Of a stretch of DNA of 64,000 bases, positions 1 through 64,000 are shown piece by piece. Location: positions 36,965 to 100,964 of the forward strand of contig JBDHIS010000005.1 of the NCBI GenBank assembly GCA_039587315.1, given 5' to 3'. The position numbers and the translations under genes are program-made. How positions within the stretch are numbered: the first letter of the stretch is position 1; the number at the start of each line of letters is the position of its first letter. The notes under the pieces were generated by a model that had not been told where the DNA came from, searched no databases, and saw only the letters and a list, made by a program, of their open reading frames with translations. The stretch comes from Gemmatimonadota bacterium (GTDB lineage: Bacteria > Gemmatimonadota > Gemmatimonadetes > Gemmatimonadales > GWC2-71-9).

Positions 1-49
1 CCGCCGCCCGTCACCGATCCCCACCACCAGCCGCACGTGTCGATTAACG

Positions 50-62
50 AGAGTACTACTCT
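50..62. promoter_or_regulatory. Perfect 6-1-6 palindrome AGAGTA-C-TACTCT in an AT-rich island upstream of ferritin; candidate operator
   Basis: Read directly at 50..62. It lies between a TTAACG (44..49) and a TATTGT (65..70) hexamer, about 125 nt upstream of the ferritin ATG. Binding factor unknown. Confidence 0.3.
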
Positions 63-186
63 ACTATTGTATGCAGGTCACGCCGGTCGGCGCCACTCGC
101 GGCCCTGACGAGCGCGGGGGCGCCGGCCTTATATTTCCCGGCCCAGGCTGAAGCGACCACGAGAACAGACATCAAGGGAGACAGCG

Positions 187-693
187 ATGCCGGCCAAAGG
201 CGTGGCGAAGGGAATCAACGACCAAGTTCAGAAGGAGTTCTACGCGGCCTATCTCTACCTGGCCATGTCGGCCTACTGTGACTCGAAGAACCTTCCGGGG
301 TTCGCGCACTGGCTCCGCATGCAGTACGAGGAGGAGCTGTCCCATGCGCTCCGTCTCCTCGACTTCCTGCTCGAGGCGGGCGAGAAGGTCGAGCTCAATG
401 CCATCGAGAAGCCGGCGCTCAAGTTCGGCACCCCGCTCGATGTCCTGAAGGCTTCGTTGGCCCACGAGAAGAAAGTCACCGCCTCGATCAACAATCTCTA
501 CGAGATGGCGCTCAAGGAGAAGAACTACCCGGCCCAGATCATGCTGCAGTGGTTCATCAACGAGCAGGTGGAGGAGGAGCGCACGGTGGGCGACCTGATC
601 GCCCAGATGGAGTTGGCGGGCGACAGCGGCCCGGCGCTGCTGATGATGGATCGGCAGCTTGCCGGCCGGACGTCGGGGGCCGGAGGCGAGTAG
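187..693 (+). CDS. ftn: Ferritin (non-haem, bacterial Ftn type)
   Basis: 168-aa ORF with AAGGGAG Shine-Dalgarno just upstream of the ATG. Translation reads as a ferritin four-helix bundle (EFYAAYLYLAMSAY, EEELSHA, QWFINEQVEEE). Confidence 0.9.
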   Translation: MPAKGVAKGINDQVQKEFYAAYLYLAMSAYCDSKNLPGFAHWLRMQYEEELSHALRLLDFLLEAGEKVELNAIEKPALKFGTPLDVLKASLAHEKKVTASINNLYEMALKEKNYPAQIMLQWFINEQVEEERTVGDLIAQMELAGDSGPALLMMDRQLAGRTSGAGGE

Positions 694-717
694 CTCCGTC
701 GGTCCAATGTGTCTTCG

Positions 718-759
718 AGCGCCCCCGGTGAAGCCGTCCCCGGGGGCGCTTCTCTTTGC
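718..759 (+). terminator. Rho-independent terminator after ferritin
   Basis: Perfect 11-bp GC stem AGCGCCCCCGG (718..728) / CCGGGGGCGCT (740..750), 11-nt loop, then T-rich TCTCTTTGC. Confidence 0.65.
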
Positions 760-860
760 GGCCCCGGTCCTTAACAACATCAGCCGGGGTGCGTCCCACT
801 CAGAGGAAGGGTCACCACGTATTGAAGACCGACACCGCGTGTCGGTGAGGGAGGTCTCCG

Positions 861-1481
861 ATGAAGATCATTCACGCACTCACGGGCGCGGCGCTGCTGG
901 CGGTTGCCGCGGCAGGGTCTCTGCCGGCTCAGGATGCTCCGCCCCCACCCGAACAGCGCCCCCGACAGCTGCGGCTCCACGCGCCCGGAACCGGACTCGA
1001 GGACGGGCCGGCGATGCGCCAGCGGATGCGGGAGGGGCGCTCCCAGATGGTGACGGCCGGCATGTACACGCCGCACTGGCTGATCGCCCGCAAGGACATG
1101 CTGGATCTCACGGAGGAGCAGCTCTCCCAGCTCGAGCAGCTGGACGCCGAGGCAGCGGCCGTTCGCGAGCAGGCCGGAGAGGCCCTGAAGCAGAGTCAGG
1201 AGCAGCTGCAGGAGGCATGGAAGGCTGCGCAGCCGGACGCAGAGGCAATTCGGCGCTATGCCCAGGCCGGGATGGAGGCGCGGCAGGAGGTCCAGCTGGC
1301 CACGCTGGAGGGCGCGGCGCGGGCCAAGGCTCTGCTCACGCCGGAGCAGCAGGGCAAGCTCGCCGGGTTCGTAGAGGGCCGCCGCATGGGCATGCGCCAG
1401 CGCGGCATGCGCGGTCAGAGCCGTCAGATGCGGGGAACCCGTGACGCGGCGCGGATGCGCCAGCGGTGTCCGGGGTGCTGA
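861..1481 (+). CDS. Periplasmic Spy/CpxP-family (LTxxQ motif) protein
   Basis: Signal peptide MKIIHALTGAALLAVAAAGSLPAQ, two LTxxQ motifs (LTEEQL, LTPEQQ), helical Q/E/A-rich body, GAGGGAGG SD upstream. Ends in CPGC. Confidence 0.6.
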   Translation: MKIIHALTGAALLAVAAAGSLPAQDAPPPPEQRPRQLRLHAPGTGLEDGPAMRQRMREGRSQMVTAGMYTPHWLIARKDMLDLTEEQLSQLEQLDAEAAAVREQAGEALKQSQEQLQEAWKAAQPDAEAIRRYAQAGMEARQEVQLATLEGAARAKALLTPEQQGKLAGFVEGRRMGMRQRGMRGQSRQMRGTRDAARMRQRCPGC

Positions 1482-1515
1482 TGGTCTGACTGTGCCCGCT
1501 GGTTCCATGAAGGAG

Positions 1516-1550
1516 ACCGCCCCTCAGGCCGATGCCTGCGGGGCGGTTTG
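1516..1550 (+). terminator. Rho-independent terminator after the Spy-like gene
   Basis: Stem ACCGCCCC (1516..1523) / GGGGCGGT (1540..1547) with inner CAGGC/GCCTG pairing, followed by TTT. Confidence 0.55.
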
Positions 1551-1585
1551 CACTTGGGGACCGGCTGCGGCAAGATACGTGAGCC

Positions 1586-2701
1586 ATGCCGTCCAACGAG
1601 CGGATCCGAATCACGTACGAATTTGCGCTCGCCGAAGGCGAGACACCCGAGGCGGGAGCTCGGCGCATTGCCCTGGAGCAGACCGTCGAGCTGCCGGACG
1701 GCTGCTATCCGGAGAGCATCGAGGAGGCTGTCGTTGCGCGGGTAGAGGAGACCGAGGACCTCGGTGGGGCCCGTTGCCGCGCGGCGTTGTCGTTCGACCC
1801 CGTCTTGGTCGGCACGGAGGTCCCGCAGCTCCTCAACATCATCTTCGGCATGGTGTCGCTGCTGCCGGCGACCCGAGTCGTGGATCTCGAGCTGCCCGAT
1901 ACGCTGCTGCTGCGCTACGCCGGTCCGCGGTTCGGAATAGAGGGGATTCGCGCGGCCTGCGGCAATGTCCAGGGGCGTCCGCTGCTCTGCACGAGTGCCA
2001 AGCCGGTAGGCCTGTCGGCGGCCGAGCTGGCTTCCATTTGCGGCGCCCTGGCGCGTGGCGGCATAGACGTGGTGAAGGACGACCACGGCGTAGCGGATCA
2101 GGCGACGGCTCCGTTCGCGGAGCGTGTCGCCCGTTGCAGCGAGGCGGTGCAGCGGGCCAACGACGCCACGGACGGATCGGCCGTCTACTTCCCCAACGTG
2201 ACCGCTCCCGCGACCGAGTTGGTAGACCGCGTTCAGACGGCCAAGGCGGCCGGGTGCCAAGGGGTGCTGGTGAGCCCGTTTGCGACGGGGCTCGACACCG
2301 TGAGGTGGCTGGCCGAGAACAGCGGCATGATCGTCCTCGTACACCCGACCTTCTCGGGAGCGCTGTACCACGCAGATCACGGCGTCGCGCCGCACGTGCT
2401 GGGCCGCCTTCTGCGTGTGCTGGGGAGCGACGGTGTGACCTACGTGAACGCCGGGGGGAGATTCCCCGTGTCGGAGCAGGAGTGTCACGTTGTGAACGAG
2501 AGCCTGCGCGGGCCGCTCGGATCGCTGCGGGCGGCCCTTCCGGTGCCGGGAGGGGGCATGGACGTGGGCAGGGTGGAGTACTGGACCGAGCGTTACGGGG
2601 TGGAGACGATGTTCCTCATCGGGAGCAGCCTGTATGCGCAGGGCGACCTGGAAGCGGCGAGCAGGAGGTTGGTGGACGCGGTGAGCAGGGCGGCCGGCTG
2701 A
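1586..2701 (+). CDS. RuBisCO large-subunit-like protein (form IV RLP), short variant
   Basis: [10 protein letters not shown]...[15 protein letters not shown] matches the RuBisCO GPxxGI...[16 protein letters not shown] block. DVVKDDHG matches DFTKDDEN, and PVPGGGM matches the PVxSGG loop. Only 371 aa. Confidence 0.8.
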   Translation: [371 protein letters not shown]

Positions 2702-2704
2702 GCC

Positions 2705-3634
2705 TCATCCCACGACCGAACGCGCTACGAACCAGAGATTGGCGGGCCGCTCCGCCAACCGGCGCATGTACCAGGGGAACCAGGCGTCTCCGTAGCTGAT
2801 CAGCGTGCGCATCACGTTGCCGTCTGCGGCCAGCCGCAGCTGCTCCTCGCGCCGGATTCCGTACAGCATCTGTATCTCGTATGCGCTCTTCGCGATTCCC
2901 GCACCCTCGGCAAAATCCCGGATGCGTGTGACCAGGCCGAGGTCGTGGGTGCCGAAGGCGGGATAGACTCCCTCGGGCCGCGCGTCCTCGGCCAGCAGGC
3001 GCTTGGCCAGCTTGAAGTAGTTGGCGTCCACGTCCGCCTTCTTGGGGAAAGCGATCCGCGGTGGCTCGTTGTAGGCGCCCTTCACGAGGCGGATCGTGGC
3101 CGAGAGAGGCACGAGAGACTCGAGGTCCTCAGCCGTGCGGTAGAGGTAGGCCTGCAGGCACACTCCCAGATTTGAATGCTCGGCACGCACGGAACGGAAG
3201 ATCTCGAGCGTGGCGTCGACGTAGGAGGAGCTCTCCATGTCGATGCACACGAAGTTCCCGTGCGCAGCCGCTTGCTTCAACACCGCAATGAGCTGCTCGG
3301 TGCAGAGGTCGCGGCTGATGTCGAGGCCCAGCTGGGTCAGCTTGACCGAGAGCTGCGTCTCGAGCCCCCGGCGCTCGATCCGCTGCAGCGCGTCCACGTA
3401 GTGCTGCGCGACTGCGTCGGCTTCCGCCCGGTTGGTGATGGCCTCACCCAGCTGAGTGATCAGGGTAGGGATGTTCCGCTCGCCCAGCTGCTCCGCGGCA
3501 GCGAGCGCGGCGTCGACGTCCTCGCCCGGCATGAAGCGCCGCACGGCCCGCTGGGTGAACCCGCGCCGGCTCGCGCGGTCGGCCAACCAGCTGCTTTCCG
3601 AGGCCTTGAGAAGAAGGGTGCGCATCAATCCCAT
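2705..3634 (-). CDS. Proline dehydrogenase (monofunctional PRODH)
   Basis: 309 aa with RLVKGAYNEP, FGTHD, EIQMLYGI and C-terminal WFPWYMRRLAERPANLWF, typical of the PutA-type PRODH barrel. GGAG SD 8 nt upstream. Confidence 0.8.
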   Translation of the reverse strand: MGLMRTLLLKASESSWLADRASRRGFTQRAVRRFMPGEDVDAALAAAEQLGERNIPTLITQLGEAITNRAEADAVAQHYVDALQRIERRGLETQLSVKLTQLGLDISRDLCTEQLIAVLKQAAAHGNFVCIDMESSSYVDATLEIFRSVRAEHSNLGVCLQAYLYRTAEDLESLVPLSATIRLVKGAYNEPPRIAFPKKADVDANYFKLAKRLLAEDARPEGVYPAFGTHDLGLVTRIRDFAEGAGIAKSAYEIQMLYGIRREEQLRLAADGNVMRTLISYGDAWFPWYMRRLAERPANLWFVARSVVG

Positions 3635-3839
3635 CGATCGGCTCCGGGAGTGAGAACGAGCACGGTGGATCTGCCGAGCGGGTCCCGCCGTGGTTCTGGC
3701 GCACGGCGGAATCGGGGAGTATGGTAACCGGCGTGGGGCAGGGTGGGCAAACGCCCACCGATGCGCCAGATTAGGTCAGTGTCCGGGCCGGACGTACCGG
3801 AGTCGTGTCCCGGCGCCCCATCGAATCCAGGAGGTGGTG

Positions 3840-4412
3840 ATGCGGAGTCTCGTCTCGGGCCTTTCGGTTGCAGCGCTGCTGGTTTGCCTGGCCGGACCTG
3901 CCACGGCGCAGCAGGAGACGAAACACAACGGCTGGTGGACCGGTATCGGACTTGGTGGGGGCTGGACTGGCGACGACATCAGCGATTCCTCTCTGACGGG
4001 CGGTGCGGGGTTCATCCGGCTCGGTGGCACGTTCAGCCAGATATTCCTCGCCGGCGCCGACGTTTCCTTTTGGGTCCAGCGCAACCAGGCCGCCGACGAG
4101 TGGATTTCGCGCATGAACGTCACGGGAAGCGCATTCGTATTCCCGTTCTATCCCATGGGACTCTACGTCAAGCTCGGAGCCGGACTGGGCATCTATGACT
4201 GGGTGGGCGATACGGACGTGGAGGGTCTGATTCCCCCGGCCGAGAAGTACTACGGGTTCGGAGCCACGGGCGGGATCGGGTGGGACATCCAGGTCGGCCG
4301 CAACTTCTTCCTGACGCCCAACGTGGACTTCAATTGGCAGAGCGTCTCGATCGAAGAGCAGACCGTCAAGGCCTGGGCCGTTCTCATCACGTTGGGGGCG
4401 ACGTGGCATTGA
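3840..4412 (+). CDS. Small outer-membrane beta-barrel protein (paralog 1)
   Basis: Start trimmed to ATG 3840 (GGAGG upstream). Signal peptide MRSLVSGLSVAALLVCLAGPATAQ and alternating Gly/aromatic beta-strand pattern. Similar to the next gene. Confidence 0.55.
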   Translation: MRSLVSGLSVAALLVCLAGPATAQQETKHNGWWTGIGLGGGWTGDDISDSSLTGGAGFIRLGGTFSQIFLAGADVSFWVQRNQAADEWISRMNVTGSAFVFPFYPMGLYVKLGAGLGIYDWVGDTDVEGLIPPAEKYYGFGATGGIGWDIQVGRNFFLTPNVDFNWQSVSIEEQTVKAWAVLITLGATWH

Positions 4413-4432
4413 TCCCGCGATCCGTCAGGAAA

Positions 4433-4996
4433 GTGGTCCGCGGGCGAGCCCTCTGCGGCGCTCTCTTTGCGGCCTTCGCCCTGGCCGGATTCGCCGCGCC
4501 GGCCCAGGCGCAGCTGCAAATGAACGCGCACCGCCGCAACGGAGTGTTCTTCTCGCTCGGCTTTGGGGTCGGCTGGAACCTGAGCAAGAGCCTCAGTGAC
4601 GAGGTCAAGTCGGGGTTCGCCGGTTACCTGCGGGCGGGAGGCACGTTCTCTCCCCACTTCACGCTCGGCGGCGAGGCCGAATGGTGGTACCGCTCGGAGA
4701 GCGACGATCTCTCTCTCTCGGCCGGCAACGTGACTCTGGTGGGCCAGTACTACCCGAGCCTCGACCTGGGTGGCTTCGTGAAGCTCGGGGTCGGAATGTC
4801 CTTCGCCGAGTTGATCACGGCGGGCGGCTCGCAATCCACCTGGGAGACGGGACCCGGCGTCACCGCCGGAGTCGGCTGGGACGTGCCGCTCGGCGAGACG
4901 CTCTCGCTCACGGCCAACGCCGACTTCCTGTTCCAGAGGGTGTCGGACATCAACAACACCTTTCTGATGTTCACTATCGGTCTGACGTTCCCGTAA
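4433..4996 (+). CDS. Small outer-membrane beta-barrel protein (paralog 2)
   Basis: Signal peptide ...ALCGALFAAFALAGFAAPAQAQ. GTG 4433 (AGGA upstream) or GTG 4403 are possible starts. GxGW...GGTFS blocks are shared with the upstream paralog; ends IGLTFP. Confidence 0.55.
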   Translation: MVRGRALCGALFAAFALAGFAAPAQAQLQMNAHRRNGVFFSLGFGVGWNLSKSLSDEVKSGFAGYLRAGGTFSPHFTLGGEAEWWYRSESDDLSLSAGNVTLVGQYYPSLDLGGFVKLGVGMSFAELITAGGSQSTWETGPGVTAGVGWDVPLGETLSLTANADFLFQRVSDINNTFLMFTIGLTFP

Positions 4997-5019
4997 CGCC
5001 GCGAATCCGATGATGCGAC

Positions 5020-5051
5020 ACGGGCGGCTCGCTTGGCGGGCCGCCCGTTTT
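5020..5051 (+). terminator. Rho-independent terminator between convergent OMP and K+ channel genes
   Basis: Stem CGGGCGGC (5021..5028) / GCCGCCCG (5040..5047) followed by TTTT (5048..5051). Confidence 0.6.
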
Positions 5052-5065
5052 GCGTTGGGGGAGAC

Positions 5066-5758
5066 TCAGGGTCTCGTCGACCTGGGCACCATGAGGGTGA
5101 CGGCGCGGGCCACCAGGACCGCCACGTAGAACTGGCCCAGAATGGCTTGGAGTGAGGCCATCGATCTTGCGCCCTCGTGAACCGGAACGATGTCGCCGTA
5201 GCCCAGGGTGGTCATCGTCACCATCGAGAAGTAGATGAACTCCCAGGTCCTTTCGCCCCCGGTGGCTGTTGTGCCCCGGAAGGACCCGGGGGCAAGACCC
5301 TCGAGCCAGCTGTACCCGATGGCGAAGATCAGCCCGATCATTATGTACGCGCACGCGGCGCCGTAGATCGTGTCGGCCGTGACCTCCTTCTCGGTCATGA
5401 TGTACCGCAGGATCACGACGGTCACGAATATGAGGAACGCTGCCTCGAACATGTGACCGATCGTCAGCACCGCCGCGCTGCCGGTGAAGTAAGAGGCCCA
5501 GCTCCCGACGACGGCGGGGATGACGAGGATGAGTCCCAGCTTCAGCGTGCGCCGCTCGCCGCGGACGGCGTACAGTCCGGCCAGAAAGGCCAGCGTGAAT
5601 CCCGCGGTGAAGAACTCGCCCTGCTTCTCCCCGGCGATGAACGGGTGTGCCAGCAGCAGGATGAGCAGCACGATGAGCAGAAAGGAGAAGTTCCCGAAGT
5701 GCCTGCGCAGCACCTTGGGGAGCCAGCGCGGCCCGGAATCGGAGGTGAAGTCCGTCAT
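5066..5758 (-). CDS. Potassium channel (pore-loop TxGYGD family)
   Basis: Selectivity filter TTLGYGD within FIYFSMVTMTTLGYGDIVP, several TM helices. Start trimmed to MTDFTSD (5758) because the longer ORF runs into the tRNA. Confidence 0.8.
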   Translation of the reverse strand: MTDFTSDSGPRWLPKVLRRHFGNFSFLLIVLLILLLAHPFIAGEKQGEFFTAGFTLAFLAGLYAVRGERRTLKLGLILVIPAVVGSWASYFTGSAAVLTIGHMFEAAFLIFVTVVILRYIMTEKEVTADTIYGAACAYIMIGLIFAIGYSWLEGLAPGSFRGTTATGGERTWEFIYFSMVTMTTLGYGDIVPVHEGARSMASLQAILGQFYVAVLVARAVTLMVPRSTRP

Positions 5759-5811
5759 GGGATCGCCTTCGCGAGCGGAGGGACCGTGGAACGTGCCGTC
5801 GTCTGCGTGAA

Positions 5812-5898
5812 CGGAGAGGGTGGGATTCGAACCCACGAGACCCGCAAGGGTCTACCGGTTTTCGAGACCGGCTCCTTCAACCACTCGGACACCTCTCC
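5812..5898 (-). tRNA. tRNA-Ser (anticodon CGA)
   Basis: Reverse complement folds as a class II tRNA: acceptor GGAGAGG/CCTCTCC, anticodon stem CCGGT/ACCGG with loop CTCGAAA, long variable arm, T-arm GTGGGTTCGAATCCCAC. No encoded CCA. Confidence 0.9.
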
Positions 5899-5972
5899 AG
5901 AGTGCCACTGAACAGACGGGCCGCGTGCGGCCCGGTGCATAATAGACGGCCCATGGGCTAGTTTCCACCCCG

Positions 5973-6908
5973 ATGACTGTCCTCATTGCCTCAGAGCTCG
6001 AGGGACTGCTTCCCGCCGATCCGGTGCCGGGCCACACGGTCGAATGGCTCGCGTCAGCCGAGCCGACACCCAGTGGCTCTTTCGCCGCGATTCTTCCTCT
6101 CCTCTCGCGCCGCGTCGGGCCGGCGGAGCTCGACAAGCTCCCCGATCTGAAGATCGTGGCCAACTGCGCCGTCGGGTACGACAACATCGATCTCGAGGCC
6201 GCCGCCGCGCGCGGCGTGGTGGTGACCAACACACCGGACGTGTTGACCGACGCGACCGCAGACCTCACCTGGGCGCTGATCCTGGCCGTAGCGCGGCGGC
6301 TCAAGGAAGCAGAGGCGCTTCTCGCAGAGAGTCGCTGGGAGGGATGGCATCCCCAGCAGCTGCTGGGACTCGAGCTGAGGGACAGCACCCTGGGCGTCGT
6401 CGGCGCAGGGCGCATAGGGCAGGCGGTGGCACGTCGCGCCTTGGGGTTCGGCATGCGGGTCATCTACGCCGACTCGGCACCCCGGCCCGAGTTCGAGTAC
6501 GCGACCGGCGCCGAGCGCGCCGAGCTACCCGATCTCCTGGCCCGTAGCGACGTGGTCTCGCTGCACGTTCCGTCGTCTCCCCAGACGCGCGGCATGTTTG
6601 GGCAGGCTCAGTTTGCCCGGATGCGCCCTGGTGCGCTGTTCGTGAACACGGCGCGCGGCGACATCGTAGACGAAGAAGCCCTCCTGGATTCGCTGGAGAG
6701 TGGCGACCTGGGTGGAGCGGGGCTGGACGTGTTCTCCGAGGAGCCGAACGTGCCGGAGGGACTGGTGCGGCACCCCAGGGTGATGGCGCTGCCGCACCTC
6801 GGCAGCGCGACCACCCGAACGCGTGAGGCCATGGCCGGGCTCGCGGCCAGAAACATCCAGGCCGTGCTCGGGGGGCTCGAGCCGCTGACGCCCGTCGCGC
6901 CGCGTTGA
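5973..6908 (+). CDS. D-isomer-specific 2-hydroxyacid dehydrogenase (glyoxylate/hydroxypyruvate reductase type)
   Basis: 311 aa; NAD fold GVVGAGRIGQAV, and VGYDNIDL, NTARG, LDVF..EP, H..SAT motifs typical of the family. Confidence 0.85.
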   Translation: MTVLIASELEGLLPADPVPGHTVEWLASAEPTPSGSFAAILPLLSRRVGPAELDKLPDLKIVANCAVGYDNIDLEAAAARGVVVTNTPDVLTDATADLTWALILAVARRLKEAEALLAESRWEGWHPQQLLGLELRDSTLGVVGAGRIGQAVARRALGFGMRVIYADSAPRPEFEYATGAERAELPDLLARSDVVSLHVPSSPQTRGMFGQAQFARMRPGALFVNTARGDIVDEEALLDSLESGDLGGAGLDVFSEEPNVPEGLVRHPRVMALPHLGSATTRTREAMAGLAARNIQAVLGGLEPLTPVAPR

Positions 6909-6943
6909 CGCCCTCCTGCGCCGCGTCTAACTTGCTCCGAGCC

Positions 6944-7495
6944 ATGACTCCTTCCGAGCGAAAAACCCTGCACGATGACTCGGGCGTCGGCACCGCGCTG
7001 GAGCGGATGTCCCGAGAGATCGTTCAGTTCGCCGGCGGTACCGACCGGCTGGTGTTGGTCGGGATTCAGCGGCGCGGCTCCGACCTGGCGGAGCGCCTCT
7101 GCAGCATGATTGCCGAGGCCGAGGGTACGACGGTTCCGCTGGGGGTAATGGACATCACCCTCTACCGCGACGACCTCCAGACCATCGGGCCACGGCCCGT
7201 AGTCGGCGAGACGCGGCTTCCCGTGGATCTCGACCACAAATGGGTGATGATCGTGGACGACGTTCTGTTCACCGGCCGCACCATCCGGGCCGCGCTGGAT
7301 CAACTGGCCGACTTCGGCCGGCCTGCGCGGATCGGACTCTGCGTGCTGGTGGACCGTGGGGGGCGCGAGCTCCCGATTCAGGCTGACGTCGTGGGACTCA
7401 AAGTCGACGCCCAGTCGAGCGACCGGGTGGATGTCCTGGTCGCCGAGCTGGATGGGCGGGATGCAGTTGAGCTCGTGCACGGGGGGAACACGTGA
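6944..7495 (+). CDS. pyrR: PyrR, pyrimidine operon regulator / uracil phosphoribosyltransferase
   Basis: ITLYRDD, PRPP motif [13 protein letters not shown] and [14 protein letters not shown] match PyrR. Start chosen at MTPSERK (6944) by comparison with the usual ~180-aa length. GTGA overlap with pyrB. Confidence 0.85.
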
Positions 7496-8463
7496 CGGTT
7501 CCGACGCTCGGCAAGGATTTGCTCGGTCTCGAGCATCTGACTAAGGAACAGATTCAGCTCATACTCGATACCGCCGAGCCTTTCAAGGAAGTCAGTGAGC
7601 GCACCATCAAGAAGGTCCCGGCCCTCCGCGGCAAGACCATCGTAAACCTGTTCTTCGAAGCCTCTACCCGAACCCGCATCTCCTTCGAATTCGCCGAGAA
7701 GAGGCTCTCCGCCGATACGGTGAACGTCGCCTCGTCCGGCTCTGCGGTGCAGAAGGGTGAGACCCTGGTGGACACCGCCCGCAACCTGGAGGCGATGCGC
7801 ATCGACATGGTCGTGATGCGCCATCCGTCGTCGGGCGCCGCGAAGTTCCTGGCGGAACGGATCCCCTCCAACGTGATCAACGGGGGAGACGGGACCCACG
7901 AGCACCCGACGCAGGCTCTGCTCGACATGCTCACGATCAGGGACAAGTTCGGCCGGCTCGACGGGCTCAAGGTCTGCATATGTGGTGACATCACGCACAG
8001 CCGGGTGGCGCGGAGCAACATCTGGGGGCTGCGGAAGCTGGGAGCGGAGGTCGCCGTGTGCGGACCCCAGAGCCTCATGCCTGGCGGCATCGAAGGCCTC
8101 GGGGTGACGGTGTTCCGCCGCATCGAGGAAGCGATCCAGTGGGCCGACGTGCTCAACATCCTGCGGCTGCAGTTGGAGCGGATGAAGGCGGGCTACATCC
8201 CTTCGCTCAGGGAGTACTACCGGGTGTTCGGCGTGACGCTGGAGCGGCTGGAGCAGGCTCCAAAGGACCTGCTGATCCTGCACCCGGGTCCGATGAACCG
8301 CGGGGTGGAGATCGACTCCCGCGTGGCGGACGGACCCCACAGCGTAATCCTGGACCAGGTTACCAACGGCGTGGCCGTACGAATGGCCGTCCTCTATCTG
8401 CTGGCAGGGGGCAGGCCGGAGCTGGCTGAAGCGGCCAAGGGAAGCCGGGAGGTTGAAGAATGA
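7492..8463 (+). CDS. pyrB: Aspartate carbamoyltransferase catalytic subunit
   Basis: STRTR, HPTQ, HPGP motifs in [32 protein letters not shown]. Confidence 0.95.
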
Positions 8464-9740
8464 AGCCGGTGCTCTTGAAGGGCGGAAGGGTCGTGGATCC
8501 CTCCCAGGGCCACGATGCCGTCGCAGATCTCCTCATCGTGGACGGTAAGGTCGAGGCGCTGAAGAAGAAGCTCTCGGCGCCGGACGGGGCGGAGGTCGTC
8601 GACTGCAAGGGCAAGGTCGTGGCGCCCGGCCTCGTGGACATCCACGTCCACCTGCGCGAGCCGGGGCGCGAGGATGCGGAGACGGTGGCCTCCGGAGCCC
8701 AGGCGGCTGCGGCGGGCGGCTTCACCTCGGTTTGCGCGATGCCCAACACCGACCCGGTAACCGACAACCAGGCGGCGGTGGGATTCATCGTGAAGCAGGC
8801 CGCTGACGCGGGCGCCGCCCGCGTGTACCCCATCGGGGCTACCACCCTGGGGCAGAAGGGCGAGCAGCTCTCCGAGTTCGGCGAGATGGTGCACGCCGGC
8901 GCCGTGGCGGTCAGCGACGACGGCCACCCGGTGGTCTCCACCCAGATCATGCGGAGCGCGCTCGAGTATGCGCGCTCCTTCGGGATTCCGGTGGCGGAGC
9001 ACTGTGAGGATCCCTACCTGTTCAAGCACGGCGTGATGCACGAGGGTACGGTCTCGGCCAGGATGGGATTGAAGGGCATTCCCTCCGCCTGCGAGGACAT
9101 CATGGTGGCGCGCAACCTCCTGTTGGCGGAGTTGACGGGCGGGCACGTACACCTGTGCCACATGTCGAGTCGGGAGTCCGTAGAGTTGATCCGGCGCGCC
9201 AAGGACCGGAACGTGACCGTCACCGCCGAGGCTGCCCCGCATCACTTCGCCCTCACCCACGAGGCGACCGAGGGTTACGACACCAACGCCAAGATGAACC
9301 CTCCGCTCCGCGAGGAGGCAGACGTGGAGGCCGTCCGCGACGGGCTCAAGGACGGGACGCTCGACGCGATCGCGACGGATCACGCCCCTCATCACTACGA
9401 ATCCAAGGAGCGCGAGTTCGACGATGCGCCGTTCGGCATCATCGGATTGGAGACAGCGCTCGGGATCGGGCTCACACAGCTGGTGGGTGAGGGCTGCCTC
9501 ACGCTTCCCGAGCTCGTGAACCGGATGAGTACTGAGCCCGCCAGGATCTTCCATTTGCCCGCCGGCACCTTGCGGCGCGGCGTGGCGGCCGACGTCGTGG
9601 TGTTCGACCCCGAGGCGCGCTGGGTGGTGGACCCGGGGGCCTTCCTGTCCAAGAGCCGCAATACCCCGTTCGGGGGCTGGGAACTGACCGGCAAGGTGGA
9701 GCGTACCTTGGTGGGCGGTGTGACGGTTTTCACAGGGTAG
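8460..9740 (+). CDS. pyrC: Dihydroorotase
   Basis: 426 aa; metal ligands [10 protein letters not shown], ...TDHAPH. ATGA overlap with pyrB. Confidence 0.9.
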
Positions 9741-9870
9741 GAAAAGCGTGACGCACGCCGCTGCGGCGCGTGACGGAAGTGACCAAAGTTGTTATATCTT
9801 AACAGGATAGCAGCTTAGCCACCGCTCGCTGGCCGGCGCCTCCCCGTCGCCCAGCCGTAGGAGAGAGCAG

Positions 9871-10785
9871 TTGACAGCCAAACGCTCCAAGAGTTCGACC
9901 GCCGATATCCAGAAGCTGCTGGACGAGAAGCGGCAGATCGAGCAGTGGCTCCAGCGCCTCGACATGGCCGCGGACAAGACGCCCGAGGGCGTGCGGGACA
10001 AGGTCAAGTCCGATTATGGCAAGCGCTACGAGGTGATCCTCGAGGAGCTGCAGGGGTTTCGTGCTGAGCTCTCTACCAAGGTGGATCAGCAGCGTCTGGT
10101 CCGCGACGATCTGGCGGCTCGCGAAGCCCAGGAGTCCGAGCGCATGGCCGAGGCCGAGCTGCGCCATACCGTGGGCGAGTTCGACGAGGCCAGATGGGCC
10201 GAGCTACGCAGCGAGATCCTCGAAAACCTGGTGAGAATCCGCGAGGAGCTCAAGGTCGCCGAGGACGAGATCGCCGGCTTCGAGGAGGTCGTGTCGGCAG
10301 TGGATACGGCCGAGAGCCAGCCGGCGCCAGAGCCGGAACCGGAGCTGGCGCCCGAGCCAGAACCGGAACCGGAACCGGCGCCAGAGCCGGAGCCCGAAAT
10401 CCTGAAGGGGCCGACCACCGATGAGGTGGCTCCGAGTCTGGATCAGCCTGCGCAGACCGAAGCCTTCGACGAGCTCGAGTTCCTGCGCTCCGTTACTGGC
10501 GAGGAAGGCCAGCCGAAACGCCGCTTGAGCGGCGCCCAACCGCGGCTCTCCACCGACGACCTGGTGTCGCCGGTCACGAACGACGAAGAGGACCAGCAGC
10601 TGGGGGATACACCCCGCCCGCCGCGGATTTCTGAAGTTGGAGCTGAGGGGGTCGGGCCGCTGAAGGAGGAGTCCAAGCCGGCGCGGGGCTCGGCCAAGAT
10701 CGTCAAGTGCGGGGAGTGCGGGGCGCCAAACCTCCCCACCGAGTGGTACTGCGAGCGCTGCGGCGCCGAGCTCGCAGCGCTCTAG
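9871..10785 (+). CDS. Hypothetical coiled-coil protein with PE-repeat linker and C-terminal zinc ribbon
   Basis: TTG start with AGGAGAG SD 6 nt upstream. Heptad-like N-terminal 145 aa, (PE)n spacer, acidic tail, terminal KCGECGAP...YCERCG CxxC-x12-CxxC ribbon. Confidence 0.6.
   Translation: MTAKRSKSSTADIQKLLDEKRQIEQWLQRLDMAADKTPEGVRDKVKSDYGKRYEVILEELQGFRAELSTKVDQQRLVRDDLAAREAQESERMAEAELRHTVGEFDEARWAELRSEILENLVRIREELKVAEDEIAGFEEVVSAVDTAESQPAPEPEPELAPEPEPEPEPAPEPEPEILKGPTTDEVAPSLDQPAQTEAFDELEFLRSVTGEEGQPKRRLSGAQPRLSTDDLVSPVTNDEEDQQLGDTPRPPRISEVGAEGVGPLKEESKPARGSAKIVKCGECGAPNLPTEWYCERCGAELAAL
10321..10398 (+). repeat. In-frame low-complexity CCG-GAR repeat encoding PAPEPEPELAPEPEPEPEPAPEPEPE
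   Basis: Read directly: imperfect 6-nt (ccg gaa / cca gag) tandem units inside the CDS 9871..10785. Confidence 0.8.
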
Positions 10786-11049
10786 CTACTTCTTGGGTCC
10801 CTTCTCGACTACGACCTTGTGCAGGCGGCGCTTGTTGCGCGCCGCGGCGTTCTTTGGCACGAGGTGCGTGCGTGCGGCGCGGTCCAGCAACTGCTCGGCT
10901 TCCTTGTAGGCTGCCTGGGCCTCTTCTTGCGTCTCCGCCTGCCTGACCTTCTTCACTGCTGACCGCAGGGCGCTCTTCTTCTGCCGGTTCTGTGCCCGGC
11001 GGCCCTCGGCCTGTCGCATTCGCTTCTTGGCTGACTTGATGTTCGGCAC
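10786..11049 (-). CDS. rpsT: 30S ribosomal protein S20
   Basis: 87 aa, MPNIKSAKKRMRQAEGRRAQNRQKKSALRSAVKK is the canonical S20 N-terminus. Confidence 0.95.
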   Translation of the reverse strand: MPNIKSAKKRMRQAEGRRAQNRQKKSALRSAVKKVRQAETQEEAQAAYKEAEQLLDRAARTHLVPKNAAARNKRRLHKVVVEKGPKK

Positions 11050-11203
11050 TTACGCTCCTCGTGATAAAACGGGGCCAATCGGGCCCCGGAAACGAACCGG
11101 AATACTATCGCGCAAGTGTCTGCCAGTCAAGGCGCTACGCCTTTGACACCGGCGCAGGGCGCCGTTAGCTTTCGGCCGCATCAACCGAGCGACACACCCC
11201 ACC

Positions 11204-11890
11204 GTGTACGAACTCCTAATAGCGCTGCCCGTGCTCCTCTTCTCCATGGTGGCGCACGAGTATGCGCACGGCTATGCAGCCCTCAAGCAGGGAGACCCGA
11301 CGGCCAAGGAGCTCGGACGACTGACCCTGAATCCACTGAAGCACATCGATCCGTTCATGACGGTGCTCCTGCCTCTGGCGGTGTTCTTCGCGTCGGGGGG
11401 GCGGATCGTGTTCGGTGGTGCCAAGCCCGTCCCTGTGAATCCGCGCAACTACCGCGATCCGAGGCGCGGGGACCTCATCGTCTCGTCCGCGGGGATCGTA
11501 ACGAACGCGGTGCTGTCGCTGGTGTGTCTGGTGCTGGGCATGGCCGTTGGTCTCGTGGCGGCGGCCGTTCCGGCATTGGAGGGGGCTCTGGCCCTCGTGC
11601 AGCGCGGGCTCCTGTGGGGAGTGTGGCTCAACCTGCTGCTCGCCTTCTTCAACCTGATCCCGATCCCCCCACTCGATGGGTCGCACCTCCTGTACCACGC
11701 GCTGCCGCCCCAATGGGCGGCGCGGTATAGGGCAGTAGGGCGCTACGGTGTGTTTGCCCTGATGCTGCTCATCCTGATCGCGCCCCAGGTGCTCTACGGG
11801 CTGCTGACTCCTGCCTTCGCGCTGCAGGACGTCGCCTGCCACGTGGCCGCGCCGTACACTCTGCGGCCGTTCCCGTTGTGTGCCATATGA
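11204..11890 (+). CDS. Site-2 protease family (peptidase M50) membrane metalloprotease
   Basis: HEYAHG zinc motif in the first TM segment, FNLIPIPPLDGSH second motif, multiple TM helices. GTG start. Confidence 0.8.
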   Translation: MYELLIALPVLLFSMVAHEYAHGYAALKQGDPTAKELGRLTLNPLKHIDPFMTVLLPLAVFFASGGRIVFGGAKPVPVNPRNYRDPRRGDLIVSSAGIVTNAVLSLVCLVLGMAVGLVAAAVPALEGALALVQRGLLWGVWLNLLLAFFNLIPIPPLDGSHLLYHALPPQWAARYRAVGRYGVFALMLLILIAPQVLYGLLTPAFALQDVACHVAAPYTLRPFPLCAI

Positions 11891-12624
11891 CGGTGCCGTC
11901 GATAGTGCAATCGAACGAGACCCCCTTCGTCGTTGAGCTCGAAGGCTTCTCGGGCCCGCTGGACCTGCTGCTCCATCTCATTCGGGAGCAGGAGATCGAC
12001 ATCGCCGATATCCCCATCGCTTCCATCGCGGATCAGTTCCTCGCGGCGATCCAGGAGCTGGGGCTGAACGAAGCCGCCGACTACCTGGAGATGGCGGCGC
12101 ACCTGCTCCGTATCAAGATCCAGCTCCTGTTGCCGCGTCCGTTCGATGACGAATCGTGGGAGGATCCGCGAGCCGAACTGGTGCGGCGCCTGCTCGAATA
12201 CGAGCAGATCCGCGAAGTGGCGGACTGGCTGGCTCAACGTGTGAGCGCACACGCGGGGCGGTTCCCGCGCGGGTGGTTGCAGGAGGCTCCCGAGGCGCCG
12301 CCTCAGCCGGTCGCGGTGAGCGTCGAGGAGTTGCTGGTCGCAGTGGAGGAGTTGATCGAGTCGATGCCCGAGGCGGTGCTGCACCGCGTGGTGCCGCGTC
12401 CGCTGGACGTGGAAGGGGCGACCAAGCGGATTCTCGGCTTGCTGGAGCAGCGCGAGGAACTCACGTTGCTCGAGGCGATCGGAGAGGAAACGGGGATCGT
12501 CGACGTGCTGTCCACGCTGTTGGCCCTGCTCGAGCTGGCGCGCGTCGGCCGCATCAGTCTGGCTCAACGAAAGTCCTTTGGCACGGTGGCAATAGTCCGT
12601 GAACCCGATAACACAGCTGTTTGA
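11887..12624 (+). CDS. scpA: Segregation and condensation protein A
   Basis: FSGPLDLLLHLIREQEIDIADIPIASIADQF is the ScpA signature. ATG 11887 forms an ATGA overlap with the M50 stop (the ORF track starts at GTG 11878). Confidence 0.85.
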   Translation: MTVPSIVQSNETPFVVELEGFSGPLDLLLHLIREQEIDIADIPIASIADQFLAAIQELGLNEAADYLEMAAHLLRIKIQLLLPRPFDDESWEDPRAELVRRLLEYEQIREVADWLAQRVSAHAGRFPRGWLQEAPEAPPQPVAVSVEELLVAVEELIESMPEAVLHRVVPRPLDVEGATKRILGLLEQREELTLLEAIGEETGIVDVLSTLLALLELARVGRISLAQRKSFGTVAIVREPDNTAV

Positions 12625-13156
12625 GGCCGCGTTGTTCGCGGCGGACCACGTGCTCTCTCTGGGTGAGCTCCGCCGGCTGGCGCCGGAGGCGACGGAGGAC
12701 GAGGTCCGTGCCGCCCTCGATGACCTGCGCGAGCACTACGACGCGCACGGACATGGAGTGGAGCTGGCGGAGGTAGCGGACGGTTTCCAGGTGGTGTCCC
12801 GACGCGAGCTGGCTGAAGCCATAGCCGAAGCCCACCTGGTGTCGAGGCCGCGCAAGCTGAGCAGAGCGGCACTCGAGACGCTGGCGGTGATTGCCTATCG
12901 GCAGCCCGTGAGCCGAGCGCAGATCGAGGAGATCCGGGGAGTGTCGGTCGAGGGCGTGCTGCGTTCCCTGCAGGAGCGGGGAGTGGTGGAGGCGGTGGGA
13001 CGCGCCGAAGGCCTCGGGCGTCCGCTGCTCTACGGCACGACGCCGTCGTTTCTGGAGCTGCTCGGGATCAAGGGGACCGAGGATTTGCCGAGGCTGGAGG
13101 AGCTGTCGGTGGCGCTGCACTCTCCAACAGAGGCGCCCGAGACGCTCGAGCAGTGA
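12599..13156 (+). CDS. scpB: Segregation and condensation protein B
   Basis: 185 aa; LEAALFAA...LS, ETLAVIAYRQPVSRAQIEEIRGV and GRAEGLGRPLLYGTT winged-helix blocks typical of ScpB. Confidence 0.85.
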   Translation: MNPITQLFEAALFAADHVLSLGELRRLAPEATEDEVRAALDDLREHYDAHGHGVELAEVADGFQVVSRRELAEAIAEAHLVSRPRKLSRAALETLAVIAYRQPVSRAQIEEIRGVSVEGVLRSLQERGVVEAVGRAEGLGRPLLYGTTPSFLELLGIKGTEDLPRLEELSVALHSPTEAPETLEQ

Positions 13157-13869
13157 CGACCATGCGGCTGCAGCGCGCCCTGGCACGAGCCGGAGTGGCC
13201 TCGAGGCGACGGGCCGAGGATCTGATCCGGGCGGGGCGGGTGAAGGTGAACGGGCGGGTTGCCGAGCTCGGAGTGAGCGTGGATCCCGACAGCGACGTGA
13301 TCACCGTCGGCGGCCGCCGGATAGCGCAGGCGCAGAGCGTCTGGATCGCGCTCAACAAGCCGCTGGGGTATGTGGTCACGAAGCGGGATCCTGAAGGGCG
13401 CCGCACGATCTTCGAGCTGCTCCCCAAGGTACCGGGGCTCACGTACGTGGGGAGGCTCGACGTAGCTACGTCCGGGCTCCTACTGCTGACCACGGACGGT
13501 ACGGCGGCACATCAGCTGATGCACCCGAGCTTCGCCGTGGAGCGTACGTACAGAGTGCTGGTGCACGGGCGTTCCGGTAACGAGATTCGACGTATGTTGG
13601 ATCGACCGGTGGTGATCGACAGTCGGCCCGTTCAAGTCGTCAAGGCGGTCGTGCGAGAGGGTGAACGGGGTTCCAGCGACCTCTTACTGGTGCTTGCGGA
13701 GGGACGCTACCGCATAGTGCGGCGGCTGTGTGAGCGGCTGGGACTCAAGGTGGAGCGGCTAACCAGGCTGAGTCATGGGCCGGTGCGGCTCGGACGCCTG
13801 GCCCCGGGCAAGTGGCGCTATCTATCGAAGCGTGAACTCCAGGCGGTGCGCGACATGCGCGCGGCCTGA
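13153..13869 (+). CDS. rluB: Pseudouridine synthase, RsuA/RluB family
   Basis: N-terminal S4 domain (RLQRALARAGVASRRRAEDLI..GRVKVNG), catalytic GRLDVATSGLLLLTTDG. scpA-scpB-rluB synteny is common. Confidence 0.75.
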   Translation: MTTMRLQRALARAGVASRRRAEDLIRAGRVKVNGRVAELGVSVDPDSDVITVGGRRIAQAQSVWIALNKPLGYVVTKRDPEGRRTIFELLPKVPGLTYVGRLDVATSGLLLLTTDGTAAHQLMHPSFAVERTYRVLVHGRSGNEIRRMLDRPVVIDSRPVQVVKAVVREGERGSSDLLLVLAEGRYRIVRRLCERLGLKVERLTRLSHGPVRLGRLAPGKWRYLSKRELQAVRDMRAA

Positions 13870-13884
13870 TACGGGAAGCGAGCG

Positions 13885-15519
13885 ATGGAACTCAAGGGCA
13901 AGACGGTACTCATTCTGGGCGGCAGCGGGTTGGTGGGACGGGCGGTGGCACGCAAGCTGCTCGACTTTCGGCCCAGGAGAATCGTACTCGTAGCGCTGTA
14001 CGAGGACGAGGTGACTGAGGGTTCCGAGCGGCTGTCGGCGCACGCCGGCAAGACCGAGATATGCGCCGAGTGGGGCGACGTGTTCGTACCGACCAGCGTC
14101 GCGAAGCTGGAGCGGAGCGAGATGCTGTCTGATCCGGCGCACCGCGAGCTGGTGTTGGGGGACATTCTCGGCGAGCTCAATCGGGAGGTCCTCGAACGGA
14201 GCTTTCTATTCCAGCTATTCCAGCGCTACGAACCCGACGCCGTGGTCGACTGCATCAACACCGCCACGGCGTTCGCGTATCAGGACGTGTTCCACAGCTC
14301 GCGGGCGCTACTCGAGGCTGCGCGCTCCGGCCCCGTCAGCCGCGAGCACGTGGAGGAGCACATCCTCTCCATTCCGATGCCGCAGCTGATTCGCCACGTG
14401 CAGATCATGCTGGAGTGCCTGAGGACCTTCCCGACGGAAGCCTACATGAAGATCGGGACCAGCGGCACGGGAGGCATGGGTCTCAACATCCCATACACCC
14501 ACTCCGAGGAGCGTCCGTCCCGCACGCTGCTCACCAAGTCGGCCGTGGCCGGAGCTCATTCGCTGCTGCTGTGGCTGGTTGCGCGGACTCCCGGGGCGCC
14601 TGCGACGATGGAGATCAAGCCCACGACGGCCATTGCCTGGCGCGACCTCGCGTACGGTCCGGTGCGCCGCAAGGGACAGCCGGTGCAGAAGATCGACTGT
14701 CCCAAGCCGCTCGACGTGGGCGGCGCGTTCGGGACCGATGCGGGCGGTTGGGTGGACACCGGTTCGGTGCTCGAGTCGGTTTGGGCCGACTGCGGGGAGA
14801 ACGGGCAGTTCGCGCGCGAGGAGTTCGAGACGGTCACGTCACTGCGCCAGATGGAGTTCATCACGCCCGAAGAGGTGGCGGCGTACGTCGTAATGGAGTT
14901 GCAGGGACATCCGACCGGCCGCGACGTCATGACGGCACTGGACGCGGCCACGGCCGGCCCTACCTACCAGGCGGGAATCCTGCGCGCGTTCGCCATAGAC
15001 CGGCTGAAGGAGCTCGAGAAGCGGCACCGCCTTCACTCGGTGGCGTTCGAGAGCCTGGGGCCGCCGCGCCTCACGAAGGCGCTGTACGAGGCGTTCGTGC
15101 TCTCGAGGTTGCGCGGGTCCGTGGCGGAGTTGGCCAAGAGCGATTCAAAGTCACTTTCAGCGGAGGCGGTAGACCTGATTGCGCTGGACGCTGAGCTGCG
15201 CTCCACCATAGTGTCCGTGGGTCTTCCGGTGATCGTTCCGGACGGGAAGGTTTATAGGGGAGAGGTGGTCATCATCCAGCCGGAGGGCGGCGACGTTGAG
15301 CAGGCAGTGGCCCGTGGCTGGGTCGATGTGCGGCCTGAGAACGTCGGCGTCTGGGTCGAGCGCGCCAAGCGCGTCGTGCAGCAGGCCGAGGCACGCGGGG
15401 ACGGGTCGGACAGCGGAGTCGAGTGGGGCGCGATGGAGCCGGGCGATGCCATAGGGCCGGCCAGGTTCGCGACCTGGATCTTCCGCAACGAGGAGGAAGG
15501 AGAGCGCTTCAAGCGATGA
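13885..15519 (+). CDS. Uncharacterised 544-aa cytoplasmic protein with N-terminal NAD(P)-binding Rossmann motif
   Basis: GKTVLILGGSGLVGRAVARKLL dinucleotide-binding motif at residues 5-26. No signal peptide or TM, and the remainder is not recognisable to me. Stop overlaps the moxR start (ATGA at 15516..15519). Confidence 0.7.
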   Translation: MELKGKTVLILGGSGLVGRAVARKLLDFRPRRIVLVALYEDEVTEGSERLSAHAGKTEICAEWGDVFVPTSVAKLERSEMLSDPAHRELVLGDILGELNREVLERSFLFQLFQRYEPDAVVDCINTATAFAYQDVFHSSRALLEAARSGPVSREHVEEHILSIPMPQLIRHVQIMLECLRTFPTEAYMKIGTSGTGGMGLNIPYTHSEERPSRTLLTKSAVAGAHSLLLWLVARTPGAPATMEIKPTTAIAWRDLAYGPVRRKGQPVQKIDCPKPLDVGGAFGTDAGGWVDTGSVLESVWADCGENGQFAREEFETVTSLRQMEFITPEEVAAYVVMELQGHPTGRDVMTALDAATAGPTYQAGILRAFAIDRLKELEKRHRLHSVAFESLGPPRLTKALYEAFVLSRLRGSVAELAKSDSKSLSAEAVDLIALDAELRSTIVSVGLPVIVPDGKVYRGEVVIIQPEGGDVEQAVARGWVDVRPENVGVWVERAKRVVQQAEARGDGSDSGVEWGAMEPGDAIGPARFATWIFRNEEEGERFKR

Positions 15520-16490
15520 CGTCACGCGCCGTGAAGGCTCCCGACGCGGCAGTCACGACTGCGGTCGTGGAGGAGGTGCGCAAGCGCGTTGTGGGGCAGG
15601 AGGCAATGATCGAACGCCTGCTCGTGGGGATCCTCACGGGCGGGCACATCCTGTTGGAGGGCGTCCCCGGCCTCGCCAAGACCCTCGCGGTGCGCACGCT
15701 GGCAGAGGTGATTCGCACCACGTTCCAGCGGATTCAGTTCACGCCCGATCTGCTGCCGGCAGACATCATCGGCACGATGGTCTTCGATCAGAGGACCGGC
15801 GAGTTCCGGCCCAAGCGCGGTCCGCTCTTCACCAACATCCTGCTCGCCGACGAGATCAATCGCGCCCCCGCCAAGGTGCAGGCCGCCCTGCTGGAGGCGA
15901 TGCAGGAGAAGCAGGTGACCATCGGCAGCGAGACTCACGCCCTGGACGAGCCGTTCCTGGTGCTCGCCACCCAGAATCCGATCGAGCAGGAGGGGACCTA
16001 CCCGCTGCCGGAGGCGCAACTCGACAGGTTCATGCTCAAGGTGTTCGTCGGCTATCCGAACCGTGACGACGAGAAGGAAATCCTGTGGCGCATGGCCGGT
16101 GGGCAGGACATCCCGGTTAGTCGCGTGGCCGACCCCGAGGAGATCCTCGCCATCCGGCGCACGATCGCCGAGTTGTACATGGACCAGAAGATCGTCGACT
16201 ACATAGTCGACGTGGTGCGTGCCACGCGGGAGCCGCAGTCGATCGGCCTTCACGAGGTGCGCCCCCTCATCGCCTACGGCGCGAGCCCGCGCGCGTCCAT
16301 CTACCTGGCGCAGGCAGCCAGGGCGCACGCCTTCCTGCGCGGCCGCGCTTATGTCGTTCCCGAGGACATCAAGGCCATGGCGCCCGACGTACTGCGGCAC
16401 CGCGTGTTGCTCACGTTCGAGGCCGAAGCCGAGGACATCACCTCCGACGGGGTGATCCATAAGATCCTGGAGGCCGTGGACGTCCCGTGA
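15516..16490 (+). CDS. moxR: MoxR-family AAA+ ATPase
   Basis: Walker A GVPGLAKT, Walker B LLADEINRA, VLATQNPIEQEGTYPLPEAQLDRF. Start trimmed to MTSRAV (15516). Confidence 0.9.
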   Translation: MTSRAVKAPDAAVTTAVVEEVRKRVVGQEAMIERLLVGILTGGHILLEGVPGLAKTLAVRTLAEVIRTTFQRIQFTPDLLPADIIGTMVFDQRTGEFRPKRGPLFTNILLADEINRAPAKVQAALLEAMQEKQVTIGSETHALDEPFLVLATQNPIEQEGTYPLPEAQLDRFMLKVFVGYPNRDDEKEILWRMAGGQDIPVSRVADPEEILAIRRTIAELYMDQKIVDYIVDVVRATREPQSIGLHEVRPLIAYGASPRASIYLAQAARAHAFLRGRAYVVPEDIKAMAPDVLRHRVLLTFEAEAEDITSDGVIHKILEAVDVP

Positions 16491-17383
16491 CGCATCCGTC
16501 CCGCATCGTCGGGGCCGACGTGTTGCGTCAGGTGAAAACGATAGAGCTGCGCACACGCCGGCTCGTCAACACGCTCTTCTCCGGTGAATACCGCTCGGTT
16601 TTCCGTGGACACGGCATGGAGTTCGCGGAGGTGCGGGCCTACCAGCAGGGCGACGACTACCGCTCGATAGACTGGAACGTCTCGGCGAGGATGGGCTCGC
16701 CGTACGTGAAGACGTTCATGGAGGAGCGTGAGCTCACGCTCCTCTTGGTCGTGGACCGATCGGGTTCTGAGGAGTTCGGCGCTCCGGTGGCCAAGGCCGA
16801 GCTGGGCGTCGAGGTGGCTGCGGTCCTCGCCCTGGCGGCCGCCCGGCAGAACGACCGGGTCGGCGGGCTCATCTTCTCGGGTGGGATCGATCACGTGGTC
16901 CCGCCGCGCAAGGGACGGTTGCACGCCCTGCGCATCGTGCGCGACCTGCTCGCCTTCCAACCGCAGGACCGGCGCACGAACATCGCGTCCGCACTCGCGT
17001 ACGCCACGCGGCTGCTGCGGCACCGCTCCATCGTCGCTGTTCTCTCTGACTTTCGCGCGCCCGGATGGGAGGAGGCGCTCGGCCGTCTGACCCGGCGCCA
17101 CGAGGTCGTGGCCATCACGGTCGACGACCCGCGCGAGTTCGAGCTCCCCGACGCCGGGTGGATCGAGCTCGAGGATGCTGAATCGGGTGAGCGTGAGTTG
17201 GTGGACACGTCGCACGGACCGACACGCCTCGCTCTCGCGATGGCCGCGGAAAAGGTACGGCTTTCTCGCTCCCGTGCGCTCAAACAGGCGCAGGTGGATC
17301 ACATTGCCCTGCGCACCGACCGGCCGTATGCCGAGGCACTTCACCGCGCGTTCGCCGAGCGCGCGCGGCGGCTCAAACGGTGA
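16487..17383 (+). CDS. DUF58 protein (MoxR-associated, vWA-like)
   Basis: GEYRSVFRGHGMEFAEVRAYQQGDDYRSIDW is the DUF58 signature. GTGA overlap with moxR. Confidence 0.8.
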   Translation: MTHPSRIVGADVLRQVKTIELRTRRLVNTLFSGEYRSVFRGHGMEFAEVRAYQQGDDYRSIDWNVSARMGSPYVKTFMEERELTLLLVVDRSGSEEFGAPVAKAELGVEVAAVLALAAARQNDRVGGLIFSGGIDHVVPPRKGRLHALRIVRDLLAFQPQDRRTNIASALAYATRLLRHRSIVAVLSDFRAPGWEEALGRLTRRHEVVAITVDDPREFELPDAGWIELEDAESGERELVDTSHGPTRLALAMAAEKVRLSRSRALKQAQVDHIALRTDRPYAEALHRAFAERARRLKR

Positions 17384-18216
17384 CGGCGCTCTTCCTCCTT
17401 CTCGCGCTGCAAATGCCGACCTGGACGGTGACTCCGGTCCCGGCGACCGTGGGAGACACCGTTCGGCTCGTGCGCCGTGTTCGAACGGCGCCCGATGTGC
17501 AGGCACGGCTTCGGTCGCTGGACGCTACTGCGCTGGTGGAGCCGCTCAGCGCACCGCGCGCCGCCTACGCCGAAGGCGCACTCACGATTCTCTACACGGT
17601 GGCTCTGTTTGCGCCCGGCGAACACGCCGTGGCGATGCCGGACGCGGAGCTGCTCTACCCGGATGGGCGCGTGGAGACGCTCACGGGTGATACGGTGATG
17701 ATCAACGTGGCGACCGTGCTTCCGGCGGGCGATCCGCTGCCGCCGGCCCTACCCGCCAGAGCGCCGCTCGAGCGCCGGCTGCAAAGATCCATCCCTCTGG
17801 CGGGGCTCGTGCTCGGCGTTCTGGCGTTGGGACTCGGATGGGCTGCGTGGCGCCGCCGTGACCGGCCCCGACCCCGGAGCAGAACGGCATCCGACGTGCG
17901 CCCCGACCCTCCCATCGGCAACTGGATGGAAGCCGGCGAGCCACGGGCTGTCGCCGCCGTGACGGCCGACCGCTTGCGCGCGCACATCGCCAGAGTGGCG
18001 CCGGAGGCGGGACGCCACCTCGACACGGATGAGTGCATCAGCGTGCTGGAGGCTTCGGATCATCCGTTGCCGATGCGGGAGTTGACGGAGGTGCTGCGGT
18101 CGCTGGAGCGGGCACGTTTCTCGCCGGCGGTCCCCAGCGACGTGGTCGAGCTCGTGCAGCGCGCCGAGCGCGTGTCGCGCGAGTTGGAACCGCCTCTGCT
18201 CGAGGAGGTGCTATGA
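17380..18216 (+). CDS. Bat-operon membrane protein (DUF4381-like), unknown function
   Basis: One central TM (IPLAGLVLGVLALGLGWAAW), C-terminal LERARFSP motif as in the small protein between DUF58 and BatA in Bat operons. Overlaps both neighbours by 4 nt. Confidence 0.55.
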   Translation: MTALFLLLALQMPTWTVTPVPATVGDTVRLVRRVRTAPDVQARLRSLDATALVEPLSAPRAAYAEGALTILYTVALFAPGEHAVAMPDAELLYPDGRVETLTGDTVMINVATVLPAGDPLPPALPARAPLERRLQRSIPLAGLVLGVLALGLGWAAWRRRDRPRPRSRTASDVRPDPPIGNWMEAGEPRAVAAVTADRLRAHIARVAPEAGRHLDTDECISVLEASDHPLPMRELTEVLRSLERARFSPAVPSDVVELVQRAERVSRELEPPLLEEVL

Positions 18217-19193
18217 TCTTCGCGCGCCCCCTGGTACTCCTGCTCCTCCTGATCCTGCCTCTCTGGTGGTGGCGCCGCCGCACCCGACCCACACCGGTCG
18301 CGACGTACAGCGACGCCAGGCAGCTCCACGCGGCCCGCTCGCAGCGGCGCTGGTTGGCGGGATTGCCCGCGGCGCTGCGCACGCTGACGCTCGCCGCCTG
18401 GATCGTGGCGGCTGCAGGGCCGGAGTACGGCGTCTCTTCGATGGACACCGAGAGCGAGGGAATCGCCATCGTGCTCGCGGTGGACGTTTCCAGCAGCATG
18501 CTGGCCGAGGACTTCGCGCCGTCCAATCGCCTCGACGTTGCCAAGGAGCAGTCGGTCTCGTTCATCACGGGGCGCGAGTACGACCGCATCGGGCTGGTGT
18601 CCTTCGCCGGCGAGGCACTCACGCGCGTCCCGATCACGGTCGACTACACGGTGCTAGAGCAAGCGGTGCGGGGCCTGCGTGTCGGGGAGCTCGAGGACGG
18701 CACGGCTATCGGCACCGCAATCGGCACGGCGGCGAACCGTCTCAGGCGCGCACCGGGGGCGAGCAAGGTGGTGGTGCTGCTCACCGACGGCGAGAACACG
18801 CGTGGGATGCTCGACCCGCGCACTGCGGCCGAGGCCGCGGCCCAGTTCGGCATCAGGATATACACGGTTGGAGTGGGTACCGAGGGCGAGGCGCCGATGC
18901 CGATCGGGCGGGGCACGCAAGGGCAGCTGCGCTATCAGACGCTGCCCGTGCGAATCGACGAAGAGCTGCTCGAGGACATCGCACAGCTAACCGGCGGACG
19001 CTACTTCCGCGCCACCGACCCTGAGGCCCTGAACCGCATCTTCCAGCAGATCGATCGGCTCGAGAAGACGCCGGTGGTAGTCACGCGCTACACCCAGTAC
19101 AACGAAGCGTTTCACCTGCCTCTCTTCCTCGGGCTGGGCGCGCTCGGCTTCGAGTTGCTGCTCGCCGCTACCATCGTCGTACGGGTGCCGTGA
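18213..19193 (+). CDS. batA: BatA-type vWA-domain membrane protein
   Basis: N-terminal TM MIFARPLVLLLLLILPLWWW, MIDAS DVSSSM, LTDGENT, C-terminal TM. Start trimmed to ATG 18213 (ATGA overlap). Confidence 0.85.
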   Translation: MIFARPLVLLLLLILPLWWWRRRTRPTPVATYSDARQLHAARSQRRWLAGLPAALRTLTLAAWIVAAAGPEYGVSSMDTESEGIAIVLAVDVSSSMLAEDFAPSNRLDVAKEQSVSFITGREYDRIGLVSFAGEALTRVPITVDYTVLEQAVRGLRVGELEDGTAIGTAIGTAANRLRRAPGASKVVVLLTDGENTRGMLDPRTAAEAAAQFGIRIYTVGVGTEGEAPMPIGRGTQGQLRYQTLPVRIDEELLEDIAQLTGGRYFRATDPEALNRIFQQIDRLEKTPVVVTRYTQYNEAFHLPLFLGLGALGFELLLAATIVVRVP

Positions 19194-20812
19194 TGAGCTT
19201 CGACCTGCCTCAACTGCTGTGGCTCGCGCCGGTATTCGGACTCTTGGGTGCGCTGCTCGCGCTGTGGTGCAGGGGGGCGCGCGTGGCGCATGCCCGCAGG
19301 TGGTCGGTGCAATTGGCGGAGCGAGCTGCGCGGTTGGGACGCTCCGGTCCGTGGGTAATTGGTCTCGTTGCGGTGGGCGCCACGCTGGCTATCGCCGGGC
19401 CGCGCTGGGGGAGCCGGGTGGTCGTGGCGGAAACCAAGGGGCTGAATCTGGTCATCGCGCTCGATATCTCGCGCTCGATGCTCGCGGAGGACGTACCGCC
19501 GTCGCGACTGGAGCGCTCCAAGCGGCAGGCCCGCCGGCTGGTCCACGATTTGGGTGGCGATCGCATCGGACTCGTGGCGTTTGCGGGGCAGAGCTTCACG
19601 CTCTCACCGCTCACGGTGGACGGTGGCGCGCTCAACCTGCTGATCGAGGCGATGGACCCCGAGCTCACGAGCGCCGCCGGCACCGGGCTCGCAGCGGCAC
19701 TCGAACGCGGGCGCGAGTTGCTATTCGCCGGTGATCCCGTCGCCGATCGGGTACTGGTCGTGTTCACAGATGGAGAGGCGCACGACTCGCTGACGCCGAT
19801 CCTGGAAGCTGCGGAGCGGTTGCGCCGCGAGAGAGTGCGTTTGGTGCTGGTGGCCGAAGGCGGGGTCGAGCCGGTGCCGATACCGGTGCGCGATCTGGAC
19901 GGTACAATGACGGGCTACCAGCGCGACCCGATGGGGGAGATTGTCGCCACCGCCCGCCGCGACGACATACTCACAGCCGTTGCCGATGCAGCCCAGGGAG
20001 TTCTGGTTGCGGCGCAGCTCGCGGACCAGGCGGGCGCGGTGCGCGACCTCGTCTCGGCCTACAAGCGCTCACCGCAGGCCACGTCCACCGCGGCGCAGGA
20101 CATCTCGCGCGCGTGGATCCCACTCCTGATCGCCACCGTGATCCTGCTCGCGCACACGTTCACGCGGCGCTCGATGGCGCTCATCTCGCTGATGCTGCTC
20201 CTGGCCAGTGGTGGGGTCGCGAACGCGCAGGGACCGCGCAACCTGGGTGACGAGGCGTGGGCTCGAGGCGACTTCGCGGAGGCCGCGGCGCACTACTTGG
20301 TGCAGGTGCGTGCTGGCGAGGGTGGTGACACGACCTACTACAACCTCGGCACCGCCGCCCTCGCCGCCAACGACACTGCGCTTGCGCGGCGCGCGTTGGA
20401 GCGCGCCGCGGAATCGTTGGAGCCGGATCTGCGGTTCCGCGCCCTCTACAATCTGGGATTGCTGCACCTCCACCTGGCCGACCAGGACAGCTCCCAGGCC
20501 GCGGCGCACATCGAGGCGGCGGCGCGCAGCTACCGGGAGGCGCTGTTGCTGCGGCCGCATGACGATGCCGCCAAGTGGAACATGGAACTCACGATCCGCC
20601 GTATGCCGCCCCCTCCAAGCGGCGGGCAGCCGCCGCCGGGCGGTGGGGAAGGCGGCGCGCCCCCGCCTGAGGCGCCGCCGCCGCCGCAGGGCCTCTCGGC
20701 CGCGCAGGCGCAGCAGATCCTCAACTCCATGGCCGACGAGGAACGGCGCACCAGGGCGCGCCAACTCGGCCAGCGCCAGCGTCGCGAGACGCGGGGGCAC
20801 AAGGAGTGGTAA
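19193..20812 (+). CDS. batB: BatB-type vWA protein fused to BatC-like TPR domain
   Basis: MIDAS DISRSM, VFTDGEAHD, central TM, then TPR-like repeats (YYNLGTAALA, LYNLGLLHLHLAD), a Pro-rich segment and a basic tail. Start ATG 19193 or GTG 19190. Confidence 0.8.
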   Translation: MSFDLPQLLWLAPVFGLLGALLALWCRGARVAHARRWSVQLAERAARLGRSGPWVIGLVAVGATLAIAGPRWGSRVVVAETKGLNLVIALDISRSMLAEDVPPSRLERSKRQARRLVHDLGGDRIGLVAFAGQSFTLSPLTVDGGALNLLIEAMDPELTSAAGTGLAAALERGRELLFAGDPVADRVLVVFTDGEAHDSLTPILEAAERLRRERVRLVLVAEGGVEPVPIPVRDLDGTMTGYQRDPMGEIVATARRDDILTAVADAAQGVLVAAQLADQAGAVRDLVSAYKRSPQATSTAAQDISRAWIPLLIATVILLAHTFTRRSMALISLMLLLASGGVANAQGPRNLGDEAWARGDFAEAAAHYLVQVRAGEGGDTTYYNLGTAALAANDTALARRALERAAESLEPDLRFRALYNLGLLHLHLADQDSSQAAAHIEAAARSYREALLLRPHDDAAKWNMELTIRRMPPPPSGGQPPPGGGEGGAPPPEAPPPPQGLSAAQAQQILNSMADEERRTRARQLGQRQRRETRGHKEW

Positions 20813-23154
20813 CGCTCCTCCTCGCGACCGCTCTGCTGCTGCAGCAGCAGGTAGAGGTCCGCGTGCAGGTCGACCGCCAGGAGGTCATGGTCGGGGAGGA
20901 GATCGTTCTCACGATTACGGTGGAGGCGCACGCTGGTCCGGCGCCCGTGGAGATCGACGATCCGGATCTAACCGGACTCGAGCTCAGGAACTCGCGCGAT
21001 CAGACCAGGGTCAGCATGCAAGACGGAGCGGCAACTCGGATAACGACGCGCCAGATCACGCTGCGCACGCTCCGTCCCGGCACGGCCACGATCGGACCGG
21101 TGCGAGTGCGCCAGGGGGAGGAGAGCGCCCAGACTCAACCCATCGATATCCGCGTCAATGCACCGGCGTCTGATGTCGGTACCGGCCTGGAGGACGCAAT
21201 AGACGCGCTGGTTCGCTCGGCGCCCGCTCCGAGTTTGTCACCCGACGAGGTGATCCTCTCGGTGATGCTGTCCTCGGAGTCGGTCGTCTTGGGCTCGCAA
21301 GTGGATCTCGTCGTCGTCGCGTGGTTCCCGCGTGAGGTGCGCAGCCGTCTGCGCAACCCACCAACGCTCGAGGCGCCGGCGCTGCGCGGTGCCTGGACGT
21401 ATGATCGCCCTGCGCCGACCGGGATCGTGGCGTCCCGTCAGGTTGGCGGCGTGTGGTACGATCTCTTCGCGCTCCACGAGGTCGTCTTCCCCCTGGCGGC
21501 CGGATCCATGGAGATCGGATCGGCCACCGTCTCCTACAGCTTGCCGGTGTCTTCTTCGTTCCTGAGTCGCGAGCTCAGGCACGAGGTGCAGAGTGAGCCG
21601 TTCGAGATCGCCGTGACCCCGCAGCCTAGAGCGAGAGCAGCCAGAGGATACCAGGGCGCCGCCGGCAGGGCGCTGGACTTCCAGGTGGACGTTCCTCCCG
21701 GTGAGCTTCGCCTCGGCGACGCTGCGATGGTGTACGCGACGCTCAGTGGGCGCGGCAACGTGGCGCTGTGGCCCGAGCCGCCACTCGACTGGCCGGTAGG
21801 TCTCCGAGCCTACCCACAGGAGATCGAGGTCAACCTGAACAGTGAAAACGGCCTGGTCGGCGGGTCCAAGACGTTCGCTTACATGGTCGTTGCCGACTCG
21901 GCCGGCACGCATCGAATACCACCACCCCGCTACACCTACTTCGACGTAGCCGATGGTCGGTATGTGGAGTTGCGGGTCGCGCCAATCGAGTTCGTCACGC
22001 CGAGCCGGAGAGCGGGCCTCACACCGGTGGAGACGGTGCAACCGCTGGTGGCCGCGACTCGCTACTCGGCGGAGGGACTCGTCGCCGGCATCCCTCTCTG
22101 GGGGTGGATCCTGGTCATCGTGCTGCCGCCGCTGATCGTTCTCGCGATGCGTGTCGAGATGCACGTTCCACGACCGACTCCGCGGCGACGAAGGACCCGG
22201 CAGGGTGGCGAGACTGGAGCCGGGTTGCAGGCGCTCGAATCCGAGTTCCGTGGAGTGCTCGAGGGGCTCGTGCCGACCGCGCGACACAAGGCTTCCGAAG
22301 GATTGGCCGCGGCGCTGCGCGCCGCCGGAGTCGAGGCATCGCTCGCGGCCCACGCGGCCAGGGTGCGGGACCGGTTGCGGCAGGCGCTGTACGGGCCCGA
22401 GGGGTCGACCGATCCGGACGAGTTGACTGCGGAGGTTCAGGAAGTGTTGCGCGCCCTCGTGGGCGGAACCCGAAAGGTGCGTGCGACGCCGGGCGTGGTG
22501 CTGGTGCTGTTGCTTCTCTGTGGCGTTGCGGGCGCGGTCCGGGCGCAGTCGGCCGAGCGACTCTATGATGCCGGCGCCGTTCGGCCGGCCGCCGACAGCT
22601 TCGCGTACCGCGCCGCGCAGGATCCACTGACGGCCGCCCACTGGTACAATTCAGGCGCCGCGCTGAACCGGCTCGGTGAAAACGTGCGTGCGCGTGCAGC
22701 GTGGCTACGTGCCGCCCGGTTGGCACCGCGAGACGAGACAATCACGCGGGCCCTCGATGGGACCACGCCGCCGGACGCGAGCCCCCGCGGCTTCACCTGG
22801 ATATCGCCGATAACCCCCGCCGAAGCGCTTCTGATCGCGGCAGCACTCTGGATGTTCGCCTGGTTCCTGCTCGCCGCTCGAGTGCGTCTGCGTCACGTGG
22901 CGCCGCTGCTGCTCGTCGCACTCATCGTGGCGGCCTATGGTAACGCCGTCACGAGGCGCTACGCGCGCCCGCTCGCTTTGGTGATGCTCGACGAGACGCC
23001 GCTCAGGGCGGCACCGTTCGGGTCGGCGGAGGCCGCACGCGAGCTGGGCCGTGGCGTGGCCGTATTGATCGAGGGTGAGCGCGGCCCGTGGGTGCTTGCC
23101 ACCGACGGGGTCAGGCGTGGTTGGCTGCTCCGCACCGAGGTAGTCCTGCCCTGA
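20806..23154 (+). CDS. batD: BatD-like protein fused to BatE-like TPR + SH3 region
   Basis: 782 aa; BatD-like repeated beta-rich N-terminal two-thirds, TM helices, TPR segment (HWYNSGAALNRLGENVRA), C-terminal SH3-like ...GERGPWVLATDGVRRGWLLRTEVV. Confidence 0.7.
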   Translation: MVTLLLATALLLQQQVEVRVQVDRQEVMVGEEIVLTITVEAHAGPAPVEIDDPDLTGLELRNSRDQTRVSMQDGAATRITTRQITLRTLRPGTATIGPVRVRQGEESAQTQPIDIRVNAPASDVGTGLEDAIDALVRSAPAPSLSPDEVILSVMLSSESVVLGSQVDLVVVAWFPREVRSRLRNPPTLEAPALRGAWTYDRPAPTGIVASRQVGGVWYDLFALHEVVFPLAAGSMEIGSATVSYSLPVSSSFLSRELRHEVQSEPFEIAVTPQPRARAARGYQGAAGRALDFQVDVPPGELRLGDAAMVYATLSGRGNVALWPEPPLDWPVGLRAYPQEIEVNLNSENGLVGGSKTFAYMVVADSAGTHRIPPPRYTYFDVADGRYVELRVAPIEFVTPSRRAGLTPVETVQPLVAATRYSAEGLVAGIPLWGWILVIVLPPLIVLAMRVEMHVPRPTPRRRRTRQGGETGAGLQALESEFRGVLEGLVPTARHKASEGLAAALRAAGVEASLAAHAARVRDRLRQALYGPEGSTDPDELTAEVQEVLRALVGGTRKVRATPGVVLVLLLLCGVAGAVRAQSAERLYDAGAVRPAADSFAYRAAQDPLTAAHWYNSGAALNRLGENVRARAAWLRAARLAPRDETITRALDGTTPPDASPRGFTWISPITPAEALLIAAALWMFAWFLLAARVRLRHVAPLLLVALIVAAYGNAVTRRYARPLALVMLDETPLRAAPFGSAEAARELGRGVAVLIEGERGPWVLATDGVRRGWLLRTEVVLP

Positions 23155-24845
23155 TGGGACGTATCAAGATCCTCCCCACGGTCGTGATCGATCAGATCGC
23201 GGCTGGTGAGGTCGTGGAGCGACCGGCGTCTGTCGTGAAGGAGTTGGTCGAGAACGCGCTCGATGCTGGAGCCACGGCCGTCACGGTCGAACTGGAGGAT
23301 GGCGGCCGCGCCCTGGTCCGCGTGAGCGACGACGGCGCGGGAATGGACCGCGACGATGCGGTGCTGGCAGTGGACAGGCACGCGACGTCAAAGATCCGCA
23401 CGGCGCCGGATCTGGTGGGCGTGGCGACCTACGGGTTTCGAGGGGAGGCGCTGGCTTCGATAGCCGCCGTGTCCAGCTTCGAACTCGAGACGGCTACAGC
23501 TGACGGCGGCACGCGGATCAGCGTCAAAGGGGGGCGGCTCGACCGGGTGGACGAGGTGGCCCGAGCGCGGGGGACTACCGTCACGGTGCGGCGCCTCTTC
23601 TCCAATACGCCGGCTCGCCGGAAGTTCCTGCGCGCCCGGCGCAGTGAAACGCGGGCGGCGGTCGAGGCCCTGACAGTGCTCGCGCTCGCCCGCCTCGACG
23701 TGTCGTTCCGCCTCACCAGCGACGGTCGCACGCTGCTCGACGCGCCACGAGAGTCCAGCGTCGCAGAGCGGATCGCGGCGCTGTTCGGTCGCAACCTCGC
23801 CGACCAACTTGTCCCGGTGGAGTACAACACGGATTACGTGTCGGTGCGCGGGCTGGTGCAGCGACCATCCGACGCGAGGCCCAGCGGCCGCAAGGCACAT
23901 CTCTTCGTGAACGGACGGCCGTTTCGCGATCATTTCGTCGTGCGCGCCGCCGAGGCAGGGTATCGCGCCACGATCCCAGCCGGAATGCGTCCCTCCCTCT
24001 TTCTGGCGATCGGGGTCCCCGGCGACCGTGTGGATGTGAACGTGCATCCGGCCAAGCTGGAGGTGCGCTTCCGAGACAAGCGGTTGGTGGAGCGCGTGGT
24101 AGAGGAAGCGGTGCGGGAGAGCCTCGGGCCGATAGCGGCCGCGGCCGCTGTGGCGGAGCCGGCGCCCGGGTTCGACGTGGGTGAAGCTCCGGTCGAGCAG
24201 GGCGTCTCCTGGGAGGCCGCCGGAACTGGGGCTCGGCAGGAAGTACTGTTCGCCGCCGCGCCTGAGCAGGAGGGAACTCCCTCGGCACTGCTCCAACTCT
24301 TCAACACGTACATCGTGTTCGAGACGCCTGAAGGCATGGTCGTCGTGGACCAGCACTCGGCGCACGAGCGCATCCTGTACGAGGGGGCGATGACCGAGCT
24401 CTCCGGCGGCGAAGCCGGAGGGCAGCGTCTGCTGCTTCCGGTGACAGTGGATCTCACGCCCGAGGAGCTGGAGGCCGTGGAAGCGCACACCGACCTCTTG
24501 AACCGGGTGGGCTACGAAGTCGAGCCCTTCGGTGGTCGCTCGGTCGTGCTCCACGCGGTGCCCAACCCGCATCCCCGGTTCGACGCGCAGCGTTGCTTCG
24601 AGGAGCTCGCAACCGACCTTGCACGGGGCCGGCTCGGAGGAATTGCCAACCGGCTCGAGCGGTTCGCGGCGATGTACGGCTGTAGGGCGGCGGTAATGGC
24701 GGGGCACGGGCTCAGCCCGGTCGAGATGCGGGAACTGGTGCGCCGGCTGCTCGCCTGCGACCTCCCGCCGCACGACGTGCACGGACGCCCAGCGCTCGTC
24801 ACACTCTCCCGGACGGAGCTGGAACGCCGCTTTGGACGATCGTAA
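23154..24845 (+). CDS. mutL: DNA mismatch repair protein MutL
   Basis: IDQIAAGEVVERPASVVKELVENALDAG GHKL ATPase N-terminus, GFRGEAL. C-terminal domain with QHSAHERILYE. Start trimmed to MGRIKIL. Confidence 0.9.
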   Translation: MGRIKILPTVVIDQIAAGEVVERPASVVKELVENALDAGATAVTVELEDGGRALVRVSDDGAGMDRDDAVLAVDRHATSKIRTAPDLVGVATYGFRGEALASIAAVSSFELETATADGGTRISVKGGRLDRVDEVARARGTTVTVRRLFSNTPARRKFLRARRSETRAAVEALTVLALARLDVSFRLTSDGRTLLDAPRESSVAERIAALFGRNLADQLVPVEYNTDYVSVRGLVQRPSDARPSGRKAHLFVNGRPFRDHFVVRAAEAGYRATIPAGMRPSLFLAIGVPGDRVDVNVHPAKLEVRFRDKRLVERVVEEAVRESLGPIAAAAAVAEPAPGFDVGEAPVEQGVSWEAAGTGARQEVLFAAAPEQEGTPSALLQLFNTYIVFETPEGMVVVDQHSAHERILYEGAMTELSGGEAGGQRLLLPVTVDLTPEELEAVEAHTDLLNRVGYEVEPFGGRSVVLHAVPNPHPRFDAQRCFEELATDLARGRLGGIANRLERFAAMYGCRAAVMAGHGLSPVEMRELVRRLLACDLPPHDVHGRPALVTLSRTELERRFGRS

Positions 24846-25755
24846 GCCCCTCGTACCGGTGATCGTCGGCCCGACTGCTGTGGGGAAGACGGCAGTCGTG
24901 CTCGCCTTGGCGGCGCGCTGGCCCGTGACGGTGATTTCCGCGGACTCTCGGCAGATCTACAGGGGGCTCGACGTCGGAACCGCCAAGCCCACCGCGAAAG
25001 AGCGGCGGGAGGTCCCGCACCTGGGTGTCGACCTCGTGGAACCCGGAGAGCGCTACAGCGCGGGGCGGTTCGCCGCCGAGGCGGCGGGGTGGCTCAGCGA
25101 CCTCGCACCGTCACGACAACCCGTCGTCGTGGGAGGGACCGGCTTCTACGTGCGCGCGCTGACGGACGGACTGTTCCGCGAGCCACCGCTGCCGGCGGAG
25201 CGGCGCGAGCGGTTGCGCGGCTGGTCCAGGGGGGCGGAGGGGCTCGCGCGCTGGGCGGCGCGCCTCGACCCGGGGTACAGCGGTGGCGGGAGACAGCGGG
25301 CGGCCCGCTACGTGGAGGTTGCGCTGCTGACCGGACGACCGCTCTCGTGGTGGCAGGTCAAAGCCAAGGCGGAGGGGGTGATGCGTCCGTGGTACGTACG
25401 GCTCACCGCGCCTCGCGCCGTGCTCAGCCAGCGTATCGAGGAGCGCGTTGAGCGGATGCTCGATGCAGGGTTCGTTGCGGAGGTGCGCCGGCTGCTGGAC
25501 CGCGGTGTCGCTCCCGACGCGGCCGGACTCGACGGTGTGGGGTATCGTGAGGTGGTGCGGCACCTGGCGGGCGAGTTGCCGGAGCAGGAGCTGGCGGAGG
25601 CGATCGCGAGGTCCACGCGGCGCTACGCGAAGCGACAGGAGACCTGGTTTCGGCACCAGTTGGCCGGTCATCCCGTAGTAACCTTGGATGCCACCGATGC
25701 GCCGGACGTGCTGGCGCGGGAAATCATGCAGCTGTGGGAGGAACGAGGCGACTGA
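24832..25755 (+). CDS. miaA: tRNA dimethylallyltransferase
   Basis: P-loop GPTAVGKT, DSRQIYRGLDVGTAKP, GGTGFYVRAL. Confidence 0.9.
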   Translation: MDDRKPLVPVIVGPTAVGKTAVVLALAARWPVTVISADSRQIYRGLDVGTAKPTAKERREVPHLGVDLVEPGERYSAGRFAAEAAGWLSDLAPSRQPVVVGGTGFYVRALTDGLFREPPLPAERRERLRGWSRGAEGLARWAARLDPGYSGGGRQRAARYVEVALLTGRPLSWWQVKAKAEGVMRPWYVRLTAPRAVLSQRIEERVERMLDAGFVAEVRRLLDRGVAPDAAGLDGVGYREVVRHLAGELPEQELAEAIARSTRRYAKRQETWFRHQLAGHPVVTLDATDAPDVLAREIMQLWEERGD

Positions 25756-26879
25756 TGCGAATCGGCATCACCTGTTATCCGACATATGGCGGGTCCGGCG
25801 CAGTGGGTACGGAACTGGGCCTGGCACTCGCGCGGCGGGGGCACGAGATCCACTTCATTTCCTATGCGTCTCCGTTCCGGCTGCGCGGCTTCACGGAGCG
25901 CGTGTACTTCCACGAAGTCGACCTTACGGCCACGTATCCGCTGCTGGAGTACTTCCCGTACTCGCTGGCGCTGGCGGTCACGCAGGAAGAGGTGGCCTTA
26001 CGCGAGGAGCTGGACATTCTGCACGTGCATTACGCGGTACCGCACGCGACCGCCGCGTTCCTCGCGCGGGAAATGGTGCGGGAGCATCGCGACCTGCAGG
26101 TGGTCACCACGCTCCACGGAACGGACATCACGCTGGTAGGCAGGGAGCGTGCCTTCTTTACCGTGACCAAGTTCTCGATCGAGCGCTCCGATGCTGTCAC
26201 GGCGGTCTCTGAGTACCTGCGGGAGGAGACCTACAGCGCGTTCGGATGCCAACACTGCGGCATCGAGGTGATCCCGAACTTCGTGAACCTGAAGGAGTAT
26301 TTCCCGTCCGACGACCCGCAGTGTCGGGCGGTGTTTGCACCGGCAGGCACCAAGGTACTGATGCACGTGTCCAACTTCCGCGAGGTGAAGCGGGTTCCCG
26401 ACGTGGTGCGCATGTTCGCGAAGGTGCGCGAGCGGATTCCATCCGTGCTCGTGCTGATCGGGGACGGGCCGGAGCGGCAGGCAACCGAAGCCGAGGCCGA
26501 GCGACTGGGGGTGAGCGAGCACGTGCAGTTCCTCGGCAAGGTCGACGCGGTCGCCGAGTGTCTGCGCGCGGCGGACCTGTTCGTGCTGCCCAGCTCTTCG
26601 GAGTCCTTCGGACTCAGCGCGTTGGAGGCGATGGCGTGCGGGGCGCCGGTCGTGGCGAGTCGCGTAGGCGGGATTTCCGAGGTCGTGACGGACGGTGAGA
26701 CCGGAACGCTGGTACCCGTCGGCGACGTGGACGCCATGGCCGGGGCGGCGATGGAGCTGCTTGCGCCGGCGCGGTGGGCGGAGGCGCGCGCGGCTGCCGT
26801 CCAGCGATCGCAGGATTTTTCGGCCGAAAAGATAGTACCTCTATATGAAGCGCTTTACGCCCGGGTGATCGAGAAGTGA
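25755..26879 (+). CDS. bshA: GT4 glycosyltransferase, BshA-type (N-acetyl-alpha-D-glucosaminyl L-malate synthase)
   Basis: MRIGITCYPTYGGSGAVGTELGLALARRGHEIHFISYASPFRL closely parallels the BshA N-terminus as I recall it. GT4 E..G....EAMA motif (ESFGLSALEAMACG). Confidence 0.75.
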   Translation: MRIGITCYPTYGGSGAVGTELGLALARRGHEIHFISYASPFRLRGFTERVYFHEVDLTATYPLLEYFPYSLALAVTQEEVALREELDILHVHYAVPHATAAFLAREMVREHRDLQVVTTLHGTDITLVGRERAFFTVTKFSIERSDAVTAVSEYLREETYSAFGCQHCGIEVIPNFVNLKEYFPSDDPQCRAVFAPAGTKVLMHVSNFREVKRVPDVVRMFAKVRERIPSVLVLIGDGPERQATEAEAERLGVSEHVQFLGKVDAVAECLRAADLFVLPSSSESFGLSALEAMACGAPVVASRVGGISEVVTDGETGTLVPVGDVDAMAGAAMELLAPARWAEARAAAVQRSQDFSAEKIVPLYEALYARVIEK

Positions 26880-27661
26880 GCTACTGGCAGGGACTAGTGC
26901 TCGGTGTGGTTCAGGGCCTCACGGAGTTCCTGCCGATCTCGAGTTCCGGGCACCTGGTGGTCGCCGAGGCGGCCGTGGGCTTGACGACGCCGGGAGTCGT
27001 GTTGGAGGTGGCGCTTCACGTGGCCACGCTGCTGGCCGTGGTGATCGTGTATCGAACGCGGCTTTGGCAGCTCACGCGGGGCGCGCTGAGCGGTAGCGGC
27101 TCTGCCTGGCGCTACATCGGGCTCCTCTTTCTGGGCTCCATCCCAGCTGCCCTGGTCGGCTTCGTCCTCGCGGACGTTTTCGAGCGCGCATTCGAGTCGC
27201 TGCTGCTCGTGGGGGTGGACTTCGTGGTCACCGGGTTTATCCTCTGGAGCACGAGGTGGATAAGGCCGGGCGCCCCGCGAGAGGAGCCCGGCGGAAGCGG
27301 GGCCTTCGGGATCGGAGTGGCGCAGGCGCTGGCGATTCTCCCCGGCATCTCGCGCTCAGGGGCCACCGTCGCGGCCGGACTTTGGCAGCGAGTTGACCCG
27401 GCGCGAGCGGCAGAGTTCTCGTTCCTGCTGGCGATCCCCGCCATTCTCGGAGCTGCCGTCCTGCAGCTGCCGAATGTGGCGGCGGATACCCAGAGCGTGG
27501 GGCTCGGCCCGCTGGCGCTGAGCTTCGCGGCGGCACTGGCATGTGGCGTGTGGGCGATACGCTTTCTCGTGGCGCTGCTCCGGAAGGGCGCGTTCCACCG
27601 CTTCGCGCCGTACTGTTGGGCGATTGGAGCAGTGACGGTGACATGGGCGCTGTTGGGCTGA
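26876..27661 (+). CDS. uppP: Undecaprenyl-diphosphate phosphatase
   Basis: GLTEFLPISSSGHL and PGISRSGAT motifs, 8 TM pattern. GTGA overlap with bshA. Confidence 0.9.
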   Translation: MSYWQGLVLGVVQGLTEFLPISSSGHLVVAEAAVGLTTPGVVLEVALHVATLLAVVIVYRTRLWQLTRGALSGSGSAWRYIGLLFLGSIPAALVGFVLADVFERAFESLLLVGVDFVVTGFILWSTRWIRPGAPREEPGGSGAFGIGVAQALAILPGISRSGATVAAGLWQRVDPARAAEFSFLLAIPAILGAAVLQLPNVAADTQSVGLGPLALSFAAALACGVWAIRFLVALLRKGAFHRFAPYCWAIGAVTVTWALLG

Positions 27662-28401
27662 GGCAGTACGACGGCGTCGCTCACGACGAGTTGGCGGTTC
27701 GGCTCGGCGTGAAGCGCTGTTTGGCCCTCGAGTCCGTCGCGAGCACGCTCGACGTCGTGCACGAGCTGGCGGCGGCCGGAGCGCCGGACGGAACTGTCGT
27801 GCTTGCCGATGAGCAAACGGCCGGACGGGGTCGACGCGGGCGGTCGTGGCAGAGTCCGGCCGGGACCGGAATCTGGTTGGGGTTCCTGGCGCGGCCGCGG
27901 GCCGAGTCGGAGCGCGGAGTGCTGGCATTGCGGGTTGGGCTCGCGGTGGTAGAGTCACTGGAGGAGCTCGGGGTCCAAGCGAGCCTCAAGTGGCCCAACG
28001 ACGTGGTCGTGAGCGACCGCAAGCTGGGTGGTGTGTTGTGCGAGGCGCGCTGGGCCGAGGGCCGCGCTAAGTGGGTCGCGATCGGCATCGGCCTCAACGT
28101 GCACCGGCCGTTGCCGCCGGAGTTGACGGGCCGGGCGATAGCTCTGGACGAGGTGGCGGCGGGCGCTACACGGCTTCAGGTTCTGGAGCGGCTGGCGCCG
28201 CGGCTCGGATCCTTGAGGGACGCGCCCTCGCTGGACGATGCGGAACTGGCAGCGTTCGAGCGGCACGACTGGCTGCGTGGCAGGGTGCTGGAGGCGCCGG
28301 TGGCCGGCACGGCCAGGGGAATAGACTCTGACGGGGCGCTCTTGGTGGAAACGGAGACAGGCGTGGAACGGATACTGGGGGGCAGTGTTGCCACCGCGTG
28401 A
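27643..28401 (+). CDS. birA: Biotin-[acetyl-CoA-carboxylase] ligase (group I, no DNA-binding domain)
   Basis: QTAGRGRRGRSWQSPAGTG biotin-binding loop, KWPNDV. Start trimmed to MGAVGLRQ. Confidence 0.85.
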   Translation: MGAVGLRQYDGVAHDELAVRLGVKRCLALESVASTLDVVHELAAAGAPDGTVVLADEQTAGRGRRGRSWQSPAGTGIWLGFLARPRAESERGVLALRVGLAVVESLEELGVQASLKWPNDVVVSDRKLGGVLCEARWAEGRAKWVAIGIGLNVHRPLPPELTGRAIALDEVAAGATRLQVLERLAPRLGSLRDAPSLDDAELAAFERHDWLRGRVLEAPVAGTARGIDSDGALLVETETGVERILGGSVATA

Positions 28402-29356
28402 ACTGCCGCTATGGGCGCGCGCCGTAGCGTCCGCGCTGCTGCTATTCGCCTCTTGGTGGCTGCTGGAGACGGAAACGCTTCGCGGCCTCGTGGGCTATGC
28501 GATCGCGCCGCTCAGCCTTGGGGTGGTGGCGGCGTTCATCCTGCAGGGGATGCATCTGCCGCTCGGGTTGTGGCCCAACGGACCGTGGCGCGACCGCTTC
28601 TCGATGGGCACGGTGGTAGCCGTTGCAGCGGTGTTCGCCGCGCTGATCCTGGCGGCGCGCCCGTATCGTCTGCCCGAGCTGGCGGCCGAACTCGAGCCCG
28701 GAATGGCCGTGCTCATAGTAGTGGGAGTGGTGGCCTGGGGTTTTGCCTGGGCGTTCGTCCATCAGCGCCGCTTCCTTCCATGGTACGGCGCAGCCGCCGC
28801 GGCCGCTCTGATTCCGTTCATGCTCGCCGTGTTTGCTCTGCTGGTGCGGGGTGAGTCGAACCTCTGCGTCCTCAGCACGACGGGGGCAGAGGGTGCGACC
28901 TGCGGAGCGACCGTCATAGAGGCGCTCGTGTTCCTCACCGCCGTCGGGTCGGCGGCTGGGCTCGTCACCAGCGAGCTGGCGTTCCGACGCCTCTTGGTCG
29001 GTCATCCCGACCGTGCGGGGCTCGTCCTCGTGTTGGGGGCTGCTCTCATCGCCACATTGTGGACGTTGCTGGTCACAGCCGAATCCCGACTGTTCGAGGC
29101 CCCCTGGTGGCTTTCCGCACTGGCTGCAGCTGGCGCGGGGAGCCTCTACGTGCTGTCGGGATCCCTGTTGGTCGCGGCTCTCTACTCGGGTCTCACGTTC
29201 GCCGGGTTCGAGGCGCTGCGTGTCGCCACACCCACGATGGAGGGTGCTCCGCCGGTCGTGGTCGGGTGGGAGTACACGGCTGCACACGCGATCGCCATCG
29301 TGATGCTCTGTCTGTTCGTAGCCCGCCGCAAGGGCATCCTGCGCGGCATAGTGTAG
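28385..29356 (+). CDS. Polytopic membrane protein, unknown function (weak CPBP-protease-like motif)
   Basis: About 8 hydrophobic helices. SELAFRRLL resembles the EExxFR CPBP motif with one Glu lost, and the later His motifs are not evident. Overlaps the birA end by 17 nt. Confidence 0.55.
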   Translation: MLPPRELPLWARAVASALLLFASWWLLETETLRGLVGYAIAPLSLGVVAAFILQGMHLPLGLWPNGPWRDRFSMGTVVAVAAVFAALILAARPYRLPELAAELEPGMAVLIVVGVVAWGFAWAFVHQRRFLPWYGAAAAAALIPFMLAVFALLVRGESNLCVLSTTGAEGATCGATVIEALVFLTAVGSAAGLVTSELAFRRLLVGHPDRAGLVLVLGAALIATLWTLLVTAESRLFEAPWWLSALAAAGAGSLYVLSGSLLVAALYSGLTFAGFEALRVATPTMEGAPPVVVGWEYTAAHAIAIVMLCLFVARRKGILRGIV

Positions 29357-29361
29357 CTCGC

Positions 29362-30141
29362 ATGCTGCTAGCGGTAGACGTCGGGAATACCGAGATCACG
29401 CTGGGGCTCTTCGCCGGCGAACGGTTGCTGGCACATTGGCGGCTCACCACCGACACATCCCGAACCCCGGACGAGTGGGCGGCAATGCTCACTTCGTTCC
29501 TCACGCACGCTGGGCATTCGACTCACGAGGTGCGTGCCGCGGTCGAGGCTTCAGTCGCGCCGGTGGTCACGGAGGTGTTGGCGGAGGGGATCGAGCTGGC
29601 CCTGGGATTGAGGCCGGTAACGATCGGACCGGACTCGGTCCTCGACATCACTCTCGACGTCGAGGAGCCCCAAAGCGTTGGTGCGGACCGCGTCGTGAAC
29701 ACGGTTGCCGCCGCTGCGCTGTACGCGCGCGACACGATCGTAGTGGACTTCGGCACCGCGACGACGTTCGACTGCATCACGAAGGACGGGACCTTCCTCG
29801 GCGGAGTCATCGCGCCCGGCGTGCGTACGGCGGCCGAAAACCTCTCACTCAAGGCCGCCAAACTCCCGGCCACGGAGCTGGTACCGCCGGAGCGAGTGAT
29901 CGGAAGACGCACCGAAGAGTGCATCCGCGCAGGCGTGTTGTTCGGCACCGCGGATTCGGTCGACGGCATCGTGCGCCGGATCAAGGACGAGTGGCCGACG
30001 GGCGACATACCCCAGGTGGTTGCCACCGGTGGTCTCGCCGATGTCGTCGCTCCGCTCTGCAAGGAAATAGAGACCGTCGAACCGCACCTCACACTGCTCG
30101 GTCTCAAGGTGGCGGCCGGGCGGTTGGGTCTGGAGTGGTGA
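29362..30141 (+). CDS. coaX: Type III pantothenate kinase
   Basis: MLLAVDVGNTEITLGLF, VVDFGTATTFD, and ATGG near the C-terminus. Start trimmed to ATG 29362. Confidence 0.9.
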   Translation: MLLAVDVGNTEITLGLFAGERLLAHWRLTTDTSRTPDEWAAMLTSFLTHAGHSTHEVRAAVEASVAPVVTEVLAEGIELALGLRPVTIGPDSVLDITLDVEEPQSVGADRVVNTVAAAALYARDTIVVDFGTATTFDCITKDGTFLGGVIAPGVRTAAENLSLKAAKLPATELVPPERVIGRRTEECIRAGVLFGTADSVDGIVRRIKDEWPTGDIPQVVATGGLADVVAPLCKEIETVEPHLTLLGLKVAAGRLGLEW

Positions 30142-30221
30142 GCGCGTAGCGGTAGACGGCCGGGTGCCGCGACCGCTAGATTTGCCGCGGCACGAGACGC
30201 GATGAAAAGGAAGAAGCGAAC

Positions 30222-30839
30222 ATGACCTCAGCAGCCGAACCCGCCGGAGCAGAGCACGCTGATGCCCGCACGATCATTACCGGGGGTATCAAGCTCGGAA
30301 TCCTGACAGCTGCCGGTGTCACGGTCTTCGCACTGCTCTCCAGGGCGATGACGGGCACGCCCGAGATCATCGTGCAGTCGCTGCTGGTGCTGGTCGGCGG
30401 GATCGCGTTCAGCTTCGTTCCGGCGCTCTGGGTGCAGCCGCGCAGCACCGACGGGATCGCCTGGACCGCACTCGTTGGTTTGTTGAGCGCGCTGACGTTT
30501 ACGGTGTTCGACACCGCGCTGCTCCGGCCCCTGGATCTGTATCACTGGACATGGGACAGGATCGGAGGCGGAAGCGGGTTCTGGTACATCCCGGTCTGGT
30601 GGATGCTCTCGGCCGTGCTCGCGTGGCTCGGCGGCTGGATCTGGGCGGCCGCCAGTCGGGACGGAAGGCCGGTGGGCCTCGCGAAGCTCGCCGGGCTGGC
30701 TGCCGCTATCTGCGCCGTCGTCTTTGCTATCCTCGCCCTGACGAGGATAGCGCCGGCCGGCCCCGCGGTGGTCGGACTGGCGTGGTTAGTCGCTCTCCTG
30801 ATCCAGCTCGTCGTCGCCCACTTTCCAGCGAAGCGGTGA
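30222..30839 (+). CDS. Membrane protein, unknown function
   Basis: 205 aa, 5-6 hydrophobic helices, AAGGAAG SD upstream. No recognisable family. Confidence 0.5.
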   Translation: MTSAAEPAGAEHADARTIITGGIKLGILTAAGVTVFALLSRAMTGTPEIIVQSLLVLVGGIAFSFVPALWVQPRSTDGIAWTALVGLLSALTFTVFDTALLRPLDLYHWTWDRIGGGSGFWYIPVWWMLSAVLAWLGGWIWAAASRDGRPVGLAKLAGLAAAICAVVFAILALTRIAPAGPAVVGLAWLVALLIQLVVAHFPAKR

Positions 30840-31105
30840 GCCACTCTCGCGCTAGCCAGTTTCTGAGACCTGTAGCCTGGCTGCTCACACCCGTGGTGGT
30901 GTGGGCGGCTTCCTTTTTTGGGGGATGGTTGGGCGCGCTGATCGCGGGCGTGCGCCAGGAGGGAGAGGCGGGCCCGTGGTGGATGGTCGTCGGAGCGATC
31001 GTGGGCGGGCTGCTCGGACTGGTCGCGTGGCTGCTCGCCATACGCTGGCTGTTACCCGTCGCGCCACCCGCTGTCGCGAAGGACGCTCGTCGAGGAGGCG
31101 AGTAG
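30836..31105 (+). CDS. Small (89 aa) two-TM membrane protein, unknown function
   Basis: GTG 30836 forms a GTGA overlap with the upstream stop. Only the C-terminal part of ORF 30551..31105 looks protein-like (two hydrophobic helices). Confidence 0.4.
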   Translation: MSHSRASQFLRPVAWLLTPVVVWAASFFGGWLGALIAGVRQEGEAGPWWMVVGAIVGGLLGLVAWLLAIRWLLPVAPPAVAKDARRGGE

Positions 31106-31113
31106 CGCAGTAC

Positions 31114-32286
31114 TCAAGCGTCACCGGCCAGGGCGCGGCCGGCTAGAAGGACGACGTTGTGGAAGTAGGCGGCGCCAAGGGCGAGGACCTGCTCGTCGAA
31201 CCGGAACCGGCTGGAGTGAGCGGGGAATGTCTCGCCTGCCGGACGCGCGCCGAACCGCACGTAGCATCCCGGAACTCGCTCGAGGAAGAACCCGAAGTCT
31301 TCGCCTCCCAGGTTCGGCCAGCGGAGCGGCTTGACGCCACCAGGTCCCACAGTCAGGGCAGCCGCGTCGCGCGCCAACGATGTGGCCTGCGGGGCATTGA
31401 GGACGGCCGGCGTCCCCGCGGTGATCTCCACCGTGACAGACACACCCTGCGCACCAGCGGTCGACTCCGCTATCTGCCGCACGGCATCCACGAGCTGACC
31501 TCTGACGGCGGGCTCCAGCGCCCGCAGCGTGCCGCGCAGTCGCGCTCGGCTGGCAATCACGTTGGACGCCGTGCCGGCATCGAACTGCCCCACGGATACG
31601 ACGGCGGCCTGACTCGGCTCCACGGAGCGCGCCACGATGGTCTGGAGGGCAGAGACTATCAGGCTCCCGGCCACGATCGGGTCGACGGTCTCGTGCGGCC
31701 TAGCCGCGTGTCCGCCGGGTCCAGTCAGCTCGATCAGGAACTCGTCGGTGGAGGCGTTCACCGCACCCTGGTGGACCACGATCTCTCCCGTGTCATACGC
31801 AGCGTCCAGGTGGCCGCCGAACACGAACTGCACGTCGTCCAGCACACCTTCCTCCATCATTGCCGGGGCGCCGGCGCCGGTTTCCTCCGCCGGCTGGAAG
31901 ATGAGCCGCACTGGGCAGGGTAGCTTCCCTTCGCGGCTTAGCAGTTCGGCGGCCCCGAGCAGCATGGCCGTGTGCCCGTCGTGACCGCACGCATGCATCG
32001 CTCCGTCGGTTTCGGAGGCAAACTCGAGCGCGGTCTCTTCGGTGATGGGGAGCGCGTCCATGTCGGCGCGCAGAGCAACCAGCGGGGCGCCGGCGGTTCC
32101 CTCGAGGTCGGCGATCACTCCAGTACCGGCTACGCCGCTCCGGTAGCGGATGCCGAGAGCGTCCAGTGTCTCGCACACCTTCGCGGCGGTGCGTTTCTCG
32201 TTCCAGGCGAGTTCGGGGTGCTGGTGCAGGTCGCGCCTGAGCGCGACGATCCGCTCGAACAGTTCCTTGTCGACGGGGGTTGTCAT
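31114..32286 (-). CDS. M20D-family amidohydrolase (N-acyl-L-amino acid amidohydrolase type)
   Basis: LHQHPELAWNE, LRADMDALP, MHACGHDGH, FQPAEE motifs. Confidence 0.85.
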   Translation of the reverse strand: MTTPVDKELFERIVALRRDLHQHPELAWNEKRTAAKVCETLDALGIRYRSGVAGTGVIADLEGTAGAPLVALRADMDALPITEETALEFASETDGAMHACGHDGHTAMLLGAAELLSREGKLPCPVRLIFQPAEETGAGAPAMMEEGVLDDVQFVFGGHLDAAYDTGEIVVHQGAVNASTDEFLIELTGPGGHAARPHETVDPIVAGSLIVSALQTIVARSVEPSQAAVVSVGQFDAGTASNVIASRARLRGTLRALEPAVRGQLVDAVRQIAESTAGAQGVSVTVEITAGTPAVLNAPQATSLARDAAALTVGPGGVKPLRWPNLGGEDFGFFLERVPGCYVRFGARPAGETFPAHSSRFRFDEQVLALGAAYFHNVVLLAGRALAGDA

Positions 32287-33413
32287 GCGGTCTCACCTGC
32301 CGAGAAGGACTCCGAGCGCGTCGTGCAACCGGCGACGTAGTCGATGTCGATTTCCACGCCCATGCCGGGTCGGCCGGAAGGCACTGTGACCAGGCCGTCC
32401 TCCATGGTCCACTCCGGACTCACGATGTCCCGCTCCCAATACCTGCGGCTGGGACTCAGGTCGCCGGGGAGTTGGAAGTTGGGCAGGGATGCAAGGGCGA
32501 CGTTGTGCGCTCGTCCGACCCCGCTCTCCAACATGCCGCCGCACCACACGGGGATGCCGTGCTCAGCGGCGACTTGATGTATGGCCAACGCCGAGGTGAA
32601 CCCGCCCACCCGGCCGGGCTTGATGTTGATGACCCTGCCGCTTCCCAGCACCACCATGTCGGCGGCCCGCTCCGGCTCGGTGATCGATTCATCGAGACAG
32701 ATGGGGGTTTCGAGGCTGCGCTGCAGTACTGCATGGCGTACCAGGTCGCCCGGCGCCAGCGGCTGCTCCAGCATCACGAGACCGAACGCGTCCAGCTCCC
32801 GTAGGTGCTCCGTATCCGCCGGAGTGTACGCCGCGTTTGCGTCCACGCTGAGCGCTGTATCGTCCCCGACTGCGGCACGCACAGCCTCCACGTACGCCAG
32901 GTCCATTCCGGGCGCAATCTTGAGCTTCACGCGCCGATAGCCCTCGTCCCTGGCGGCGACCGCCTTCTCGGCCAACCGAGCCGGGCTCTCCTGGATGCCG
33001 AGCGAAATCCCGGTCTCCACCCGTTCCCGGGTGCCTCCCAACTGCTCCGCCAGCGACACGCCTCGGAGCCGCGACGTGAGCTCCCAGGCCGCCATTTCAA
33101 CGGCGGCGCGCGCCATGTGATGGCCTCGGATGGCCGAGAGCGTGCCGTACACTTCGGTCGGATGCTCAAACTCACGTCCCACCACCAGAGGGGCGATCCA
33201 ACGCCGGATGGCGAGCCAGGCGGTGTCCACCGTTTCCGGCGAGTAGTTGGGATGCTCGCCGGCCACGCATTCGCCCCATCCGCTCACCCCGTCGGCGTTC
33301 TGGAGCTCGACCAGGAGTACCCGTCGGTCACGGCAGACGCCCGAGGAAATCCGGAAGGGCTCCTTCAGGTCGAGCTGGATCTCGCGCACGGTGAGCCTGG
33401 CTATTTCAAGCAC
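32283..33413 (-). CDS. Enolase-superfamily o-succinylbenzoate synthase / N-acylamino acid racemase (NSAR-type)
   Basis: KxK motif RVKLKIAPG, metal ligands in VDANAAY / MLEQP / CLDES, second catalytic Lys region NIKPGRVGG, CGGMLESGVGRA. Confidence 0.85.
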   Translation of the reverse strand: MLEIARLTVREIQLDLKEPFRISSGVCRDRRVLLVELQNADGVSGWGECVAGEHPNYSPETVDTAWLAIRRWIAPLVVGREFEHPTEVYGTLSAIRGHHMARAAVEMAAWELTSRLRGVSLAEQLGGTRERVETGISLGIQESPARLAEKAVAARDEGYRRVKLKIAPGMDLAYVEAVRAAVGDDTALSVDANAAYTPADTEHLRELDAFGLVMLEQPLAPGDLVRHAVLQRSLETPICLDESITEPERAADMVVLGSGRVINIKPGRVGGFTSALAIHQVAAEHGIPVWCGGMLESGVGRAHNVALASLPNFQLPGDLSPSRRYWERDIVSPEWTMEDGLVTVPSGRPGMGVEIDIDYVAGCTTRSESFSAGETA

Positions 33414-34212
33414 CCGACTGCTCCGCTAGCTGCAACACGTAGTAGCAGCGACTCCTGTCGGGCGAGCGCTCGAACGCGGTGATCCTGTAGCCCGACCCGA
33501 GGTAGTGCGCGAAGGCCCTGCGCGTGCTGGCGCGCCAAGCCAAGGCGACCTTGGGTTGATTGATCTTGAGCGATTGGACGTCTGGGGGTACCTCCACTAG
33601 CACGGCCGGGGCGTCCGCCAGGTCGGGCTCGGCGCCGACCGCACCGCTGGACACGACCGGCGTGACCTGCGGCAGCTCGGGCGCAGTGGCAGGAGGGCTC
33701 TCACCGGAGATCATCCATTCCACCACGAGCCTGTCGGTGCCGATCACGCTGTCTGTCCTGCTCATCGGGTTCTCGCCGTACATCCCCTCCACGTACTCCA
33801 GCACCCGAACCCTGAGGCGGTTCAGGTTGAGGTGCGCGTTGCGCGCGACGAGCGGGTCGAACGTCCACAGGACCGAGTCCACGCCGAGCTCGAGCAGACG
33901 TTGCCGCTGGTGCTGCTTCAGGATCCGTCCCACGCCGGCGTCCCGCCGGTCCTCCCGCACCGCCAGCATGTGCGACCAGTGGGTGAGGCGGCCCGCGCGG
34001 ACCCCGGTGATCCCGAAGACGAATCCGACCAACGTCTGCTCGTCGTCGAAGGCGCCCACCGCCAGGCCACCCACCTTCTGAGCTATCTGCAGCACGGCTG
34101 GCGGGACCAACTCGCGGAAGTCGTCCCCCCACGTAGCCCGCTGTAGAGACAGGCACTGCTCCACGTCGTCAGGCGCTACGAGGTCGCGCAGCTCGAGCTC
34201 TTCAGGCCTCAT
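33406..34212 (-). CDS. GNAT-superfamily acyltransferase
   Basis: 268 aa; MLAVREDRRDAGVGRILKQHQRQ acyl-CoA-binding beta4-alpha3-like block. Overlaps the racemase start by 8 nt. Substrate not determinable. Confidence 0.65.
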   Translation of the reverse strand: MRPEELELRDLVAPDDVEQCLSLQRATWGDDFRELVPPAVLQIAQKVGGLAVGAFDDEQTLVGFVFGITGVRAGRLTHWSHMLAVREDRRDAGVGRILKQHQRQRLLELGVDSVLWTFDPLVARNAHLNLNRLRVRVLEYVEGMYGENPMSRTDSVIGTDRLVVEWMISGESPPATAPELPQVTPVVSSGAVGAEPDLADAPAVLVEVPPDVQSLKINQPKVALAWRASTRRAFAHYLGSGYRITAFERSPDRSRCYYVLQLAEQSGA

Positions 34213-34381
34213 CCTGCTCCGGTTCGATTGACTCAGAACCTTAGCGCGAACTTGCGGTGATGTCGAATCGCACTTTTGTTATTGCGGACGTGGTGAGACG
34301 CGCGCCGGCAGTCGAGCTCGTGGTCGTGGCCGCCGATCCTTCGCGCCGGAACTTTGGAGTCAGCCAGGTGCTGGAGATCCG

Positions 34382-36001
34382 ATGAAAGCCCAGAGAACGC
34401 TACACCGCCTTGCGGCGTTGGCCGCGGCAACTTGTGCTCTATTGCTGGTACCGGCCGTCGCCGCGGCGCAGGACCAGGGCGTCGCGCCCGGCCCCGACCG
34501 CGGTCCGGGCGAAGGAGACGGCCCGTTCGAGCGGCTCATCATCCGTGGAGCGACGATCGTGGACGGCACCGGGGCACCGGCGCGCGGTCCGATGGACATC
34601 GTGATCGAGGGCAATCGCATCGTGGCGGTGCGCAGCGTGGGTGCGCCCGGCGCGCCGATCGACGCTGACAGGAGGCCCGGTGATGCGACCTTCGAGCTCG
34701 ATGCCGAGGGGATGTACGTGCTGCCGGGGTTCGTGGACCTGCACGGCCACGTGGGAGGACGCCCGCAAGGGACCACTGCGGAGTACGTGTACAAGCTCTG
34801 GTTGGCACACGGCGTCACTACGGTACGGGAGCCGGGCTCCGGCAACGGGGTCGATTGGACACTGAACGAGAAGGAGCGCTCGGCCGAGAACGCGATCGTG
34901 GCGCCCCGGATCTTCGTGTACGCGCGCCCGGGTGCGGGTTGGGACAGAGGCCCTGTCCTCACGCCGGACGACGCGCGCGATTGGGTGCGGTGGGCCGCTG
35001 ACCAGGGCGTGGACGGTCTCAAGCTCGTCTCGTACGACCCCGAGATCATGGCGGCACTGATAGAAGAGGCGACCAGTCGGGGAATGGGGACCGCGGCCCA
35101 CCTCGGCCAAATGGGAGTCGCGCGCATGAACGTGCTGGACGCCGCCCGACTCGGGTTGACGTCGATGGAGCACTGGTACGGATTGCCCGAAGCGCTGTTC
35201 GACGACCGCTCGGTGCAGGACTTTCCATACGACTACAACTACAACGACGAGTACCACCGCTTCGGTCAGGCGGGTCGCCTGTGGAAGCAGGCCGCTCCGC
35301 AGGGGAGTGAGCGGTGGGACGCCGTGATGGAGGAGTTGCTCGAGCTGCGGTTCATCCTCGATCCCACGATGACCATCTACGAGGCGACACGCGACGTGAT
35401 GCGTGCCCGGCGGGCGGAGTGGCACGACGTCTACACTCTGCCGTCGCTATGGCAATTTTACCAACCCAGCCGCGAGAGCCACGGCTCGTTCTGGTTCGAC
35501 TGGACGACCGAAGACGAGATCGCGTGGAAGCGCAACTTCCAGCTCTGGATGGCCTTCGTCAACGAGTACAATAACCGCGGCGGGCGGGTGACGACCGGCT
35601 CCGACGCCGGCTTCATCTACAAGCTCTACGGCTTCGGCTACATCCGGGAGCTGGAGCTATTGCAGGAAGCGGGACTGCACCCGCTGGAGGTGATCCGCTC
35701 CGCGACCATGTATGGGGCCCAGGCGATCCTGGAGCCCAAGGGTGAGGCGATCGAGTTCGGAGTGGTGCGGCCGGGCATGCTGGCCGACCTCGCAATCGTG
35801 GAGGAGAACCCGATTCACAACCTCAAGGTCCTCTACGGTACGGGAACCGAACGCCTGAACGACGAGACCGGCGAGGTCGAGCGGGTCGGTGGGGTGCGCT
35901 ACACGGTCAAGGACGGGATCGTGTACGACTCGCGCAGCCTGTTGGCGGACGTAGCGCGGATGGTCGAGGCCGCAAAGAGCGCGGAGGCCACGGCGCCGTA
36001 G
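34382..36001 (+). CDS. Secreted amidohydrolase-superfamily metallohydrolase
   Basis: Signal peptide MKAQRTLHRLAALAAATCALLLVPAVAAAQ, HxH metal motif PGFVDLHGHV, C-terminal VRPGMLADLAIV typical of the family. Confidence 0.8.
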   Translation: MKAQRTLHRLAALAAATCALLLVPAVAAAQDQGVAPGPDRGPGEGDGPFERLIIRGATIVDGTGAPARGPMDIVIEGNRIVAVRSVGAPGAPIDADRRPGDATFELDAEGMYVLPGFVDLHGHVGGRPQGTTAEYVYKLWLAHGVTTVREPGSGNGVDWTLNEKERSAENAIVAPRIFVYARPGAGWDRGPVLTPDDARDWVRWAADQGVDGLKLVSYDPEIMAALIEEATSRGMGTAAHLGQMGVARMNVLDAARLGLTSMEHWYGLPEALFDDRSVQDFPYDYNYNDEYHRFGQAGRLWKQAAPQGSERWDAVMEELLELRFILDPTMTIYEATRDVMRARRAEWHDVYTLPSLWQFYQPSRESHGSFWFDWTTEDEIAWKRNFQLWMAFVNEYNNRGGRVTTGSDAGFIYKLYGFGYIRELELLQEAGLHPLEVIRSATMYGAQAILEPKGEAIEFGVVRPGMLADLAIVEENPIHNLKVLYGTGTERLNDETGEVERVGGVRYTVKDGIVYDSRSLLADVARMVEAAKSAEATAP

Positions 36002-36021
36002 GCCCCCGCGTCGGCTGTGGG

Positions 36022-36933
36022 CTACCTGACGACGGGGTGGATCAATACCTCGTCGGCTCTGAACAGCGGAATGAGGACCCGGCCCCGTCTCGTGTCGAGG
36101 CCGATGTCGGCCGGGGACTCCACGCTGTCGACTTCCGTCGTGTAGAGCCCGCCGCCGCCGAGCCGATAGACTGCCCGGCCCTCCCAGCTGGATATCAGGA
36201 ACTCCCCCTCGGCCACTTTGACGACCCCGTCCAGCTGCCCTTCAGCCGGTGATGGCAGCCCGCTGATCGTCCCCGTCTCGCGCTGCACCAGGTGCACCCG
36301 TCCCGTCCCGAACGTGACGAACATGACGCGGCCCCCGTCCACGACGATCCCGTTGGGGCCACCCAGCGCTTCGCCGCTGACCAGCGCAACCAGCTCCCCT
36401 TCGCCGGTGGACTTGTACACGGCGTCCGTGCCCGATCGCGCGAAGCCGTCGGGTCCCGCGCGAAAGCCGCTGTCCGTGACGTACACGGTGCCGTCCGGGC
36501 CCACCGCCACATCGTTGAGGAACGTGGAGCCCGGAACCGGCCAGTTGCCGATCGGCTCACCCGTGGTGCGGTCGAACAGCCGCACCACGTCGATGTCAGC
36601 CACGAACAGCGTATCGCGCCTGAAGGCCATGCCCTTGGGCGCGTTGAGCGCTACGCCGTCGGCGGTGCCGTCGATCCACTTGAGCTCGGTGACGCTGCCG
36701 TCGGGCGCGAGCCGCGAGATGAACCCGTTGTCGTCCTTGGCGAGCGGCGAGCCATTGATGTTGGACACCAGGTAAACGTCCGCACGCCGGTCGTGTAGCA
36801 CCGACTCGGGTGTCGCAAACCCGACACCGGAGACCCTGATTGGGTCTCGACCGCCGCCCTCAGCACCCCCGCCGATGCAGGCAAAAGGGGCCAGTGTGAT
36901 GCCGATCACCGCAACAAAACGGGCCGTTCGCAT
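36022..36933 (-). CDS. Lipoprotein with NHL / SMP-30-like beta-propeller repeats
   Basis: Lipobox LAPFAC after MRTARFVAVIGIT. Repeated ...P.G.A....G.LYV.D... blades. Start chosen at the ATG with GGAGG 9 nt upstream. Confidence 0.6.
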   Translation of the reverse strand: MRTARFVAVIGITLAPFACIGGGAEGGGRDPIRVSGVGFATPESVLHDRRADVYLVSNINGSPLAKDDNGFISRLAPDGSVTELKWIDGTADGVALNAPKGMAFRRDTLFVADIDVVRLFDRTTGEPIGNWPVPGSTFLNDVAVGPDGTVYVTDSGFRAGPDGFARSGTDAVYKSTGEGELVALVSGEALGGPNGIVVDGGRVMFVTFGTGRVHLVQRETGTISGLPSPAEGQLDGVVKVAEGEFLISSWEGRAVYRLGGGGLYTTEVDSVESPADIGLDTRRGRVLIPLFRADEVLIHPVVR

Positions 36934-37039
36934 CCGTTGCATCCTCCATGCTTTTCTCAGATCGGGCCGCAAGATAGCTTGGAGTAAACGCGGCCGCTAG
37001 CATGCTGTGCGCCCTAGTACCCTGTCAGGGGAGGACTCT

Positions 37040-37441
37040 ATGAAGGTGATTCGACGCGCGCTGTGCTTCCTGGTGGTGCCGCTGGCGATCGGTGTTTTGG
37101 CTACGCCATTGGCAGCTCAGGAAATGCAGGAGATCACGGTCGAGGGAGCCATCGCGGTCGACGTGATGGATCTCGAGCCCGTGGAGCCGGGCACCACGTT
37201 CGGCTCGGACGTGGGAACCCTGTGGTGCTGGACCAAGGTAACCGGTGCCGAGGGAATGACGGTTGAGCACGTGTGGAGCTTCGGGGAGTACGAGTGGGTC
37301 GTGGCGCTGGACGTCGGCGGCTCACCCTGGCGCACCTACAGCTCCAAGAAGATCGTACCGGAGTGGACCGGCGAGTGGAAGGTCACCGTCCGCACCATGG
37401 ACGGACAGGTCCTGGAGGAGATGACCTTCACGGTGCAGTAG
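37040..37441 (+). CDS. Secreted DUF2914-like protein
   Basis: Signal peptide MKVIRRALCFLVVPLAIGVLATPLAAQ. HVWSF...WRTYSSKKI...GEWKVTV pattern as in DUF2914. GGGGAGG SD. Confidence 0.55.
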   Translation: MKVIRRALCFLVVPLAIGVLATPLAAQEMQEITVEGAIAVDVMDLEPVEPGTTFGSDVGTLWCWTKVTGAEGMTVEHVWSFGEYEWVVALDVGGSPWRTYSSKKIVPEWTGEWKVTVRTMDGQVLEEMTFTVQ

Positions 37442-37463
37442 TTGCCTGAACGCGGATAGGAGG

Positions 37464-37497
37464 CGGGGAGCCCTGGCATGGCCCGGGCTCCCCGTTT
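37464..37497 (+). terminator. Rho-independent terminator between convergent genes
   Basis: Perfect 10-bp stem CGGGGAGCCC (37464..37473) / GGGCTCCCCG (37485..37494) followed by TTT. Confidence 0.6.
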
Positions 37498-37535
37498 GCG
37501 TCCCGGCTTGGGACGCGCTCGAATCTCTCCCGGCG

Positions 37536-38258
37536 TTACCCCGCCAAACCCGCGAAGGCGGTCGCCAGGCCGGCGAACAACAGGTTCACCGTCACCCAGA
37601 GGCCTCCCACTACCATCAGCGGGCCGCCCAGGCTCTTGGAGCCACTCTTGATCTGGTTCCCGAGCGCGAGCAGCACCATGTTCCACGCGCCGAAGAGAGT
37701 GAACTGTGTGCCCAGGTTGCTCAGGAACGGGCTGGCTTCCGCGTCGAACAGGAACCCCAGCGAGAGCGTCAGCTCCTCGAACCCGGCGAACCGGGTCAAC
37801 AACACGATCAGGATGAAGCCCAACAGCTGGGGCATGAAGGCGTGGGCGACGATCGCGAACTCCGCCTTGAACTTGATGGACTCGGTGCCCATCGCACCGA
37901 ACACCAGCATCAGAACCGCCGCGACGACCACGAACGCGATCAGGTAGAACACGATCTGGCCGGCGCCGAAGATGGCGCGGCTTTGCGGGCTCGCGGCCCG
38001 TTCCACCCGGTCCTCCACCATCTCGTCCGTTATCCGGTCCGGCGAGCGCTGCTGGGCAGACTCCATCTGCTGCCGCGTCATCTCCTGGATCGGCTCTGCC
38101 GGCGTACCGAATGCCATGATCAGAGTCACGACGACCAGGAGCACCATCGGCACCCACGAAGTGGGGCGCGTACTCAACTGCCGGAACACGCCCACAGGCT
38201 CATCGATCACCCGAAGTGCCAGCTTCCACGGACCCCACTGCTGCTCGGCGTTATTCAC
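37536..38258 (-). CDS. Yip1-domain membrane protein
   Basis: 240 aa; N-terminal ...VIDEPVGVFRQLSTRPTSW then 5 TM helices, the layout of bacterial Yip1/YIPF-domain proteins. Confidence 0.55.
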   Translation of the reverse strand: MNNAEQQWGPWKLALRVIDEPVGVFRQLSTRPTSWVPMVLLVVVTLIMAFGTPAEPIQEMTRQQMESAQQRSPDRITDEMVEDRVERAASPQSRAIFGAGQIVFYLIAFVVVAAVLMLVFGAMGTESIKFKAEFAIVAHAFMPQLLGFILIVLLTRFAGFEELTLSLGFLFDAEASPFLSNLGTQFTLFGAWNMVLLALGNQIKSGSKSLGGPLMVVGGLWVTVNLLFAGLATAFAGLAG

Positions 38259-38271
38259 TTTGTGTTCCTCC

Positions 38272-39258
38272 CTAGCAGGCCACCCCGGCCGCGTAGGGAC
38301 CGCGGATGGAGCGGCTCACGACGCGAACCCGGGTGACGACCCAATCGAGAGTCGGATCTCCCCTCCCTACAACTGCGTACCGGTTGTCGCCGTCCAGTAG
38401 CACGCCTATCGCGCGGGGCTGCAGGTCGACGAGCACGTCGAGGCAGCCGTTCGGAGGCCGGACCTCGGCGCGAAGCCTACGGACGGGCCGCTCCTCGAGC
38501 GATGGATACACGAAGTAGCGCCCTACGGACTCGGGCTCGTTCATCACTCCCGTGGGCACGGCCTCGGGCGTTCCCAACAAAGCGAGGGTGCCACGCGCGT
38601 TCTGCTCCGGCACTCCCACTCGCAGGCCTTGCCAGCTTCGGTTGGGAACGCCGAACGTGATTGCGTAGACCACCTGATTCAGGGCGTCGACCTGTAGCTC
38701 GGCGCCGAAGGCATATCGGGTGAGACGCTGGTCGTCGGGGTGCGGACTCGGCGCCTGGGTACCCAGGACTGCGAACACCATGTTGGTAGGTGTGCCGGGA
38801 TTGAATGGGAGCGGCCGGATCTCCACCGGCTCCACCTCGGCCGGGTGTGACTGGCGCACGAACCTCGGGCCCGAGGTGAAGAACAGGATCGCGGCAAGAA
38901 CCAGAACGGCCACTGCTCCAACACCCATCCAGCGCCGCCCGGCCAGCACCTCGCGAATGAGCCCCGGCGGTTTCTCTTCGACTGTCTCAAACAGAGCCGG
39001 CAGCGGAGTGACCGGTGGTCGCTCGGGCATCGCCATGCCCGGTGCCGGTCTCGGAGTGGGGGTCCGGGCAGGGGTGGGAGTGGCTTGCGGCTTCGGCGCC
39101 TTCTGCTCCGGTGCGGGCCGCGTCCGCGACCGGCGCGCCAGCTCCTTCATTATGTTCGCCTGTCCGCCCTCCTCCTCTTCGGAGGCGCACGCCGGACAAC
39201 CACGAGGGTTCTCATCGTTGTACGGAATCTGGTGCTTGGGGCAACGGACTAGCGCCAT
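38272..39258 (-). CDS. Hypothetical: N-terminal zinc ribbon, Pro-rich linker, single TM, extracytoplasmic domain
   Basis: MALVRCPKHQIPYNDENPRGCPAC (C-x2-H...C-x2-C), P/T-rich spacer, TM WMGVGAVAVLVLAAILFFT, ~190-aa C-terminal domain of unknown fold. Confidence 0.6.
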   Translation of the reverse strand: MALVRCPKHQIPYNDENPRGCPACASEEEEGGQANIMKELARRSRTRPAPEQKAPKPQATPTPARTPTPRPAPGMAMPERPPVTPLPALFETVEEKPPGLIREVLAGRRWMGVGAVAVLVLAAILFFTSGPRFVRQSHPAEVEPVEIRPLPFNPGTPTNMVFAVLGTQAPSPHPDDQRLTRYAFGAELQVDALNQVVYAITFGVPNRSWQGLRVGVPEQNARGTLALLGTPEAVPTGVMNEPESVGRYFVYPSLEERPVRRLRAEVRPPNGCLDVLVDLQPRAIGVLLDGDNRYAVVGRGDPTLDWVVTRVRVVSRSIRGPYAAGVAC

Positions 39259-39268
39259 GGTCGGTTCG

Positions 39269-39829
39269 TCAGATCTTGGGCAGGGTCACGCCGCGCTGCG
39301 CCTGGTACTTCCCCTTGCGGTCGGCGTAGGAGACGTCGCACTGGTCGTGCTCGTCGGCCTCGAAGAACAGGACCTGCGCGATGCCCTCGTTGGCGTAGAT
39401 CCTAGCAGGCAGCGGAGTCGTGTTCGATATCTCCAGGGTCACATGTCCTTCCCACTCGGGTTCAAACGGGGTGACATTCGTGATGATCCCGCATCTGGCG
39501 TACGTGCTCTTCCCAACGCATAGGGTGAGCACGCTCCGTGGAATACGAAAATACTCCACTGATCGGGCGAGCGCGAACGAATTGGGCGGAATAAGGCACA
39601 CGTCACCCTCGTAGTCGACCAGCGAGAGCGGGTCGAAGTTCTTGGGGTCCACCACCGGCGAATGCACGTTGGTGAAGATCCGAAACTCCCGGCCCACCCG
39701 CATGTCGTAGCCGTACGAAGAGACCCCGTAGCTGATCACGCCCTCGCGCACCTGCGACTCACCGAACGGCTCGATCATCCCATGCTCCTTGGCCATTCGG
39801 CGGATCCACCGGTCAGACTTGATCGACAT
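39269..39829 (-). CDS. dcd: dCTP deaminase
   Basis: [13 protein letters not shown]...[38 protein letters not shown]. Start trimmed to MSIKSD. Confidence 0.9.
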
Positions 39830-39938
39830 GACCTTCCTTGGTAGCGGTTGCGAACGGGGTCCGGCGTACACCTGGGCGACCCGAAGTGGGGTGAGGGAAA
39901 GATACGTAAGCGCCGCTGCCGCGCCACCTTAGGTTTGC

Positions 39939-39968
39939 TTGACACTGCTCCGGAACCCTAGGTAACTT
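39939..39968 (+). promoter_or_regulatory. Candidate sigma-70-type promoter of the nuo operon
   Basis: TTGACA at 39939..39944 followed by TAGGTAACTT (39959..39968), ~55 nt upstream of the nuoA GTG. Spacer and -10 assignment ambiguous. Confidence 0.3.
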
Positions 39969-40022
39969 CCGCCGCGTAAACCGACGGACGTGAACGGGAT
40001 TCCTTGGGAGAGGCAATAGTCG

Positions 40023-40379
40023 GTGCTACAGGAATACGTACCCCTCCTTCTACTCCTTGCCTTCGTGGTCGTGACGGCGGCGGGGATCATCATCCTGTCC
40101 CACTTGTACCCCGGGGCGAGCGCCACACCAATCAAGCTGACCCCCTACGAGTCGGGCATACCCCCGCTGGGTGACACGCGTAGTCGGTTCAGCGTCAAGT
40201 TCTATCTGGTTGCGGTGCTGTTCATCGTCTTCGACATCGAGACGGTCTTCATGATTCCCTGGGGGGTGGCCTACCGGCAGCTGGGGCTGTTCGGCCTCAT
40301 CGAGATGTTCGTGTTCGTGCTGGTACTGCTGGTGGGCTTCATTTACGCCTGGAAACGGGGGGCGCTCGAATGGAGCTGA
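40023..40379 (+). CDS. nuoA: NADH-quinone oxidoreductase subunit A
   Basis: 118 aa, 3 [12 protein letters not shown] motif. GTG start with GGAGAGG SD. Confidence 0.9.
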
Positions 40380-40990
40380 ACCCGAGTCCCGAACAGCCTT
40401 CGGGAAAGCTGGTCTCGCAGGTCTCACCGAACTGGGTGACCACGCGGCTCGACTTTCTCATCAACTGGTCGCGGGCGAACAGCCTGTGGCCGATGCCGTT
40501 CGGAACGGCCTGCTGCGCGATCGAGTTCATGGCGGTGGCGGCCAGCCGGTTCGACATCTCGCGCTTCGGCATGGAGCGCCTCGGCTACACGCCGCGGCAG
40601 GCGGACGTGCTGCTGTGCGCCGGGCGGCTCCCCTTCAAGCTCGCGCCGGTGATTCGCCGCATCTACGACCAGATGCCGCAACCCAAGTGGGTCATCTCGA
40701 TGGGCGCCTGTGCGTCCACCGGAGGGATCTTCGATACCTACTCCATGGTGCAGGGCATAGACACCGTAGTTCCCGTTGACGTCTACGTGCCGGGGTGCCC
40801 GCCGCGTCCCGAGGGGCTGCTGTACGGAATCCTGATGCTGCACAAGAAGATCAAGGGCGAGACGCTGGCCGACCCGGAACTGCGGGTCGAGCGGCCACTG
40901 GAGCCCGGGGGGCTACGGATCCCGCCGCGGCTGGTCGACGAGCTCTCCGAGCCGTTCGGCAACTCCGTCCATCAGACGCGCTCAGCGTAG
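40370..40990 (+). CDS. nuoB: NADH-quinone oxidoreductase subunit B
   Basis: N2 cluster ligands [27 protein letters not shown]. Confidence 0.95.
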
Positions 40991-40996
40991 GCCCAG

Positions 40997-41629
40997 GTGA
41001 ACCCCTCAGTAGAGTCACTGCGGCGCGCCTTCGGCGACAAGATCGGGCGCGCGACCGTTTCGTGCGGTCAGACCATCGTATATGTCGATCCCGGCTCTGT
41101 CCGGGAGGTTCTCCAGTGGTTGAAGGAGACCCCCGGCGAGGAATACAACTACCTGGTGGACGTGACGGCCGTCGAGTACCGCGACCCGGAGCCGCCGCTG
41201 GAGGTCGTCTACGAGCTGCGCTCGCTCGAGCGACGTGTGGACCTCAGGGTGAAGGCCGCGCTGCCCAAGGACCAACCGCTCGAGATCGACTCCGCCGTCC
41301 CCGTGTGGAACGCCGCCAATTGGCTCGAGCGTGAGACCTACGACATGTTCGGGATCACGTTCCGCGGCCACCCGGACCTCAGGCGCCTGCTGATGTGGGA
41401 CACCTACGCCGAGGGGTATCCGCTGCGGAAGGACTTCCCGCTCAGGGGCCGGTTCTCGCGTGCGGAGCAGGTGCGGCGTGCACTGCACGCGAATCCAGAG
41501 GCCAACTACTCCTTGGACGAGCTTTCCACCGCCCAGGCCTACCATGATCTTCCCGCCGACATGCGAGAGCGGCTCGAGCGGGGCGAGCGTGGCTCGATCC
41601 CCGATCTACCGGACGGCGAAGATGGGTGA
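40997..41629 (+). CDS. nuoC: NADH-quinone oxidoreductase subunit C
   Basis: 30-kDa subunit block WLERETYDMFGITFRGHPDLRRLL. Confidence 0.9.
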   Translation: MNPSVESLRRAFGDKIGRATVSCGQTIVYVDPGSVREVLQWLKETPGEEYNYLVDVTAVEYRDPEPPLEVVYELRSLERRVDLRVKAALPKDQPLEIDSAVPVWNAANWLERETYDMFGITFRGHPDLRRLLMWDTYAEGYPLRKDFPLRGRFSRAEQVRRALHANPEANYSLDELSTAQAYHDLPADMRERLERGERGSIPDLPDGEDG

Positions 41630-42908
41630 GAAGCGGACGATTGAACTGGATGTAGCGACGACGGGGGTCGACGCCGAGGGCCGACCGGCTCGGATCCCGG
41701 TCGGGGTTGGTGCGCTCGAGGGCGACGCTGAGCCCGACTTCCGCGCCGACAACATGTTGATCAACATCGGGCCGCAGCATCCCGCGACTCACGGCGTGCT
41801 GCGTCTGGTCGTGGAGCTCGACGGCGAGGTGGTCAAGCGGGTGATACCCCACATCGGCTACCTGCACTCGGGCTTCGAGAAGCTGGGCGAGTACCGCCAT
41901 TACAATCAGATCATCCCCCTGACGGACCGCACCGACTACCTGGCTCCCATGGCCAACAACGTGGGGCTCGCGCTCGCGGCCGAGCAGCTCATGGGAATCG
42001 AGATCACGGAACGGTGCAAGGTGCTCCGCGTCATCGCCTGCGAGATCAGCCGGATCATCTCGCACATCGTTTGGCTGGGCACCACCGCGGTCGATATCGG
42101 GGCGTTCACTCCGTTCCTGTGGACGTTCCAGGAGCGCGAGAAGTACTACGATCTGCAGGAGGCGTGGACCGGATCGCGGCTCACCACGACCCTCACGCGG
42201 GTCGGGGGGCTGATGGCCGACATCCCCGAGGGTTTTGAGGACGGTCTGCGCGCCGCCAACCGCAGCATCCTCAGCTCTCTCGATGAGGTGGACCGCCTGC
42301 TTGCGCGGAATGCGATCTGGTGCGCACGGATTCAGGACGTTGGGTACATCTCGGGCGAGGACGCGATCAACTACGGCCTCTCGGGTCCGATGCTGCGCTC
42401 GAGCGGTGTCGCTTACGACGTTCGCAGGGACAAGCCCTATCTCGACTACGAGACCTACGATTTCGACATCCCCATTGGGGAGCACTGCGACATATACGAC
42501 CGCTACCTCGTCCGAATGGAGGAGATGCGACAGTCGGTGCGCATTCTCGAGCAGGCGCTCGAGCGGCTGCCCGACGGTCCGATCAATGCTTCGGACCCGC
42601 GCGTGATCCTGCCGCCCAAGAGCGCGGCCATGTCCGACATGGAAGCGATGATCTTCCACTTCAAACAGGTCATGGAGGGCGTGCCGGCGCCCGTGGGCGA
42701 GGTCTACTTCCCGATCGAGAACGGGAAGGGCGAGCTGGGCTACTACCTCGTGTCCGACGGCACGGCCAAGCCGGTCCGCTGGCGTATTCGGCCGCCGTCG
42801 CTGATCAACCTGGCGGCGCTGCCGAAGATGGCGGAGGGGCTCCTGCTGGCGGACCTCATCGCTATCAATGCCAGCGTGGACATCGTGTTGGGAGAGATCG
42901 ACCGCTAG
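41622..42908 (+). CDS. nuoD: NADH-quinone oxidoreductase subunit D
   Basis: NIGPQHPATHGVLRLVVELDGE, C-terminal LGEIDR. Start trimmed to MGEKRT (overlaps the nuoC end). Confidence 0.95.
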   Translation: MGEKRTIELDVATTGVDAEGRPARIPVGVGALEGDAEPDFRADNMLINIGPQHPATHGVLRLVVELDGEVVKRVIPHIGYLHSGFEKLGEYRHYNQIIPLTDRTDYLAPMANNVGLALAAEQLMGIEITERCKVLRVIACEISRIISHIVWLGTTAVDIGAFTPFLWTFQEREKYYDLQEAWTGSRLTTTLTRVGGLMADIPEGFEDGLRAANRSILSSLDEVDRLLARNAIWCARIQDVGYISGEDAINYGLSGPMLRSSGVAYDVRRDKPYLDYETYDFDIPIGEHCDIYDRYLVRMEEMRQSVRILEQALERLPDGPINASDPRVILPPKSAAMSDMEAMIFHFKQVMEGVPAPVGEVYFPIENGKGELGYYLVSDGTAKPVRWRIRPPSLINLAALPKMAEGLLLADLIAINASVDIVLGEIDR

Positions 42909-42936
42909 GGGCTGACCCCCTGGCTGACGGTGACTG

Positions 42937-43431
42937 ATGCACGAGACGACGACCTACGAACCCGTGTTGACCGGCGAGCGCCGGGAGAAGCTGGAAGAGC
43001 TGCTCCAGCGCTACGAGACCAGGCGGGCGGGCCTGCTTCCCGCCCTCTGGATCGTGCAGCAGGCGCACGGCTGGATTCCGGACGATGCGATGGCGGAGGT
43101 GGCGGAGGTGCTGGATCTCACGCCGGCCTACGTGAAGGGCGTCGTGACGTTCTACACCATGTACCATCAGCACCCGGTAGGGGAGCACTTCATCCAGGTC
43201 TGCACGACGACCTGCTGCAACGTCGTTGGGGCGGAAGCCGTCGTCGAGGCGCTTCTGGAGCAGACGGGGTGCAAGGAGCTCGGAGCGACATCGCCGGACG
43301 GGAAGTACACGGTCATCGAGGTGGAGTGTCTCGGGGCATGTGGCTTCCCCACGCCGGTGATGGTCAACGACGACTTCATCGAGAGCGTGACGCCGGAGTC
43401 GGTGTCGGAGCTCCTCGAGAGGTACAAGTGA
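42937..43431 (+). CDS. nuoE: NADH-quinone oxidoreductase subunit E
   Basis: 24-kDa subunit 2Fe-2S ligands CTTTCC...ECLGACG. Confidence 0.9.
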   Translation: MHETTTYEPVLTGERREKLEELLQRYETRRAGLLPALWIVQQAHGWIPDDAMAEVAEVLDLTPAYVKGVVTFYTMYHQHPVGEHFIQVCTTTCCNVVGAEAVVEALLEQTGCKELGATSPDGKYTVIEVECLGACGFPTPVMVNDDFIESVTPESVSELLERYK

Positions 43432-43468
43432 GCGCGGGCCGCCGGGGTGTGGCGGGGCAGGGGGCATA

Positions 43469-44773
43469 ATGGGTTATCCACACAAGCCGCATCCCAGGGA
43501 GACCCTGGTCCTCAGCGAGTACTTCGGCGATGCCGACGCGCGCAGCTACGACGGCTGGGTGAAGCGCGGCGGTTACAAGGCGCTGGAGAAGGCGCTCGCG
43601 ATGGATCCGGCCGCGGTCATCGACGAGGTGAAGGAGTCCGGTCTGCGCGGCCGCGGCGGCGCCGGCTTCCCGGCGGGGGTCAAGTGGGGTTTCATGCCCA
43701 AGGAGAAGAAGGGCCCCCACTACCTCTGCGTGAACGCCGACGAGTCGGAGCCGGGGACGTTCAAGGACCGCGAGATCATGCGGTGGACTCCCCATGCGCT
43801 GATCGAGGGCGCCGCCATCACGGCGCACGCCATTCAGGCCGAAACGACCTACGTCTACATACGCGGAGAGTTCACCGAACCGATCGCCGTCATGCAGCAG
43901 GCGTTCGACGAGGCGTACGACAAGGGGGTGCTGGGCAAGAACGCGATGGGCTCGGGCAAGCGCATAGACATGTACGTCCATCGCGGCGCCGGCGCGTACA
44001 TCTGCGGCGAAGAGACCGCGTTGATGAACTCGATCGAGGGCAAGCGCGGCAACCCGCGTATCAGGCCACCGTTTCCGGCGGCGTACGGCGTGTTCGGGCG
44101 GCCCACCACGATCAACAACGTCGAGACGCTCACCTCGGTGTTGCACATCATCAACCAGGGTTCCCAGTGGTACAAGGGCCTCAGCCTGTCGAATCCCAGG
44201 AGCACGGGAACCAAGCTGCTCAGTGTGTGTGGCCAGGTTAACAAGCCTGGGAACTACGAGGTCGAGATGGGCTTCCCGCTGAAGGACCTCATCTACGATC
44301 TGTGCGGCGGGGTCCACAGCGGCACCCTCAAGTCGGTCGTGCCGGGCGGCTGTTCGGTACCGTATCTCACCAGGGAAGAGTCGGAGGCCTGCCTGCTCGA
44401 CTACGAGGGGTGCGTCGAAGTCGGCACCATGCTCGGGTCCGGCGGCGTGATCGTGTTCGACGATACGGCGGACATGGTCTACCAGACCATGCGGACCTGC
44501 CGTTTCTACGCGCACGAGTCCTGCGCCCAGTGTACGCAGTGCCGCGAGGGAACCGGCTGGACGGTACGCATCCTCGAGAGGATCCTCGCCGGTGATGGCG
44601 AGATGAAGGATCTGGATCTGCTGATGGATCTGGGCGAGCAGATGACGGGCAAGACCATCTGCGTGCTCAGCGATTCCTGTGCGGCGGTCGCGATGAGCGC
44701 GGTCACGAAGTTCCGAACCGAGTTCGAGGCCTACATCAAGGGCGCGCGGCGTCCGATGTTGGCCGCGGTGTAG
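43469..44773 (+). CDS. nuoF: NADH-quinone oxidoreductase subunit F
   Basis: GLRGRGGAGFPAGVKW, NADESEPGTFKDR, ESCAQCTQCREG. Confidence 0.95.
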   Translation: MGYPHKPHPRETLVLSEYFGDADARSYDGWVKRGGYKALEKALAMDPAAVIDEVKESGLRGRGGAGFPAGVKWGFMPKEKKGPHYLCVNADESEPGTFKDREIMRWTPHALIEGAAITAHAIQAETTYVYIRGEFTEPIAVMQQAFDEAYDKGVLGKNAMGSGKRIDMYVHRGAGAYICGEETALMNSIEGKRGNPRIRPPFPAAYGVFGRPTTINNVETLTSVLHIINQGSQWYKGLSLSNPRSTGTKLLSVCGQVNKPGNYEVEMGFPLKDLIYDLCGGVHSGTLKSVVPGGCSVPYLTREESEACLLDYEGCVEVGTMLGSGGVIVFDDTADMVYQTMRTCRFYAHESCAQCTQCREGTGWTVRILERILAGDGEMKDLDLLMDLGEQMTGKTICVLSDSCAAVAMSAVTKFRTEFEAYIKGARRPMLAAV

Positions 44774-44778
44774 AGGAT

Positions 44779-46365
44779 ATGGCGGAACGAGAACTGGTCA
44801 CACTGACTATCGAGGGCGTCGAGGTCACGGTCCCCAAGGGGACGACGATTATCGAGGCCGCCAAGCAGGCCGGGGTGCTGATTCCGCACTACTGCTACCA
44901 CCCGGGACTGCCGGTCGCCGGTGCGTGCCGCATGTGCCTCGTCGAGGTCGAGGGTATGCCGAAGTTGGCGATCGCCTGCGCTACCTCGGTTGCTGAGGGG
45001 CAGGAGGTGCGCGTCAACACCGAGGAGGCGAACAAGGCGCGAGAGGGCGTGCTCGAGTTCCTGCTGATCAATCACCCGCTCGACTGCCCGATTTGCGATC
45101 AGGCCGGCGAGTGCGAGCTGCAGGACTACGTGTTCCAGGAGGGGCGGGCGCGCACGCGCTACACGCCGACATACGCCAAGCGCTTCAACCCGGTCCAGGA
45201 CTTCGGCGGCGACATCCTGTACGTCCAGAACCGCTGCATCCTGTGCACGCGCTGCGTGCGCTTCATGGAGCACGCCGCCGAGGACGCCATCATCAACGTG
45301 AGCGAGCGCGGCGACCGTGCCTTCATCGGCGTTCACCCGGATCGCGAGCTGGACCATCCGTGGGCGGGGAACGTGGTGGATCTCTGCCCGGTGGGCTCGC
45401 TGCTCTCGAAGGATTTCCTACACAAGGCACGCGTCTGGGAGCTCGATCGCACGGCGAGCGTGTGTACCGGATGCTCGCAGGGCTGCAACGTTTACGTCGA
45501 GACGCGCGACAACGCGGTGGTCCGCTTGCGGCCGCGGCCCAACCAGGACCTGAACGGCTACTTCATGTGCGACCATGGGCGCCTCGATTATCGCTGGATG
45601 AACCGCGGCGACCGGATCGAAGCTCCGCTGGTGGCGGATGGCGGGGAGCTGGTGGCGACCGACTGGGACCACGCACTGGAGCGCGCGGCCGAGATCGTAA
45701 AGGGCGCTAACGGCAAGGCCGTGGCGCTCGTGTCGGCAGGGGCTTCGAGCGAGGCGCTGTTTCTGGCCAAGCAGGTGCTGGCGGACTTCGACCTGACCGG
45801 CGCTTTCCGAGTGGACCGGGTGGACGGTGAGGTGCCGCTTGCTGGTGTCCCCAACCTCGCGCTGCGCGAGGAGCGGGCGCCCAACGCGACCGGCGCCGAG
45901 CTGCTTGGCTACGAGGAGCGATTCGACGCGGCCCTGCAGGCGGTTTCCGATGCGGCGCTGGTGATCGTGCTGGACGAAGTGCTCGACGGGGTGACCCGCG
46001 ACGCACTCGACCGGGCCGGAAGCGTCATTTACCTCGGTACGGTTCTACCCGACGCCGCACGCGGCGCAAAGGTGGTCCTGCCGATCACGAACGTGGTCGA
46101 GGAGGACGGTAGCTTCGTGAACCGCGACCGCCGCGTGCAGCGCTATCTGCAGGCGAAGGCCGGCCCGGGAATGGCCCGCCCCGCGTGGTGGGTTCTCGGT
46201 GAGCTCCTGGCTGAAATGGGGCGGGGCGAGCCGCTGGCGAGCGCCGGCGAGGCGTTCGGCGGGCTCGCGGCCCACGAGGCCCAGTTTGCGGGGCTCGGAT
46301 ACGATGGGCTCGGCTACAAGGGCATCGTGCTCGGCCAGGCCAGCCCGGCGGAGGTGTCGACGTGA
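44779..46365 (+). CDS. nuoG: NADH-quinone oxidoreductase subunit G (short, 528 aa)
   Basis: 2Fe-2S N-terminus (CYHP...CRMCLVEV), HPLDCPICDQAGECELQD, CILCTRCVRF, CPVG, then CTGCSQGCN and a truncated molybdopterin-like domain. Confidence 0.9.
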   Translation: MAERELVTLTIEGVEVTVPKGTTIIEAAKQAGVLIPHYCYHPGLPVAGACRMCLVEVEGMPKLAIACATSVAEGQEVRVNTEEANKAREGVLEFLLINHPLDCPICDQAGECELQDYVFQEGRARTRYTPTYAKRFNPVQDFGGDILYVQNRCILCTRCVRFMEHAAEDAIINVSERGDRAFIGVHPDRELDHPWAGNVVDLCPVGSLLSKDFLHKARVWELDRTASVCTGCSQGCNVYVETRDNAVVRLRPRPNQDLNGYFMCDHGRLDYRWMNRGDRIEAPLVADGGELVATDWDHALERAAEIVKGANGKAVALVSAGASSEALFLAKQVLADFDLTGAFRVDRVDGEVPLAGVPNLALREERAPNATGAELLGYEERFDAALQAVSDAALVIVLDEVLDGVTRDALDRAGSVIYLGTVLPDAARGAKVVLPITNVVEEDGSFVNRDRRVQRYLQAKAGPGMARPAWWVLGELLAEMGRGEPLASAGEAFGGLAAHEAQFAGLGYDGLGYKGIVLGQASPAEVST

Positions 46366-47576
46366 CGCCAGAAGTGAAGGGGTTCCTGCTCGTCAGCGTC
46401 ATCAAGCTGGTAGTAGTGTTCTTCGCGCTGCTGATCGGGGTGGCGTTCGTGACGTGGCTCGAGCGGCGTGTGGCCGCGTGGATCCAAAACCGGCTCGGTC
46501 CGAACCGGGTGGGGCCGTTCGGCCTCCTGCAACCGATGGCCGACGGGCTCAAGAACTTCGTCAAGGAAGAGACACTGCCGGCGGGGGCCGACAAGACTCT
46601 GTTTCTCCTGGCGCCGGCCATGTCGTTCGTGCCCTCGCTCGTGCTGTTCGCGGTGATCCCGATGGCGGCCCCGTTTCCACTCTCCTTCGACTTCTCGCTC
46701 CCGTTGCTCGGGCGGTTTGCGTTCGAGGGGCCGATGCCGATGATCGTGGCGGACGTCTCCATCGGGATCCTGTTCATCCTCGCCGTCTCCAGCCTCGCCG
46801 TGTACGGAATCGTGATAGCGGGATGGGCGTCCGGCAACAAGTACTCGTTCCTGGGCGGCCTGCGCTCCAGCGCGCAGATGGTCAGCTATGAGATCGCGCT
46901 GGGCATGAGCGTCATCACTGTGCTGATCCTGGCGGGGAACGTGAGGTTGACGCAGGTGGTCGCGGTCCAGCAGCAGTCGGTTTGGTTCGTGGTCAGCCTC
47001 ACACTAGGCTTCGTGCTCTTTGCGATTTCTGCGCTGGCCGAGGGGAACCGGCTGCCGTTCGACCTGCCTGAGGCCGAGGCCGAGCTGGTGGGCGGATACC
47101 ATACCGAGTACAGCTCGATGCGCTTCGCGATGTTCTTCCTCGCGGAGTACGGCGCGCTGATCACGATGTCTGCCTTGATGGCGACTCTCTTCTTCGGCGG
47201 GTGGGACATCCCGTTCACTGCATGGGACCAGGGTGAGCCTTCCGTCCTCAAGTCACTGGCGACTCTGGTCGCCTTCATTGGGAAGACCTTCTTGTTTGTG
47301 TTCTGGTACATCTGGGTGCGCTGGACATTGCCTCGGTTCCGCTACGACCAGCTGATGGGGCTGGGTTGGAAGATCATGCTTCCGGTCGCTCTCGCCTACA
47401 TCATGCTCATCGCTACCGCGGTGTGGGCGCTCGACGCGCTCGGACTGGCTGACGGCGCGTTGTATGGGCTGGCTCTGTTCGGCGTGAACCTCGTGGCGCT
47501 GTTCATCGTGTTCCGGGTGCTCGACAGCGACCGCCTCATCGGCAAGCAGTACGTCCGGCGGGAAGGGAGCGCATAG
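46362..47576 (+). CDS. nuoH: NADH-quinone oxidoreductase subunit H
   Basis: ERRVAAWIQNRLGPNRVGPFGLLQPMADGLK, EAEAELVGGYHTEYS. Confidence 0.95.
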   Translation: MTPEVKGFLLVSVIKLVVVFFALLIGVAFVTWLERRVAAWIQNRLGPNRVGPFGLLQPMADGLKNFVKEETLPAGADKTLFLLAPAMSFVPSLVLFAVIPMAAPFPLSFDFSLPLLGRFAFEGPMPMIVADVSIGILFILAVSSLAVYGIVIAGWASGNKYSFLGGLRSSAQMVSYEIALGMSVITVLILAGNVRLTQVVAVQQQSVWFVVSLTLGFVLFAISALAEGNRLPFDLPEAEAELVGGYHTEYSSMRFAMFFLAEYGALITMSALMATLFFGGWDIPFTAWDQGEPSVLKSLATLVAFIGKTFLFVFWYIWVRWTLPRFRYDQLMGLGWKIMLPVALAYIMLIATAVWALDALGLADGALYGLALFGVNLVALFIVFRVLDSDRLIGKQYVRREGSA

Positions 47577-48082
47577 TGGCGATCAACGTGAAGCTGATGA
47601 AGCGGCCGGAGCGGGACGTGAGTTACCTGCGCGCTGCCTTGAAGGGTCTGGCGATGACGTTCCGCCACCTGGTAGCGCCGAAGTGGACGATGCAGTACCC
47701 GGAGCAGAAGGCCACCGACGACTGGACGATCTCGCCGCGTTGGCGCGGGACCCACCGCATGCTCACCGACGAGCAGGGTCGTGCCAAGTGCGTCGCTTGC
47801 GGTCTGTGCCCGCAGATATGTCCGGCCAACTGCATCAAGCTGGTGCCGGGCGAGGATGAGGACGGCCACCGGTACCCGCTGATCTACGAGATCGACGAGT
47901 TTCGCTGCGTGTTCTGCGGGTACTGCCAGGAGGTGTGTCCGGAGGAGGCCATCCACGTCGGCGTGCACTACGAGAACTCCGAGTATCAACGCGAGCGCTT
48001 CGTGTACGACCTGGAGCGACTCTGCGCGCAAACACATCCGGTATCCACGCTGTGGGATCCATCGGATCCCCGGGGTGAGTGA
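47576..48082 (+). CDS. nuoI: NADH-quinone oxidoreductase subunit I
   Basis: Two 4Fe-4S motifs CVACGLCPQICP and CVFCGYCQEVCP. Confidence 0.95.
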   Translation: MAINVKLMKRPERDVSYLRAALKGLAMTFRHLVAPKWTMQYPEQKATDDWTISPRWRGTHRMLTDEQGRAKCVACGLCPQICPANCIKLVPGEDEDGHRYPLIYEIDEFRCVFCGYCQEVCPEEAIHVGVHYENSEYQRERFVYDLERLCAQTHPVSTLWDPSDPRGE

Positions 48083-48085
48083 ATC

Positions 48086-48607
48086 GTGAGTCAGACTGAG
48101 CTCGTATTCTGGTTCTTTGCCGCTGTCTCCGTGATCTCGGCGTTCCTCTGCATCACGCGGAGGAGCCCGTTGGCAAGCGCCCTGTGGCTGGTGAATACGC
48201 TGTTCGCCATCGCCGCCATCTTCATCCTGCTCGACGCCCACTTCATTGGCGCGCTGCAGGTACTGGTGTACGCGGGCGCGATCATGGTGCTGTTCTTGTT
48301 CGTGATCATGCTGCTCAACCTCGGGCGCGACACCGGCACCGACATGCTTGGGTGGACGGGCCGGATCGTGATGCTCGCGGTGGGCGCGCTTCTGGCGACG
48401 GAGCTGTTGGTGCTGGCCCGGGTCGCCCCGCATCAGGATCTCGTGCTGCCGGCCGGAGCTATAAGGCAGATCACGCAGGAGCAGGGAGCGGTAGGCGCCA
48501 TTGCAACGCCGCTGTTTCGCGACTACGTGATCCCGTTTGAGATCACATCCGTGCTGTTGCTGGCCGCGGTCGTGGGGGCCGTGGTGCTGGCGAAAAGGAG
48601 GCTCTAG
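48086..48607 (+). CDS. nuoJ: NADH-quinone oxidoreductase subunit J
   Basis: 173 aa, 5 [17 protein letters not shown] block, position in the operon. Confidence 0.9.
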
Positions 48608-48903
48608 TGCTCCTTGGACCGTCACTCGGGCTGTCGGCCGTGCTGTTCAGCCTTGGCGTAGCCGGTGTTCTGTTCCGCCGCAACGCCATAGTGATCTTCA
48701 TTTGCATCGAGCTGATGCTGAACGCGGTGAACCTGTCGTTCGTCGCGTTCGCGCAGCAACTGGGCCGTTCGGGCCAGGTGATCGTGTTCTTCGTGATGGC
48801 GGTTGCGGCGGCTGAAGCGGCCGTCGGCCTCGCGATAATGATCGCGATCTATCGGCACAAGGACACGGTCAACGTCAGAGAGATCAATCTACTGAGGGGA
48901 TGA
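48607..48903 (+). CDS. nuoK: NADH-quinone oxidoreductase subunit K
   Basis: 98 aa, 3 [23 protein letters not shown]. Confidence 0.9.
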
Positions 48904-50891
48904 TGCCGGCAACGGTTGGGTGGGTGTGGCTCGTGCTGCTGTTCCCGTTCGCGGGGTTCCTGGCGAACGGTTCGATCAGCTTGCTGCGCCTCGACGCCAA
49001 GCGGGCCGTGACCGCGATAGGGGTGGGAGCGCTGGTACTCTCGTTCCTGGTCGCGGTGGCGGCGGTGGCTGGGCTCGCTGGTGCGCCGGCGGATGCTCCC
49101 TACGTCCTCAGCCTCTGGCAGTGGATGCCGGCGGGCCGGCTGGAGATCGAACTGGCGCTTCAGGTGGACCAGTTGTCCGCGGTGATGCTGCTCGTCGTCA
49201 CTGGCGTCAGCATGGTGATCCACGTCTTCAGTGTCGGGTACATGGGCGAGGATCCGGGGTATGCGCGGTACTTCGCGTATCTCAACCTCTTCGTCTTCTT
49301 CATGCTCGTGCTGATCCTGGGGGCCAACTTCCCGGTGATGTTCATCGGCTGGGAAGGCGTCGGGCTGTGCAGCTATCTGCTCATCGGGTTCTGGTTCGAG
49401 ACCGAAGCGTACGCCAACGCGGGCAAGAAGGCGTTCATCATGAACCGCATCGGGGACGTCGGGTTCCTGTTGGCGATGTTCATGATCTTCCAGGCTGTCG
49501 GGACCCTGTCGTTTACGGAGGTCTTCGAGCAGGCACCGCGCGCCTTCACGATTGGCGGCACGGCCATCACGCTGGTCACACTCGCCTTGTTCGTGGGCGC
49601 CACCGGCAAGTCCGCGCAGATTCCGCTCTACACGTGGCTGCCCGACGCCATGGCGGGTCCGACGCCGGTCTCCGCGCTGATCCACGCGGCGACGATGGTG
49701 ACGGCGGGTGTCTACATGGTCGCGCGCGCCAACGTACTGTTCGCCATGGCTCCGGTCTCGAGCTTCACGGTAGCCGCGGTCGGCGCGATTACGGCACTGT
49801 TCGCGGCGACCATCGCGCTCAAGCAGTGGGACATCAAGAAGGTGCTCGCCTACTCAACGGTGTCCCAGCTCGGATACATGTTCATGGGTGTGGGCGTCGG
49901 TGCGTACGCGGCCGGCATCTTCCACCTCACTACGCACGCCTTCTTCAAGGCACTCCTCTTTCTCGGCTCGGGTAGCGTGATCTACGCTCTGCACCACGCG
50001 TATCACCACACCCACAGCAGTGAAGACGCCCAGGACATGCGCAACATGGGTGGCTTGAGAAGGTGGATGCCGTTCACGGCGGCGTTCATGTGGATCGCGA
50101 CGCTGGCCATCGCCGGAGTCCCCGGTCTCTCCGGGTTCTTCTCGAAGGACGAGATTCTGGCTGCGACTTTCGCGCGCGGCCACGAGGCGGCCGCATTCTA
50201 CGTGCTGTGGGCGGTTGGGATCGTTACAGCGCTGCTCACGGCGTTCTACATGACGCGGCTCATGCTCTACACCTTCCACGGTCCGAACCGCAGCGGTGAG
50301 AAGGAGCAGGCGCACCTGCACGAGTCGCCGTGGGTGATGACCGCGCCACTGCTGGTGTTGGCGGTTCTCTCGATCGTGGGCGGCTTGATCAACCTGCCGG
50401 CGGTCCTACCGGGGAGCGGTTGGCTGCATCACTGGCTGGAGCCCGTGACGGAGCTGTCCGCGGCGTATCTGCCCGAGGTCCACCTGTCACACTCGACGGA
50501 GTGGGCTCTGCTCGGGTTCGCCACTCTCATCGCGGCCGCGGGCATCATCGGCGCGTGGAGGCTGCTCAAACCGGCCGAGCTCGTGCCTGCACGGGAGGCT
50601 CCGGAGGAGACCGGCATCCAGAAGGTGCTACTGCGCAAGTGGTACGGGGACGAGATCTACGACGCGCTGATAGTGCGCCCGATCATGTGGGTCTCGGAGA
50701 ACGTGCTGTGGAAGGTGATCGACAAGGGCATCATCGACGGCTTTGCCGTGAACGGCTCTGCAAATTTCGCCCGCGCCATGGGCTGGCTCGGTAGCCGGCT
50801 CCAGACGGGGTATGTGGGAACCTACGTGTTCCTGTTCGTGCTCGGCGCGCTGATACTGCTGCGGGTGGTGACGGGGTGGGAGCTGCTATGA
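48900..50891 (+). CDS. nuoL: NADH-quinone oxidoreductase subunit L
   Basis: 663 aa antiporter-like subunit ([47 protein letters not shown]) with a C-terminal lateral-helix extension. Confidence 0.95.
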
Positions 50892-52414
50892 ACTACGAGG
50901 CATGGGTGTTAGACGCCCTGTTGGCGTTCCCGCTGCTGGCGGCGGTCGCCGTCCTGCTGCGGCCCGTGCGCGAGGCCAAGTGGATCGCACTCGTCGCGAC
51001 GCTGATCGAGTTCCTGGTCTCGGTGCCCCTCTGGTGGAAGTTCGATGTCACGACCGCGGCCATGCAGTTCCAGGTGGCGCGACCCTGGATCGCCGGCTGG
51101 GGAGTGTGGTTCCGATTGGGACTGGACGGCATCTCCCTGTTCATGGTGCTCCTCACCACGTTCACGATGCCGCTGGCGGTGCTGGGCAGCTTCAACTACA
51201 TCCGCGAGAAGGAGCGGGCTTACTACGGGTTGCTGCTCGTGCTCACGACCGGCATGCTGGGCGTGTTCCTCGCGCTCGACCTCTTCGTCTTCTACGTGTT
51301 CTGGGAGATCATGCTCATCCCGATGTATTTCCTCATCGGGGTGTGGGGCGGACCGCGCCGGCTTTACGCCGCCATAAAGTTCTTCCTGTTCACGTTCGTT
51401 GGGTCGCTGCTCATGCTGGTAGCGATCCTGACCATCTACTACTACGTGGGCCGCGCGACCGGGACGTACTCGTTCGAGTACTATCACTTGCTGTCGAACA
51501 TCCAGGTCACGGACCGCTGGGGTTTCTGGTTGTTTGGCGCCTTCTTCCTGGCTTTTGCCATCAAGGTGCCTTTGTTCCCGTTCCACACCTGGTTGCCCGA
51601 CGCGCATGTCGAGGCGCCTACCGCGGGATCTGTGATCCTGGCGGGGATCCTGCTGAAGATGGGGTGCTACGGGTTCCTGCGTTTCGCGCTGCCCTTCTAC
51701 CCCAACGTCGTGCTCGATCCCACCGTGGTGACGGTGGTGGTCCTGCTGGCAGTCATCGGGATCATCTACGGTGGGCTGGTCGCGATGGTGCAGCCCGACT
51801 TCAAGAAGCTGGTCGCGTACTCGTCGGTGGCTCACTTGGGCTTCGTGATGCTGGGTATCTGGGCGGCGACCGTGCAGAGCCTCGAGGGTGCGATCATCAT
51901 CATGATCAGCCACGGGATCTCGACCGGAGCGCTGTTCTTCCTGGCCGGCATGCTGTACGAGAGACGTCACACGCGCGAGATCGCGGCGTTTGGAGGCCTG
52001 GCCAAGGTCGTGCCGCTGCTCGCGGCCGCGCTGACCATAGTTGCGCTCTCTTCGATTGGGTTGCCGGGAACCAACGGTTTCATCGGCGAGTTCCTCGTGC
52101 TGATCGGGTCGTTCCCGATCTATCCGTGGGCCGTCGTAGTCGCCGCGACGGGAGTGATAGTGGCGGCGATGTACATGCTGCGAGCGCTGCAGCGGGTCAT
52201 CTACAACAAGCTCGACAATCCGGACAACGAAGGCATGCTGGATCTCTCGCGGCGTGAGCTCGCCGTGTTGGTGCCGCTCATCGCGCTGATCTTCTGGATC
52301 GGCGTATATCCCGCGCCGTTCCTGCGACGCATCGAAACGTCGACGAGCATGCTCGTGGAGCAGGTGCGAGGGGCGCAGGCGCCGGAACACTTCGAGGTGG
52401 GAGGACAGCGCTGA
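50888..52414 (+). CDS. nuoM: NADH-quinone oxidoreductase subunit M
   Basis: Antiporter-like (FPFHTWLPDAHVEAPTAGSVILAGILLK). ATG 50888 gives an ATGA overlap with nuoL (the ORF track starts at 50876). Confidence 0.95.
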   Translation: MNYEAWVLDALLAFPLLAAVAVLLRPVREAKWIALVATLIEFLVSVPLWWKFDVTTAAMQFQVARPWIAGWGVWFRLGLDGISLFMVLLTTFTMPLAVLGSFNYIREKERAYYGLLLVLTTGMLGVFLALDLFVFYVFWEIMLIPMYFLIGVWGGPRRLYAAIKFFLFTFVGSLLMLVAILTIYYYVGRATGTYSFEYYHLLSNIQVTDRWGFWLFGAFFLAFAIKVPLFPFHTWLPDAHVEAPTAGSVILAGILLKMGCYGFLRFALPFYPNVVLDPTVVTVVVLLAVIGIIYGGLVAMVQPDFKKLVAYSSVAHLGFVMLGIWAATVQSLEGAIIIMISHGISTGALFFLAGMLYERRHTREIAAFGGLAKVVPLLAAALTIVALSSIGLPGTNGFIGEFLVLIGSFPIYPWAVVVAATGVIVAAMYMLRALQRVIYNKLDNPDNEGMLDLSRRELAVLVPLIALIFWIGVYPAPFLRRIETSTSMLVEQVRGAQAPEHFEVGGQR

Positions 52415-53925
52415 TGTGGCCGGTGATCGATCTCGGTATGCCCGGTGGGATCGCGGTTGCGCTCCTGCCGGAGCTGGTCCTCACGGGTTGGGCTCTGTTC
52501 CTCACCATTCTCGTGGCGTGGCGGCACCGCAGCAACGATGATCAGCTGCTGGTCGGATACCTGGCGGCGGTCGGCCTAGTGCTCACGGCGGCCGTCGTTG
52601 TCGTCTTCTGGTTGGCGGGCGCGCGAGCCGGGGGCCTAGAGACGATGATCGCGCTCGACAGCTTCCGCTACATCGCTGACTTGATCTTCCTGTTGGGCGC
52701 GCTGCTCGCCGTACTGCTCTCGATGGGTTACCTGGGCCGAGAGCGGATTCTGGTGCCCGAGTACTTCCTGCTGCTGCTGTATGCTACGGTGGGGATGATG
52801 TTCATGGGCGGGGGCGCCGATCTCATCGTGATCTTCCTCGGTCTCGAGGTAATGTCCGTCAGCGTGTACGTGCTCGCGGGCATCGACAGGCGCAGCGTGT
52901 TCTGCGCTGAGGCCGCTCTCAAGTACTTCCTGTTGGGTGCCTTTGCCTCGGCGTTCCTGCTCTACGGGATCGCGCTGGTGTACGGCTTCACGGGAACCAC
53001 GAACCTCGGTCTGATCTACGCGCAGACGACCACCTGGGCTCTTCAGGAGAACACGATACTGCTGGTCGGCATCGCAATGCTGCTGGTGGGCTTCGGGTTC
53101 AAGGTGGCCGCGGTTCCGTTCCACATGTGGACGCCCGACGTGTATGACGGCGCGCCCACTCCCATCACGGCGTTCATGGCGGCGGCCGTCAAGGCTGCTG
53201 CGTTCGCGGCGATGTTCCGCGTCATGCTCGAAGCCCTCGGTACGACGGCGGTGGTGTGGACAGAAGCCGTCTGGTGGCTCGCGGCGATTACGATGGTCGT
53301 CGGGAACCTCGTGGCGCTCGCACAGCGCAACCTGAAGCGGATGCTCGCCTACAGCTCGATCGGGCACGCGGGATACCTGCTCACGGCTGTAGCGAGCGGG
53401 ACGGACTTCGGCGCGGCGGCATTCCTGTTCTATGCGTTTGCGTACACGATCATGACGGTGGGCGCGTTTGCGATCGTGGCCGCGGCGGGACGGCGCGGCG
53501 AGCGCGACCTTCGGGTCGAGGATCTCAACGGGCTGTCGAAGCGGCGTCCGTGGCTCGCTCTGGCGATGATGGTGTTCATGCTCTCTCTGCTCGGGTTCCC
53601 GGGGACCGCGGGCTTCATAGGGAAGTGGTTCATCCTCTCGGCCGCGGTGGAGGCGCAGAACGGGCTGCTCGCGGTCGTGTTGGTGGGTACGACGGTGATC
53701 TCCGCTGGATACTACCTGCCGGTCGTCATGGCGATGTTCATGAAGCCGCCGGCATCGGATGACGTGCACGAGCACGTCAGGGTGACCGGGATTGCTCGCT
53801 GGGTCATCGCAGCCACCGCGGTGGTGCTGCTGGTGCTCGGTGTGTGGCCGGGTCGAGCCATGGACGCGGCGGAACAGGGAGGACAGGATCTCAGACCTTC
53901 GGTGATGATCACCGTATCGAGATAG
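52414..53925 (+). CDS. nuoN: NADH-quinone oxidoreductase subunit N
   Basis: Antiporter-like (FKVAAVPFHMWTPDVYDGAPTPITAFM), last of the 14-gene set. Confidence 0.95.
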   Translation: MWPVIDLGMPGGIAVALLPELVLTGWALFLTILVAWRHRSNDDQLLVGYLAAVGLVLTAAVVVVFWLAGARAGGLETMIALDSFRYIADLIFLLGALLAVLLSMGYLGRERILVPEYFLLLLYATVGMMFMGGGADLIVIFLGLEVMSVSVYVLAGIDRRSVFCAEAALKYFLLGAFASAFLLYGIALVYGFTGTTNLGLIYAQTTTWALQENTILLVGIAMLLVGFGFKVAAVPFHMWTPDVYDGAPTPITAFMAAAVKAAAFAAMFRVMLEALGTTAVVWTEAVWWLAAITMVVGNLVALAQRNLKRMLAYSSIGHAGYLLTAVASGTDFGAAAFLFYAFAYTIMTVGAFAIVAAAGRRGERDLRVEDLNGLSKRRPWLALAMMVFMLSLLGFPGTAGFIGKWFILSAAVEAQNGLLAVVLVGTTVISAGYYLPVVMAMFMKPPASDDVHEHVRVTGIARWVIAATAVVLLVLGVWPGRAMDAAEQGGQDLRPSVMITVSR

Positions 53926-53926
53926 C

Positions 53927-55300
53927 GTGGAAGTACCCTCCTTCATCTTTCGGCAATACGACATCAGAGGCATCGTCGGTGACGAGCTGACGCCCCAACT
54001 GGCACATGCCATAGGGCGGGCCGTCGCGACGATCACACGCGCCCGTATCGGGCGCGATCCCAAGCTTGCTGTGGGACGCGACAACCGGCCGTCCGGTGAG
54101 CTCCTGGCGCGTGCCGTGCGCGACGGCGTCGCGCAGGCGGGCGGCACGGCGGTTGACGTGGGCATGTTGCCGACCCCGGCCCTTTACCTGGCGCTTCACG
54201 AACTCGAAGTGGACGGTGGCATCCAGGTCACCGGCTCGCACAACCCGCCGGAGTTCAACGGGTTCAAGATGGTTGCGGCAGGAGAGACCCTGCACGGTGA
54301 CGACATACAGGAGATCAAGCGCCTGATCGAGACGGACGGGAGCGATACCGGCACTGGCTCGATCGAGGCGGACGATTCGGTGCTGCAACGCTACGGGGAT
54401 GCCATCGTCTCGCGCAACGCGCCCCTCGCCAGACAGGTCAAGGTCGTGGTGGACTGCGGCAACGGCACGGCCAGCCTGTGCGCGGTGGATGTCCTCACAC
54501 GGTTGGGCGCCGACGTCGTGCCGCTGTACTGCGATTCCGACGGCTCGTTTCCCAATCACCATCCGGACCCCACGGTCCTCGAGAACCTGGTTGACCTGCA
54601 GGCGGCGGTGCGGCGCACGGGCGCGGAGCTCGGCATCGCGTTCGACGGTGACGGCGATCGGATCGGGGCAGTGGACGAGGACGGAACGGTCGTCTACGGC
54701 GACCAGTTGCTAGTGCTGTACGGACGCGACCTGGCGCAGCGCATGGGGAAAGGGCACTCGGTCATATTCGACGTCAAGTGCTCCAACGTGCTGGGGGAAG
54801 CGCTCGCCGCGGACGGGCTCGAGCCGGTGATCTGGAAGACCGGGCACTCGCTGATCAAGGCGAAGATGAAGGATACTGGAGCGCCGCTCGCCGGCGAGAT
54901 GAGCGGGCACATGTTCTTCGGCGGCGACTACTATGGATTCGACGACGCGCAGTTCGCGGCCGCCCGGCTGCTAGCGATCGTTGCGCGCGGCAGTGGACCG
55001 CTCTCCACGCTGCTCGCCGACCTTCCAAAGACCTTTGCGACGCCGGAGTTGCGCGCGGACTGCCCTGAGGAACGCAAGTTCCAGATAGTGCAGGCCGCGG
55101 CGAAGCACTTCGGCGCCCGCTACGAAGTCCTGACTCTCGACGGCGTACGCATCTCGTTCCCCGACGGCTGGGGGCTGCTGCGCGCATCCAACACGCAGCC
55201 GGTTCTGGTCCTCCGGTTCGAAGCCACCTCGGAGGCGGCTCTCGCCAGCTACCGCCAGGAGGTGGAACGCTGGCTCGAGGAGCAGCACCGGGCGGGGTAG
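53927..55300 (+). CDS. Phosphomannomutase/phosphoglucomutase
   Basis: FRQYDIRG, active-site TGSHNPPEFNGFK, metal loop FDGDGDR, GEMSGH. GTG start 2 nt after the nuoN stop. Confidence 0.9.
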   Translation: MEVPSFIFRQYDIRGIVGDELTPQLAHAIGRAVATITRARIGRDPKLAVGRDNRPSGELLARAVRDGVAQAGGTAVDVGMLPTPALYLALHELEVDGGIQVTGSHNPPEFNGFKMVAAGETLHGDDIQEIKRLIETDGSDTGTGSIEADDSVLQRYGDAIVSRNAPLARQVKVVVDCGNGTASLCAVDVLTRLGADVVPLYCDSDGSFPNHHPDPTVLENLVDLQAAVRRTGAELGIAFDGDGDRIGAVDEDGTVVYGDQLLVLYGRDLAQRMGKGHSVIFDVKCSNVLGEALAADGLEPVIWKTGHSLIKAKMKDTGAPLAGEMSGHMFFGGDYYGFDDAQFAAARLLAIVARGSGPLSTLLADLPKTFATPELRADCPEERKFQIVQAAAKHFGARYEVLTLDGVRISFPDGWGLLRASNTQPVLVLRFEATSEAALASYRQEVERWLEEQHRAG

Positions 55301-55304
55301 CGTC

Positions 55305-57881
55305 ATGAGCCAGCGGGCAGGATGGCTCATCAAATTGGCCGTCGTCCTCACCCTAGTGGTGCTGCTCGGCGGGCGCTGGCTGGCGGTCGCGACTGCCGAC
55401 TCGCTGTGGGCGGAGGCGCTCGGGGTGGGCGCCACCCACGCCCAAATTCGCCGCGGTCAGACGATGCTCCTGCTCACCGCCTTCACGGCGGCCGCCGTCT
55501 GGTGCCTCGGCAATCTCTACCTCGTGTACCGGTCGATAGGGTCGGTGCACGTGCCTCGCCGCCTGGGTAACCTCGAAATTCTCGAAGTCGTGCCGCGACA
55601 GTATCTGCTGATCGCGGCCGGTGCGCTCGGGCTGACTCTGGCCGTCGCGTTCAGCCATGGTGCCGGCGGATGGTGGTATGCGCGGGCGCTGGCCGGCTTC
55701 GGCGCCGAGCTCGGCTCGACGGATCCCGTCCTGGATCGGGATCTGGGTTACTACCTGTTCCGCCTTCCTTGGCAGCGGACCGTTCACACGTTCGTCACTC
55801 TGCTCGCCGGCACGATGCTCGGGCTCACCGCCGTGCTCTACGCGGCGGTAGGCGCCATTCGCTGGGGCGCACGCCGCCGGCTTCGAGTGAGCGATCTGGC
55901 TCGCTGGCACCTTGCCGGTCTGCTCGCGGCGTTTGCGCTCGCTCTGTTCTGGGGCTACCGGCTGGAGCCGGCGGAGTACGTGGCCGGGATCCACGATGTC
56001 CCGGCGGATAGCGTGCTTGCGACCGTGCGGATACCGGTGGCCCGGATGCTGAGCGTCGCGGCGTTGGTCGTTGCAGGAGCGTCCGCGTTCTGGATGTGGA
56101 GTCCCCGTGTCCTCGTCGTTGTCGTGCCGTGGACGCTCCTGGCGGTGGCTTCTTTCACCGGTCACTACGTTGCCCCGGCGTTCGCCGGAGCAGCCCGGAC
56201 TCCCGAGGAGTTGATTCTCCCGGCGGTCGAGAGCAGCCGCCGTGAGTTCATTCAGATGGCGTTCGGGGCGGTTCCCGTCGAGAGCGAGTTGCCGCTGCGT
56301 GCTCCGCCCGAGCCGCAGGGCCTCCGTCGCCACGAGGAGGAGCTGGGAAGCGCCGTGATTTGGGATGCCTTCGCGGTGACGGTGGGTGCGAGCCGCGCGG
56401 CTGACCGGGAGCCGTATCATGTGTTCTCGGCTGCTCAACTAGATACGTACGAGGCGCCCGACGGCAGCGTCGTGCCGGTGTATGTCGCGGCACGGGAGGT
56501 GGATCTCCAGGCGGCGCGCGGCACGGGCATGGAGCTGTCTTGGGAGACCGTACACGCCGGCCCGCTGTCGCACGCGGTGGGCGCGGTGGCCATGCCGGCC
56601 AACCGAGTCTCGCAGACGGGACTGCCGCTGTTCCTGGACGACCCCGTGCGTCCCGACCGGGCGACGCCGCGACTCCAGGAGCTGGCGTTGACGCGGCCCG
56701 AAGTGTGGTTCGGACCGGCGGCGAGCAGCTTCGCCGTTGCGCCGGCGGGCGACGCGCCGCTGGCGGGTGTTCCGGCCGCCGGATTCTGGCGCCGCCTCGC
56801 TCTTGCATGGACGCTGCAAAGTCCGGGGCTCGCGACCTCCGGCGCGGTGGAAGACGCCTCGCTCGTGCTGTGGCGCCGCGACATCGTGTCCCGGCTCGAG
56901 AGCTTCGCTCCCTTCGCGCAGTTCGGCGAGCCGCACGCAGTGTTCGTGGGTGGCGCTCTCTACTGGATGGCGAACGGCTTCGTCTCGGCCGGAGCGTTCC
57001 CACTCACATCCCGGGCGAGTTGGCGCCGCGAGACGGTGCGCTACCTGCGCTCCGGTCTGGTGGGGGTGGTGGAGGCGAGCAGCGGACGGACCGAAGTGTA
57101 TCTGCTGCGAGAGGCGGACCCCCTGAGCCAGGCGTGGGCGCAGATCGCGCCCGAGGTGATTCGCCCCTTCAGCCAGATGCCGGCGGCGCTGGCGCGACAC
57201 GTGCGCTATCCGGCGGAGCTGTTCGCGGTACAACTGGGGCTGCTGCGTCATGCCCGGCTCGACGGAGACCCAATCGGGCCCGTGCTGCCGCGCGTCGGCC
57301 TGCGGCCCATCGGTGGCGCAGAGCCCTACTGGTGGGTGGGCGGCGCGCCGGGCGACCCGGACGTGCGGCTCCGTCTGATGGCGGCTCTCGAGTCCGGCGG
57401 GTCGCTCGCGGGTCTCGCCGACGGCACGGTGCAGGGTGGACGTGCGGCGTTCGCCTTGCTTCGGGTTGCTCCGGACCTGGAGCTGCCGGGACCCGTCCGG
57501 ACCGTCCGGCTGTTCAACCGGCTGCGCACCGAGCCCTCGGGAGTGCAGGGTGTGCTCAGGATGGCTCCGTTCGAGGATGGCGTGCTGGCGCTGCAGGCGA
57601 CGTACGTTTCGGCAGATGAAGGACGGGCGCCGCCCCAGTTGGCAGAAGTGGCGCTCGGTTGGGGGGTAGCGGTGGGAAGCGGCCAGTCGTTGCCCACTGC
57701 GCTGGCGCGAGTGGAAACACAGTCGTCGCCTTTCGGCATGGAGGCGGGGGAGAAGGCGGAGGCGAGGCGTTGGTTCGAGCGGATGGATGCGGCCAGGCGC
57801 AGCGGCGACTGGACTGCATTCGGCCGCGCCTACGAGGAGCTGCGCGGCATTCTCACTACCGAGTCGGATACGGTCCGGTGA
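55305..57881 (+). CDS. UPF0182-family large membrane protein
   Basis: 858 aa; ~7 N-terminal TM helices, DPVLDRDLGYYLFRLPW motif, large C-terminal soluble region, as I recall for UPF0182 proteins. Starts 4 nt after the mutase stop. Confidence 0.7.
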   Translation: MSQRAGWLIKLAVVLTLVVLLGGRWLAVATADSLWAEALGVGATHAQIRRGQTMLLLTAFTAAAVWCLGNLYLVYRSIGSVHVPRRLGNLEILEVVPRQYLLIAAGALGLTLAVAFSHGAGGWWYARALAGFGAELGSTDPVLDRDLGYYLFRLPWQRTVHTFVTLLAGTMLGLTAVLYAAVGAIRWGARRRLRVSDLARWHLAGLLAAFALALFWGYRLEPAEYVAGIHDVPADSVLATVRIPVARMLSVAALVVAGASAFWMWSPRVLVVVVPWTLLAVASFTGHYVAPAFAGAARTPEELILPAVESSRREFIQMAFGAVPVESELPLRAPPEPQGLRRHEEELGSAVIWDAFAVTVGASRAADREPYHVFSAAQLDTYEAPDGSVVPVYVAAREVDLQAARGTGMELSWETVHAGPLSHAVGAVAMPANRVSQTGLPLFLDDPVRPDRATPRLQELALTRPEVWFGPAASSFAVAPAGDAPLAGVPAAGFWRRLALAWTLQSPGLATSGAVEDASLVLWRRDIVSRLESFAPFAQFGEPHAVFVGGALYWMANGFVSAGAFPLTSRASWRRETVRYLRSGLVGVVEASSGRTEVYLLREADPLSQAWAQIAPEVIRPFSQMPAALARHVRYPAELFAVQLGLLRHARLDGDPIGPVLPRVGLRPIGGAEPYWWVGGAPGDPDVRLRLMAALESGGSLAGLADGTVQGGRAAFALLRVAPDLELPGPVRTVRLFNRLRTEPSGVQGVLRMAPFEDGVLALQATYVSADEGRAPPQLAEVALGWGVAVGSGQSLPTALARVETQSSPFGMEAGEKAEARRWFERMDAARRSGDWTAFGRAYEELRGILTTESDTVR

Positions 57882-57926
57882 CGCGGGTTGCTGCCGCCCA
57901 TGATAGAGGACTAGCTTGCACGTCCC

Positions 57927-58883
57927 GTGACTGAGACTCCCGGCACGATCGTCGTCGCCCTGGGCGGCAACGCGCTTGCGCCTCCCGGCGAGCGGGCGAC
58001 GATCCACGACCAATTCCGGCACACGCGCGAGTCGATGGGTGCCGTCGTGGCCCTGGCCCGCGAGGGCTGGCACATCGCCATCGTGCACGGCAACGGGCCG
58101 CAGGTGGGCGACGAGCTGGAGCGTAACGAACTGGCTCACGAGAGAGTGGCCCCACTGCCGCTCGGTGTGCTGGTGGCGGCGACGGCCGGGTGGATCGGCT
58201 ACATGGTCCAGCAGTCGCTGCAGAACGCCCTGCTGAGCGCGGGCGTCGAGCGGGACGTGCTCACGATGATCACTCAGTCGTCGCTGGATCGCACCGCCCC
58301 CGGCGCGACCGAGCCGAAGAAGCCGGTGGGCCACGCGCTGTCGCCGGAGACGGCCGAGCGGCTGCGTGGCCGAGGCGTGCCGGTGGGGCAGGACGGGGCG
58401 GGGTACTGGCGCAGACTCGCACCCAGCCCCGTGCCGGATGACGTGGTGGAGGCGGACGCGGTGCGCCAGTTGGTTAAGGAGGGCAAGATAGTGATTGCGG
58501 CGGGGGGCGGCGGTGCCCCCGTGTACTTCGATGAGCGGCTCTTTTGGGAGGGGGTGGACGCGGTCGTGGACAAGGACCGGGTGGCCGCCATTCTCGGCGA
58601 CCGGCTCGGTGCCGACGCATTGTTGATTCTCACGGACGTGGACGCGGTCTATCAGGGATGGGGCACACCGCATGCTGAGCCGCTGAGTCGGCTGACTGTG
58701 ACCCAGGCCGAGGCGCTGCTTGAGAGCGGCGAGCTTGGAAAGGGCAGTATGCGACCCAAGGTCGAGGCCTCCGTGGCTTTCTTGAGGGGCGGAGGCAAGC
58801 GGGCGATAGTGGCACATCTGGCTGATGGCCTGGCGGCCATTCGTGGCGAGACGGGAACGACGATCACAGGAGATGCGGAGTGA
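57927..58883 (+). CDS. arcC: Carbamate kinase
   Basis: IVVALGGNAL, IVHGNGPQVG, GGGGAPV, KGSMRPKVEA. GTG start. Confidence 0.85.
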   Translation: MTETPGTIVVALGGNALAPPGERATIHDQFRHTRESMGAVVALAREGWHIAIVHGNGPQVGDELERNELAHERVAPLPLGVLVAATAGWIGYMVQQSLQNALLSAGVERDVLTMITQSSLDRTAPGATEPKKPVGHALSPETAERLRGRGVPVGQDGAGYWRRLAPSPVPDDVVEADAVRQLVKEGKIVIAAGGGGAPVYFDERLFWEGVDAVVDKDRVAAILGDRLGADALLILTDVDAVYQGWGTPHAEPLSRLTVTQAEALLESGELGKGSMRPKVEASVAFLRGGGKRAIVAHLADGLAAIRGETGTTITGDAE

Positions 58884-60019
58884 ACTTGCACGAATACCAG
58901 GCGCGTGGACTGCTCAAGGCGGCGGGGATTCCGGTTCCCGACGGAGAGGTGGCCGCGACGCCGAACGAGGTGGAGGCGATCGCGAAGAGGATGGGAGGGG
59001 CGGTCGTCGTGAAGGCGCAGGTGCACGCTGGAGGGCGCGGCAAGGCAGGCGGCGTGAAGCTCGCGAAGAGCCCCGCCGAGGCCAAGGCGCACGCCGGCGC
59101 GATCCTGGGCATGCAGATCAAAGACCTCACGGTCGAAAAGGTGCTGGTGGTGCCCACCGCCGACATAGCGTCCGAGAGCTACGTCGGCGTGATCGTGGAC
59201 CGCGCCACCCAGCGACCGGTGATGATGGTGAGCCCCGCCGGCGGCGTGGACATCGAGGAGGTCGCAGCCAAGACGCCTGAAAAGATCTTCAAGACCGCGG
59301 TTGATCCGCGCTACGGTCTGCTGCCGCACCAGGCGATGGATCTCGGCTTCAAGTTGTACGACGACGTGAAGCTCGTGCGACAGGCGGCTCAGATAATGCA
59401 GCAGCTGTTCCAGGCATTCCGCGATGCGGGCGGCTCCCTGGCGGAGATCAATCCGCTCATCACGACGCCGGACGGGAAGGTCGTGGCGCTGGACGCCAAG
59501 ATCTCGGTGGACGACAACGAGCTGGACCGGCGTCCCAACATCGCGGAGCTGCGCGATGCGACCGCCGAGGAGCCGCGCGAGGTGGAGGCTCGCAGAGCCG
59601 ACCTCTCCTACATCCCGCTGGACGGCGACGTGGGCTGCGTGGTGAACGGTGCGGGGCTCGCGATGGCCACGATGGACCTGGTGAAGTACTACGGAGGCGA
59701 TCCAGCCAACTTCCTGGACATCGGGGGCAGCAGCAGCCCCGAGAAGGTGGTGACGGCGCTCAAGATCATCACCAGCGACGCCAAGGTGAAGAGCATCCTG
59801 TTCAACATCTTCGGCGGGATCACCCGGTGCGACGATGTTGCCAACGGGATCGTGGCCGGCAGCAAGAAGGTCAAGTTGGACCTGCCCATGGTGATCCGCC
59901 TGACGGGCACCAACGAGGAAATCGCGGTGGACATTCTCAAGAAGGCCGGATTCGAAGCGCTCACGGACATGGATGAGGCCGTGCAGCAGGCCGTGAAACT
60001 GGCGCGGGAGGCGGCGTGA
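58880..60019 (+). CDS. sucC: Succinyl-CoA synthetase beta subunit
   Basis: [38 protein letters not shown]. Confidence 0.95.
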
Positions 60020-60888
60020 GCATCTTCATAGATGAGAACACCAATCTGGTGGTGCAGGGCATAACCGGGCGGGACGGATCGTTCCACACCGAGCAGATGA
60101 TGGAGTACGGCACCCAGGTGGTGGCGGGCGTCACCCCCGGGAAGGGCGGACAGCGCTTCGCGGGCAAGGTGCCCGTGTTCAACACCGTCGACGAGGCCGT
60201 AGCCGAGACCGGGGCAAACACCTCGGTCGTCTACGTGCCGAGCCGCTTCGCGGCCGACGCCGTGTTCGAGGCGGCTGACGCCGGCATCGACCTCATAGTG
60301 GCCATCAGCGAAGGCGTGCCGGTGCTGGACATGACGCGTGTCATGCCGTTCCTGAAGGAGAAGGGAACGCGGCTGATAGGCCCCAACTGTCCGGGCGCAA
60401 TTTCGCCCGGCAAGACGAAGGTCGGGATCATCCCGGGCTCGATCTGCCGCGAGGGCGCGGTCGGGGTCGTGTCGCGCAGCGGCACGCTGACCTACGAGGT
60501 GATCTACCACCTCACGCAGAACGGAATGGGGCAGTCGACATGCATTGGGATTGGCGGCGACCCGATCATCGGCACCAATTTTATCGATTGCCTGGAGGGG
60601 TTCGAGGCGGACCCCGGCACCGAGTCCATCGTGATGATCGGCGAGATCGGCGGCACGGACGAGCAGAACGCCGCCGAGTACGTGGCGGCGCACGTCTCCA
60701 AGCCGGTCGTGGGCTTCATTGCCGGACGCACGGCGCCGCCGGGTCGGCGCATGGGGCACGCCGGAGCCATCATCTCCGGATCTTCGGGCACGGCGGAAGA
60801 GAAGATTGCGGCATTCGAGCGAGCCGGAATCGGCGTGATGGACCGGCCCGCGGAGGTCGTATCGTTGCTCAAGAAGGAGCACGTGTAG
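60016..60888 (+). CDS. sucD: Succinyl-CoA synthetase alpha subunit
   Basis: [22 protein letters not shown], catalytic His in MGHAGAII. Confidence 0.95.
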
Positions 60889-60892
60889 CGCA

Positions 60893-61795
60893 ATGAAGCT
60901 CATCGAGCTGTTGGAACGGGACCGGGTGGTGGTGCCGCTCAAGGCCACCACCCTGCCGAAGGCGGCGTCCCAGCTCGCCGAGGCGATGGTCGCTTCCGGC
61001 GTGGTCAGCGAGCCTGACGTACTGCGGGGCCTCGTCAAGGATGCTCTGCCCAAGGACATAGTCCCCGTGGGGCAGGCGTTCCTGATCCACTTCCGCACCG
61101 ATGCGGTGAAGAAGCACGCAGCGGCGCTGGGTGTTGCGCCCAAGCCGATCGCGCAGCCCGAGGGGGACGAGCCTCGGTCGGCCCGCATCGTGGTCCTGCT
61201 GGTGGCCCCGCCACGGGAGAGTTCGATCCATCTGCAGGCCCTGAGCGCCTTCTCGCGGGCATTCTCCCGCCAGGAGGTGATCGAGGCCATCCTCGGAGCT
61301 GACGGGCCGGAAGCTGTGCTCGAGGCCGCGCCGCTGGCCGATCTCAAGCTCCCCGGCTACCTCACCGTGCGCGACGTGATGGAGGCGCGCCAGCTCTCGG
61401 TCAGGCCGGACACGCCGCTGGGCGAGGCGTCACGCCTGATGGTCGCGCACGAAGTAGCGGCGCTGCCGGTGGTGTCCGAGACGGGAGAGGTGATGGGCGT
61501 CGTGACCCATCGCGAGCTGCTGCGCTTCCTGCTGCCGCTGTATGTGAAGCGGATGAGCAGCGGCGAGTTTCGGGCAGCTCCCAGGGGAGTGGCTGCGGGC
61601 ATCGATCCTCACACGATCCCGGTGCGCGAGGTGATGGACCGCAGCGTACTGTGTGTCTCGGAGGAGCAGACTCTGGCCGAGGTGGCGACCATCATGCTGA
61701 ACCGCGACACGGAGCGGTTTCCGGTCGTGCGGGAGGGGGCGTTGGTCGGTTTCCTGACGCGCGGCGACATAGTGCGGCGGCTGCTCGGCCGGTAG
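60893..61795 (+). CDS. Fusion protein: PTS EIIA(Ntr)-like N-terminal domain + tandem CBS domains
   Basis: The N-terminal 150 aa have the EIIA type-2 layout (LL....VVVPLKATT...A..QLAE.M..SGVV.....L...V....) but lack the canonical GIAIPH loop. The C-terminal half has two CBS repeats (VRDVMEARQLSV...VAALPVV, VREVMDRSVLCV...ERFPVV). Confidence 0.6.
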   Translation: MKLIELLERDRVVVPLKATTLPKAASQLAEAMVASGVVSEPDVLRGLVKDALPKDIVPVGQAFLIHFRTDAVKKHAAALGVAPKPIAQPEGDEPRSARIVVLLVAPPRESSIHLQALSAFSRAFSRQEVIEAILGADGPEAVLEAAPLADLKLPGYLTVRDVMEARQLSVRPDTPLGEASRLMVAHEVAALPVVSETGEVMGVVTHRELLRFLLPLYVKRMSSGEFRAAPRGVAAGIDPHTIPVREVMDRSVLCVSEEQTLAEVATIMLNRDTERFPVVREGALVGFLTRGDIVRRLLGR

Positions 61796-61860
61796 GGTAG
61801 GGTTGGGGTGGATGGGTCTGCCGGCCGGGGGCCTTGACGGTCCCTCCGGCTTGCAGACCC

Positions 61861-61869
61861 TGGTATATT
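61861..61869 (+). promoter_or_regulatory. Candidate extended -10 promoter element (TGgTATATT) upstream of ndk
   Basis: Read directly. No well-spaced -35 (TTGACG at 61834 is 24 nt away). About 100 nt upstream of the ndk GTG. Confidence 0.3.
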
Positions 61870-61877
61870 GCGTGGCC

Positions 61878-61911
61878 GAGCGAGCAGGGGTTTCCTGCCC
61901 GCTCTCTTTCT
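61878..61911 (+). promoter_or_regulatory. Terminator-like hairpin in the ndk leader
   Basis: GAGCGAGCAGG (61878..61888) pairs with CCTGCCCGCTC (61894..61904) with one mismatch, followed by TCTTTCT. A second hairpin CCGGCC-CCA-GGCCGG lies at 61914..61928. Confidence 0.35.
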
Positions 61912-61967
61912 AACCGGCCCCAGGCCGGAGTGACGACCGAGATCGAGATACAGGAACGGCAGATACA

Positions 61968-62390
61968 GTGCACACCCTGGCAATCATAAAGCCTGATGCG
62001 GTAGGAGCCGGCAAGGCCGGCAAGATTCTGGCCCATCTGGAGGAGGCCGGCTTCACGGTGCGCGCGGCCAAGCTCGTCAGGCTGACGCGGCCCGAGGCCG
62101 AGGCCTTCTACGCGGTGCACCGGGAGCGTCCCTTCTACGGCTCCCTGGTGGACTTCATGACGTCTGGGCCGTGCTTCCCGATGGTGTTGGAGCACGGGGA
62201 CGCGGTGCCGCACCTGCGCGCTGTGATCGGGGCGACCGACCCGGCCGAGGCTGCAGAGGGCACGGTACGGAAGCTCTACGCCCAGAACAAGGAGCGTAAC
62301 GGGATTCACGCATCTGACTCGGCGGAGAACGCGGAGCGGGAGATTGGATTCTTCTTCTCCGAGGCCGAACTCGAGGGGCTTCGGGGCTGA
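61968..62390 (+). CDS. ndk: Nucleoside diphosphate kinase
   Basis: [10 protein letters not shown], catalytic [11 protein letters not shown] start. Confidence 0.95.
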
Positions 62391-62400
62391 CCGGCTCGCG

Positions 62401-62429
62401 TTGACGCAAGTCTAGGTCCCGAATAGGTT
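62401..62429 (+). promoter_or_regulatory. Candidate sigma-70-type promoter for yceD-rpmF-plsX
   Basis: TTGACG (62401..62406), 17-nt spacer, TAGGTT (62424..62429). The ATG at 62438 has no SD. Confidence 0.35.
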
Positions 62430-62437
62430 TAACGGCT

Positions 62438-62953
62438 ATGTTGCGCGTCGATCTGCGCGCTCTCGACGAAGGCCCCATCGAGACTGACGGGGTCGTTGCA
62501 GCGGACGACCCGATCTTCGTAGATGTGGATTTCGTCCTCGCGGAGCCGATTGGGGTCCGGGGGCGTCTAACAGCGAGCGGTACCGGGCGCTATTACTGGC
62601 ACGGGACGCTCCGCACTGCCGTGGCCGCGAACTGCCGTCGCTGTCTGGCCGACATCAGGCGGGAGGTCGCGCCGCAGGTAAGGGCGCTGTTCACCGAGGA
62701 TACCTCGGGGGACGACGCGGCTGCGTACACCGTCTCGCCCGACGTGGTCGAGCTGGACCTGGGTGAGATGGTTCGCGAGGAGTTGATCCTGGCGGTTCCG
62801 CAGTTCGTGGTCTGCCGGGAGGACTGTCGCGGGCTCTGCCCGCGCTGTGGCAAGGACTTGAATGAAGGACCGTGCGAATGCCGTCCCGAGGCCGACCCGC
62901 GGTGGGCGAAGCTCGAGGGGCTGAAGCAGCAACGGTCCGATGAGGGGAGTTAG
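62438..62953 (+). CDS. yceD: DUF177 (YceD-family) protein
   Basis: 171 aa with CRRCL...[23 protein letters not shown] cysteine pattern. Conserved position upstream of rpmF-plsX. Confidence 0.85.
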
Positions 62954-62955
62954 AC

Positions 62956-63138
62956 ATGGCAGTTCCCAAGCGCCGCACGTCGAAGACCCGCAAGCGCAAG
63001 CGGCGGACCCACGACAAGGCCCCTGACATCGCCGTCCAGGCTTGCCCGCGCTGCGGCGATCCGCGGCGCCCGCACCGGGTGTGCCCGAGCTGCGGGTATT
63101 ACGGGGAAGAGAGGCGGGTCGAGGTAGAGGAAGCCTGA
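62956..63138 (+). CDS. rpmF: 50S ribosomal protein L32
   Basis: [19 protein letters not shown] and the CPRCG...CPSCG zinc ribbon. Confidence 0.95.
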
Positions 63139-63140
63139 GC

Positions 63141-64000
63141 GTGATCCGGATCGCACTGGACGCGATGGGGGGAGATTCCGCACCGGACGTACCGGTTGCG
63201 GGCGCTGCCCAGGCCGTCCAGGAGGTTCCCGGATCCTACCAGGTTCAATTGGTGGGCCGGCGGGCTGAGGTCGAGGCGGCGCTGGCGCGGCATCCCGACG
63301 TGCCCGAGGGGCGTATCACGGTGGTCGATGCGCCCGAGGTCATCGAGATGGGCGACAAGCCGCTGGCGGCGATCCGCGGCAAGCGGAAGTCCTCCATCCG
63401 CGTGGGGCTCGAGTTGCAAAAGGCGGGGGAGGCGGACGCCTTCATATCTGCGGGGAACACCGGCGCCGTAATGGCCGGCAGCACGCTACTGCTTGGGCTG
63501 CACGAAGGCGTGCAGCGCACGGCCATCGGGGCTCTGTTCCCGACCCGCTCGGAGCCGGTGCTGATCGTGGACGCCGGGGCCAACATCGACTGCAGCCCCC
63601 GCGAGCTGAGGGGATTCGCCCATATAGGGGCGGTGTACGCGCGCGACGTGTTGGGGCGTGAGAACCCCACGGTGGGCCTGCTCAACATCGGCGAAGAGGA
63701 AGAGAAGGGGAACCAGGCTGTGCGCGGCGCCCACGAGCTCCTCAAGGCCGACGAGCGGCTGAACTTCGTGGGCAACGTGGAGGGTCGGGACATTCTGGGG
63801 AACGAGTGCGACGTGGTCGTGTGCGACGGGTTCGTGGGGAACGTCTTGCTCAAGTTCTACGAAACCGTTGCGCACCTGTTCGGGGATCTCCTGAAGCGTG
63901 AGATCGAGCCCGAGGTGCTGGAGAGCAAGGCCATGGGGCGAGTCTTCAGGGTCCTCGACTACGCGGAATACGGCGGCGCTCCACTACTGGGCGTGAGGGG
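63141..64000 (+). CDS. plsX: Phosphate acyltransferase PlsX (5-prime partial, continues beyond the window)
   Basis: Not in the ORF track because no stop falls within the window. My translation from GTG 63141 reads VIRIALDAMGGDSAPDVPVAGA...FISAGNTGAVMAG..., the PlsX signature, 2 nt after the rpmF stop. Confidence 0.9.
   Translation, partial: MIRIALDAMGGDSAPDVPVAGAAQAVQEVPGSYQVQLVGRRAEVEAALARHPDVPEGRITVVDAPEVIEMGDKPLAAIRGKRKSSIRVGLELQKAGEADAFISAGNTGAVMAGSTLLLGLHEGVQRTAIGALFPTRSEPVLIVDAGANIDCSPRELRGFAHIGAVYARDVLGRENPTVGLLNIGEEEEKGNQAVRGAHELLKADERLNFVGNVEGRDILGNECDVVVCDGFVGNVLLKFYETVAHLFGDLLKREIEPEVLESKAMGRVFRVLDYAEYGGAPLLGVR

Follow-up and report, generated by a model that had tools for sequence, protein, structure and literature searches.

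The question raised by this locus is what a RuBisCO-like protein (RLP) does when its gene stands apart from any recognisable pathway. The window, by which we mean the whole stretch of 64,000 nucleotides analysed here, carries such a gene in a Gemmatimonadales bacterium. A preliminary description had placed it between a terminator-like hairpin on one side and a convergent proline dehydrogenase (ProDH) gene on the other, with no adjacent salvage gene, and these surroundings were borne out (Table 1). It had also called the protein an orphan and an unusually short form IV RLP, and had suggested that it may belong to an uncharacterised clade with altered metal chemistry. A 113-nt fold around the hairpin reached −61.5 kcal/mol (z = −5.0); a strict terminator scan did not detect the hairpin. 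Pfam annotation of 20 more ORFs of the window gave housekeeping or unrelated functions, and no sugar-acid kinase or related gene was seen near the RLP gene in the annotated window.

The 371-aa ORF encodes a real form IV RLP. The protein matched the Pfam family RuBisCO_large (PF00016) at 2.8e-24 with 86 bits, where the cut-off is 30.1, and the third-position GC of the ORF (0.85) was similar to that of the adjacent genes. An AF2 model was obtained with a pLDDT of 93.7, and all of its best Foldseek matches were RuBisCO or RLP structures, so that both domain and fold place the protein in the RuBisCO large-subunit superfamily. The top Foldseek match was 3QFW (TM 0.93, rmsd 1.8 A), entitled "Rubisco-like protein from Rhodopseudomonas palustris". 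The same structure was found best in a sequence search of the PDB, with residues 5-363 aligned at E 5e-65, whereas MtnW (2.5e-39), a Photo RLP (8e-34) and 3NWR (7.6e-20) were weaker. With phmmer, the window protein scored 223 bits against 3QFW, 139 against MtnW and about 120 against the Photo RLPs. By analogy with the characterised RLPs, it is most likely a homodimer.

The active-site positions were read from an explicit alignment with spinach RbcL (residues 111-475, 100% identical to 1IR1/8RUC), Geobacillus kaustophilus MtnW (2OEK), the Chlorobaculum tepidum RLP (1TEL) and the R. palustris RLPs, and conservation was scored over 118 family members. The KDDH motif aligned with K173/D175/E176 of G. 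kaustophilus MtnW. In addition to the residues listed in Table 1, H298 corresponds to S257, H327 to T285 and G403/G404 to G346/S347. K139, K164, D166, H167, H253, P254, R292, F293, G323 and G324 were invariant across all 118 members, including the R. palustris proteins; at position 141, V, M, L or Q was found. The residue set of a bona fide RuBisCO (forms I-III) was not present, the departures being K177V, E204H, R295P, H298S, H327T, K334R, S379G and G404S. Judged from these residues, the protein is not a carboxylase, since it has lost K334 and the P2 phosphate site. The earlier assignment to form IV without CO2 fixation is therefore upheld, and the alignment confirmed the register on which it was based (K201 and D203 kept, Val for K177, His for E204, the H-P pair and the loop-6 Arg). 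The length deficit relative to a form I enzyme had been given as about 36 aa at the N-terminus, where we found about 37, and as 60-70 aa at the C-terminus, a figure which had lumped a deficit of about 47 aa with an internal deletion of about 15 aa.

Table 1. Features of the RLP locus; positions are those of the window, residue numbers those of the window protein unless spinach equivalents are named.
Feature	Position	Strand	Description
Terminator-like GC-rich hairpin, then TTGCACTT	1516..1555 (hairpin 1516-1547)	+	After the LTXXQ gene, ahead of the RLP start
RLP CDS	1586..2701	+	371 aa, ATG start; DeepYkr-type form IV; predicted 5-methylthioribulose-1-phosphate isomerase
Met89	1850..1852	+	Aligned to K98 of G. 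kaustophilus MtnW; candidate N123-equivalent position; Asn in 99% of the family
K139-P140-V141	2000..2008	+	Lys retained at the K175 position, Val for K177
KDDH (K164-D165-D166-H167)	2075..2086	+	K201/D203/E204 equivalents; carbamylatable Lys and metal ligands, with His for E204; codons checked
H253-P254	2342..2347	+	H294 retained, Pro in place of R295 of the P2 phosphate site; both invariant in the family
R292-F293, loop-6 region	2459..2464	+	Arg for K334; invariant in the family
G322-G323-G324	2549..2557	+	S379/G380/G381 equivalent; P1 phosphate-binding loop retained
Junction at missing cupin	2699..2707	.	RLP stop 2699-2701, 3-nt spacer, ProDH stop 2705-2707
Proline dehydrogenase, monofunctional, convergent	2705..3634	-	Pfam Pro_dh 5.5e-34; NCBIfam ProDh_Thermus 278 bits, below its cut-off

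The family of the window protein is large. A homolog search yielded more than 1000 matches at E ≤ 1e-10, and among the 120 matches listed the lengths were mostly 362-390 aa. The sequence of 3QFW was 100% identical to that of the R. palustris protein P0121, with a native length of 368 aa; it derives from a strain other than that of RPA2169. A further R. palustris protein of the RLP1 type, P0163, is encoded with an overlapping Cupin_2 gene directly 3' (locus L085), which is the RPA2169/RPA2170 arrangement. The R. rubrum RLP sequence was not found among the matches listed, and the R. palustris RLP1-type proteins served as the characterised anchors. The R. rubrum RLP and R. palustris RLP1 (RPA2169) are IV-DeepYkr proteins that act as 5-methylthioribulose-1-phosphate 1,3-isomerases in the MTA-isoprenoid shunt, which salvages a sulfur by-product formed in SAM metabolism. 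In a neighbour-joining tree, the window protein stood amid the cupin-associated lineages of the family (bootstrap of its lineage 87), the R. palustris RLP1 group formed a separate branch inside it, and the family was set apart from the MtnW and Photo outgroups at 77/100. Its position in the tree and the first rank of 3QFW by sequence and by Foldseek agree in giving IV-DeepYkr as the closest relationship. The window gene thus belongs to a known RLP family with a crystal structure and a demonstrated reaction.

The IV-DeepYkr proteins share with the window protein a length of about 366-375 aa, alignment over the full length, the fold and the catalytic signature (KDDH, HP, GGRF, the GG phosphate loop and the K175 equivalent), and the RLP-cupin gene pair is found in its relatives of 65-66% identity. 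The window protein differs in that it is only 35-38% identical to the R. palustris RLP1-type proteins, which counts against the assignment of function made below, lacks an adjacent cupin and carries Met in place of Asn at the N123-equivalent position; its host is a Gemmatimonadales bacterium and not a purple non-sulfur alphaproteobacterium. The IV-YkrW protein MtnW (2,3-diketo-5-methylthiopentyl-1-phosphate enolase; G. kaustophilus 2OEK/2OEM, Bacillus subtilis 2ZVI) has the RLP fold, keeps the equivalents of K175, K201, D203 and H294, likewise has Pro for R295 and serves in methionine salvage, where its substrate is, as for the DeepYkr type, a methylthio-pentulose 1-phosphate. In contrast to the window protein, it has Glu at the E204 position (His167 in the window), Ser at the K334 position (window Arg) and a catalytic Lys98 where the DeepYkr family has Asn and the window Met89, and it is about 40 aa longer; the MtnW models gave 161.6 bits against a cut-off of 409 (NF007095) and 126 against 513.6 (TIGR03332). 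The IV-Photo RLPs (C. tepidum 1YKW/1TEL, R. palustris RLP2 2QYG) have the fold, the equivalents of K175, K201 and D203 and Arg at the K334 position, but keep E204 and have lengths of 430-450 aa. RLP2 of R. palustris has no role in MTA metabolism (PMC5893883). For the apiose/tetronate-pathway type (OiaX), NF042437 gave 80 bits against a cut-off of 700.

With this placement, several points of the preliminary description needed correction, and here lies the main value of the analysis: His in place of E204, a short chain and Arg in loop 6 are all normal hallmarks of DeepYkr proteins. The protein is of ordinary length for its family, and the proposed uncharacterised clade gives way to DeepYkr. Nesting in a characterised clade with a shared residue signature, which is what we observed, had been named in advance as part of an outcome that would refute the proposal.

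The gene neighbourhoods of the family were surveyed in 80 genome loci, where cupins were assigned by tblastn with the R. palustris cupin. A cupin partner was found in 36, immediately downstream of the RLP in 30 and flagged as fused to it in 6; the fusion was confirmed by Pfam in one locus, L021 (RuBisCO_large and Cupin_2). In 26 of the 80 loci the RLP gene is preceded by a split transketolase, in some together with MtnA and MtnK, and about 10 more loci had neither cupin nor transketolase although the flanking sequence was adequate. The gene order in Longimicrobiales was RLP-cupin-MtnA, and in other phyla mtnK-mtnA-transketolase-RLP was observed, with MtnA and MtnK above the NCBIfam equivalog cut-offs. 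The family spans many phyla and occurs in at least three genomic flavours: linked or fused to a cupin, next to a split transketolase, at times also with MtnA and MtnK, and unlinked. A literature search on RLP, transketolase and methylthioribulose found nothing.

The window was then compared with its syntenic relatives in the Gemmatimonadales. In the loci L090 and L093, whose RLPs are the relatives of 65-66% identity, the order is PFOR-ferritin-LTXXQ-HisPhos-RLP-cupin-ProDH, and the window, L092, L086 and L088 show this order minus the cupin. The cupin of L090 and L093 is encoded by a 143-aa Cupin_2 gene that stands at the position of the window's junction, with an overlap of 8 nt at the RLP stop. 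The L090 cupin matched Rru_A2000 (3JZV), the canonical partner, at 1.3e-29; Rru_A2000 is presumably the 1-methylthio-xylulose-5-phosphate methylsulfurylase. Genomic association with a cupin of this type and/or MtnA was thus seen in L090 and L093, as in the 36 surveyed loci, but not in the 64 kb of the window. The cupin was cleanly lost from the window, and the RLP stop therefore lies only 3 nt from the convergent ProDH; no cupin remnant was found at the RLP/ProDH junction by tblastn at E ≤ 1. In the window's sub-lineage, the cupin gene and the upstream SixA-like phosphatase gene (His_Phos_1) have been deleted from the locus, and within this one syntenic Gemmatimonadales group the cupin was lost repeatedly and the RLP retained. 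Between two genomes without the cupin, dN/dS was 0.17 for RLP, 0.135 for ProDH, 0.08 for PFOR and 0.34 for ferritin; in the cupin-less lineage, purifying selection still acts on the RLP. The term orphan is hence apt for the window's sub-lineage only, and does not hold for the syntenic relatives with a canonical cupin at the same site. The real peculiarity of the window lineage is the loss of the neighbouring partner gene. ProDH and Pro_racemase were considered as functional partners and rejected, since they flank the locus equally in relatives with and without the cupin; ProDH is a syntenic neighbour and no pathway partner.

By alignment, the sole residue oddity of the window RLP within its family is Met89. 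It aligned with K98 of G. kaustophilus MtnW, which we take to be the equivalent of RuBisCO N123. In the 118-member alignment, Met was found at this position in the window protein and its four closest relatives (P0002-P0005), which form a subclade with a bootstrap of 100/100, and in one other sequence; Asn was found in 110 of the 111 other members. The register came from the phmmer alignment to 2OEK and from the helix-Gly-X pattern of secondary structure in the AF2 model. The direct MAFFT alignment to spinach RbcL was ambiguous in this helix of the N-domain, and its register, which paired N123 with Ile85, was rejected: the spinach sequence began at residue 111 in that alignment, and both the MtnW alignment and the helix-Gly-X pattern favour Met89. 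As N123 equivalent, Met89 is nevertheless the least certain of our residue assignments. The cupin-less proteins P0006 and P0007 keep Asn89, and cupin loss and the change of Asn to Met are therefore not coupled.

A mechanism can be outlined by homology to RuBisCO, MtnW and RLP1. A carbamylated Lys164, together with Asp166 and His167, would hold a divalent metal, and this metal would polarise a ketose 1-phosphate at its C2 carbonyl. The single phosphate would be bound at the retained P1 site (G323, G324, G346), and the small or hydrophobic residues P254, S257 and T285, which stand in place of the P2 phosphate site, may leave room for a methylthio tail. Enolisation would shift the carbonyl from C2 to C4, so that 5-methylthio-D-ribulose 1-phosphate, the MtnA product, is converted to 1-methylthio-xylulose and 1-methylthio-ribulose 5-phosphate. 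The next enzyme in the relatives would be the immediately downstream cupin methylsulfurylase, forming DXP and methanethiol.

We consider it probable that the window protein is a DeepYkr-clade RLP that converts 5-methylthioribulose-1-P and that, in this sub-lineage, lost its cupin partner from the locus and was itself kept. Against this reading counts that tblastn found neither a cupin nor an MtnA homolog in the 64-kb window, that the protein reached no NCBIfam cut-off and that its JGI label reads only "ribulose-bisphosphate carboxylase large chain". To our knowledge, the RLP product has no fate where the methylsulfurylase is lacking, and Met at the N123-equivalent position could mean an altered substrate or activity. 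The conversion of 5-methylthioribulose-1-P might be sustained by a cupin and upstream salvage genes that moved elsewhere in the chromosome, leaving the pathway unlinked but unchanged. This is part of the preferred reading and is set apart here because the completeness of the pathway hinges on it; we regard it as a real possibility, though one that we would not expect to hold. The purifying selection on the RLP and its intact catalytic signature fit such a relocation, and the mtnP and mtnA genes of R. palustris likewise lie apart from its rlp1-cupin pair (PMC5893883). However, at the three cupin loci inspected (L090, and L095 and L097 as the two close matches of a search seeded with the L090 cupin) the cupin directly follows and overlaps an upstream gene, which is the RLP in L090 and L095 and an unannotated ORF cut by the contig edge in L097. 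No stand-alone cupin was seen among these loci, and a search of 5.8 billion proteins found no cupin more than 70% identical to that of L090.

A change of function is a rather unlikely alternative. The RLP would perform the same enolisation on another ketose phosphate (e.g. 5-deoxyribulose-1-P or another MtnA-like product) or feed a different downstream enzyme, as seems to be the case in the transketolase-linked subclade. The persistence of selection after the loss of the cupin would agree with this, as would the Met89 subclade, and partners have been swapped at least once in the family, between the cupin and the split transketolase. The loci with neither partner also agree with it. Yet the remaining catalytic and phosphate-binding residues are unchanged, P0006 and P0007 lost the cupin with Asn89 in place, and the cupin-less loci show no other conserved neighbour, ProDH, LTXXQ and ferritin being plain synteny common with the cupin-bearing relatives. 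Pathway genes are, moreover, often unlinked in bacteria. That the RLP is a decaying relic of a broken operon is very improbable. Both flanking cluster genes are gone and a near-invariant Asn is replaced, but the reading frame is intact in lineages as low as 68% identity, dN/dS values of 0.17-0.25 resemble those of the housekeeping neighbours, GC3 is normal, the catalytic residues are all conserved and the AF2 model is confident. Hardly credible, finally, is a novel metal chemistry in an uncharacterised clade, brought about by the change of the Glu ligand to His. His167 does stand at the E204 position, but every family member has this His, the crystallised 3QFW and the biochemically characterised R. 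palustris RLP1-type proteins among them; it is therefore a hallmark of the clade and no novelty of the window gene. The R. palustris RLP1-type proteins were assayed with MgCl2, at 2.5-10 mM in mixtures of MtnK, MtnA and RLP; in the coupled assay, MnCl2 was supplied along with the cupin (PMC5893883).

Deletion of the cupin, followed later by the change of Asn to Met in a retained RLP, might mean that the enzyme turned to another substrate, or that 1-methylthio-xylulose-5-P came to be used by a new downstream route. We doubt that such a switch took place; if it did, the pathway would exist in a third variant, next to the cupin-linked and the transketolase-linked one. Should the unlinked RLPs be active in the absence of a cupin, what becomes of 1-methylthio-xylulose-5-P in these organisms is a testable question, as is the function of the transketolase-linked form. 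As a minor observation, the RLP-cupin fusion proteins bridge the sequence clusters of RLPs and cupins.

An ATG-initiated gene for a 371-aa RuBisCO-like protein (RLP) was found in the window, with a third-position GC of 0.85, similar to the genes around it. In Pfam, the protein scored above threshold for the RuBisCO_large catalytic domain (2.8e-24). Its top solved relative was 3QFW, titled "Rubisco-like protein from Rhodopseudomonas palustris" in the PDB (E 5e-65, residues 5-363 aligned); MtnW at 2.5e-39, the Photo RLP of C. tepidum at 8e-34 and 3NWR at 7.6e-20 came far behind. When an AlphaFold2 model (pLDDT 93.7) was searched with Foldseek, 3QFW also ranked first (TM 0.93, rmsd 1.8 A). 3QFW is 100% identical to the 368-aa R. 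palustris protein P0121. There are two RLPs in R. palustris, the Photo-type RLP2 (2QYG) and the DeepYkr-type RLP1 (RPA2169), and the cupin RPA2170 adjoins the latter. An overlapping Cupin_2 gene directly follows the CGA-type R. palustris homolog P0163 (locus L085). The window RLP is 35-38% identical to the characterised R. palustris RLP1-type enzymes. More than 1000 homologs had E <= 1e-10, and the 120 listed among them belonged to Gemmatimonadota, Acidobacteria, Acidimicrobiales and other groups. We conclude that the window RLP is a further member of an already known, characterised RLP family, with the minor lineage-specific twist that a partner gene was lost and an Asn was changed to Met at one conserved site.

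The active-site register was determined by aligning the window RLP with spinach RbcL (residues 111-475, 100% identical to 1IR1/8RUC), two R. palustris RLPs, G. kaustophilus MtnW and the C. tepidum RLP, and was unambiguous in the C-terminal domain. Spinach K175, K177, K201, D203, E204, H294, R295, H298, H327 and K334 align, in this order, with K139, V141, K164, D166, H167, H253, P254, S257, T285 and R292; S379/G380/G381 align with G322/G323/G324 and G403/G404 with G346/S347. Since this explicit alignment with a verified spinach reference gave the same register, the motif matches and substitutions in the preliminary description were correct.

The family alignment comprised 118 members (the window, 32 protein-database matches, 80 genome loci and 4 alphaproteobacterial proteins) and 2 outgroups. 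K139, K164, D166, H167, H253, P254, R292, F293, G323 and G324 were invariant in all members. Where the DeepYkr family has H167, Glu is found in both the MtnW and the Photo outgroup. The listed homologs were mostly 362-390 aa long. Therefore His at E204, the loop-6 Arg and the short length, which had been thought unusual, are ordinary for the DeepYkr family, and the same hallmarks are already present in one crystallised and one biochemically characterised member. They do not point to a new clade or new metal chemistry, and the earlier proposal that the clade is uncharacterised and its metal chemistry altered is refuted.

The window RLP departs from the family positions conserved to at least 85% only at A51, M89, S137, D196 and E340. 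Of these, Met89 is the most striking: 110/111 of the other family sequences have Asn there, and the residue aligned to it in G. kaustophilus MtnW is the catalytic Lys98, which we take to be the N123 equivalent of RuBisCO. A neighbour-joining tree was calculated from corrected p-distances with 100 bootstraps and partial outgroup sequences from PDB alignments. Met89 occurs in the window and in the homologs P0002-P0005, which together form a clade supported by 100% of the bootstraps. The N89M change postdates the cupin loss, because the cupin-less P0006 and P0007 do not have Met89.

By homology to RuBisCO, MtnW and RLP1, the carbamylated K164, D166 and H167 would bind the metal, and the retained P1 loop would hold the 1-phosphate. 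The former P2 site (R295, H298 and H327 in RuBisCO), now P254, S257 and T285, would suit a non-phosphorylated methylthio end. Enolisation would shift the carbonyl from C2 to C4, yielding 1-methylthio-xylulose/ribulose-5-P, from which the cupin in relatives would free methanethiol to give DXP. In the window organism this last step may be encoded elsewhere, replaced or absent.

Gene neighbourhoods were surveyed at 80 loci of many phyla, one genome per species, and cupins were scored by tblastn with the R. palustris cupin. A cupin homolog lay directly downstream of the RLP at 30 loci and was flagged as an RLP fusion at 6. At L021 the fusion was confirmed, a single 539-aa protein having both a RuBisCO_large and a Cupin_2 domain, and five such fusions (526-544 aa) were found in Brocadiaceae, Scalindua, Magnetocorallium and Chitinivibrionales MAGs. 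They give Rosetta-stone support for a functional pairing. At 26 loci a split transketolase was directly upstream in place of the cupin, and 17 loci, several with truncated flanks, had neither; one of these, L027, has a cupin immediately upstream. The order is RLP-cupin-MtnA in Longimicrobiales and mtnK-mtnA-tktN-tktC-RLP in Bacillota and other phyla, and these MtnA and MtnK genes exceed the NCBIfam equivalog cut-offs. The cupin of a close relative matched Rru_A2000 (3JZV) with 1.3e-29. These findings firmly tie the family as a whole to 5-methylthioribose/ribulose-phosphate metabolism.

The transketolase-linked, cupin-less RLPs form a derived subclade with the order Transketolase_N, Transket_pyr/C, RLP, preceded by mtnK-mtnA in the operons of several genomes; a full-text literature search found no paper on RLP combined with split transketolase and mtnK-mtnA. 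A phosphoribulokinase-family kinase (283 bits on NF005655, cut-off 236) was observed upstream of RLP-cupin in Ectothiorhodospiraceae, Alkalilimnicola, Aquisalimonas and Lysobacteraceae genomes, adjoining directly in L007, while some loci have further ORFs in between, e.g. a GGDEF gene in L026. This kinase may feed the RLP or, as a CBB-derived gene, may lie there by chance. On a metagenome contig (L095), a gene of the DeoC family (deoxyribose-phosphate aldolase-like) comes after RLP-cupin. Seven loci with adequate flanks (L008, L009, L019, L043, L079, L038 and L068), several from Gemmatimonadota, had no cupin or transketolase within several kb; unlinked DeepYkr-type RLPs are therefore recurrent and the window is not unique.

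Features and their coordinates in the window and at related loci
Feature	Locus	Position	Strand	Remark
RLP gene	window	1586-2701	+
GC-rich hairpin (ACCGCCCC..GGGGCGGT), then TTGCACTT	window	1516-1555		hairpin 1516-1547; after LTXXQ gene
Thermus-type ProDH	window	2705-3634	-
MoxR/vWA genes	window	15423-20812
Pro_racemase-family gene	L001	4411-5475
SixA-like His_Phos_1 gene	L090	5474-5944	-	156 aa, divergent from RLP
SixA-like His_Phos_1 gene	L093	5443-5916	-	156 aa, divergent from RLP
SixA-like His_Phos_1 gene	L094	5490-5960	-	156 aa, divergent from RLP
RLP with C-terminal Cupin_2	L021	7983-9602
RLP with C-terminal Cupin_2	L025	7992-9593
RLP with C-terminal Cupin_2	L022	7995-9578
RLP with C-terminal Cupin_2	L056	1091-2725
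RLP with C-terminal Cupin_2	L066	1085-2665
Split transketolase-RLP operon	L018	3638-9131		also L036, L067, L071, L081; 26 loci in all
Kinase upstream of RLP-cupin	L007	6850-9550		also L010, L011, L026; L012 partial
RLP-cupin-DeoC	L095	3890-6317

Gene order is conserved between the window contig and its relatives: Pro_racemase, 2-oxoacid:ferredoxin oxidoreductase, ferritin, LTXXQ, RLP, convergent proline dehydrogenase (ProDH) and OMP genes. L090 and L093, whose RLPs are 65-66% identical to that of the window, have a Cupin_2 gene (143 aa) with an 8-nt overlap at the RLP stop. In the window lineage (L001, L092 with 85% identity, L086 with 75% and L088 with 68%) there is no cupin, and ProDH directly adjoins the RLP gene. 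No cupin remnant was found by tblastn at E <= 1 in these loci or the whole 64-kb window. The window also has no His_Phos_1 gene, and its LTXXQ-RLP gap is only 104 nt. L094 (P0013) likewise has no cupin, and because it groups with the cupin-linked P0010 at 100% bootstrap support, the cupin was lost at least twice. The surroundings had been described correctly: a hairpin follows the LTXXQ gene, and the convergent ProDH gene ends 3 nt beyond the RLP stop. The hairpin is very stable (fold z = -5.0) and is located just 37 nt before the RLP gene begins, leaving almost no space for a separate RLP promoter. It was missed by a consensus terminator scan because its T-run is short.

For the window RLP, a canonical pathway with its genes relocated is plausible. 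Neofunctionalisation following cupin loss and N89M is also conceivable, but we regard it as rather improbable. Between the window and L092, both cupin-less, the RLP had a dN/dS of 0.17; values for the neighbouring genes in this comparison were 0.08 (oxidoreductase), 0.135 (ProDH), 0.31 (LTXXQ) and 0.34 (ferritin). The RLP reading frame was intact among relatives down to 68% identity. Because of this ratio, the conservation of the RLP and the intact frame, pseudogenisation is unlikely; the gene is being maintained.

The monofunctional ProDH and the Pro_racemase-family gene flank the block in all syntenic Gemmatimonadales contigs, which suggests retained proline or hydroxyproline catabolism genes unrelated to the RLP. 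Elsewhere in the window, a MoxR AAA+ ATPase, a DUF58/vWA protein and more vWA-domain proteins form a Bat/MoxR-vWA-type cluster.
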